Source of the DNA: Octopus vulgaris
Lineage: Eukaryota
NCBI GenBank assembly: GCA_951406725.2
Contig: OX597833.1
Location: forward strand, 35,030,001-35,094,000
Length of the DNA stretch: 64,000 nucleotides
Direction: 5' to 3'
The number at the start of each line of letters is the position of its first letter. Position 1 is the stretch's first letter. The notes under the pieces were generated by a model, which was given only the letters and a program-made list of their open reading frames with translations, was not told the DNA's origin and did no database searches. Positions 1-64,000 of this stretch are shown here, in pieces. The position numbers and the translations under genes were made by a program.

Positions 1-49
1 ATATATGTATATGTACAAACAAGTATGTATATATAGATAGATATGAAAG

Positions 50-346
<297 letters not shown>

Positions 347-569
347 TATTACAGCTTAGTTTTTTTTCTTGGGGCTGGCCGAGTTGGAGCAAATATCAGA
401 ATTGAACAGCCGAAATTTGCTATGATGGTTCGGTGTCTGACTGAAGATTGAAGGCTTCGAATGATTTGTCTGTGTTCCGTGTTCGTCCCTTCCTGTGTTT
501 CACGTTCATTATATATAAAAACATTCATTCTTATATATATATATATATATATAATGCTCTCTGTCTCTA

Positions 570-670
<101 letters not shown>

Positions 671-800
671 AATGATAGAATGGAGTCGAACGACGATTTA
701 ACAAAATTCCTTTATTCTCGACATATGTTTCTGACGTGAATTTGCTACCCGGGTATCGGTTAACCGAATTATCCATACTAGGATAATTCATTCAACTACT

Positions 801-892
<92 letters not shown>

Positions 893-1058
893 CATGCATG
901 TATGTATGTATCTATGTATTTGTCTATCTATCTATCTATCTATATATATATTTATATATACATACATACTTACACACACATATATATGTATATATATATA
1001 TATGTATGTATCTGTATATATGTATTTATGTATGTATGTTTGTATGTATATATTTATA

Positions 1059-1103
<45 letters not shown>

Positions 1104-1172
1104 TTTTACTTATTTCAGTCATTTGACTGCGGCCATGGTACTTACCACACGCCCACTGCTATATATACATAT

Positions 1173-1343
1173 AGGTGCAGGAGTGGCTGTGTGGTAAGTA
1201 GCTTGTTTACCAACCAAATTGTTCCGCGTTCAGTCCCACTGTGTTGTAGAAGACACTATAGTAGTAGTGTCTTCTACTAAAGCCTCGGCCAACCGATGTC
1301 CTATGAGTGGATTTTGTAGACGGAAGCTGAAAGAAGCCCCTCT

Positions 1344-1378
<35 letters not shown>

Positions 1379-1618
1379 GCATGTGGGGTGTGTGCGTGTG
1401 GTATGTGTGTGTGTATGTTTGTGTGTCTGATTGTCCCCCACTATCGCTTGACAACCAATGTTGATATATTTACGTATCTCCTTAACTTAGTGGTTCGGCA
1501 TAAGTGATCGATAGAATAAGTACTAGGATTGCAGAGAATAAGTCCTAGGGTCGATTTGTTCGACTAAAGTCAGTGCTCAAGCATGGCCACAGTCAAATGA
1601 ATGAAATAGATAAAAGAA
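1173..1618 (+). mobile_element. tRNA-derived SINE family A (CORE-SINE-like, internal microsatellite)
   Basis: Head GGTGCAGGAGTGGCTGTGTGGTAAG (A box), GTTCAGTCCC (B box), internal (TG)n, tail GCATGGCCACAGTCAAATGA; many copies in the window. Confidence 0.85.
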
Positions 1619-1635
1619 TGAAAAAAAATAAAATG

Positions 1636-1675
<40 letters not shown>

Positions 1676-1739
1676 AACACCTATGTATGTATGTAAGTAT
1701 ATATATTTCTGTATGTTTGTGTATATATACATAAATATA

Positions 1740-1823
<84 letters not shown>

Positions 1824-2104
1824 TGACATACACACACACAAACCACACACTGACAAACACACACATATTTGTATGTATGAATGTTTGTATGTATGTAAGT
1901 GTATATGTGTATATATATATATACACATATATCACGTATATATATGTATACAACTATGTATATATATATATTTGTATATGCATATGCATATATATATATA
2001 CATATACGTTACATGTATATATATATATATGTATATATAAGTATATACGTATATTTATATATAGTTCAAATTTACAGAAAACAAGATGAAGGCTTATAAC
2101 TGGT

Positions 2105-3320
2105 GAACTAATTTTTGGTATTTTCAGAAACAACTTTGGAATTTGTCTCCTACAAATTCTGCCTCGCACGATTAGAGGGAGATAGTAGAAAAGAAAAAGT
2201 TCTCTTTCGTATTTTAAATTTTTGTTCCCATGTACAAAATTTTAAAATTCTGAGCGGCAATTTGGATCAAAGTAAGGAAGCGATCACGTGGAATATATAT
2301 AAACAGGGTATTTGGAGTGAAAAAACTAATTATTTGGGAAAAAGTATAAGAAAGAAGAAAAAAAAAGCAATTGTAATTAATCAGGAAGAAAGAAAAAGCT
2401 AGCATCATTCCTATAAAGAGAATGGGACTTAGAAAACACATAAATCAGCTATTCTTCTGATTACTAATATAACTATTTAGGATAAACTTTAAAATGGAGG
2501 CGCCGGTAATTAATTAGGAACAAATAGGGCTTCATTCTGATAAACAAAACTGGGTAATTTTAGAACAAACTTAAAAAGGGGATAATGGGTGACTTGGGAG
2601 AAACTGAAAGAAAGCGATCATTTGGAAGACAATTAATCGGGTATTTTAAAAAATTCTTTGGTATTTTCAGAAACTTTTAGGGTTTCGTTCGGATAAACAC
2701 AATGGGATAAGACAGACTTAAAAAAAAAAACGGTACTGGGGTGGTTCGGGAAAAAGAATAAAAAGTTTAAAATGTAATAAGGGTAGGCTCGAATTTGCGT
2801 ATTACAAATGGCTGTTTTTGCTTGTCCCAAATTACCCCTTAAAAGTTGAATAAAGAAATTTAATAAGTTTTTTTTTTGTTTTTGCTTTATCGTACGAGAA
2901 TTTGTATCGCGAACACAAAATCGAAAAAAGTATTTTAGAAAACACCAAAAACTAAAAAGTACCCAATTTATGATCACTTTTTTTTAGTTTGTCCCAAATC
3001 ACCCCATTAACCCCTTTTAAGTTTGTTCTAAAACTACCCCATTTTGTTTATCCGAATGATGCCCTATTTTTGTTCGTTCCTTATTAATTATTACCTTCTT
3101 TTCAAAATTTATTCCAAATAATTATTTTGTTCATCTGAATACTCCATTTATGTATCTTCCAAGTGTCAGCTTTTTTAGTTTGTCCTAAATTAACCCTCGA
3201 AATTTGGAAATTTTGAGTGATCTAGGAATAAAAATTTAAATAAAGAAGCATTTTTTTTTTGCTTAATCATACAAGATAGAATTTTTAGAACACAAATTCG
3301 AGAAAATACCAAAAATTGAA
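2105..3320. mobile_element. Foldback-like element: ~1.2-kb imperfect palindrome
   Basis: Nested inverted matches 2110-2126/3302-3317, 2205-2268/3178-3245, 2430-2600/2990-3165 and 2638-2680/2925-2963. Confidence 0.65.
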
Positions 3321-3365
3321 ACAATTAGGACTGGTGAAATAGTGTGCTTCGATCGGAATCCCGCC

Positions 3366-3474
<109 letters not shown>

Positions 3475-3478
3475 AATG

Positions 3479-4624
3479 TCGTGGATCAAAAAGAGGCCGA
3501 GGAAGGGCGAATGGCACCGCGAGTGTCGCGTTGCTCTCAAGCAACTCTGCCGTCCTGGGTCGACCTTAAGTGACTTCAACACAACCAAAGCATTCTATAG
3601 GGGTTTAGTGGAGGGAGGTACGACGACGAGCTCGGGGCGAACCTGGACGTCGACGAGGAGTACCTGACCCGCCTGTTCAGGACGACTTTCGGGCCAGGGC
3701 CCATGGACAACTTCCAGAGATCCCTGGCCTGGCAGTGCTACCGAGAAGCGCTACCCGTTCGGGATAAGCTCTACAGACACGGCTCGAGAAACACGGGGCC
3801 GACCTGCCCGAGATGCGGTCAGAGCGACGAAACCGTTCTGCACGCACTCGTTCAGTGTCCAACAATTTCCGACCTGTGGGCTTATGTCGAACAACTGCTG
3901 TCACGTGTGGGACGAGTCGGTTTATCAGCTGAGTCTATCGTCAATATTGTCACGCCTCCTTCCTTCAAACGGGAAGGAAGAGCTATTTTCATCATCCTTG
4001 TGGCTATGGCGAAAGAATGTATCTGGTGGACGCGTCTGAAAGGATTGGAGACAAACACTTTCCTCTCTGGTCAATCTCTCATCAACTTCTTCAAGTACCA
4101 CTTGAAAAGGAAAGTGAGAGTAGAGAGGCAAGTTTTGTCTAGCGAATGTTTTAAAAAAAGATGGGTGAATGTAGCAAGAATGGCACGTATGAATGACGAA
4201 GCCACCTTGAGCATAGTCCTATGAACCCAGAAATCGAAAACAGAGAGTTGCTTATTTGCAAAAAAAAAAAAAAAAAAAAAAGAAATATAAAATGTGACTT
4301 CATTGACCGAGGTTACCGTGGTCTTTTCCGTAGGCTTTTCTTTCCACGGGTAAACCTCACCTGTCCTCCCCTTTACACTTCATATTGACATTTCTGTGAT
4401 AACGATCCCTATTGATCAATTTTTTTTTTTTTTTTTTTTTTTCCTCTCCCCCTTTTTTTAACCCCCCTTTTTTTTGTCCTCCTTCTCTCCTTTTACGATC
4501 CCTTTTGATCGAAACTCCCCCTTACTTTTTTTTTTTTTTTTTTTTTTTTAAACATTCAAAAGAAAAGCTCTACCTTGTAATTTGTTCTATCTGTGTGCAG
4601 CCCTGTGTGGCTAATAAAGAAACA
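3479..4624 (+). mobile_element. 5'-truncated Tx1/L1-like LINE with 10-bp TSD
   Basis: TATCTTAATG at 3469-3478 and 4625-4634; ORF2 C-terminus, T-rich 3'UTR, AATAAAG at the end. Confidence 0.85.
3703..4224 (+). pseudogene. LINE ORF2 C-terminal region with zf-RVT CCHC zinc finger
   Basis: LAW..REALPVRDKL...CPRCGQSDETVLHALVQCP..LW; upstream frame joins via a frameshift near 3615. Confidence 0.85.
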
Positions 4625-5030
4625 TATCTTAATGCATTTAATACATTTATTTATTCCCACTACACAAGCATATACACAGGCACGTCACACCACATGAAAA
4701 TAAATGTATATGTGGATGGATTTTTTTTTTACTTAGAACGTCGTGCATAATAATTTTCAGTACTCATTCCTACACTGAAAGGCAACATCTCGTCGAGACT
4801 AATTTTGCCTTTCTGTTTTTTTTTTTTTTTCATTATGGGTTTCATAAAATAGAAATTTTTTAAAATTGAAATTTAGGGAAGAAGTCACCAGTTTTAAGGG
4901 TGCTACCATAGACTACAGTGGTATGAAACTCAAACTTGACCATGGCAGGACTTCAAGTCAGAATAACACCCGGAATAAATAACGCATACACACATACATA
5001 TACATATACAAACATTCATCGACAGATACA

Positions 5031-5146
5031 TCTTCTTCTTCTTCTTCTTCTTCTTCTTCTTCTTCTTCTTCTTCTTCTTCTTCTTCTTCTTCTTCTTCTT
5101 CTTCTTCTCCTCCTCCTCCTCCTCCTCCTTTCTTCTTCTTCTTCTT

Positions 5147-5219
<73 letters not shown>
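5031..5219. repeat. Compound microsatellite (CTT)n-(CCT)n-(CTT)n-(ATT)n
   Basis: Direct reading. Confidence 0.95.
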
Positions 5220-5221
5220 GT

Positions 5222-5771
5222 AAGGCGGCGAGTTGGTAGAACCATTAGTACGCCGGACGAAATGCTTAGCGGTATTTCGTCTGTCTTTACGTTCTAAGTT
5301 CAACTTCTGTCGAGGTCAACTTTGCCTTTCATCCTTTCGAAGTCGATAAATTAAGTACCAGTTGCGTACTGGTGTCGATGTAATCGACTGGCTCCCTTCC
5401 CCAAAATTTCGGGTTTTGTGCCTAGAGTAGAAAAGAATCGTTAGCACGCCGGACAAAATTCCACCGAGGTCGACTTCGCTTTTCATCCTCTCGAAATCGA
5501 TAAAATAAGTACCAGTTGAACACTGGGGTCGATGTAATCGACTCATCCTCTTCCCCAAAACTGTACACTTGTGGAAAAATTTGAGCGGTATTTCGCCCGT
5601 CGCTACGTTCTGAGTTCAAATTCCACTTTGCCTTTCATCCTTTCGGGGTCGATAAATTAAATAAGTTGCGTACTGGGGTCGATGTAATTGACTAATCCCC
5701 TCCCACCAAATTTGAGGCCTTGTACCTCCCGTAGAAAGGATTATTATTATTGTCATCATCATCATCATCAC

Positions 5772-5837
<66 letters not shown>

Positions 5838-5851
5838 AATCATCATCATCA

Positions 5852-5910
<59 letters not shown>

Positions 5911-6150
5911 ATTATTAATGTTGCTGTTGTTATTATTAAGGCAGCGAGCTGGCAGAATCATTAGTACGATGGGCAAAATGCTTTGCAGCATTTCGTCCGT
6001 CTTTACGTTCTGAGTTCAAATTCCACCGCGGTCGACTTTGCCTTTCATCCTTTCTTGTTCGATAAAATAAGCCCCAGTCGAGCACTGGGATTGATGTAAT
6101 CGACCTAACCTCTCCTCCAAACTTGCTGGCCTTTTACCAAAGTCTTAAAC
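5222..6150 (+). mobile_element. Head-to-tail cluster of four SINE family B copies (tRNA head + Meta-domain-like core)
   Basis: GGCGGCGAGTTGGTAGAA..GTTCAAATTCC..GCCTTTCATCCTTTCGGGGTCGATAAATTAAGTACCAG repeated at ~5222, 5438, 5582 and 5938; (CAT)n/(ATT)n at 5741-5915. Confidence 0.85.
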
Positions 6151-6159
6151 AATTATTGT

Positions 6160-6550
6160 TGAGTGAGAGAGCAGGGCATGTTATCAAAGTGATACTGAGG
6201 CACAAATATACGGAGCCCAATAAACTTATCATGAGTACCCATCTGATAAGAGTACACCAAGTACATGCATCACAACCATATGTGAGCAAAAGAAAGGAAA
6301 ACAGCTTATGGCCTTGTATGTGAGGCCAAGATAGAATTTTCTTCATCTCGAACAGCCCTACCCGCTCAAAAGGTCCCTGCATAAAGATTGTTTAAGGATG
6401 ATGAGCGAAAGTCTCATGTTTCCAGAGGTAATTTTTAAAACCCCAAAGAATCCCTCTCAGCATATGGCAACGATGCTTCCCAACTATTTCTGCTCGTGAT
6501 CAGAGACGCACTTATCGTTAGCCTCTAAGGGACATGCTCAACTGGTTACA
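6160..6550. repeat. Probable interspersed repeat of unassigned family
   Basis: GC-richer non-coding block between SINE and MITE; resembles a common octopus repeat from recollection only. Confidence 0.35.
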
Positions 6551-6579
6551 ATAAAAAAAACTGTGGCCCATGAAAATAC

Positions 6580-6953
6580 CAGTGATTCTCAACGTGGGGC
6601 ATATGCCCAACGGTAGGGCCTGGCGAAATTGTGGTGGGCTGCGGGATTCAAATTTTTTCTTTTTCAGCAGGACATAGAATTGTGAAGACCCTTTTTTCAC
6701 TGCAAACATACTACACCTATACTCAGCCTAGCCAAACCAATCCCTCCAGCCAAGCATACTATGCGAAGACTGTTTGTTACAGTTCAGCACTATAGTACTA
6801 TTCTAATGCTCTTGGGTGGATATTTTTTAAGGGAAGTTGATAATTATGAAAAATTAAATTTAAAGTTCTTTGTTTTTTCAACCACTGCTGGGGCATACGT
6901 TTTCCTGGAAAGTCATTGTAGGTTCCTGGCGGAAAATAAATGGGGAAACACTG
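6580..6953. mobile_element. hAT-type MITE (degenerate)
   Basis: Termini CAGTGATTCTCAAC ... GGGGAAACACTG; TSD not conserved. Confidence 0.5.
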
Positions 6954-7022
6954 GTTTACACTGAGGTAAAGCATACATGTTAGCATCTCGAATCAGTTAA
7001 GATCAGAAGTCATGAGGGCCAG

Positions 7023-7552
<530 letters not shown>

Positions 7553-7576
7553 ATATATATATATATATATACATAC

Positions 7577-7632
<56 letters not shown>

Positions 7633-7846
7633 GTATGTGTATATATATATATGTATGTATGTATATGTATATATATGTATGTATGTGTATATATATATAT
7701 GTATGTATGTATATGTATATGTGTATGTGTATGTATTTGTATGTGTATGCATGCGCGTATATGTATGTATATGTATACGGGTGTGTGTGTGTATGTGTGT
7801 ATATATGTATGTATGTATGGGTGTATGTATCTATGTATGTATGCGG

Positions 7847-7896
<50 letters not shown>

Positions 7897-8352
7897 ATGT
7901 GTATATATATATATATATATATGTGTATATATATGTATGTATGTATTTGTATGTAGGTGTATATGTATGTGTGTATATATATTTATTGGTGTATACGTAT
8001 AGACTAGTCTTCTAAGATTGTAGACATGAATCTGTAGGTACGCGTTCGTATGTGTATATACGTGTATGTATGTAGATGTATGTATGTATGAATATAACGC
8101 GTGCGTGCGTGTATGTGTATGAGTGTACGAATGAGTGAGTGTGCGTGCTAATGAGTGTGCGTGCGTGAGTGAGTGCTTGTGCTCAAGTAGAAAGATAAAA
8201 GGGACTAGCTGTCGTAGCCAAGATGCTTGTGACCAGCGGTCAAAGATAACAAAAGTAATAAATGAAGATAATAAAATTAAAATTAGGGAATGGGTTTGTA
8301 TTTGTATGTATATGTGTGTATGTGTAGGTATGAATAGGTACACATATGTATG

Positions 8353-8386
<34 letters not shown>

Positions 8387-8579
8387 TGTGTATATGTATA
8401 TATGAGTATATAGGGACTTGTGTGTTGTGTGTGCATGTGTGTATGTGGATTTGTGTGTGTATGTGTGTATGTGTATGTGTGTGTATGTATATATTTTTTT
8501 GTGTGTATGTGTATGTGTGGTCGTGTGTGTGTATATATACATGTGCGTGTGTATATGTATATGCATGTATATGCGTATG

Positions 8580-8611
<32 letters not shown>

Positions 8612-8958
8612 TATATGTAGATATATGTATGTATATGTATGTGTATATATATATATATATATATGGGTGTGTGTGTATGTATGTGTGTATGTATAAGTGT
8701 GTGTGTGTGTGTATATATGTATACATATGTGTATAGGTATAAGTGAGAATTTCCTCATTTACCTAAAACTCTATTCTTCTATATATTTTTTTATTCTCTT
8801 CTTTTATTCTTTTATTTATTCTTCTATCTAATTTACCACTGACTCCTTGACCACTCCCCCAAGTATGATTTTTTTGCGCTATGCCTACCCCCAAAAAGTC
8901 CCCCCCACCCCTTTAAACCTGCCTAAATGTATAAATGCCAATACAATTCTTGTTAACT

Positions 8959-9009
8959 AGCTTCCTGAAGATTTCTCTTGAATGAAACAGTTCTAGTCCT
9001 GTAGAAGCT
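8959..9009 (+). ncRNA. Type I hammerhead ribozyme (monomeric, complete)
   Basis: AGCUUC-CUGAAGA-u-UUC(ucuu)GAA-u-GAAA-CAG(uucuaguc)CUG-UA-GAAGCU: 6-bp stem I, full core, GUA cleavage after 9003. Confidence 0.85.
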
Positions 9010-9020
9010 CCTTCTATATA

Positions 9021-9108
<88 letters not shown>

Positions 9109-9138
9109 GTATGTATAAGCATCCCAAAATTGCTCCCC

Positions 9139-9203
<65 letters not shown>

Positions 9204-9599
9204 TAATCGCATATAGATAACAAAAGAACATTCTCTTCCCCATTTACCTCCAGATATTTTCAACTAACCCACCCATATATGAATAAAAGGCATATATATT
9301 CTGTATATTTTTGATGCTTCTCTGAAGCCCTCGTTATTATTACAATACCTTAACTGATTAAATGATAAAGAACTGCACGAGTTATCTCTACTAAATACCT
9401 AGATTAAGTATTTAAACGTATCAAATGACATTTCATTTCTAGAAATAAATCTTTGAAAAAACTAAGGCCTTCTATCTGCTTGAGATATATGTATGTATCT
9501 TATAATTCATATTTTTAATTCATTAAAAAATTTGACCGGCTACTTACTTAGCAACTTATTTTAACCATCATCTTTTAAATCTTAAGGTCTTGCAGATTT

Positions 9600-10680
9600 T
9601 TATAGTCCCACATATCGTGATCACTTGTAGCGTATGAATTAAGAATTTGTGTTTTCTACTCAAGATCCCCAGTTCAGTCATACTTTGCTCTAGAGGGTTG
9701 GTATGTATCATGTTGTTCCACTAATAATGATAAGTATAAAGCTGAAAGTGTATCTTGGCTGCTGGATTTGCAAACTCATTATCAATGGTCTATAGATGTC
9801 CTCTTTTTCTTGTATAATTCTAATAACATTCGTGTCTTGCGGGAAGGTGATTTCCACAAGAACATATATTTTTCTTGTAGTCCTACGCGACAAGTGTTTT
9901 CATTTTTGTCGTCTTGTTCCAGACTCTTCTGGACACCGCATCATGCTTCATGGGAAAATAATATGTGGAAAACATTCTCTCACAGTTGGCAATAAGGTGG
10001 TTGATGTCTTCAGTCTTCGTCTTGCACAGCTTACGTTTGTTGTCTGTAAACGTTTTCTGCCTTTTATGCTGTAGGTACTTAGTGGGGTGTCTTGTTCTTG
10101 AACTGCATGGATATAGCCTTCGAAGTGGGATGTCATAATCTTGTCGGTACTCCATGCCAAGCTTTTGACTTGATCAGTTTCTATAGTTTGTGTTTTACGT
10201 GCCAAGTACCTATGCACAATCTTCTCAGTGAACTGGTTAATTTTTTTATTCTGTTCTTCTAATAAATAAATTTCACCAATGCCTATTGGGGAGAGATCTC
10301 TATCACTTCTTATTTCCTACTTCCCATCAAGTTCATTACCTATCCTAATTATGTTGTTAATTTCATGGTCACAAACTTGGGTAAGATCAGTTACTGGTTT
10401 CTTTCCTCTGCTGTAGATGTCTCAATGTCACAATACGCGCTTCATATGACATTAGTACAAATTTGAGACCACGGCAACAATCCTTGCGTGAGAAGTATAG
10501 CCCGACTACATCGCCACTGATGTTGAAGTTTTCTGTAACGCTGAGCAGCTTGCAAGTTCGAACATCTATCGCAATGAGTTCTTGTGACCAGTTCAGAAGG
10601 ATAAACGTAGGCGTGAGGACAGGCAATGCGAAGGTGTTGAGGGCAATATACTTTGTGTAAGGTTAAGAGTTTTGATGACC
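9600..10680 (-). mobile_element. Decayed R4/Dong-like (RLE-type) non-LTR retrotransposon fragment
   Basis: Minus frames: TSHFEGYIHAVQEQD..TKYL, (R)KLCKTKTEDINHLIANC (CCHC knuckle), HDAV; frameshifts. Confidence 0.75.
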
Positions 10681-10812
10681 ATAGCATGTATGTATGTATG
10701 TATGTATGTATGTATGTATGTATGTATGTATGTATGTATGTATGTATGTATGTATGTGTGCATGCATGTATGTATGTATTTATGATGTATGTGTGTATGT
10801 ATATATATACAT

Positions 10813-10845
<33 letters not shown>

Positions 10846-10953
10846 AATATATTATGTGTGTTTTTCTCTATAAGAGATCAGTAACTGCGTATCGCTTAAA
10901 GAATATATAGTATTTGCGAGTGGAGAGAGCTTTAGTCACTAGCCTGTGGTTGC

Positions 10954-10998
10954 CTCACACTGAGGACGGGTTACCACCCAGAAACTTAGGTCTGTGAG
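10954..10998 (+). ncRNA. Type I hammerhead ribozyme (palindromic stem III, dimer type)
   Basis: CUCACA-CUGAGGA-c-GGGU(uacc)ACCC-a-GAAA-CUUAGG-UC-UGUGAG; GUC cleavage after 10992. Confidence 0.85.
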
Positions 10999-11161
10999 TA
11001 TCATGTAAGGCTAAAAATGGGAGTGATGACCTCCCTTGCAAATGCTATACGGACACAATCTGTGTGTCGATAGCAGTTGGAAAAGATGTTTTTCTGATGC
11101 TAAAACAAAAGTAACATCGTCCTTTATAGGACTGCCACATTCTGTTGGCATGTAAACTTTA

Positions 11162-11269
<108 letters not shown>

Positions 11270-11344
11270 ACACACGCATACACATACATCGGGAAAAACA
11301 AAATGGTCTGACATGAAATAAAAAGTATATTTATCTATATCAGT

Positions 11345-11537
11345 CATTTTACAGTCATTTGACTGCGGCCATACTGGAGCACCGCATTTATTTGAATAAC
11401 TCGATCCCAAGATTCATTCTTTGTTAGCTTAGTACTTATTCTATCGTTCTTTTTTGCCGAACCGCTAAGTTACGGGGACGTTAACACGCCAACATTGGTT
11501 GTCAAGCGATGGCGGTGGGACATGCACAGACACACAA

Positions 11538-11612
<75 letters not shown>

Positions 11613-11665
11613 GGGCGGGCTTCTTTCAGTTTCCGTCTACCAAATCCATTCACAAGGCTTTGGTC
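11345..11665 (-). mobile_element. SINE family A, 3' two-thirds
   Basis: Reverse complement of family A body with (CA)n insert. Confidence 0.8.
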
Positions 11666-11684
11666 GCTTATATATATATATAGG

Positions 11685-12140
11685 CCTGTTGATCAAAACC
11701 GGTTTCTGCATTATTTGGGGCAGTATATAATGTGTCGATAAACTATGGTTTCTGTTTTTCTATTTGGTGTATAGGTTTAAAAATCTTTCTTACTTTCTAC
11801 TCTTCGAGTAAAGCTGACCATGGATGAAGCAGGGCTGTTCAAGGTGTGGACCGGCAACCAAAAATGCTTGCCCTTGCGATTTGTTGATGGTTTTGGCAAA
11901 CTAAGACTCACTGGAAATTGAAGTCATTTGATTTTGAATTGGGACAATGTCTCCTTAGTCCATGCGATGGAAGCACTTATCATCTAATCGACGCATCCAG
12001 TGCTCGGGTATCTCTTACGACGGTGTGACGGAAGTGTTCGCATATGACCAAGTCTATTGCTCCTCTGTTCGGGTGTCTCCTGAGCTCGCTGCTGATGCTT
12101 TGTAAAGAACTTTCGACTCTGTCGCTCTAATGAAATCCCT
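11685..12140 (-). mobile_element. Internally deleted Helitron relic
   Basis: Minus strand: QQRAQETPEQRSNRL (Helitron N-terminal repeat-like) joined to LQFPVSL/FAKTINKSQGQAFLVAGPHLEQPCFIHGQLY (Pif1 helicase C-terminal motifs). Confidence 0.8.
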
Positions 12141-12156
12141 TACACACACACACACA

Positions 12157-12236
<80 letters not shown>

Positions 12237-12289
12237 GAATTCTAGCTCTCCTCCAAATTCGTGCTAAAATTTGACACCAATATTTTAAA

Positions 12290-13700
12290 ATGCTTTCTTT
12301 ACGTTCTTCGTTCTAATTCCGCCGGCTTTGTTTTTCATTGTTTTGAGGTCGATAAAATAAGTACCAGTTGAGCATTGGGATCGGTGAAACCGACTTGGTT
12401 CCTCCCACGAAATTGATGGCCCTGTGCCAAAATTTGAAATCAGTATTTTAATATACTTTATTTAATAAAACTTTCTTCATGGCTAGTGTTGAACTCATGA
12501 TCATAAGGTTGTGATTTCAATTTCTGGGCCGGATGATACTTTGTGTTCTTGAGCAAAGCGATTTATTTCATGTTTCTCCAGGCCGCTCGGTTGACAAAAA
12601 TGAGTTATCCTGCGACGGACTGGCGTCCCATCCTGGTGTAAAATATACACGGCATGGAAACTGGTCATATAAGACGGCAAGCTGGCAGAAACGTTAGCGC
12701 GCTGGGCGAAATGCTTCACGGTATTTCGTCTGCCGTTACGTTCTGAGTTCAAATTCCGCCGAAGTCGACTTTACTTTTCATCCTTTCGGGATCGATTAAT
12801 TAAGTACCAGCTATGCACTGGAGTCGATATAATCTACTTAATCCGTTTGTCTGTCCTTGTTTGTCCCTGTGGGTAGTAAAGAAATAGGTATTTCTTCTGC
12901 TGTTACGTTCTGAGTTCAAATTCCGCCAAGGTCGTCTTTGCCTTTCATCCTTTCGGGGTCGATAAATTAAGTACCAGTTTCGCACTGGGGTCGATGTAAT
13001 CGACTTAATACCTTTGTCTGTCCTTGTTTGTCCCCTCTATGTTTAGCCCCTTGTGGGCAATAAAGAAATAGGAAACTGGTCATTTGACCCGGGAATCTTT
13101 ATGCTTTTTATCTAGTCTTTACTTTCTGAGTCCAAATGTCACCCAGGTCGAATTTGTGTTGAGCACCGGGGTCGATGTAATTGTCTTAGTTCCTCCCTAC
13201 GAACCTGCTGGACCTGTGCCAAAATTTGAAACCGATATTCAAATATACTTTAAGACAGAATATACTTCAATATGGCAGAATCGTTAGCATCTCGGACAAA
13301 ATGCGTAATGGCATTTCGACAGACTTTCCGTTTTGCCTTCAACTGCCGCCGACTTTGGCTTTCATCATTTTTGAGTCTATAAAATAAATACCAGTTGAAC
13401 ACTGTGGTCGATGTAATCGATTTACCACCTTTTCTCGAAATTAGTGGCTTTTTTTTAATATACTTAAAGTATATTTTAATATAATTTAAGGCAGTAAGCT
13501 GGTAAATACATTAGCACGCCGGGCAAAAATGCTTATTTCGTCCGTCTTCACATTCTGGGTTCAAATTCAGCCAAAGTCAATTTTTCCATTTAAGCTTTCG
13601 GAGCCCATAAAGATAAGTACCAGTTGAACACGGGGGTCGATGTAATCGACTTATCTATTAACCTCGAAATTGCTGGCGTTGTGCCAAATTTCAAAACTAG
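12290..13700 (+). mobile_element. Nested SINE cluster (family B copies plus a degenerate family C copy at ~12478-12668)
   Basis: Repeated family B cores; V-domain-like CTGCGACGGACTGGCGTCCCATCC at 12610; B dimer 12669-13070 with TSD GGAAACTGGTCAT. Confidence 0.8.
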
Positions 13701-13722
13701 TATTTTAATATTCACTTATATG

Positions 13723-13757
<35 letters not shown>

Positions 13758-13761
<4 letters not shown>

Positions 13762-13955
13762 CGTTTTTGGATTTGGTTTGCAAGATTCTTTATATGAGTT
13801 CGTGTGTTGAAGCATACTCTGTTGTGTCTGGGGAGAGTCATTCTCTTTTAGTGCCTTATTATTTAACACACTCACCGGTAAAATTTCCACTTATTTTCTT
13901 ATTTTTTATTTTCTAAAATTTTCGTTGCGTCTTGCAACCTTTTCAATAGTCTTGA

Positions 13956-13960
<5 letters not shown>
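13758..13960. mobile_element. PLE-terminus-like repeat family H3 within (TA)n
   Basis: Homologous to 7395-7552; flanked by (TA)n on both sides; carries a hammerhead motif on the minus strand. Confidence 0.7.
13913..13949 (-). ncRNA. Minimal hammerhead, U3-A8 variant
   Basis: Minus strand CUA-UUGAAAA-g-GUUGC(aagac)GCAAC-GAA-AAUU-U-UAG; palindromic stem III. Confidence 0.6.
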
Positions 13961-14008
<48 letters not shown>

Positions 14009-14902
14009 ATATAATTTATATGTATATATCTGTCTATCTATACATTGATACACACACACACACACACACAAATGCACACACACACATATGAGAATATAAT
14101 TTACATGTCAGTGTAACCTTAGACACCAGCCTTTTTTTTTTTAATGTCTATCAAACAGCAGGCAACGGGTTAGTTACGAGACGAGATTTTACAGGTGTTT
14201 ATATGATTGAAGAGAATACTTGGTGGGCTGAATATAGAGGGTTGAATGCCAAATATATATATATATATATATATGGGAGAGAAGAAAGAAATGAGAGGCG
14301 AATATTTAAAGTTGTATATCAACATCAACTGAAAAATCACTCCACCCATAATTCTAACAATGCATTGCTATCGCCATAGACCAAAAGTTACTTATACAAG
14401 TGAACAGAGCAAAGTGATTTGCTCTTAGCAAATTGCCAAATAAAGATACTAAGTGGGTTGTAACCCGGTTCTCCTCTCACTCCTACTCTTATGTGTGTCT
14501 GGCAATGTGACTTTCAGACACTCCTTCTATTTCTCTCCTCCTTCCTCCGTCTGAAGCTTTTGTTTCTTTCCTACAGCTAAATTCTTATTGCGTCATTCGT
14601 GAATTCCGAAGTGGGCATGTGCAGAGGAATTTCTGAGAATTTTTTCATTTTGTTAAACAAATGAGAAAAAAATTCAGCTATTTTATATTTCGTTTTTTTT
14701 TCTCTGTATTTTATTTTCATTCTCATTAGCTAGTACAGGCATTTTTTTTATTTATTTCACATACACACACGCGCGTGCACGTACACAGATACATACACAC
14801 ACATATTTATGAATGTATATACACACACAAGCACACACGCATATATGGCTGTATGCATATTTGTACGTATGTTATGTATCTAAGTATACACATCCACCCA
14901 CA

Positions 14903-14980
<78 letters not shown>

Positions 14981-15037
14981 TAAATATACATAAATACATA
15001 CATACATATATACATATATACATATATACATATATAC

Positions 15038-15072
<35 letters not shown>

Positions 15073-15122
15073 CACACAGATATATACGAACATAAATTCA
15101 CGCATATATTCACACACCCATA

Positions 15123-15157
<35 letters not shown>

Positions 15158-15289
15158 CTGTCTGTCATTCTGGTTGTCTGTTGTCTGTCTGTCTGTCTAT
15201 CTATCGATCGATCTGTCTAATGATACACATATCTATACGTACGCATAAGAGTATATGCAACTATGTGCGTGTATATATGTACTCATAGG

Positions 15290-15442
<153 letters not shown>

Positions 15443-15443
15443 A

Positions 15444-15657
15444 CTTTATTTAAAGCAGCAGAAAATTCAACAAAACCTGTTACTCTGAGTTTCCCGTTGC
15501 CGTTCATCGGAGAGTTTTTGCTAGCAACGGCAACGGGAAACTCAGAGTAACAGGTTTTGTTGAATTTTCTGCTGCTTTAAATAAAGCATATTACTCTACC
15601 ACTGGTATTTGAGTACTCTTTTTTCCACCTTGTTTCACATTTATGTGTTTACTCCGG
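15444..15657 (+). mobile_element. Hairpin mini-element family H1: perfect 61-bp inverted repeat + 70-bp tail
   Basis: 15444-15504 is the exact reverse complement of 15526-15586, 21-nt loop; AATAAA; flanked by (TA)n. Confidence 0.9.
15472..15518 (-). ncRNA. Hammerhead motif, CCGAUGA core
   Basis: Minus strand AAAACUCU-CCGAUGA-aCG(gcaa)CGg-GAAA-CUC(a)GAG-UA-ACAGGUUUU; stem I imperfect. Confidence 0.6.
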
Positions 15658-15675
15658 TATATATATATGTATATA

Positions 15676-15745
<70 letters not shown>

Positions 15746-16105
15746 AATATGTGTATGTATAGATATATATCAATATACACAGAATAATAAATATATATTA
15801 TGAAGTAATATACTATGATAATAACAATAAAATAAAGGTATGTATTGGGGTATTAATAATTGGCTTGTTAAATCGTTAGAGACTTAAAAAAAAAAAGATT
15901 TCTCTAATCTGTTGTGGCTGTTTACACGTTCAAATCCTAATATGGTCAAATTTATCTTTATCTTCTGGTATTTCAGGTTAAATAAAATAAACTACCATTG
16001 ATCGTACTACTTCCGATCGGATCGATAAACTCACAGCCTAATAAATTAGTGGCGTTGTGTGGCTAAATTAAAAACAATAATGAATATTATTATTATTAAT
16101 ATTAA

Positions 16106-16153
<48 letters not shown>

Positions 16154-16461
16154 GTAGATATATGTAAATATATATGATAATAATTAATATAGGCAGCGAC
16201 GTGCAATGTTTTACTAAAATGGAAAACTGTATTTGTTATTGAATATGACTAAGGGTGTTATAAACTCCTACATTTCTAGAAATAAGAGCTAAAATGCCCT
16301 AACGCTGCAGTCAAAGCACATAATTGTGTGTTATTATGTACTTTGACTCCAACACTAGAGCGTTGTAGCTCTTATTTTTAGCAATGTAGGTGTGTCTAAC
16401 ACCATTAGTCACACAAACATACACACACGCGCACACACACACATATACACACACATAAATG

Positions 16462-16516
<55 letters not shown>

Positions 16517-16767
16517 CTGTGTGTGTGTGTGTGCGTAGGGAAGAGTGAAAATATATTAACGAATATACACGTAAATTTCCACATACGCATATGTATACAT
16601 GTAAATACATAGGTGAATTTAAATGTATATATATATATACATATATGATTTTGATTTTTCCAGTTTCAGCTAATGAGCTGTGGCCATGCTGGGGCCATAT
16701 ATATATATATATATATATACATATATGTATGTATATATACATATATATATGTATATATAAACACATC

Positions 16768-16800
<33 letters not shown>

Positions 16801-16862
16801 ATAGATGTATATAGATGTATATTTCTATTTACGTATGAATATATGTACATATTAATGTATTA

Positions 16863-16905
<43 letters not shown>

Positions 16906-17052
16906 AAGTTATGATGATGCAAAAAAAATAATAGAACTTGAAATATGTCAATATGTATATTTTATCAATATTTATCAGAAGCAACGTAAATGCCAAAGCA
17001 CGAAACTCTTGATTCTTGAGTTACTTTATTCATTGTGCTACATATTATATAC

Positions 17053-17115
<63 letters not shown>

Positions 17116-17504
17116 TGTGTGTGTGTGTGTGGATGCAAATAAGTATATGCATATGCAATTATATACATAGATATATTTGTACGTTCATCTCTGTTTATGT
17201 ACACACATCACACACCTATACAAATATGGCGGGTTTGAAGTAAGGTGTCAGGAAGAGAATAAATCAATAAACAAATGTGAAATCAAGGAACATGAACAAG
17301 TATGAAAGATATTGTTGCACAGGTATACAATGCAAATATTATTAATTACACATTAAGTGAAACTTGGTGCAGCAGCATGGCCGCAGTCGAATGACTGAAA
17401 CAAATAAATGAATAAAAGAATTACATAAATACACAAAAAAGCTTTAGCACACACGCATATAAACATTTATATCTTTGTATGCATATCTGTATGTATATAT
17501 ATAA

Positions 17505-17632
<128 letters not shown>

Positions 17633-17929
17633 ATACACATACATGTATGCATACACACATTAATGTGTGTATAAATATATATATATATATAAACACATAT
17701 ATATGTATGTGTATGTATGTGTATGTATGTATGTATGTATGTATGTATGCTTGTATATATACACATACACAGACAATATAACTCAAATATGTACGTGAAC
17801 ATACATTCCTGCTCATAATATTAAATATATAAACATATTAAACATATAGATATGTTCATTAAACATACGGCGTGCACATATCTATATACTATCACATACA
17901 TATACGTATATAAGAAAATATACTACTCA

Positions 17930-18004
<75 letters not shown>

Positions 18005-18257
18005 ATGTATGTATGTATGTATGTATGCATACACAAATATATATACATATATATACACATATATAAATATACATGCTTATAAATATGAGGATATATGAAT
18101 AGAAGCATGTATATAAATACATATATATATATATAAACACACATATATATGTATATGCATGTGTGTGTGTACATATATATATATATGTGTGTGTGTGTGT
18201 ATATATAAACATATGTATACAGGTGTTTGTGCATGTATGCATATATATATGTAAATA

Positions 18258-18296
<39 letters not shown>

Positions 18297-18424
18297 CTGT
18301 CTGTCTATCTATCTATCTCGCTATAAACATATACATACACACAAATGAAAGCCTATACACTTATCCACATGTACACATAATTATGCATATATCACATTAG
18401 GATATATATATATGTATATATATA

Positions 18425-18496
<72 letters not shown>

Positions 18497-19284
18497 TATA
18501 TAGACACACATATACATATATGTATACATACAAACGCACAGACATACTCACACGCCCAAATTAACATAGGAATTTATTATATGTAGATGTTGGTAGTCTT
18601 ATGTAAATACATGTGATCCTGATGTATGAAATATCTTATATATACAAGACTGTATGCATACATGGTAATACCTACATGTGAGTACATGTGAATTATTACT
18701 TTGATTATATAATAAAATACTGTTTTGGATGTGTATCGTCGCTTACAACCCGGTGGTCGATGTCACTGGAACGGTTGCATCTTTTTGCATGCTGAATAAA
18801 AGAATGTGGTTATATATATATAACGGATTACATACGTGGCAATCATGTGTGTGTACAAATCATATATGATATGACATTGGAGTATAGAAGAATTTTAGAG
18901 AACAAGTGGTTTTCATGATAAACAACCCTAAAGAACGAAATAAATGGCGAAGGACGAGTATATAGAAAACAAACAAACGGGAAGCGCAATGGCGGTACGC
19001 ATAACAATGTTGTTAAGAAATAAAGAATGTATAAACAAAAAGTACGTAGTGTAGATTTTTACAGTATATGCAGGAGTGGGAAGCGTGTATGGTACATGTA
19101 CATTTGTTGATGGGTCGGATAGAAGTAAAAGACGAATGTTAAAGAAATGAAAATGCATGGAAATGAGAAGCGAAAGTGGTATGAAAGGGAAACAAGGTAA
19201 ACTTGCAGTAAAAGATGGAGGTGAAATAGGCTCTGGAAATATTAAAAGAAAGGAAAAAACTATAATGTTATTCAGTGAATATCT

Positions 19285-19465
19285 GTTTCTTTATTACCCA
19301 CAAGGGGCTAAACATAGAGGGGACAAACAAGGACAGACAAACGTATTAAGTCGATTACATCGACCCCAGGAGTAACTGGTACTTAATTTATCGACCCCGA
19401 AAGGATGAAAGGCAAGGTCGACCTCGGCGGAATTTGAACTCAAAACGTAACGGCAGACGAAATGC
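19285..19465 (-). mobile_element. 5'-truncated SINE family B with 17-bp TSD
   Basis: TTATTCAGTGAATATCT at 19268-19284 and 19466-19482. Confidence 0.9.
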
Positions 19466-20199
19466 TTATTCAGTGAATATCTTTGATGATTCTAGAATAA
19501 TGTTTCTTTCGTGGAAACATGAAATTAATCCAGTTCAAATTTGAATTTAACTGGTTCAGAAGCTGTTAAGTTTTTGAATTTTTTGTATATGCAAAGAAGT
19601 GCTTATGGTCATCGATATAAGCACATGGGTTCAAATACTGACCAGTCAATTTTGTAGTTGGAGATACCTTTATCTTTCAAATTTCAAATATATTTCGTTA
19701 GTGTTGTAATGTTTCTTTTATTTTCATGTTTAAACACATGTACGTACTGAGTATATCTGGATTTCAAAGAGATTTCGATAAAGTTTTTATAAAATTGTGT
19801 GCCGCTGATATTTGTTGAAACCTCGGCGCAGTGTTCAACATATTTTGAAGAAATTTATCTTTTTAGAGGACGTGTACGTCTGTGAAGATAACTACATTGA
19901 GGGAAGGAAGAAACTAATGCGTTTCCTGTTTATCTTAGCTAATGAAGAAATTATCAGTACAGTTATAACTTACTTTAAAGTTATGTTTATCAAAATAGAT
20001 TTTGTGACTCATAGCCACTAAGGAACTGTTTAAGGATTAAATTTAGAAAGGATCGGGAGACCTTTGATTTTACATTCAAACTGAGAGGAAGTTTAACCAT
20101 ATAACTTTCCTTCTAGTTTAAAACATTAAAGCCTTATTTATTAATGCATGAACAGAAAAGAGAAAAAATACAGTATTCTTACCCAGCACAAGTGAAAAC

Positions 20200-21600
20200 A
20201 TGCATGCGGAAAATGTTGTCCGTTGTAAGATATATATAACAAAATGCAAACAATACAGGACAGTTAATACAGCCTGAAATAGTGAGCTGGAGGCCAAGAC
20301 AGTGGTTGCTAACACTTGAGAATCTCAAGACTTCGTCATGATCCCGCTATACTCAGAAAACTGGCGACCAAAGTATGAGTCACCAACATGCAACACCACA
20401 GGGATCAGACCAGAGTAATAGTAATAATGGAGGGGCACCAAAATACTTATTATACTCAAGCCTCCTCTCCAGCAGAATAAAACTGGTATGTCGCTGGAAT
20501 TTTGTGTGTTAGTCATACTCAAGGCATCCCAGATCATTTCGTGTTTGAAGAGTTTGTACAAATTGGAATGATAGTGGAAAGAAGGAAGTCAGAATGCTAC
20601 ATATATAGGATATAGACTATCTCGAGGGTATTTCTGCTGTACAGGGGAAGACTAAGGTACCTTGACTGCTACGTACACCCAAACTTCTGAAAGTTAAACA
20701 ACAGAAGTATGGAAGCAAGAAAAAAAGAGACCCAACCAGAACAAAGACTTCTTCAGAAAACACAGGTAGAAGGGGGTTCAGATGCACCGATACTCACCTC
20801 ATCCCCACAATTATCCCCACCACTAACAACAACGTACATAAAAGTAAACTACAGGGGAAACAAAAGCAGCACACTTTCTACACTGTCCGAGCCGTCAGAT
20901 TTGCAAGAGACAAACAGTACAAATGTACCTGGTTGGCATGTTGTAGAAAGGCCTTCAAAAAAGGAAGAGAGGTACGATAGACGAATCCGCAGCTTTGACC
21001 ACCGGAACGCAAAATGTCGATAACGCCGAGTCAAATAACAGTATAAAAAAGAAAATGGCTCGGCCTAAAAGTCAAACTAATCGAAAAACCAAGAACAACA
21101 ATAACCACAAAAACAATCCCTAGAGTTGTAGCAACAAGAACGGCAGCAACAACAGAAACAATAACAACAGCATCAGAAGAGAAAGAAACCTCAGCTAGAA
21201 TATCAACCAGTGGCAAATCAGAACAACGCCAATACAAAGAGCAGAAGCAATATCAATCACAACAGAAAGATACACACCAAAAGCAGCAGAAACAGGTGCT
21301 GAAACTACAGCAGCAATAACAAAAGCTGAAAATACTACAGACTCAGTGACAACATCTCTCACAAGTGAATCTCTCAGCGACACTGTTCACCGAAACGAGG
21401 AGTTGGTAGAATTATGCATGCGCCAATAGAAAGAAATTTTCACCTCTGGTAACAACCTCGATATGATAGCCATATCAACACCTCACAAAAGAGACTCCTT
21501 GTAAGAACCACATCAGGTGTGTACCCCCCACTCCCAAATGACGTCAGGAACTAAATTATTTAAACAAAAGGCTTTTTTTAGGGTCCTTACAAAAGGTAGA
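20200..21600 (+). mobile_element. Possible decayed LINE ORF1-like region with T/A/E/S-rich low-complexity coding relic
   Basis: A/C-skewed triplet-like text (GCAACAACAGAAACAATAACAACAGCA) broken by stops; no firm motif. Confidence 0.3.
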
Positions 21601-21674
21601 GAAAAGGTTTCGTAAACAAGATTAGAATAATGACTATCCTGTTTACTTTCTCGCCAATTTAAATTTATTCTTTC

Positions 21675-21841
21675 GTTTCATTCATTAGACTGCGGCCATG
21701 CTGGGACACCGCCTTGAAGAATTTTAAGTCGAATGAATCGACCCCAGCCTGGTACTTATTCTATCGGGTCACTTTTGCCGAATCGTTAGTTACGGGACAT
21801 AAACATACCAACACCGATTGTCAAACGGTGGTAGAGGACAA

Positions 21842-21874
<33 letters not shown>

Positions 21875-22027
21875 ATAGGTTATTTCAGTTTCCATTCACC
21901 AAATCCACTCACAAGGTTTTGGTCGGCCCGAGACTATAGTAATAGACATATGCCCATGGTGCAACGCAGTGAGACCGAATCTAGAATCATGTGGCTGTGA
22001 AGCAAGTTCCTTATCACGTAGCCACAC
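21675..22027 (-). mobile_element. SINE family A
   Basis: Near full-length reverse copy. Confidence 0.8.
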
Positions 22028-22332
22028 ATATTTGATGTTTATGCATGCATACATTCAGAGAGCAATACCGTGTTGGTACTTTTCCATGAGAAGATTTACT
22101 CTTTGCTCGGTAGAGTGACATGTCCCAAAGTTTTGATTCAGTGAATAGGGATAATTTAATCTTAAGAAATGTAAAACGATTGGGTATGGGTTTTTCTTTT
22201 TTTATTGGCATGTTCATGACACTTTCCAGGGCCTCCGAGACTGGTTGGAGGAAGAAAGTATTCTTAATCTGGAGGCATTACTTAAATGGTTGCTATAGAC
22301 TTCATTCAGTTAAAGGCAACCAAAGGCTAGAT

Positions 22333-22836
22333 CAGGGGTTCTCAACCGGAGTCTATATGACCCTTAGGGTTCATATAAGATCTTGTTGTTATAGTCTATG
22401 TGCAATATGCTGATTATATTTCTACAATATTCAAAATATTTTAGCAATTTTTAAATACAATTGCTAATAATATTTAATTATAAAATACGTTGTAAGGCGG
22501 CGAGCTGGCTGAATCGTTAGCACGCCGGGCGAAATGCTTAGCGGTATTTCATCTGCCGCTACGTTCAGAGTTCAAATTCCGCCGAGGTCGACTTTGCATT
22601 TCATCCTTTCGGGGTCGATAAATTAAGTACCAGTTATGTACTGGGGTCGATATAATCGACTGGCCCCCCCCCAAAAAAAATTTCGGGCCTTGTGCCTAGA
22701 GTAGAAAAGAATAATATTTAATTATAAAAATACCATAGGATGTTTTTTTTATATATAAGGGATGGTTATGAAGGTCCAGTTGTGTAAAATAGGAAACAAA
22801 AGGGCCGATAGGCAAAACAATGTTTGAGAAACACTG
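22333..22836 (+). mobile_element. hAT-type MITE interrupted by SINE B
   Basis: TIR CAGGGGTTCTCAAC/GTTTGAGAAACACTG; 8-bp TSD GGCTAGAT/GGATAGAT. Confidence 0.8.
22490..22709 (+). mobile_element. Full-length SINE family B with ~20-bp TSD
   Basis: AATAATATTTAATTATAAAA at 22466-22485 and 22710-22729; intact A/B boxes. Confidence 0.9.
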
Positions 22837-23772
22837 GGATAGATGATGGCGTTAAGCCGGCCGACCGTCCTAGCAGACCACAACGTATTTTGAATTCAGA
22901 GCGCAAAGAACCACGAGAACGTCCTGCCTGGCTCTCAAACGATTCCACTAGTTCACCGGTCAGGACTGGCTCATTGTTTTCTGATCTCGAAAGAATGAAA
23001 AGCAAAGCTGACGTCTGCAGAATAAATACTGCAAGTATCTCATCTAACACCCTACTGCTTCAAGATCCGGCTGCTCTATCTAGCAGATCAGGAGACTGCG
23101 CATGGACTCCATTATTATCGTTCACCGAAGTAATCAGAAGAGAAGGTGTGTATTCGACGAGTGACTTGTTAATTTGCAAGTGGAAGTTCCATCTAGTTAT
23201 GGCTATGAGCTGACAACAGGAAATTAATCCAGAATATTTTTCTGAAGCCTCTGATGTCCATTCAACGGTTTAAGTGCATAAAATTATAAAACATAGTGCT
23301 TGCATAGATAAACTTTTGGATCATATTAGTTCATGAAGGAAATATATTGTTTAATGCCGCAACTTAACAGGCATTTTTTAATGCGGCGGCGTACGGCAAA
23401 GGTAATATAGTTAGTATTGGTAATGTTTTGTTTAAATAGTTTAGATTAAAAGATTAGAGATAGGCAGAGATAAGAATGTATGTTCCAAACTTAAAACTCA
23501 GCTAGAAGAAAATGATTCTGTAAACGCTCTGTAAAAACTGAAGTAACCCCTCGGTCTCAGGCGTACCTGCAATTAATTCATTCCAAATTTAAAACACATC
23601 TCTGATAATGGATCAGTTTCGTATTCTCTGGAATATGAACTATCAAATTATTCGTATCTGTTTTTGCAACAACGATTTTATGTCTGATTTTAATAGAATC
23701 CTTTACTAGCTGTTTATTAAGAAGTAAATATAAATGGTGGACGCATTGCAAACAAATATGGACTAAAAATAT

Positions 23773-25450
<1,678 letters not shown>

Positions 25451-25861
25451 TATATATAGTCTGCTGTTTCGTGATAGTAAGTTCAACAAAAAATGTACTC
25501 CATTTGGTGATATAAAATATTATTTAATAAACACAATATATATATTTTATGAGCTACTATTAGTTTCATGCGACGAAAAGAGCTCAGACAGTATTTTTTG
25601 ACACATCTGATGTCTTCACACAATCGTCAGGATGAGCCCATCGGTCTGTTTTTAGCATGTTATAGCCATGTGTGCACATTCCTAGGATTGCACGAATACT
25701 CTAGACATTTAAAAAAATACTGCCTGAGCTGTTGTCAAAACATGAAACTATTAGTTGTTCATAAATGTATTTATTGTGTTTATTAAATAATACATACATA
25801 CATAATACATACATATATATATACATATATATGATAAATATATATATATATATATATATAT

Positions 25862-25913
<52 letters not shown>

Positions 25914-26215
25914 ACCGACCAGGCTATCAGCTGTTGCTATACATCGCTGGTCACAATGCGTTTCGCATTGTTTTAGCCTTCAAATGACGCCACCCCGCTG
26001 GCTAAGCGAGCAGGCCAATATATATATATATATATATTATAAGATCCACAAAGAGCAAAACTTATCTGCAGCTCTTAGTGGTTCAAATCGGAGATGCAAT
26101 CTATGCAGGTGTCTTTTTAGAACATTGGTTTAGAAAAGCCAAATCAGATGCCATGGTGAGGCTAAGGTGTAGGTACAGGAGGTGGTCAAACTCTGCATAA
26201 GGAATAGACAACCTC

Positions 26216-26314
<99 letters not shown>

Positions 26315-26446
26315 TAATCAGCCGAAATTGCGAAGATGATCTGGTTCTTGACTGATGACTGAGGGCTTCGAATGTCCCGTCCTGTGGTTCTTGTGTCGTC
26401 TCTTTGGTGTTTCATGTTCTTGTCCATGTCTGTATTTATTTTTTAC

Positions 26447-26502
<56 letters not shown>

Positions 26503-27037
26503 TATGCGTGTGTCTTTGTTTCTTTGTTTGTCCCACCACCACCGGTTGACGACTGGTGTTGGTGTGTTTACGTTTTCGTACCCTAGTGGTTCGGCCTAAA
26601 AGATCAATAGAATAAGTACTAGTTGTTTTTTAAAAAAAGTACTGGGATTGATTCATTCGACCAAAAGTTTTTTCAAGGTGGTGCTGCAGTGTGTCTATAG
26701 TCTATTGATTGAACCAAGTACAAGATTAAAGATTTACGTCAACAAGACAGAGGCAACGATATTGCTCATCTAAGATTGTAGGTTTCACGAGTTTGCAACG
26801 TCGAAATCTACAGTTCCGCTATCCGTGTCTCGCAGGATTCATATGTGATGAACGAGACTGACAACACATTTCTAACTTTTCATATCGTAGCTTATCTTTA
26901 CAGTTAATATTTTATAAGAGTGTTGTACAGAAGACATATTGCATGGTGTATAACCTCCTCACAGACACACATAAGTGAACACGCAGATATATTGTACATA
27001 TTTGTGTGTGTGTATGACGCATATGCATGCGTAAGAA

Positions 27038-27098
<61 letters not shown>

Positions 27099-27152
27099 AT
27101 ATCTGTGTGTGTGTGTATGTGTGTATGTATATATGTATATATGTGTGTGTGT

Positions 27153-27183
<31 letters not shown>

Positions 27184-27191
27184 GCTTACAA

Positions 27192-27825
27192 GCACAGGCG
27201 TGGCTGTGTGGTGAAGGGTTTTTTCCCAACCACATGGTTCCGAGTCAAGTTCCATTTCGTTGCATTTTTGGTAAAGCCTTGTGAGTGGATTTAGTTGACG
27301 GAAACTGAAAAAAGCCCGTCGTATACAGACATGCACACGTATATGCATGTGTGTGTGTGTGTATCTTTATGCTTGTCACCCAAATGCCACTTGACAACCG
27401 GTGCTTGTTTGCTTACATCTCTATAACCTGGCTATTCGGCAAAAAGAGCCTGATAGAATAAGTGACCGGCTTAAAAAAAAAGTACCGAGATCGATTTGTC
27501 GACTAAACTAGTGGTTCTGAGCCGTTGTCCATTTAGCTCTTGGGGTTCCATATAAAGTTTTGTTGGTCAAATTTTTTTGCAATGAATTGGCTATGCTTCT
27601 ACAAAACACGAAATACTTAAGTTTTTTTTAATACAATTCTTAATAATATTTAACAATAAAAATATAATTGGATTTATTTTTAACGGTCAAATGGTTAGGA
27701 AGGTCCATCCTAGTAAAAGATGAATCAAAGGAGTCCATAGATTTAAAAAAATGGTGAGGAACTTTGGACTAAACCCTTCAAAGCAATATTCAGTATGGTT
27801 GCAGTCCAATGACTGAAACAAGTAG
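27192..27825 (+). mobile_element. SINE family A interrupted by MITE
   Basis: Head at 27192; tail resumes at 27767. Confidence 0.75.
27509..27766 (+). mobile_element. hAT-type MITE, same family as 22333
   Basis: Perfect 8-bp TSD GACTAAAC at 27501-27508 and 27767-27774; body similar to the 22333 element. Confidence 0.8.
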
Positions 27826-28102
27826 ATATACGTGTGTGTTTGTGCGTATGCGTTTAAATGTTTTTCTGTACATAAATATAGGATCTTTCAAAAGCGAATG
27901 ACGTTAAGAGAAAGTCTCTAATAGAAACTAAGTTCATATGAGCAACATTGGAACTGAGAATCTTCAAAATTTTTCGGTCATACACTGGAACACAAGCAAC
28001 TGTCTTGACCTGCCCACACCAGTAAAAGTGAGGCTTACAAAACAATGGTAACAAATGAAAAAAAAAAGGTTGCAAACTTTCTTCAAAAGGATTACTGTAG
28101 AC

Positions 28103-28437
28103 TAGAAATTTTCAACCATTTTTTACCCGTGAACTTCTTTCATTGCTAGTTTATTCTGGTGGACACCCATAGCTATTCGATGTTTAAAAACTAGTTTTAT
28201 AGAAGCTTCTTCCAAAATTGCTATTTTGCTTTTTCACACAATAACCTGTAAAATGTTAGAGAAAGAAACCTCGCTGTTTCTTACAGTACATACCAATACA
28301 TAAAACTAAATCAAAATATTTTTCAGGGGGTCTTTAAAATACTAATTTAGATTCCCTATTTACTATTTTGTTATGTGGTTCCACAACATCTTATATGGAC
28401 TCTCAGGGGCCATATGAAACCCGGTTGAGAACCACTG
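28103..28437 (-). mobile_element. hAT-type MITE, related family
   Basis: Ends TAGAAATTTTCAACC ... CCGGTTGAGAACCACTG. Confidence 0.65.
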
Positions 28438-28459
28438 CTGTTGTATATTTATATTTGTT

Positions 28460-28742
28460 TGCTCCTTCTCGAGCCATGCCGGGCTCATAAGGGCCGGTTT
28501 CCCAGTTTCATTGGCATATAGGTTCCCCACCTGGACGGGACGCCGGTTCGTCGCAGGTGAGCTGCTGGAGGAAAGAGTGAGAGAAAGTTGTGGCGAGAGG
28601 GTCAGCAGAAGTTCGCCATTACCTTCTGTAGGAGCCGTGTGGAGCTATGGTGTTTCGCTCATAAACACACACATCGCCCGTCTGAGATTCGAACCCGCGA
28701 TCCCGAGTCCGCTGCTCTAACCACTAGGCGATGTGCCTTCAC
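28460..28742 (-). mobile_element. tRNA-derived SINE family C (V-domain-like)
   Basis: Minus strand GCCTAGTGGTTAGAGC (A box), GGTTCGAATCTC (B box), CTGCGACGAACCGGCGTCCCGTCCAGG. Confidence 0.8.
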
Positions 28743-29264
28743 ATATTTATATTTACATACAAACAAATATATGAATTTGTCTATATGGTGAGGCATCTTT
28801 TCTTTTAAGCATGCATGGAATACACGGTTATGTCCTAACTTTATCTTGCTTATATTGTTTTCTCATATTTATTCATGAATATTTTCTAGTGTGTTTAGAA
28901 TAGTAAAACTCCAAGATCCATCTTGTTATTCCTGCATCTTTACAGACTCATTTTCAGGTTGATTTGATTTTGGCGTGTATTGTTTCCGCTTTTTTTGTAG
29001 GCAGAACCAATGCGATTCTGTAGATATTGCTTCCAGGATTTGAATCTTGATTGTTAGATTTATTCCTCGTCATTTAGATACTAATTATTGTTTGTGACCA
29101 TCGGTTATTTTCAGTGTGTTGATTTTGGCCTTGTACTGTACAATTAATATTGCTTCCCTCGTTACTCATCTATCTTTATGTGGAATTCTGTAAAGAAAAA
29201 AAAATGTATTGCGCACCAACATTTTCTGTCTATCTTTGTCGTGAAGTGTAATGTACACACACGC

Positions 29265-30475
29265 ACTGAGGGTAGGGGTCGTCCAAAGTAATGTAAAAGT
29301 GGAAGCAACTTTTCTTTATTTTCTGCCACAAGTTCAAATTGCAAAGATTGGTTGAATAACTCATTCTCTGCACTGCTTTTTCTCTTTGTTATTTTTCAAC
29401 ACAGTACATAATGACAGTGCAAGCAGAAACAATGTACGGTCATTAAGGTCTCGACCCATGAGGTCTACATGCTGTCTGACATCCATAGAAGGCTACAGAA
29501 CAATGTGCATTGATTGATGAAGTTTGAAGAAGAAGAAAGTAGCGCTGAAGACAAACCACGCCGTAGGAGACCATAAAATGTCAGAGGATAGAGGAATCAT
29601 AATCTGTTAACTTGTTGTACAACTGGACTGTGCTCAAAGTGCATTACAAAAGATTTAGAATACTTTGGGTGTCGATTAGTGTGTACCCAGGAGGTGCCCG
29701 ATAGTTGATAGTAGATCTGAAGGAAAGAAAGGCGGAAATCTACTCTGATTTGCTGGAAAGGTTTGAAGTTAATGAAGTCGATTTTTTTCCCAAACTGGTG
29801 ACAGGGGATGAAACGTGAACGCATTATTATTATACAGATATTAAGATCCAGTTCACTAAATGGCTCCCCCACCTCTTATTCAAGGCCTAAGGACTTCAAG
29901 AACCAATGATTAGCACATAAGGTCATGGCAATTGTTTTGCTTTTTATTTTCTTTGAAACTATACAGGCGTCATTATCCTTGATTTTTCTGCGACTTGGCT
30001 GTTCTATGACGACGATCAGTAGTACACTAAGGCACTCAAAAAGCACAGAGAAGCAATTAAGTGGAAAATGACCAAACAAAAATCTGAAAACGATCTACAT
30101 TCACCATGAAAATGTGTGATCACATACACAGGCGCACACATCAGGAAATCAATAAGCAACCGGTGAATTGGACTGGTCAATGGTCTCCATCTACTGTACA
30201 GTCCGGATTTGGAGTTAAAATCACTTCCACTAGTCTGGTCCAATGAATGACAGCCTTCGGAAACAAAGATTTGACGATACAGACCGCGTGAAAATGGGTG
30301 CGAAGAAGTGGCTACAATAGTGCACGCCTAAATATTTTGAAAAAGGATGGGTGAGATGGGTTGATCGATGGCTCAGATGCGTCACCTGTGAAGGAGACTA
30401 TATTGAAAAGCATCATTTGAACGATCTACAGCAATTAATAAAAAGCTATGGCAGTTTTGGAATTATTTCCAGTAC
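29265..30475 (+). mobile_element. Decayed mariner (DD34D-like) transposon
   Basis: WV..E (29684), VTGDE (29798), HHEN, YSPDL (30195), RWLRCVTCEGDYIEK C-terminus. Confidence 0.8.
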
Positions 30476-30559
30476 ACATTCACACACACATGCACGCACG
30501 CATGCACACATACACACTCACACATGTAAGAATATGTATGCGTGTGTATCTATGTGTCT

Positions 30560-31505
30560 GTGTATGTTTTTGTATGTATGTATGTATATATGCATGTATT
30601 TATGTATGTATGTATGTATGTATGTATGTATGTATGTATGTATGTATGCATGTATGTATGTATGTATGTATGTATATATGTTTGTATGTATGCATGTATG
30701 TATGAATGTATGTATGTATGTATGCATGTATGTATGTATGTATGTATGTATGTTTGCATGCATGCATATATGTATGTATGTATGTGTGTATGTATGTATG
30801 TATGCATGCATGCATATATGCATGTATTTATGCATATATGCATGTATGTATGCATGTATTTATGTATGTATGTATGTATGTATGTATGCATGTATGTATG
30901 TATGTATGTATGTATGTTTGTATGTATGTATGTATGTATGTATGTATGAATGTATGTATGTATGTATGTATGTATGAACGTATGTATGTATGCATGCATG
31001 TATGTATGTATGTATGTATGTATGTATGTATGTATGTATGTATGTATGTATGTATGTATGTATGTATGTATGAGTGTATGTATGTATGAATGTATGTATG
31101 TATGTATGTATGTATGTATATATGTATGTATGTATGTATGAATGTATGTATGTATGCATGTATGTAAATATGTATGCATGTATGTATGAATACATGTATG
31201 TATGTATGAATGTATGTATGTATGAATGTATGAATGTATGTATGTATGTATGTATGAATGTATGTATGAATGTATGTATGTATGTATGTATGTATGTATG
31301 TATGTATGTATGAATGTATGTATGAATGTATGAATGTATGTATGTACGTATGAATGTATGTATGAATGTATGTATGTATGTATGTATGTATGAATGAATG
31401 TATGTATGAATGTATGAATGTATGTATGTACGTATGAATGTATGTATGAATGTATGTATGTATGTATGTATATATGTATGTATGTATGTATGAATGTATG
31501 TATGT
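30560..31505. repeat. (TATG)n degenerate array
   Basis: Direct reading. Confidence 0.95.
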
Positions 31506-31667
31506 TTGTGATGTGTGTGTATGCATGCCTTTGTACATATGCTTGTATACATGTGCGTGTGTGTATTAGTGTTTATCTCCTTACCACATGGTATAGATGG
31601 TGATCAGTTTACTTCAGCAAAATTAGCGTTTCGGCAAAAGAGACCGATAGAATAAGTGCTAACTTAA

Positions 31668-31746
<79 letters not shown>

Positions 31747-31988
31747 GTATTGAGATCGATTTATTCGCTGATCGCTTCAAGGTTTTGACGGAACACCCCA
31801 GCATGGGCGCAGTCTAATGTCTGACGCAAAAGTAAGCACACAAACACACACACACACACACATGAGTGTGTATATATATATGTTTGTGTGTATGTGTGTG
31901 TGTATGTGTGTGTATATATATTTGTATATATATATATGTACATATATACGTAGGTATATATATGTGCGTGTGCATATATATATATATG

Positions 31989-32070
<82 letters not shown>

Positions 32071-32198
32071 AGTATTTATATATATATGAATATGTATATG
32101 TGTATATATATTCATATGTATATATATATGTATATATTATATACATATATGTATATATATATTTATTTATATATAAAGATAGATATATATATATTTAT

Positions 32199-32243
<45 letters not shown>

Positions 32244-33083
32244 CATAGATATATGCATTCATATGTGTATATGCATGTATGTATATGCGTGAATGTATTC
32301 ACGTATGCAAATATATATGTATGCATATTTTTACCTTAATGTGTTTGCTTATGATAACCTTTCTCCATATGTGTACATGTGTGTGTGGTGGTGGAGGATA
32401 GGAGTGGAGGTCTGAGCGCACGCGTATGTACAAGCGGGCGTCAATATTACATCAGCTTACAGTGCATCTCATTTTCTGACTATGTAATTCCATGCACGTT
32501 TCAGCTTACCTGTAGTTTTGGAAGTCGGTCTTTTATAGTTATCTCCCTTGAACTAAGTCGCTCGTTCTTCTCCAGTACTGCAATACAAAATATACACGTA
32601 TATATGTATTAATGTAAGTATGTATGTATGTATGTATGTATGTATGTATGTATGTATGTATGTATGTATGCAAGCATGTATGTATGTATGTATGTATGTA
32701 TGTATGTATGTATGTATATATCTCTCTCCCTCTCTCTCTTTATATACGCACAAATATATATACAAATTTGATAGAACGTGAAATAATTCTTTTTTTTCAA
32801 TATTGAATATTGAAGAAAAGACATAATGCAACAATTAAATATTGTAATTATGGAAATATGTAAATATTGGGTTAAAAACCCTTTTTGGAGAGAAGTCGGA
32901 GGCTGCCAGTGGAAATCGAACCCACAAGTCTTGTTGAGAGGCAGGGCAGCCTTCAGCTTTGTCTATCGAATATCAACCCAATTTTTACATGCTATTATTT
33001 ATAACTTACTGTCTGCTTTCAGATCCACTAATGCACAAAAAGAATTATATACATGTGTGTGAGTATATTGAGAGTGATAGGTT

Positions 33084-33204
<121 letters not shown>

Positions 33205-33412
33205 CTGGGATATGAACTATGGGCCTGTACCTTTATGAAAGTACCGACCATCATCCATATCATCTGGAAAAAAGATGAGTTGTGAACATTATTCTCCTGC
33301 CTATATTCTTCTAACTACTTTTCTTCTTTATTCTTTTATTTTATTCCTTATCAACTGTGAATTTTACTCCTCATAAACTGTAAATTTTCTCTGCCTAAAA
33401 TATTCATACCTT

Positions 33413-33488
33413 GTCTCTGATGACGGAATGCACAGTCTGTGGACATGCTAAACTACCTCTTGTGTTATCCCAGAAACGGCTGTAAGGC
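33413..33488 (+). ncRNA. Type I hammerhead with long stem II
   Basis: GUCU-CUGAUGA-cGGA.GCACA...UGUGU.UCCca-GAAA-CGGCUG-UA-AGGC; palindromic stem III; GUA cleavage after 33484. Confidence 0.7.
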
Positions 33489-33633
33489 TTCACATTCACC
33501 GTACACTACTTAAATTCTTCTGAATGATTCGAGATACCTATTCTGCGTTCGCTTTTGATTTTTCCACTAATATAATAATATAATAAATATAATAATATAA
33601 TAAATATAATAATATAATAAATATTATATAAAA

Positions 33634-33697
<64 letters not shown>

Positions 33698-33939
33698 GCA
33701 ATAAGTATGTATATAATTGATTAGTACTACTATAGGGTAGTCCTGATCAAAAAGTGTAATTGCTCAAAATTTGTTTTAGAATGTTCCTTTTTCAGAGTAA
33801 TGGACAACGGGCTCATTATACATACATATATGTACGTATACATACAAATACACACACACACACACACACACACATACATACACACACACACACTCACATA
33901 CACATATACATACACTCACGTATACATGTACACATATAC

Positions 33940-34205
33940 AATGTGGATGTAGAACTAGACATTCTTCTCTCCACAATACCGGATGAAACAACGGTCAGAT
34001 ATAATGTACAGATGAGGGCTGTGTTGTCAAACTCCCTCATAAAACAAATGCGGCAACAACCAGGGTAAAAGCATGTGCAGGAGTGGTGATGCGAAACCCC
34101 ACAACCCCAAAGATATCAGCCACAGAAGAGTCGCACATAAAAGTGCAAAATCATGGTAGTACCGTGGCATGGCCGTAGCCGCTTGACTAAAACGAATAAA
34201 AGAAT
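33940..34205 (+). mobile_element. 3' end of CR1/L2-group LINE (relative of the 48568 element)
   Basis: LDILLSTIPDETT..QMRAVLSNSLIKQ aligns with LDLFLLGVPDEPT..QMRAAASNSLVDQ; ends in a GCATGGCCG tail. Confidence 0.7.
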
Positions 34206-34432
34206 ACACAGGTACTTGCATCCATCCATCCATCCATCCATCCATCCATCAATCCATCCATCCATCCATCCATCCATCCATACATGCATACATACGTACT
34301 TACATCGTTCCATAATACATACATGCATAGATACATGCATATATATATACACACACACACATATATAACCATATATAAGTGTATGTAAATATACATATAT
34401 ATATATATACATACATACATTCATACATACAT

Positions 34433-34483
<51 letters not shown>

Positions 34484-34495
34484 TGTATATATGTG

Positions 34496-34567
<72 letters not shown>

Positions 34568-34649
34568 GCTTCCATATTTCCTGAGCGCCTATTAATAATA
34601 ATACTGTAATTGTTCCACTGTTGTTGTTTTTTTGTTTTCCCGTTTGGAT

Positions 34650-34707
<58 letters not shown>

Positions 34708-35004
34708 TGTATACATGTGGGTATTAATGGAACTGGTCTTGCTGCAGAAATTGCTAAAGATGTCAGAGATGCTACTGCTATAAACCAATAGCGATACAAG
34801 GGATAAAATATAAGAAAAAAATCTCACTTATGAATACGTGAAAAAGCATTGCAGATGGTTTGCATTATCGCTTCTTCCTTGCCATCTCCATTGCATCTGA
34901 AATGCAGTCATACACTGGTGTGTATGTGTCCTAGTATATTTGCTCGCGTCATGTATTGCGTGCATTTCTGTATGAGTCTGGTTGCATATATATATATATA
35001 TATA

Positions 35005-35266
35005 TATCTATACAATATGTTACATTACTCGGTAGTCAAGATAAAACTCTGAGTTTCAGATGCCGAAGTGGAAATCCACAACACCATCTCTTCGGTTATC
35101 TGGCTACAGATAACCGAAGAGATGGTGTTGTGGATTTCCACTTCGGCATCTGAAACTCAGAGTTTTATCTTGACTACCGAGTAATGTAACATATTGTATA
35201 GATAAATTTCCTCTATTTACATAATATTGAGGTCTCTTTCTTTCTTTTGTTATCTTACCGTTTTAT

Positions 35267-35270
<4 letters not shown>
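35005..35270 (+). mobile_element. Hairpin mini-element family H2: perfect 98-bp palindrome + 65-bp tail
   Basis: 35005-35102 is the exact reverse complement of 35107-35204, loop GCTA; flanked by (TA)n. Confidence 0.92.
35108..35170 (+). ncRNA. Hammerhead motif, CCGAAGA core (mirror copy 35039-35101 on minus strand)
   Basis: AGAUAA-CCGAAGA-GAUG...CAUC-u-GAAA-CUC(a)GAG-UU-UUAUCU; perfect 6-bp stem I. Confidence 0.78.
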
Positions 35271-35301
<31 letters not shown>

Positions 35302-35347
35302 TAGATAGGTAGATATATACACATATACATATATGCATATATGTGTA

Positions 35348-35405
<58 letters not shown>

Positions 35406-35451
35406 ATCTATCTGTCTATCTATCTATATTCATACATAGATACATACATAC

Positions 35452-35502
<51 letters not shown>

Positions 35503-35635
35503 TACACATGCACATAGCCCTCTCCACCACACATACGTATATATATGTATGTATGCATAGTCATATATATATATATATGTATATACACATGTATATGTAT
35601 GTATATGTATGTATATGTATGTATATGTATGTATA

Positions 35636-35700
<65 letters not shown>

Positions 35701-36371
35701 GTTTGTTGTTCATACACCTGTCTTCGTCTTTTTGTTTGTAAATTCCAAGTATATCTATGTATGTATTGTTATATGTCTATAAATAAATGTGCATTTCTGT
35801 AAGCATGTATATGTGTGAGTGTTTGCATATGTATATGTTGTATCTCTCTCTCCCTCTCTCTGTTTATGTGTATATGTGTGACGATGATGGTAGAGTGATT
35901 TGCTGTTAGCATCATCGTCCTAAGAATACATATCGTTTCATAAAAAATGTTCTATTCTGTCCTTTGTAAAACTGATTGCAAATGCACATATAGTTATAAT
36001 TACACTAGTATTCCTAACTGCAGAGGGAGTATGAATATTAATTATTATAATAAGTAACCAATATTATGAATTATAGGTACAAATTAAATAGCAGGGACTT
36101 ATGTAGACAAGAGTAAGCACTAAAATGTCGGCCAGAATTGCTTATAGTGTAAGAACTGAAAAGAAAAAAAATAACGAGATTTTTTCGATGTTGGTGTGGA
36201 ATTTTCATAAACGAAGAACTTAAGACTTCGAAGTATCACTCAGTGTTTATGTTGCTGGATAGAAGCAAAGCGGATAATTTCTCTTTCCGTAAGGGCTTCG
36301 ATATTTAATCAACTTACTACAGTTTCTAATTACAAATCTAGAATCTGCTGAAATATTACGATATCGACACG

Positions 36372-36405
<34 letters not shown>

Positions 36406-36484
36406 CACACATGCACACACGCCTATATAAATATCTATCTATATCTTACTATCTGTCTGTCTGTCTATCTGTCTGTATGTCTGT

Positions 36485-36557
<73 letters not shown>

Positions 36558-36589
36558 GATATATATATATATATCTTTTATTTTTTATC

Positions 36590-36960
36590 TTTTACTTGTT
36601 AGATTCATTTGACTGCGGCCATAATGGTGCACCCCCTTGAAAGAGTTCAGCTAAAGCAATAGAACACAGGACTTATATTTTAGGAACCTAGTATTTATTC
36701 TATCGGCCTCTTTCGCTGAATCTCTAAGTTACGGGGTTGTAAACATACCAACACCGGTTTTCAAGCGGTGGTGGGGGACAAACACAGACATAACGAAATA
36801 CCACACATAGATATATATATATACATATATATACATACGACGGGCTTCTTTAAGTCTTCATCTACCGAATCCACTCACAAGTCCTTAGTCGGGGATGGTG
36901 ATACACAGTGAGACTGACCCCGGGACAATGTGGTCGGAATGTAAATTTCTTATCACACAA
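36590..36960 (-). mobile_element. SINE family A
   Basis: Reverse copy. Confidence 0.75.
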
Positions 36961-36970
36961 CACCGAATGC

Positions 36971-37043
<73 letters not shown>

Positions 37044-37231
37044 GCATACGTGTATATATGTACAAGTATGTCTGTACAACTATATATTCTATATACGAAT
37101 CTATGAATATATATCTATACACACACACACACGCACATATATGTATACGCACATTTATATACCTAAATATACATAAATAGATACATGTAAGACGTACACA
37201 CACATTAAACATAAGCAAAAATATATAAACC

Positions 37232-37269
<38 letters not shown>

Positions 37270-37380
37270 GTATGCACGTATATTCATATATAGGTACAGT
37301 ACATAGATAAATGCATACATATATCAGACACACGCGTATCTGTACATCTGTACATTCTATATAGAAATCTAAGAGAATAT

Positions 37381-37462
<82 letters not shown>

Positions 37463-37553
37463 TTATATATATATATATATGTATGTATGTGTGTGTATAT
37501 ATATATATATAAATATAAATATACATACATATATCGGTGTGTGTGTCTGTGTA

Positions 37554-37611
<58 letters not shown>

Positions 37612-37612
<1 letters not shown>

Positions 37613-37948
37613 TTTGTAAGCTTAGTACTTATTCTATTCTCTCTATTGCCGAACCGCTATGCAACGTAAACACACAGACATCGGTTGGCAAGCGGAACAC
37701 AGACATATAGACACATACACATGTATATATACACGCACACACGCACACACACACACGCGCGCGCGCACGCACACACAAACACACACACACACACACACAC
37801 AACAGTTTTCTTTCATTTTTACCTTTACCAAATCCACTCACAACGTTTTGGTAGGCCTGAGGCTATAGTAGGAGACACCCACTCAAGGTACCACGCAGTG
37901 GGACTGAAACTGGAACCGTGTGGTTGAGAAAGAAGCTTCTTACCGCAT
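37612..37948 (-). mobile_element. SINE family A
   Basis: Reverse copy with (CA)n. Confidence 0.75.
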
Positions 37949-37997
37949 GAATATATCTACATATATTTATATAAATACATATAAATGTACATGTATG

Positions 37998-38059
<62 letters not shown>

Positions 38060-38208
38060 TACATACATGTACATATATATATGTATTTATATAAATATAT
38101 ATACATATATTTATATAAACACACACACACACACATTTTTTTTTCTTCTTTTTCTTTCCTTTTTTTCTATTTTCAGCTCAGAGCTGCGGCCATGCTGATG
38201 CACCGCCG

Positions 38209-38683
<475 letters not shown>

Positions 38684-38714
38684 AATATATATAAATATAT
38701 ATATATATAATAAA

Positions 38715-39945
38715 TATTAGGGAATAAATCCAAACTTACAGGGAAAAATCAGATTTAGGATTGAATCCAATTTTATAGTAAAATATTATATTATATTAAA
38801 TTAGAGACAAAACCACTATTAGGCAAATCAAACAATGACAAACTTAAGCCAATACATATGATTAATTTATATTAATTAGATATATAACAAAATTATTAAA
38901 AATATATAATTAATATGAAATATGTATTGAAATATGCAGACGACATCAAGCTGTACCTTGAAATCAAGGGGACAGATCCTGATGTCTACAACTCTTTCCT
39001 GCAATCAGACCTAGACACAATGCAGCAATGGATCACAGACTGGCAACTGAAACTGGCTGTGGACAAGTGTACCACCATGCATTTTGGGAGAAAAAACCCT
39101 GCGTTCACATACTCCCTCCACAACACTGATATCAAGAAATCCTCTTGTGAGCGTGACCTAGGCATCACTGTCAGCAGTGATTTGCGTTGGTCAAAGCATA
39201 TCTCTAAGATTGTCAGGAAGGCCGAGGGTGTCTTGGCATCACTCAGCAGGTCTTTTGTTAGCCGCTCTCCAGCCATCTATTTAAAACTGTATACAGCTAT
39301 GGTACGACCACACTTGGAATTCGCATCATCAGTTTGGAACCCCTATCTTGCACAGAACATTGACCTCCTGGAATCTGTCCAGAGACGTGCAACCAAACGC
39401 ATACCCTCCATCAGACACCTACCATATTCTGAGCGCCTTGTTTCCCTGGGCATGGATTCACTGAAGCTCCGGCGTTTGGCGACGGACTTGGTAAACACCC
39501 ACAAAGTTATCAACCACCTCACCAACAACAACACTGAACACCTTTTTGATCTCCATGTGTCTAACACACGTGGACATGCCTACAAAGTCAGAAAACAATA
39601 CAGCTCCCATGACTTTCGGAAACATTTTTTCACGCTCAGAATTGCTGAAGCATGGAATAAACTGCCTGCGTCAGTTGTTGACTGCCATGACACTGCATCT
39701 TTTAAGGCCCTCATGCTTTCCGAAATACGCCGAAACTACACCTGATTATATATACACTTTAGATGAGTTGTAGTGCACCTGAGCACTGTACACAATTATT
39801 ATTATTATTATTATTATTAATATTAATTATATTTTTTTTAATAATTTTGTTATATATTTAAATAATATAAATTAATCATATGTTTTGGCTTAAGTTTTTC
39901 ATTGTTTGATTTGCCTAATAGTGGTTTTGTCTCTAATTTAATATA
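38715..39945. repeat. ~130-bp inverted repeat pair (hairpin element H5) split by a LINE
   Basis: 38790-38916 is an inverted copy of 39818-39945; one-sided tail 38715-38790. Confidence 0.85.
38917..39815 (+). mobile_element. 5'-truncated CR1-like LINE; uninterrupted RT C-terminal frame (38915-39745)
   Basis: YADDIKL, LQSDLD..W..WQL, ERDLGI, LYTAMVRPHLEFA..WNP, NTRGH..K, FF..R..WNKLP; (ATT)n tail; candidate TSD ATTAATAT. Confidence 0.9.
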
Positions 39946-39957
39946 AATATATATATA

Positions 39958-40000
<43 letters not shown>

Positions 40001-40338
40001 CTATATAAATAAACACATACACATTTATATATATATATACACACACACATACATACATATATATGGTTCTGAATAAAAAAATTATCAGATTTTATAATAC
40101 ATTATCCGGAAATATATGAATCTAATTGTAATATCTCTTAGAGTTCAGAAAATTTTTATCTATTTTTATCTGTTTGGCCTGACAAAGTGTTTCTTTCACC
40201 ATTTTTTTAACGATAATACGTTTTTAGTGGAAAGGAAGTTTTATGATTATGAATCTATATCATTAAATGAGATTATAAAATTAAAATTATAAACTGAGGT
40301 GTATACTCGAGAAATTCTCGAAACACCACGATTTTCGA

Positions 40339-42397
<2,059 letters not shown>

Positions 42398-42517
42398 TTA
42401 AGTTGTCAATAATATTCTTGTACTCTACAAAAAGGATTGAATACTCCTTTGGTTTAATGTGGAATCGTTCATTATGTTACTTAACATAAAAACAAAAATT
42501 TATATAAATATATATAA

Positions 42518-42569
<52 letters not shown>

Positions 42570-42796
42570 GTGCGCGTGTATGCATAAACGCACACACACA
42601 CACACATATACACACGTAAAAACACAAATATATATATGCAAGCAGAGATGAATAAGAGAGAGTGAATACATGGATTGAACGACATTCTTTATTTCATACC
42701 CAGTATTTCCGCTTTATGATGGCACTTCGTCTACATCCATGGATGTGCTTTGAGTAGTTCACCACAAGGTTTTTACCCAGATATTATCGAACTGCG

Positions 42797-42827
<31 letters not shown>

Positions 42828-42976
42828 TCATACATTCATACATATGTATACATACATCTCTATATATGTATGTACATATATATATTCAAACATATATAGA
42901 CCTGCATCTATATATATATATATGTGTGTGTGTAGATATATATGCATAAACACACATCTATGCAAATGTATATGTG

Positions 42977-43008
<32 letters not shown>

Positions 43009-43026
43009 TGTATGTATGTATGTATG

Positions 43027-43086
<60 letters not shown>

Positions 43087-43139
43087 AATATATCTATCTA
43101 TATATTTATATTGATATATATATATATACTCTTAGTCTT

Positions 43140-43526
43140 TTACTCTTTTACTTGTTTCAGTCATTAGTCTGCTGTCAAGCTGGACCATCGCCTTGAATTT
43201 GTAGTTGAATGACTCGGCCCCATTATTTATTCAACTGTTAAAGCCTGGTTTTTATTCTATCGGACTCTTTCCCGAAACGCTCGGTTACGGGGACATAAAC
43301 AAACCTATCACTGACTGTCTACCGGTGGTGAGAGACAAACACAGACAAAAAGACATACACACATATATATTTACAATGGGCTTCTATCAGTTTCCGTGTA
43401 CCTAGTCCACTCATATGGCTTTGTTTGGCCCGAGGCTATAGTAGGAGAGACTTGCCCAAGTTGCCACGCACTGGGACTGAACCCGGAATTATGTGTTTGG
43501 TAAGCAAACTTCTTACCACACAGTCA

Positions 43527-43527
<1 letters not shown>
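43140..43527 (-). mobile_element. SINE family A
   Basis: Reverse copy including CORE-like CTTGGGCAAGTCTCT. Confidence 0.8.
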
Positions 43528-43562
<35 letters not shown>

Positions 43563-43598
43563 GTATATATATATATTTTTAATGTTTAAAAGTGTGTG

Positions 43599-43649
<51 letters not shown>

Positions 43650-43780
43650 GTATATATATATATATATGTATATATATCAATATACATACATTAATTTTAA
43701 ATATAAAAGCAAGAGATAAAAATAATGATGGTGATGATGATAATAATGATAATAATGATAACAACAACAACAACAACAAC

Positions 43781-43840
<60 letters not shown>

Positions 43841-44043
43841 CATGATAATAATAAGGACAACTCAACAGGTTGTGTGCAGCGAATGGAGACCCCGCGTATG
43901 TGTTCTAATTTTCTAATAAAACTTTATTCTGTAAACGTGGAATAGAGACGAATCGTTTGAATATTATTTTTATTGTTTTGTATTCAGAACTTTTAAAATT
44001 GGAGACGTGATTACAGATTCCCAGCATATATATATACATACAC

Positions 44044-44092
<49 letters not shown>

Positions 44093-44110
44093 CATAGACA
44101 CACACACACA

Positions 44111-44201
<91 letters not shown>

Positions 44202-44252
44202 TATCTATATGTATGCAAATATATGTATACATATATACATATATATACATAC

Positions 44253-44294
<42 letters not shown>

Positions 44295-44393
44295 GTATAT
44301 AAATATATATATTGTACATATATATGCATTCACACCTATATATACGTGTATATATTTATACATATATATATACATAAAGATATATATGTATGC

Positions 44394-44472
<79 letters not shown>

Positions 44473-44475
44473 TAA

Positions 44476-44516
<41 letters not shown>

Positions 44517-44765
44517 AATACATGGAAAGAGCAAGAGAGAGAGAGGAGGGAAAAGGAGAAACTGAAAGAGTATGAGGTAGATTGATATGCGTGTGATGTG
44601 TGTGTTTGTAATGTGTATGTATATGAATGTGTGCATACATGCATACACACGCATATACACACACACTTATAAATATATTTCCATAGCAGCAAAATTGTAT
44701 ATATACATACATACATACATACATATATACATACATACATACATACATACATACATACATACATA

Positions 44766-45418
44766 CATGATGGCTGCCCCCTCGTTATCGAGTATGGCCA
44801 CTGCACGAAGCTTAACTGTTATTGGTGCTGTGATCGAATGTGACTTTTATTTACTTTTTAAGGCTACAGCCAGCCATTCAGTTGAGTCTCACATCACTAT
44901 CAACAATCATGAACAATGTTGTTATCGTGCAATGCCTGTGCAAAAAGATTTTTTTTAAAGTGAGGAAAGGCTGTGCACTGAGTCAATCCCACTCACTAAG
45001 CAACAGCAGCCATAATCCGAAAAGAAGAACAAGTCAACATCGTCGGTAACCACTGAGCCGCAGGTTTTATGTCGGAGTTATCCCAGTTACCTGAGTTACC
45101 TTCTCCTAGAAGGATGCCCTAACAAGGGCTAGGAGTCCTTCACTTCCAATGGTTTAACCGCGCGATCGGGTATTCAGTCCAAATATTTCTATGTCCCCGC
45201 GCATGATACCTCCTTAAGGCATTTATTGGATGGCCGTTGACTCTCAAGAGTTCCTCCGCCCTTTGACGGGTTTTGTTTTTCATTTCGCAGGGTGTCCAAT
45301 AAACACCCTCCTCACCAAGCAAGCTTGGCGGGGTTGCCGGTTTAGTCGCCGACGACCCGACTATGCAACAGGTTGTACTGGGTTACATGTTACCAGTAGC
45401 ACTCGAAAGTGACCTGAC
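44766..45418 (-). mobile_element. Non-autonomous RTE-derived element in (TACA)n
   Basis: Minus strand RTE-type 5'UTR text GGCATCCTTCTAGGAGAAGGTAACTC..AAAACC; 3' end CTCGATAACGAGGGGGCAGCCATCAT. Confidence 0.6.
45337..45401 (-). ncRNA. HDV-like ribozyme remnant
   Basis: Order P1(uGCUAc)-J1/2-P2(CCAGU)-P3(aCA)-aCCugu-UGC-P1'(aUAGUc)-GG-P4(UCG ucgg CGA)-CUAA-P2'(ACCGG); several mismatches. Confidence 0.5.
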
Positions 45419-45447
45419 ACACATACATACATACATACATACATACA

Positions 45448-45480
<33 letters not shown>

Positions 45481-45487
45481 CTATATA

Positions 45488-45541
<54 letters not shown>

Positions 45542-45935
45542 ACAAGATAAGGGCAGAAGGCATTTTAAAGGCATTTTTTTGATATGCTGGCCATTGATAA
45601 AATTTTTTTCCCGAAAAATTTTTTATCCTATATCAATTATATATATATATATATTTATATAAAAAAATATACGTATACCTATACATACATACGTACGTAA
45701 ATATATATGTATATATATAAATAGATTAATGAATGAGTAGAGATGGCTTGAGGGGATAAGGCCGTCTCTGCTTCTCCTTTCAAATATATATAATAATGTA
45801 CCAAGACGTTTCACGTTATTAATCTACTATGTGTATATATATATACGAGTATATACACATACACACACATAATATATGCTCAGCCTCCTTGTGCTTATGT
45901 GCAACAGTATTCATCTAACCATCTCTCTCTATCTA

Positions 45936-45992
<57 letters not shown>

Positions 45993-46011
45993 CTATACAC
46001 ATACACACATA

Positions 46012-46061
<50 letters not shown>

Positions 46062-46239
46062 TTCAACAGGTGAAATCTAGAATCTCACAATATAGAAAAC
46101 ACTTAGTAGTGTTCAAATTATTGAGAAGAAAGTCCACGAGATAAAGAATGGGTTTTAAAGAAATCCAGGTGGTTTGATATGGAAATAGTTACACACACAA
46201 GTAGGGTTGATACATACATACATACATACATACATACAT

Positions 46240-46276
<37 letters not shown>

Positions 46277-46319
46277 TACACACACACACATATATATATA
46301 TTAATATACACGTATACCT

Positions 46320-46500
46320 AAGCTTAGCAGTATTTCGTCTGCCGCTACGTTCTGAGTTCAAATTCCACTGAGGTCAACTTTATCTTTCTGTCCTTTCGGT
46401 GTCGACATAATAAGTACCAAGTGAACACTGAGGTCACTGTAGTCGACTTACCCTTTCGCGAAAAAAGAATTGATGGCTTTATACCAAAATCTAGAACCAA
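46320..46500 (+). mobile_element. SINE family B, 5'-truncated
   Basis: CGTTCTGAGTTCAAATTCC core. Confidence 0.75.
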
Positions 46501-47174
46501 TATTCAAAGCAGTTATGAATGTTTGCAGATGAACATGTGCAGATAAATAAGCTGAATGTGTATTATGAGAAATATATCAACGTGTATATTTTGTGGCACA
46601 AATTATACAATACTTCACGACACAACATCAAATACTCTCATATGTTTCTCTATTTCATCATCAATGAAAATGTGAGGGAGAGAAGGAGCTCTGTTAGAGA
46701 ATTGAGGTGAGAAGATAAGAGAAGGGAATTAAATTGTCAAGCAGGTGTTCGCAGTACCAACAATTGTTTATAAATATGATTTTCTACATTAATTTAAATA
46801 TCCTCCGCGCTAGGTGGTGCCTTCTGAAAATTTATTCGGAATCTCTTCCTCCATCACTTCGCCATTGTCAGATATTTAACACAAAATGGCGCGAGATTTC
46901 AGCGTCTTCGTGGCTGACAAAATTTCCTTCGTGAACATTCGATTACTGCTCTCATACTCTCTCTTTGTCAAGCGCTTTTAATTAAACTAACATTTTACAG
47001 TGTTAATCTATATGTTTACAAATACTGAACGCACGGGGCTTGCGCACACACACACATCATGCATGTTTATATTTAATAAGGTGGGCATATTATATACCTG
47101 TATCTGTATGTGTGTGTATGTATATATAATATATAAGTATGATATATACATATATATATATATGTGTGTTTGTG

Positions 47175-47234
<60 letters not shown>

Positions 47235-47257
47235 TAATATTCTTTTATTCTTTTACT

Positions 47258-47757
<500 letters not shown>

Positions 47758-47759
47758 CA

Positions 47760-47849
<90 letters not shown>

Positions 47850-47873
47850 TACATATATACATATATACATATT

Positions 47874-47979
<106 letters not shown>

Positions 47980-48003
47980 TATAAAGGGAGAGAGCGAGAG
48001 AGC

Positions 48004-48035
<32 letters not shown>

Positions 48036-48420
48036 CAGGGAGAGAATATGAGGATAAAATCACATATAAAATGCATAGGTAATTAATACATTAAATTGAT
48101 AATTATACGCATATGTATATAATTATATTAAGGGAGCAATGACTGGAAAGATCTATCTCTAGCATGCTTGAAATGTGGAGGCACTCAAAAACTACCAAAA
48201 ACTTCAAATTTTAAGTATTTTAACATGTTCATCGTTTTGAGAATATTGGTGGCTCTTTGAAACATAATGGACGCATCTGTAGTTATCTCAAATAGTTTCA
48301 ATCTACATGACCCTTCGGGGAGTGGGGGTGTCTATGTAAGATTTTGTCGTTTTGTGCAATAACTTGGTTATACTGTTACAATACACGAAATAGTTTAACA
48401 ATTTTGCTTAAACAATTTCT

Positions 48421-49580
48421 CGTGGTAAGTAGCTTGCTTACCAACCACATGCTTCCGGGTTCAGTCCCACTGCGTGGCACCTTAGGCAAGCTTCTTTTAC
48501 TATGGCCTCAGGCCGACCTAAGTCTTGTAAGTGGATTTGGTAGACAGAAACTGAAAGAAGCCCGTCGCTATGCAGATGACACAAAAGTCTCCCACACAAT
48601 ACAAAACCCTGAAAATATTGCGCATCTGCAACAGGAGTTGGATACAATATACAGGTGGGCTGAGGACAACAACATGCAGTTTAATGCAGGTAAGTTCCAG
48701 GCCCTGCGCTACCGACACACAAAGGTAAACGACGTGCAGGCTAGATACACTGGCCCAGGAAGAATTGCAATCCCTGAGTCAAAATCAGTGCGTGACCTGG
48801 GCATTGACATGAGCAATGATGCATCTTTCCAAGTGCATATTACTAATCTTACTAATCTGGTGATAAAATGCAGACGGCTAGCTGGATGGATTCTCCGAAC
48901 GGGAGAGATATGCGGTGATATACATCTGGAAAATCCTGGAGGGTCTTGTCCCAAACTTTGGCATTCAAAGCTACCCCAACTGCAGAACGGGGCGCCACTC
49001 CATGGTGCCAAAGATTCCAACATCACCATCAAAATACAGGTCCAGATACTGCAACAGCTTGGGTTTCAGAAGACCACAGCTCTTTAACATCCTCCCTAAA
49101 TGCCTGAGAGACTTACATGGTGTGGATATGGTTTTTTTAAAAACTAAACTGGATCTCTTCTTGTTGGGGGTCCCAGATGAACCTACCTCACGACAGGAGA
49201 CACAGATGCGGGCAGCGGCATCGAACTCCCTTGTTGATCAAGTGCCACGTATCAGAGGTGGATTCACATATTAGTGTAGCTCATTCAGCGGTGGTGCCCC
49301 AGCATGGCCGCGGCCTTCGGGCTAAAAGATTTTAAAGCTTTTAAGGATTTATATGTGTGTGCGTGTGTGTATGTGTTTGTGTGTATGTGTCCCCTCCCCC
49401 CAACATCGCTTGAAAACTGATGCTGGTGTGTTTACGTCCCCGTAATTTAGCGGTTCGGCAACAGAGACCGATAGAATAAGTACTAAGCTTACAAAGAATA
49501 AGTTCTGGGGTAGATTTGCTTGACTAAAGGCGGTGCTCCAAAATGGCCACAGTCAAATGACTGAAACAAGTAAAAGAGTA
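48421..49580 (+). mobile_element. SINE family A split by LINE insertion
   Basis: 5' half 48421-48567, 3' half ~49350-49580. Confidence 0.85.
48568..49348 (+). mobile_element. CR1/L2-group LINE 3' fragment, internally deleted
   Basis: YADDTKV, LQQELD..W...NNMQFNAGKF, VRDLGI, IYIWKILEGLVPN, PQLFNILP, KTKLD..L..VPDEP. Confidence 0.88.
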
Positions 49581-50445
49581 GGAGTTTTCAAAAGCTCGCA
49601 TGACTATGGGCGGTGGCGGGCGGGTTCCACCTGAGTAAAATAGGAATCAAAGGAATCCATTAGCAAAAAATGTTTGAGAACCATCGTTCTTGATGCTCAA
49701 TAAATACGGCAAATTCTTGATATGTGTTTTTTTTTTGTATTGCCGTGTGAACGCATATACAACGGATGTCTCTCTTATATCCTGATGCATGTAGAAATGA
49801 CTGTTTGTTCTTATATTCAAGTCTCATATCTTCTATACACAAAGTTACACTGCTGCATATTAATGCTTTTTTTAGATGGGAGACCAGAATAAATGGGTAG
49901 ACATACTATCTGTGAAATATTCAAATATATAAGAATATAAGAATATATAAGAATATTGATTTAATTAATAATAAACACTACATGCTTCGATTTTATATTT
50001 GGTTTACAACATTCTTGATGTGAATACTTGTCATACCTAGGGAGGATCATTACGCCAAAAATAACACACACACACACACACAGGTTCAGTACCATTTCTT
50101 TATTTTACCAACTAGCTGTTGAATTGTTTGTTTAATGTGTTGCTTGACCACTCAATCGGTTTGTTAGTTTCTCTGTCAGAGTCCTTTCGTTGCTATTCGC
50201 CAGCTCATTAAGGACTCTTCAAGATCTGCTTTGTGTCTGTCTGAGAACTAGACTCGTATGTATGTATGTATGTATGTATGTATGTATGTATGTATGTATG
50301 TATGTATGTATGTATGTATGTATGAAGATGTGTGACTATTTATGCGTGTGCATTCTGATGTGTATGCACATATGCGCGTTTTTTGTAATAGGTAAGCGTC
50401 TGTGTATGTTCGCGTGAGTGTGTATGGGTGCACGCGCGTATGTGT

Positions 50446-50480
<35 letters not shown>

Positions 50481-50799
50481 CGTGCTTGTGTATGTTTGTG
50501 TGTGTTCATGTGTGCGTGGATGTGTCTGGATGTGTATGTAATCGTGTGTTTGTGTGTGTGCGTTTGTGTGTGTGTGTATGTGTATGCATGGATGTGTATG
50601 GTTGTGAACTGGAATTGCTTATAATTATCTGTATCTATCTTTATTGGTTTCTGTGTATCCTGCTGTCATTCTAATACTGTCCGATATATATATATATATC
50701 TACCTATACCTACACATACCCTCCCACACACATAGACGCCCACACGCCCATGCACATGTATATGTGTTGCGTGAGTTGTGATGTTGTGGTTCTATAGTT

Positions 50800-52080
50800 T
50801 ATTAGATATATTTTCTATCCAGTGTTGGCAGTATCACATTTATGGGAACACACTCAAGTATCTGTTGTAACGACGAGTCTCTCGAGTGTTTAGACAAGAT
50901 TTCGGAACTAATATGATTCAGCATGTTGCCATGTTGAGCTTTGACATGTTGGTCGCGTATCGATGATTTCTCCCTGTCATTATATTCCCGCCAGTTTTTT
51001 CATTTGGTCCCTCAGCTAAACTCCCAGAAGTCTCCCTTCCATATGTTGCATTCAGTTCGTACAATCAACCTTCATGGATTTTGTACTGTAGCCTACATTC
51101 CTGGTCTTAATGCTAAGGATAAAAGTTCACACAGTACAATTATTATCAGTACATGCGGTCTTGTCAAAGGGTAGTCTTACATAACTGTGATTTGATGACA
51201 TTCTTGGTTTTTCTATAACTTGAATGTTGGGTTTAGTTTCCTTCATAGCCTTCCTAAGCCTGCCGGTTAACTCCCCATACGGCGTAGCCTCTATAAAAAT
51301 TACCCCTTGAAATACGTCTGTGTTGTACCACGTGTTTATTCTGTTTGTTTTATCACTAATTCTCTGTATTCTGTTCCAGTGTTTGTCTCGGTGTCTAGGG
51401 CGGGTTCCACTGGCGTCCTTACTTATGACATCATCTAACATCATCCTAACTTTCTCTGATTCTATCTCTCTGGTTGTAGCCAGAGAACTGCATGCGGTGC
51501 ATAAATTTCTGTGCATGTCTCTTAGTTTCAAGGGGTTTGCATAGTGGGGGTATGTTATTCATTATCCTATCTGAATCAGCTTTAAGTATGTTTCTTATTG
51601 TGTGATAAAACTGAATTCTTATGAATAACATACTTGGAAGATATGAGTTTTATATAAAAAGATTGGAAGAGTTGAACCTTGTTGCTCGTTGTCTCAAACC
51701 GAAGCCCAGTATCAAAGGAGTCTCTTGTTGGTGTAGTCTACCATTGCCTTGATACTCTGGCGGATAGAGTTTGTCACACGCTGGATGATCTCCATCGTAC
51801 ACCTGTCAGGTTCCTCTGTGTCACTACCTGGGATTGTCTTAAGTATAAAGTTGATATCATCTACATATCTACAGTATAAGTGTTAAAGCTATAAAGTTTT
51901 CATCTAGGGATTGCTTAAATACTTTTGTTTCTTTATGTCATGAAAAGGCTGGCCACATCCCCAGATACACATACAACGATGGATGCTCCTTGGACCCGCC
52001 TACATAATTTCGTATTGAACTTGACTTTGTAGTAGTGTTTATTGTCTGCTCTATGGTATTAAAGATTTCACTCTATATTC
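50800..52080 (-). mobile_element. Decayed Penelope-like element (RT + GIY-YIG-like)
   Basis: Minus strand QGASIVVCVSGDVASLFM, YCRYVDDIN (~51850-51877), FMHRMQFSGY, YGRETSGSLAE. Confidence 0.75.
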
Positions 52081-53283
52081 TTCACAGGAAGATCTCAACG
52101 CAGACAGAATTGATGAAAAGCTCAAGAACTCTTGATTTAAGGCTTCAGAAAACAGGGTATTTTAAAAAGAGGTTTGTATACATTCGGGCTGATTATATTT
52201 TGTTTTAATCTAGAATAGATTCACTGCTTGTTCATCAATCTAATTCAATTAATGAGATAAAGTTCAAAGAGATTTTGAACGGATTAATTTATGTTAGCAA
52301 TCTTTACATTATTTAAAATGAATCAAAAGAATGCAACAATAAAATTTTGTCAACCCAGAGTTTTCTTTAACAAATTTTACTGGTCCTGAGAAAACGTGAG
52401 TTATCACTAAATTACATAGGTCCATCCAAGTTTTTCTTTCCCAAAAGAAACGGTATCGTATTGTACTTGGTGAAATATCTTGGCTTAACATGCCGATACC
52501 ACCCCGTGACTAAAACCTCTGCTACCATTGGAAAGCGGTACTTTCCTTTCTTAGGCAACATCCGTGATGATAGGATTTACACTGCATATACCGGAACGTC
52601 AGCAAAGTTTATTTGATAATGATTGGAAAATGTCTAGTCTCAACAAATTAGTTGCAAGAGAATAGCTTTAGTGAAAGACTTTATGGACACAATCGCAACT
52701 CAAGGGAATATTACTAACCGTAAAAAGTGATTAAAAGAAAAACACTATAAGAAATCTTCAGATTTGAATAATCCTTGGAGAAAGATTTGATGGGCATACG
52801 CTAATGTTTGCCGATGACAAGAATCACCGAATATAAATTTAAGCGAGAAAGTGTCTGCATATTATTGCTATATTAATTGATATTATCATATTATTGCTAT
52901 ATCAAAAGACATTATCATATTGGATTTTCCCAAGATAGTTTAATCTAAACCGCCAGTATCTTGCAAAATTGCAAAACAAAAGAACTTTCTGGAGAATTTG
53001 TGACCATTTTCCTTTTGAGTTTTAGGGTCAAATACACACGGGCAAGGGTATTTTTCCTTTTACTTTACATTCATATTTGTGAGCATTCATATTAAAATGG
53101 GTGAATTAGTGGATATGTGTGTAAATATCAACAGGCTGTGAGTATAATACAATGAATACTACAATGAGTAACAACATTGTATAAAGGCTATTTTAAATAA
53201 CGACTTAGAGGCTACAAGGGTTATGCAGTTTCCTTCGGGTATTTGAAACTTGCAGTTTCTGCGGCCAAATGATGCTAAGTCGG

Positions 53284-53490
53284 TGAGGCGGCAAAATCGT
53301 TAGCGCGTCGGACAAAAGCTTAGCAGTATTGCCACTGTCTTTGCGTTCTGAGGTTAATTCCGTCGAAGTCGACTTTGCTTTCCATCGTTTTGGGGTCGAT
53401 GAAATAAGTATCACTTAAGCACTGGGTTTGATGTAATCAATGAGCTCCATCCTTGTGCCAATTTCAGGTATTTTGCCAAGTGTAGAAAGG
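53284..53490 (+). mobile_element. SINE family B (diverged)
   Basis: Family B head and core. Confidence 0.75.
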
Positions 53491-54329
53491 ATCATTAACG
53501 ATACTTTGAAGTGTTAGATATATCAGGATCATAGAATCATATTTCTGATTCTGTTTTCGAAATATCCGATCCTTAAAGCCACTATTTATAATTGAATAAT
53601 TCAAAAGACACTCATTATTAAAGAATCTTCAGAGTGAGAATAAAGAAAATATCAGTAATCAATTTCTAGGCTCAGCTTAAAAGTCAAATGTTCAATACTT
53701 TTATTATTATCAACTGACTGAGAATATATCATATTTAATGAGTAGCAAAATTACGCCATCTTGTCATAAAATGAAGTTACTGAATGAGTTAATCGTGTTA
53801 CACATCTGGTCACAAAATGACTTCCTTGGATCGGAAATATTCAACATGCCCCACAGCAAGTCACAAAATCACGTCAATGAATAAATTAAGCATGTTCTAC
53901 TGCAGTATACTAAATGATATCATCGGGTAAATTAGATATGTTTTCACTCTGCGTCAACGAGTAAAGTAAATATGCTTCACCTCTGTCACAAAATGATATT
54001 AAACCCATTTGCTTTATTTTTAGGACTGATCACAGTTATAGTACCGAGCAATAGAAACGTATCTCCTACTTTATTTTAACTTTAAGACAGCGCCAATTTT
54101 ATCTTTCCGTGGGTGAATTTGAAACTGCTGTTTACTTCGTCCCACTTCTTCAAAACCTACTCTGATCTAAACATTCAGAACTTCTGCTGAAATGCTAGAA
54201 GTTCTATAGAATATTTGCTCTAGCAAAAGTTTATGTTGTTTCCAGCTTTGAATGAACCACCGGAATTTATTAAGCTACAGTTGCCATAATGAAGATAAGG
54301 TTCGGGTTTGAAGAATAAACTTTGACCCT

Positions 54330-54695
54330 AGGCGCAGGCATGGCTATGTGGTAAAAACGCTTGCTCTCCAACAACGTGGTTCCGAGTTGAGTCCCACATC
54401 ATGGCACCCTGGGTAAGTTTCTACTCTATCTTCGAGTCGACCAAAGCCTTGTGAGTGGATTTAGTAGAAGACATGTTTGCACATTTGTGTATGTTTTTGA
54501 CTCTACCCCAAAAATTGACAATCTATGTTGGTTTCTTTATGCTCGCCGTAACTTAGTGTTTCGGTAAAAGAGAGTGATAAAATAAGTATCAAACAAAAAA
54601 AAAAAGAAAAGAGAGTACTGAGGTCGATTTGTTCGTCTAAACCCTTCAAGGCTATGCCCCAGCATGGCCGCAGTCCAATGACTAAAACAGGTAAA
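54330..54695 (+). mobile_element. SINE family A
   Basis: Head to GCATGGCCGCAGTCCAATGAC tail. Confidence 0.8.
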
Positions 54696-55414
54696 AAAAA
54701 TAAATAAAAGAGATACCCAACTCAGGGACAATTATATCAATCTTAAATTTAGGCCAAAATATCTATTTTTTGTGTATCAAAATAAGACAAGCTTTCCAAA
54801 TCAAAGATCAGGTTCTAAACCGTCGTGTTACCTTGAAAACATTCATTGAACGAATTAAAAAAAAACCAAAAAAAAACAAAAAAAACTATTTCTAAATTTT
54901 TATTGCTTTCACTTTAAACCGATTCTGAACTTTTATGTTTTGAACATCAGACATTTAGAACTTCTCAACGTTTGTTGTTTAATGAAAACAAAAAATGCTA
55001 ATTTGAAAAATTCTAAACAGAAACTGATTAAGTTAGCAAATTCACAACTGTAATACATTTTCGGTTTTTCGGGTTTGCGGAGGTAAACTTTGACCCTAAG
55101 CGCAGGCATGGCTATGTGGTAAAAACGCTTGCTTTCCAACCACATGTTTCCGAGTTGAGTCCCACAGCATGGCACCCTGGGTAAGTTTCTACTCTATCTT
55201 CGAGTCGACCAATGCCTGTCGACCATATGCATTTCGTTAGCATTAAAAGAGTTAGGGAGGTGTTAAAAAATACACTCTTATATGAATGTCAAAACAAAGA
55301 CCAACAAATTGAAGCGCCAATCATATACTGGAATAGATTAAATTGATTACAACTCTTCTTGAAGACATGAAACATTTTACCAATGTTCATTATTATTGCT
55401 ATAAGTTTACATTA

Positions 55415-55770
55415 TGAGTTCAAATTCCACTGAGGTCGACTTTGTCTTTCATCCTTTCAGGGTCGATACGATAAGTAGCAGTTGAGCGATGGGGGTCGAT
55501 ATAATCAACTTATCTCTATCTCTAGAAATTGCTGGTCTTGAGTCAATTATTGATGCTATAAGGGCGGTGAATTGGCAGAATCGTTAGACCGTGGGAAAAA
55601 ATGACTTGTATTTTCCTCTGGCATTTTTGCATTCTGAATTCAAATCCCACTGTGTTTAAATTTGCTCTTCACCCTTCCAAGCTCGATAAGTAAAGTACCA
55701 GTCAACTACTGGGGTCGATATAATCGACTACTTCCTCACAAAATTTCTGCTTTGTGCCAAATATCAGAAA
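55415..55770 (+). mobile_element. Two tandem SINE family B copies
   Basis: Family B cores at ~55415 and ~55560. Confidence 0.75.
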
Positions 55771-56554
55771 CTACAATCATCATTGATTCTATTATTTGAG
55801 TGTAGATGATAGAAGAAACGCTTGAGTGTCGAATCAAAGACACTGTACAATCCAGCTATGGAACTCTATTCAAACCCTGCAATAGCTAACTTTGTGTCTC
55901 TTCTCCAAGGCCAGAAAAATAAATGCAAGTAAGATACTTTGGTCTTTTACCATTGTGATAAACCATTATCATTTGGCGGCGTGAATAACAATCAATAGAG
56001 CAATACGTCCAACATGCAGAGAATTCAGTCTTTGTATTCCGTAATCGATACTCTGTGTTGCCTGGAACCAACTATCATCAACAATATTGTTCAAAATAGA
56101 TACACAGATGACAATATTCCCTACTCTAGATGACAACAGCAGGGTGGAATTGACAAGTAATACGAAGAAAAGTTATCTGTGATAGACCGCTATTCTAACC
56201 AAGTAATACTTAAATCTCTCCTCGAGCTATAGAAATTGTAGAAATGTCTCGAATCGCTAAGTCTTTGTGAAAGGATTAGCTGTTGTTGGCAAAGATTACT
56301 TCTGATTTAAAAGTCCAAAAGCAGGTTGCAGTTAAGATAAGTAAACGTCGAAATCATAGACACTCGGTTACTAAACCAAAATGCTCCCGCTGCCTCCTTT
56401 CCTCCCTCTTTCTCTTCCAGATCTTTCTGGGTTTACAACTAAACTTGTCTATAAGATATAATTGAATGAGGAAGAAAATTATATTATTACATAAATCCTA
56501 TTTTATTGCACATAAATGCATATGCACTTGGGCGAATATTTATGTATGCACCCA

Positions 56555-56604
<50 letters not shown>

Positions 56605-56607
<3 letters not shown>

Positions 56608-58435
56608 ATGAACTCCCTAAAATCCATAAATCCAAACAGATCAAGAACAGCTTAAAAGACTCCTATACTCCAGATATAAAGATTCTCAAATTACGCCCGA
56701 TTGTTGCAGGACCTGCATCCAACATCCAAAGAGGGAGCAACTTGCTGGGCATAATTTAAAAACCTTTATGTTCCTAGTTTCATCACAGATGATATGGATT
56801 TATTAAACCATGTCCTAGAACGGATAGATAAAGAGATAGTACTAGTTAGCTTTGAGGTAACTAGTCTCTATACAAATATCCCCCATATATATGGACTAGA
56901 AGCAGTAGAATTCTGGATGAACAAACACCCACAAAGAACTCAAGAGAGATTCTCAAAAAAATTTATACTTCTGTTTACAGATAGTACTGAAAAACAACTA
57001 CTTCTTTGATAATTAATACTATCTACAAATACAAGGCACTGCGATTGGGACGAAAGTCGCACCAACATTTTCCACACTAGTAATGGGATACTTAGAAGAA
57101 AAAACTGAACCCCCATCCAGAACTACTTTTGACAACCACTTCCAAACCTACCTTATCGGAAACTGGAAAAGTTTCTTAGAACCGAAATAAGGAGGCCCTT
57201 ACAATTTTGTTTTTAAATTAATAAATAACATTTATGTATCAATCCAATTCACAAATGAATGAAAAGGAACTCTCCTTTTTGGACATCCAGATAATTAAAG
57301 AAAATGAGACGGTTACAACTGACCTCTATTACAACAACACAGACACACACCAATATTTAGCCTTTAGATCTTGCCACCATTCCTATACAAAAAGGAACAT
57401 ACCATTTAGTATGGCAAGGCGCATATGCCCAATAGTCTCAGATACTGTTAGATAAAAGAAACAACCGTAAAACTTAATATATTCCTTCAGAAACCAAAAT
57501 ATCCCAACAAATTAATTCAACATGCCATAACGAAAGCAAAGGAAATCTCAATCTCTACCGTATGGAGAAACACTCAGACCGGGTGCGAAAATAAAAATAC
57601 AAATACAAATATTCCGTTTGTAGTCACCCACAATCTTAGAAAACACAACATCCTGCACTCAGCCAAATGATACCTCCCAATTCTACGTCAATCACCAAAT
57701 CTCCAACGAATAAATTTTAAAAATCACAAATTATCAACAGTCCTAACAGAGACTCCTAACAAAGGCGAGATTCACATTTGAAAAAAAAAATAAAACGGTG
57801 CAAGGTGGGAAATGCGAATTATTTGAGCAAGGGACAACCAAAAGACTCAAGAATGGGAAGGAATCAAAAGTGAATGCAAGCCTAAATTGCAAACCAGTAT
57901 GTCCACAATGCAATGAAAAGTACATTGGGGAGACAGAAATGAAACTCAGCAGCCGTGTAAATGTGCATAAACAACAAATTAGGAATTTATCTCTTAGGAA
58001 TATCCCATGCAGTGAACATCTTGTTATCTGTAGAAATGTAAAATTTAAAATATTCCCATTTGAGAAAATAAACGATGAAAATGTAAAATTAGAACGACAA
58101 AAAAAAAAAAAAGAGTAATTTATAAGAATTCTAAATCCGAAATTAAACCGAAAATAACCGACATTCCATATAATAAACAATGGCAAAAGAATATTTATGA
58201 CCAAAACCTAAAGTCCGAAAATAAATCGGAAATAATACTGCCACTACCACAAAACCAAAAACTTCCTCTTTAAGAGCATATATGTTTGAAAAGGTTTAAC
58301 GAAAGCGTTCACACACTAGAAAAAAACGTCTTCCCTAAAAGGTTAGCAACATCCTCATTTTCATAACATTCTTTTAAAAAGAAAAGATTTTTTTTAGAAA
58401 AATCACCTTTACATTTCAAAAACTGTATTAAATAA
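56605..58435 (+). mobile_element. Decayed Penelope-like element (RT, GIY-YIG, 3' hammerhead)
   Basis: LPKIHK, LRPIVAG, LVSFEVTSLYTNIP, QGTAIGTKVAP, LSFLDI, TDLYY..TDTHQYL, CPQCNEKYIGET..LSSR..H; bounded by (TA)n. Confidence 0.9.
58283..58313 (+). ncRNA. Minimal hammerhead, U3-A8 variant, in PLE 3'UTR
   Basis: UGU-UUGAAAA-g-GUU(u)AAC-GAA-AGCGUU-C-ACA; AGCGUU is self-complementary with G-U pairs. Confidence 0.6.
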
Positions 58436-58450
58436 TCCTCATAGACTTTC

Positions 58451-58494
<44 letters not shown>

Positions 58495-58800
58495 GCACGC
58501 TCGCACGCACATACACACGCACGCTCGTACTCACGTTCGCGCGCATGCACACACACACGCATACACACGCATACACACACATACACGCACGCACGTATGC
58601 ATACGTGCATGTATGTATGTATGTATGTATGTATGTATGTATTGACATTTGTTTTTACATTGCAATAAAATGAAGAGTTTTGTAGAGTACATAAATGTTA
58701 AACTTTTGTAAGATTGGTGACAGTGGCTTTGAAGTTTCGACGGACGAAATATGCTGAAATTCCGAATTGTATTTAGCTACTTTTTTGCTAAACATATTTC

Positions 58801-58836
<36 letters not shown>

Positions 58837-58879
58837 ACCTGCGAGCGTATATATATATCGTTTAAATTCGCTTATTAGT

Positions 58880-59570
58880 AACGTTAAGGGATAGAGTGGC
58901 CAAAGATCAGTTCAGGCAGCCTTTTAGCGCATATCGTGCCGTCTAGGCAACTCCTACTTAACAGCAAATAGAGAGATGAGTTTATCATGTGTGTACTCAA
59001 CATCGAAAACAATAACATCATAAGATTAGACGAAGAGTTCACGAGAATGTACTCTAAGTGTACGGCTGTTCCATATGAACCAAAAGTGCTGGGACTCATA
59101 TTCAAACAAACACTTGGAAGAGAAATATTCATCATACCAGCTGAAAGTTATGCGTGAGTGCCTATCTCGTAAACTAGATAAGAATAATATCTAAGCAAGA
59201 ACAGTGCATATCCCGTAACCTTGACATAAATAGTAGCATCTCTTGGACCTGCAATAAATACATCATGTCTCATCTACTTGGCCGCGCCTTTGCTATCCAA
59301 AATTACTGGAGATAACTACTAAATACCTGATGAACAAGAGAGATAAGAATACCTCTAGATCTCCACGCCGTGATAAACAAATATCAATTGTGCAATACCA
59401 CTGTGGAAAGTATCGCTCAAATCATCATCAGCTGCCTCAAAATATAGACAAGTTACTATCTTTCCTTGAGACATGACATTGTTGATTCAGCCGTCTTGTC
59501 ACTCGCAGGAAGGTTTGTTCTGGTACTCATGTCAAAAACCCAGAGAAACCAATTGTTCTGATACTCACCA
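58880..59570 (+). mobile_element. Highly decayed R4/Dong-like LINE fragment
   Basis: FAIQ..ITTKYLMNKR and LRHDIV motifs parallel the 9600-10680 element. Confidence 0.55.
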
Positions 59571-60282
59571 AAGACACATCTGAATCAGAATGTAGCAACA
59601 TCTTTAAAAATAAAGGATCATTCCCCCCATAAAAACAAACTCCAGTCCCTCCTCCCCAGTTACCCAGTGCAATTAGCACAGGTTACATATAGTTCTTTGG
59701 AAGTTGAGCAAAAGTCAAGCACTATTGTAAAGATCAGCTCGGCGGATGTGAATGTCTCGTAAAAATTTGAGGATACAATCGGTTAGAAGTGGAGTGTAAA
59801 TTTGTAAAGCATTCCAGGAGTTACTCACTTTAGGTTTCTGGGTTGAACAGATGTATACAATTAGATATACATATGGCATGCACACACGCTCACGCAAGCT
59901 GTAAGGAAGAACACACACACGTGTTGTAAAGTGATAAGCACACTCACTACGTACAAGTTTACCCACATGCATATACATATGCACTACTTCAGATAACCAT
60001 AAATCCCAATAGCTATTTTGGCTCAACAAAAATGTTTGTCATTGTTAGTGCCCGGCCTGAGTTCTGCACAGGAATAAATTGCAAAAAAATAACATAAATC
60101 TATGCAGAAGGTTTAATAAGTAGAAAAGTGGAGAAAAGCAAGGTGGAAAATGTGTGAAAAAAAAATTTAAAGAAAATATAGTGGGGAAGAACTAGATAGA
60201 TTGATAGAAACACAGTAGTTAGGGAAAAAGATAGGTATGTATGTATGTAAGTAGGGTGATAGACAGACAGACAGACAGACAG

Positions 60283-60283
60283 G

Positions 60284-60320
<37 letters not shown>

Positions 60321-60321
60321 T

Positions 60322-60380
<59 letters not shown>

Positions 60381-60421
60381 TGATAGCTAGCTAGCTAGCT
60401 AGCTAGATAGATAGATAGATT

Positions 60422-60489
<68 letters not shown>

Positions 60490-60490
60490 C

Positions 60491-60538
<48 letters not shown>
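60283..60538. repeat. (GATA)n array
   Basis: Direct reading. Confidence 0.95.
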
Positions 60539-60815
60539 GAGAGAGTACAGAGAGCAATATGACGATCAGAAGAAGTATGAGATAGAAGATAATAGAAAGG
60601 AGAAAATTAGAAGGAAAAAAAAGAGAGAGGGGACAGAACGGAAGAAAGAAAGGTGGAAAGAAAAAAAGGATGATAAGGAAATTACTGATATTATGTAAGA
60701 GCTAAAGAGCTCTATAAACAACATCCATTGGAGAAGAACGAAATTTTGTTGGAGTTCCGTTTAAATGAAATTCTGGCCAGATAGAATAGAGATCGATCAA
60801 GAAAAACAACAACAG

Positions 60816-60900
<85 letters not shown>

Positions 60901-61067
60901 AGAATTGGATGTAACTACGAATACATAAATCATGATAATTAAAGAGAATATATTGTTGCATAAAATGTTCTTGAAAAAGATGGCATACATGCTGTAGGAA
61001 ATAGGAAAGAAAGAAGTTCAGAGATGACAGATTCCCAAAGATTCTTAATGTTACTTTTCCCCGAACA

Positions 61068-61140
<73 letters not shown>

Positions 61141-61397
61141 GTCTCCTCTCTCTCTTTCTTTCTCTTTCACTTCCCTCTTTATATTTCTAATAATTTTTTC
61201 GGTTTTGAATTTTTGTTGCTTTGCCTTCTTTACCATTTGCACATTCAAAAAGGTTCCTTTAGCTAGTCTAACCTTCATTGTTATCAAAATAGCTAGCAGG
61301 CAAGTTAACAGTTTATTCATGATACATGTTCAGTGACCGAATGCATGTGGATTTGAGGATACTGAGTTCGTATCACACCACTAGCGCTAGGCAATTT

Positions 61398-61561
61398 TCT
61401 TCTTCTTCTTCTTCTTCTTCTTCTTCTTCTTCTTCTTCTTCTTCTTCTTCTTCTTCTTCTTCTTCTTCTTCTTCTTCTTCTTCTTCTCCTCCTCCTCCTT
61501 CTTACTATTCTTCTTCTTCTTCTTCTTCTTCTTCTTCTTCTTCTTCTTCTTCTTCTTCTTC
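61398..61561. repeat. (CTT)n array
   Basis: Direct reading. Confidence 0.95.
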
Positions 61562-62131
61562 AACTTGAACTTGCACAATTATGTCGGAAGTCAAGCATTC
61601 GGATTCTTCCATTCTTGTAGGCCAATTCCATTGGTTTTTACTATATATCCAAGTTTATGGTTTGATAGATTGGACTGTACATTGAGTTACAAAACATATT
61701 CTGTAAATGATTGCATCACTCTTCCCGGTAATTCAGTAATATAACATTTATACGGCGATATCGCATATAGGACAAAGAAACATTCTGACACCAGACAATA
61801 AACGATTAAGTCAAGCTTTTGTATATTTATGAGTGACTTATTTGACTTACATCCCAAATTTTATTTACTTTGCTTCGCGGGAAGGACTGCTTCAACGAGT
61901 AGATGAAACAGGGACAACTGAAGAAGGGGAATATTCTTTATGTTGCATGTCTCGTTTCGCTCTTTTTTACAAAAAAGTTCGTCTCTATGTTTTGTTTTTA
62001 TGTTTTCGTTTCTGGTTGTGTTCAACGTTTTTTTGATGTTTTGTACCCATATATGCATGTATATATACATATATATGTAGGTATGTACATATATGTATGT
62101 ATATATGCATATATTTATATATTATTCATAT

Positions 62132-62189
<58 letters not shown>

Positions 62190-62998
62190 ATACTCATACA
62201 TATGGAGCACAAATACGAGCAAAAATAGACACAAATATGAAGCTATGTAATCTCTTAACTCGACAACTGTTTCAAGGAGCTCAGAGTTATGTAATATTCA
62301 TGTTAGTCTTAGTTTGCGAATTAAATATGCAAAAACGTCTTGGGTATGCAAACGTAACTAGTCACATAGTGATATTGCAATAAGTTCAGCTTCTCTCATC
62401 ATGAAAAGATTGACAAAAGCGGTTCATATTGTAGCTCTAGCAGATTTAAACGGCTGAAGGAAGAGGGAAGTAAGAGCAGGAACGAAATGTAGGGAGAGGG
62501 AAGAGACATTTTACAACGAAGGAAGGAACTGAGGTAGAATAGCAAGAGTCCCTGGTAATCTACGCAGACAATAAATCAATGAAAGATGGTAGCTGACTAG
62601 ACAAAGAAAGAGAGAGAGAGAAGGGGGCGGGAAAGAGTGAAGAGATACAAGGAAGAGAGAGGGAGAGAGAGAGATAAGTAATGATGGACAGAAGTAGGGT
62701 TGTGAGTGCGTGTATGAAATGAGGTAACTGTATTTCCGTTTGTCTCTCTGGGATTCTACGTATCGCAGTTTACAACTGGTGTTTCAAGTTCTCGTGACTT
62801 AACAGTTGGGGAAAATAAAAAATCAGGTGCATTATCGTCAATTTGATCGATTAGAACCTTTCAAAGCAACGCTTAAGAAAGCTTGCAGTACAACGACTGA
62901 AGCCAGTAAAGGGAGCAAAATTGTGTAATATATTTATGTGAATATCTATGAATGTATGTATGTATGTATGTATGTATGTATGTATGTATGTATGTATG

Positions 62999-63043
<45 letters not shown>

Positions 63044-63057
63044 ACATGTATTTAGGT

Positions 63058-63335
63058 ATGAATATATTATTTAATAAACACAATAGATGTTTTTGTGCGC
63101 TACTATTTGTTTCATGTGCTGAGAGCATTCCAGATAGTATTTTTAGCACGACTGGTATCCTAGCACAATCATCAGACACTGCCTATATGGCATAATGAAC
63201 TGTTTGGCATGCTCTCAGCACATGAATCTAATAGTAGCACATAAGAACACATACTGTGTTTATTAAATAATATTTATATTTGACCAGATGGAATACTTTT
63301 GTTGTTGATATTCCCATCATGGATCTGTACACTAT
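63058..63335 (+). mobile_element. Hairpin mini-element family H4: diverged ~80-bp arms + tail
   Basis: 63058-63138 is an inverted copy of 63199-63280 (e.g. TTCATGTGCTGAGAGCAT / ATGCTCTCAGCACATGAA). Confidence 0.8.
63097..63179 (-). ncRNA. Type I hammerhead
   Basis: Minus strand GUGU-CUGAUGA-u-UGUGCU...AGCACA-u-GAAA-C(aaaua)G-UA-GCGC. Confidence 0.65.
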
Positions 63336-63862
63336 GTATGTATGTATGTATGTATGTATGTATGTATGTATGTATGTATGTATGTATGTATGTATGTATG
63401 CATCTATGCATGCATGTATGTATGTATGTATGTATGTATGTATGTATGTATGTATGTATGCATCTATGTATGCATGCATGCATGTATGTATGTATGTATG
63501 TACTTATGTATGTATATATCTAATATAATAAATGCGAAATCAATGACACTTTTCCTGTTGATGATGTTTTATTAAAAGTAGTAGTTGATGGTAGCAGTGG
63601 GAGTAATAATAAGAGAAAGAGAAAGAGTGGGTATGTGAGAGAAAGAGGGACTGAACTCTGAATCAATTTTCTTAGTACCACCACCATCGCTACCACATCT
63701 GCCATACACACGCACCATTCAGACTTCTGACGCCACCACAATGAATACCTTTGACTTCGCCGCCTTCCCCTGTACCACCATCATCACTATCTTTCACATC
63801 GCTTACTCTTACCGTCATCCCTGACCGTCTCAGCTACCACCACCCCCACTACCACCACCACC

Positions 63863-63896
<34 letters not shown>

Positions 63897-64000
63897 TCAT
63901 CACCGCCGCCTCCGCCTCATCACAACTACAGTTCATACTATTACTATCACCTCATTACCAGCACATACACACATGCATACATACATACATACATACATAC

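Follow-up and report, generated by a model that had tools for sequence, protein, structure and literature searches.

In a decayed, transposon-derived stretch of the Octopus vulgaris genome, a motif of 31 nt resembles a minimal hammerhead ribozyme with U3 and A8 at the two core positions where C3 and G8 are usual. This locus raises the question of whether the motif is a real hammerhead, which element carries it, and whether the U3-A8 pair is the accident of one dead copy or the maintained state of a family. All coordinates refer to the window, i.e., the whole stretch of 64,000 nucleotides that was analysed.

Hammerheads of this kind have precedents. In its passages on Penelope-like elements (PLEs), Cervera & de la Pena 2014 (PMC4209133) described about 1,300 U3-A8 minimal hammerheads in the Cercyon PLEs of Schistosoma mansoni; PLE minimal hammerheads (min-HHRs) carried a base between positions 9 and 10.1, a G10.1-C11.1 pair and a palindromic stem III, and they cleaved weakly, as dimers or trimers. 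In supplementary Fig. S3 of the same paper, S. mansoni(4) has the UUGAAAA core and Saccoglossus a core with U3-G8, and some min-HHRs have a stem I of only 2-3 bp. According to an excerpt of Perreault et al. 2011 (PMC3088659), U3-A8 hammerheads occur naturally and are active in vitro; they show the same compensatory core pair, and that excerpt gives no link to PLEs. A section of PMC3884650 places the formation of the C3-G8 pair in the catalytically primed fold, and dimer-cleaving hammerhead variants were reported by Lunse et al. 2017, as cited in part of the review PMC6765202. For the PLE hammerhead of Anolis, the relevant sections of PMC11167929 report that the protein of the element is needed for activity, that cleavage is dispensable for insertion in vitro, and that no RNA-seq reads start at the cut site. 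Any novelty that the first-pass annotation of this DNA implied for the variant is overstated: U3-A8 min-HHRs in PLE pseudo-LTRs (pLTRs), including the UUGAAAA core, are found in PMC4209133. U3-A8 min-HHRs in PLEs were thus already published in 2014, and the window family is an added host and PLE lineage. Our literature search turned up no paper that treats the window's family or a repeated switch of the 3:8 pair among PLEs, although Lunse et al. 2017 may cover U3-A8 variants.

The element and its hammerhead motif

The features of the element are as follows.

56558..56595, no strand: (TA)n tract at the element's truncated 5' end, from sequence
56604..58148, forward strand: decayed, 5'-truncated Penelope-like ORF (RT core, thumb, C-terminal GIY-YIG), from tblastn
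57747..58118, forward strand: longest open stretch, 123 aa, a GIY-YIG remnant, from protein matches
58149..58453, forward strand: 3' pseudo-LTR or tail region with the hammerhead, from its position past the ORF end and its many copies in four runs
58454..58493, no strand: (TA)n tract at the element's 3' end, from sequence

Intact RT/GIY-YIG proteins of 698-769 aa align colinearly across 56604-58148 in tblastn, and P0151 matched the window at E 4e-99 in 4 pieces covering query residues 224-767. This colinear homology points to a canonical EN+ Penelope-like element. The ORF is broken by several frameshifts, stops and deletions, which also affect the region of the RT catalytic motif and the cysteine linker. 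The 123-aa stretch had 317 protein relatives at E<=0.001 in a HMMER search, a word-based protein search for longer relatives found none, and a scan of viral contigs gave no confirmed relative of the element. Pfam returned no relevant family on four open fragments of the broken ORF, the 123-aa stretch included; among the relatives, P0017 and P0156 match RVT_1 and GIY-YIG, and P0151 matches GIY-YIG only. The linker cysteines between RT and EN are present in the relatives and largely deleted in the window copy. Such a linker is a feature of Neptune that Nematis shares (Craig et al., PMC8557442, in the part consulted), and in the relatives it may suggest a Neptune or Nematis affinity. The window copy is 5'-truncated at a (TA)n tract, has no second pLTR in cis and lies in a region of 28% GC.

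The motif begins 134 nt past the coding end as placed by tblastn, i.e., in the position of the 3' pseudo-LTR, which agrees with the earlier estimate of about 130 bp after the GIY-YIG region of a Penelope element. Its parts are listed below.

58283-58313, forward strand: type I minimal hammerhead motif, read directly from the sequence
58280..58285, forward strand: 5' strand of stem I, which has 6 bp in the family majority; the window copy pairs 58283-85 only
58286..58292, forward strand: catalytic core box UUGAAAA, with U3 at 58286, A8 at 58291 and A9 at 58292
58293..58300, forward strand: extra G after A9 (58293), then stem II, 2 bp and a 3-nt loop, closed by G10.1 (58294) and C11.1 (58300), from sequence
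58301..58310, forward strand: GAAA box (58301-04), 4-nt insert (58305-08), U16.1 (58309) and C17 (58310)
58304-58309, forward strand: stem III palindrome, 6 nt, from sequence
58311..58316, forward strand: stem I, 3' strand, from sequence and duplex energies; 58311-13 is the partner of the window copy's 3 bp

The min-HHR core boxes N3-U-G-A-N-N8-A, GAAA and U16.1-H17 are all found in the window copy, and both the extra nucleotide between 9 and 10.1 (G58293) and the G10.1-C11.1 pair (G58294-C58300) are present; the predicted cut site is 3' of C17, 58310. Stem I has 3 bp in the window copy, and stem II has only 2 bp, as compared to 3-8 bp in the PLE min-HHRs of Fig. S3. The isolated 31-mer has no stable fold (z = +0.82), and its MFE structure is not a hammerhead. 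The motif with its U3/A8 core, extra G after A9 and tiny stem II is present in the sequence as first annotated, and judged by its sequence features, complete except for the unusually short stem II, it is a real U3-A8 minimal hammerhead.

How often such a motif arises by chance was estimated with a min-HHR descriptor whose features came from the literature, but which was applied only after the motif had been seen. Dinucleotide shuffles of the 341-nt element tail matched it in the U3-A8 form in 2 of 20,000 cases, and in 5 of 20,000 when any combination of C/U3 and G/A8 was allowed. Thirty block shuffles of the whole window gave 0.03 matches per 64 kb, against two real U3-A8 matches, at 58286 (+) and 13946 (-). 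The Rfam scan had no hammerhead match at the motif at E<=10, and in the whole window the best 150 of 605 rows held microsatellite-driven matches only; because the canonical 10960 motif described below was missed as well, Rfam is uninformative on hammerheads here.

Among known hammerheads, the motif is most like those of the S. mansoni Cercyon elements Sm3/Sm4 (PMC4209133, as figured there) in its U3-A8 pair, extra base, G10.1-C11.1 pair and palindromic stem III. It differs in its stem II, 2 bp instead of the 4-6 bp of Sm3/Sm4 and the 7-8 bp of the main S. mansoni families, and in its stem III insert, 4 nt instead of 2 nt. The host is another one than that of Cercyon, and so probably is the PLE lineage, to go by the cysteine linker of close relatives. 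With the PLE hammerheads of Drosophila, Aedes, shrimp and rotifer in the same paper, and with the dimer-cleaving variants of Lunse et al. 2017 as cited in PMC6765202, the motif shares a short palindromic stem III that needs a dimer and a position after the ORF, whereas the examples of these hosts in Fig. S3 have C3-G8 cores. The hammerhead of Poseidon PAc from Anolis (PMC11167929, sections consulted) also lies in a PLE pLTR and depends on the 3:8 pair for activity, but, unlike the window motif, it has a C3-G8 core, belongs to another PLE clade and has been tested experimentally.

Sister copies and folding energies

Logan contigs from 4 of 24 runs (X1, X2, X14 and X15; 4 samples, 4 studies and the 4 organism labels A, B, E and F) were matched to 58150-58440 at 80% likeness, a threshold that favours copies resembling the window copy. 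The four runs held 196, 118, 99 and 242 contigs matching the tail, and since there were many per run and most were less than 95% alike, the family is multicopy. One X2 contig was identical to the window copy over 58150-58312, which means that the letters of the window copy are not assembly errors. Summed depth had a local peak over 58270-58320 in X1 and X15, weaker in X2 and X14. The list of runs containing this stretch included no RNA run, which says nothing about expression.

Letter shares, weighted by depth and not counts of copies, showed that the majority differs from the window copy at four positions, namely 58279 (C in 61-71% of depth), 58280 (G in 62-90%), 58282 (G in 84-94%) and 58308 (C in 77-97%). 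With the majority letters at 58280, 58282 and 58308, stem I reaches 6 Watson-Crick pairs and 58304-09 becomes a perfect palindrome. The self-complementary stem III that had been proposed holds in the window copy only if G.U pairs are counted. The centre of loop II (58297) is a mix of T and A, with A in 23-49% of depth. At 58300, C is replaced by T in 12-30% of depth, and G10.1 then pairs as G.U; 58300 and 58306 are CpG cytosines with T in 10-32% of depth. No other letter at 58286 (U3) or 58291 (A8) was among the 40 difference rows listed for the four runs, with 146 more rows outside the listing; the weakest listed row stood at about 22% in one run, a value that serves as a ceiling for unlisted positions only by reasoning from the ranking. 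From these contigs, U3-A8 appears to be the majority state of the family rather than private decay, although a minority of copies with C3 or G8 may exist within the family. Directly behind the hammerhead, at 58325-58400, depth falls, and about 65-75 nt are absent from several contigs of the family or exchanged in them, which marks a variable pseudo-LTR segment.

Energies were calculated with a nearest-neighbour model without tertiary terms, in which the majority version carried the four majority letters. An explicit double-hammerhead dimer came to -16.9 kcal/mol with the majority letters vs +3.5 for the window copy, and the monomer fold to +1.3 vs +9.1 kcal/mol. The unconstrained cofold MFE of the majority version was -19.2 kcal/mol, in a fold that differs from the double hammerhead. 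The stem I duplex had -6.2 kcal/mol in the family majority and -0.1 in the window copy, where the probability of the closing pair of stem I was 0.003, and the palindrome duplex -8.3 and -3.7 kcal/mol. In terms of this model, the family motif is built for dimer action, like the dimer-type PLE hammerheads, and the window copy, after three substitutions relative to the majority, is predicted to be inactive and unable to fold as a hammerhead. A cleavage assay on the window 31-mer would probably be negative for the trivial reason that this copy is a decayed member.

Positions 3 and 8 in related elements

With an alignment of 11 related proteins as the query, metagenome contigs yielded 213 confirmed PLE loci, of which we took the best 80; in 14 of these the 3' flank is shorter than 200 nt. 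When scanned without regard to the letters at positions 3 and 8, 31 of the 80 had a motif (24 C-G, 5 U-A and 2 other), as compared to 2/80 on the antisense strand and 0.28 in shuffled sequences. Under a second rule, 39 of 80 loci had a motif, 28 of them C3-G8, 7 U3-A8, 3 U3-G8 and 1 G3-G8, with controls of 4/80 on the antisense strand and 0.61 in shuffles; C3-A8 was not seen among these 39 motifs, and 41 of the 80 loci had no match under this rule. For 33 distinct motifs, the table of C/U by G/A gave p = 1e-5, uncorrected for kinship. The covariation of positions 3 and 8 to which the first-pass annotation pointed holds across related elements, and its warning that searches with CUGANGA only would miss the variant proved right for the 7 U3-A8 motifs of the 39, plus the 3 with U3-G8.

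All four non-Watson-Crick motifs (U3-G8 and G3-G8) have an extra base before the core. In the 3' flanks concerned, L006, L009, L033 and L040, this single base separates stem I from the core, and residue 8 is a G. Insertion may account for these motifs, or they may mark intermediate steps in a change between the C3-G8 and U3-A8 states; U3-G8 is possibly such a step. The closest scored relatives (L001, L003, L004 and L005) have, in the same layout as the window copy, a C3-G8 motif 102-161 nt past the ORF, with a 4-nt palindrome and a short stem II, and in L003 an identical motif flanks the ORF on both sides. Since the C3-G8 motifs of L003, L019 and L020 have a stem II as short as that of the window, the 2-bp stem II looks, from sequence comparison, like a trait of the clade. 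By eye, L007 is also U3-A8, but it failed both scans and was left out of the counts, and the 3' flank of L047 has a hammerhead-like motif with C3, U8 and a non-palindromic stem III. Twelve loci (L050, L056, L057, L058, L060, L061, L063, L064, L065, L067, L069 and L070) form a well-supported PLE subclade in which neither scan found a hammerhead in spite of 500-3000 nt of 3' flank; a different ribozyme or loss may account for this. A MAFFT alignment of 20 motifs placed stems II and III out of register.

The IQ-TREE tree had 32 rows, i.e., 23 C-G loci, 7 U-A loci, the window copy and P0151; motif-less loci, the near-duplicates L026, L037, L039, L068 and L079, and the four non-Watson-Crick cases were left out. 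Its motifs were tied to ORFs by adjacency, six of them on the 5' side, and the window row was assembled from tblastn segments. The tree needs 6 state changes; strong branch support makes at least 4 of them unavoidable, and none of the 200 bootstrap trees (0%) is compatible with a single origin. As the tree is unrooted, gains and losses are indistinguishable. The window copy is sister to P0151 (100/98), represented here by its protein, and adjoins the C3-G8 loci L001 and L002 (89/93). One reading is that the swap between C3-G8 and U3-A8 was fixed repeatedly, 4-6 times among 31 scored PLE lineages, never through C3-A8 and sometimes as U3-G8, which would imply selection for real in vivo catalysis despite the 2-bp stem II; we hold this reading only tentatively and lean towards doubting it.

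Other hammerheads in the window

The window holds at least four other hammerhead-like families, at 8965 (+), 10960 (+), 13946 (-) and about 15500 (-), the last with a sister copy near 290 (+). The motifs at 8960-9010 (+) and 10954-11000 (+) are type I hammerheads of the canonical C3-G8 form, each with 6 bp in stem I; in the 10960 hammerhead, which Rfam missed in a local scan, stem III is palindromic. A (TA)n-flanked piece at 13760-13960 contains a second U3-A8 minimal hammerhead (13949-13913, minus strand), of a family unrelated to that of the reported motif and better formed, with a 5-bp stem II, a 4-nt palindrome and a 3-bp stem I, in a layout that resembles L072 and L074. A sister copy of this 13946 family at 7390-7555 has a 5' inversion, and its start corresponds to 13917-13915. 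The predicted cut of the family falls between 13916 and 13915, within 1-2 nt of the start of the inverted arm, and the inversion start is possibly a footprint of in vivo cleavage, chance also being conceivable with n = 1. The third family (15436-15665 and 170-349) consists of head-to-head inverted units between (TA)n tracts. In its 15.5-kb copy, U4 of the core is changed to C. The sister copy near 290 keeps the first box intact, with C3-G8, but has lost sequence behind the GAAA box, and the junction of its inversion overlaps with stem I and the cut site.

The first-pass annotation had taken the motif at 58283-58313 as an anchor of these orphan ribozymes to PLEs. The comparison does not bear this out: a DNA comparison of five hammerhead-bearing window pieces gave no significant similarity between families (best E against the tail 0.11-0.16), and tblastn found no PLE protein remnant in the window outside 56-58.5 kb. 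The short (TA)n-flanked pieces with inverted sister copies of the 13946 and 15500 families are typical of PLE ends, and by this analogy a link of the other window hammerheads to PLEs is plausible.

Discussion

The explanation that we consider probable is that the window holds a decayed min-HHR copy of a multicopy PLE family in which U3-A8 is the majority, that intact sister copies likely cut slowly after C17 as dimers, probably with the help of a protein, and that the window copy itself is inactive, as predicted. In this mechanism U3 would pair with A8 as C3 does with G8 and so place the 2'-OH of residue 8 as the general acid. Two motifs, carried by one tandem pLTR-ORF-pLTR transcript or by separate transcripts, would pair through the 6-nt palindrome of stem III, which would build two active cores, and cleavage after C17 would release an element RNA of unit length; the element's own protein probably assists the cleavage of sister copies. 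Points against this explanation are the 2-bp stem II, much shorter than the 7-8 bp of the Schistosoma motifs and without a visible contact between loop I and loop II; the cofold MFE, which even with the majority letters is another fold; the 41 of 80 related loci that had no match; and, for the Anolis element, insertion in vitro that did not depend on cleavage and the lack of RNA-seq reads starting at the cut site.

A hammerhead-derived motif may also have stopped cutting and persisted as an RNA structure that binds protein or dimerises, or simply have been amplified with a dying family. This would fit the 2-bp stem II without tertiary loops and the CpG-type changes that make up 10-32% of depth at 58300 and 58306, as well as the low in vitro activity of PLE min-HHRs (PMC4209133) and the cleavage-independent insertion of the Anolis PLE in vitro (PMC11167929), as given in the sections of these papers used here. 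We regard it as unlikely, because positions 3 and 8 change jointly across lineages (C3-A8 in 0/39) and the 3:8 pair belongs to the catalytically primed fold (PMC3884650, section cited above), so that its maintenance points to selection on that fold. That the window copy itself still self-cleaves is a good deal less probable. Its core nucleotides are all intact and a stem I of 2-3 bp occurs in some published min-HHRs (PMC4209133, Fig. S3), but three substitutions weaken its stem I, from -6.2 kcal/mol in the majority to -0.1, and its palindrome, from -8.3 to -3.7; the closing pair of stem I is predicted hardly to form (0.003), and the second pLTR is missing in cis.

The heavy decay of this copy, together with the C3-G8 state of its nearest scored relatives L001 and L002, could suggest that its family is an ordinary C3-G8 one and that U3 and A8 arose as two private transitions in the dead copy. 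But true private changes, those at 58279, 58280, 58282 and 58308, show as majority differences of 61-97% in all four runs, and 58286 and 58291 are absent from the difference rows listed, which makes private transitions highly improbable, slightly more so than activity of the window copy. A chance match in A-rich DNA would agree with the AT-rich core UUGAAAA, the 28% GC of the region, the z of +0.82 and the lack of an Rfam hammerhead match. It is nevertheless barely credible, as shuffles gave only 2 matches in 20,000, the motif is at the expected position, sister copies pair better than the window copy, 39 of 80 related loci have the motif, and Rfam overlooks the canonical 10960 motif as well.

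The window copy itself is a relic. The swap turns up repeatedly in the PLE tree and is no oddity of Schistosoma, a recurrence that would be less novel if Lunse et al. 2017 already lists U3-A8 variants across PLEs. With its 2-bp stem II, the family is a very small natural hammerhead in which to ask whether PLE ribozymes cut in vivo and need protein. If the recurrent swap is indeed selected and the cut footprint is general, insertion ends would map in vivo ribozyme cleavage, and they would settle whether PLE hammerheads process the retrotransposition template.
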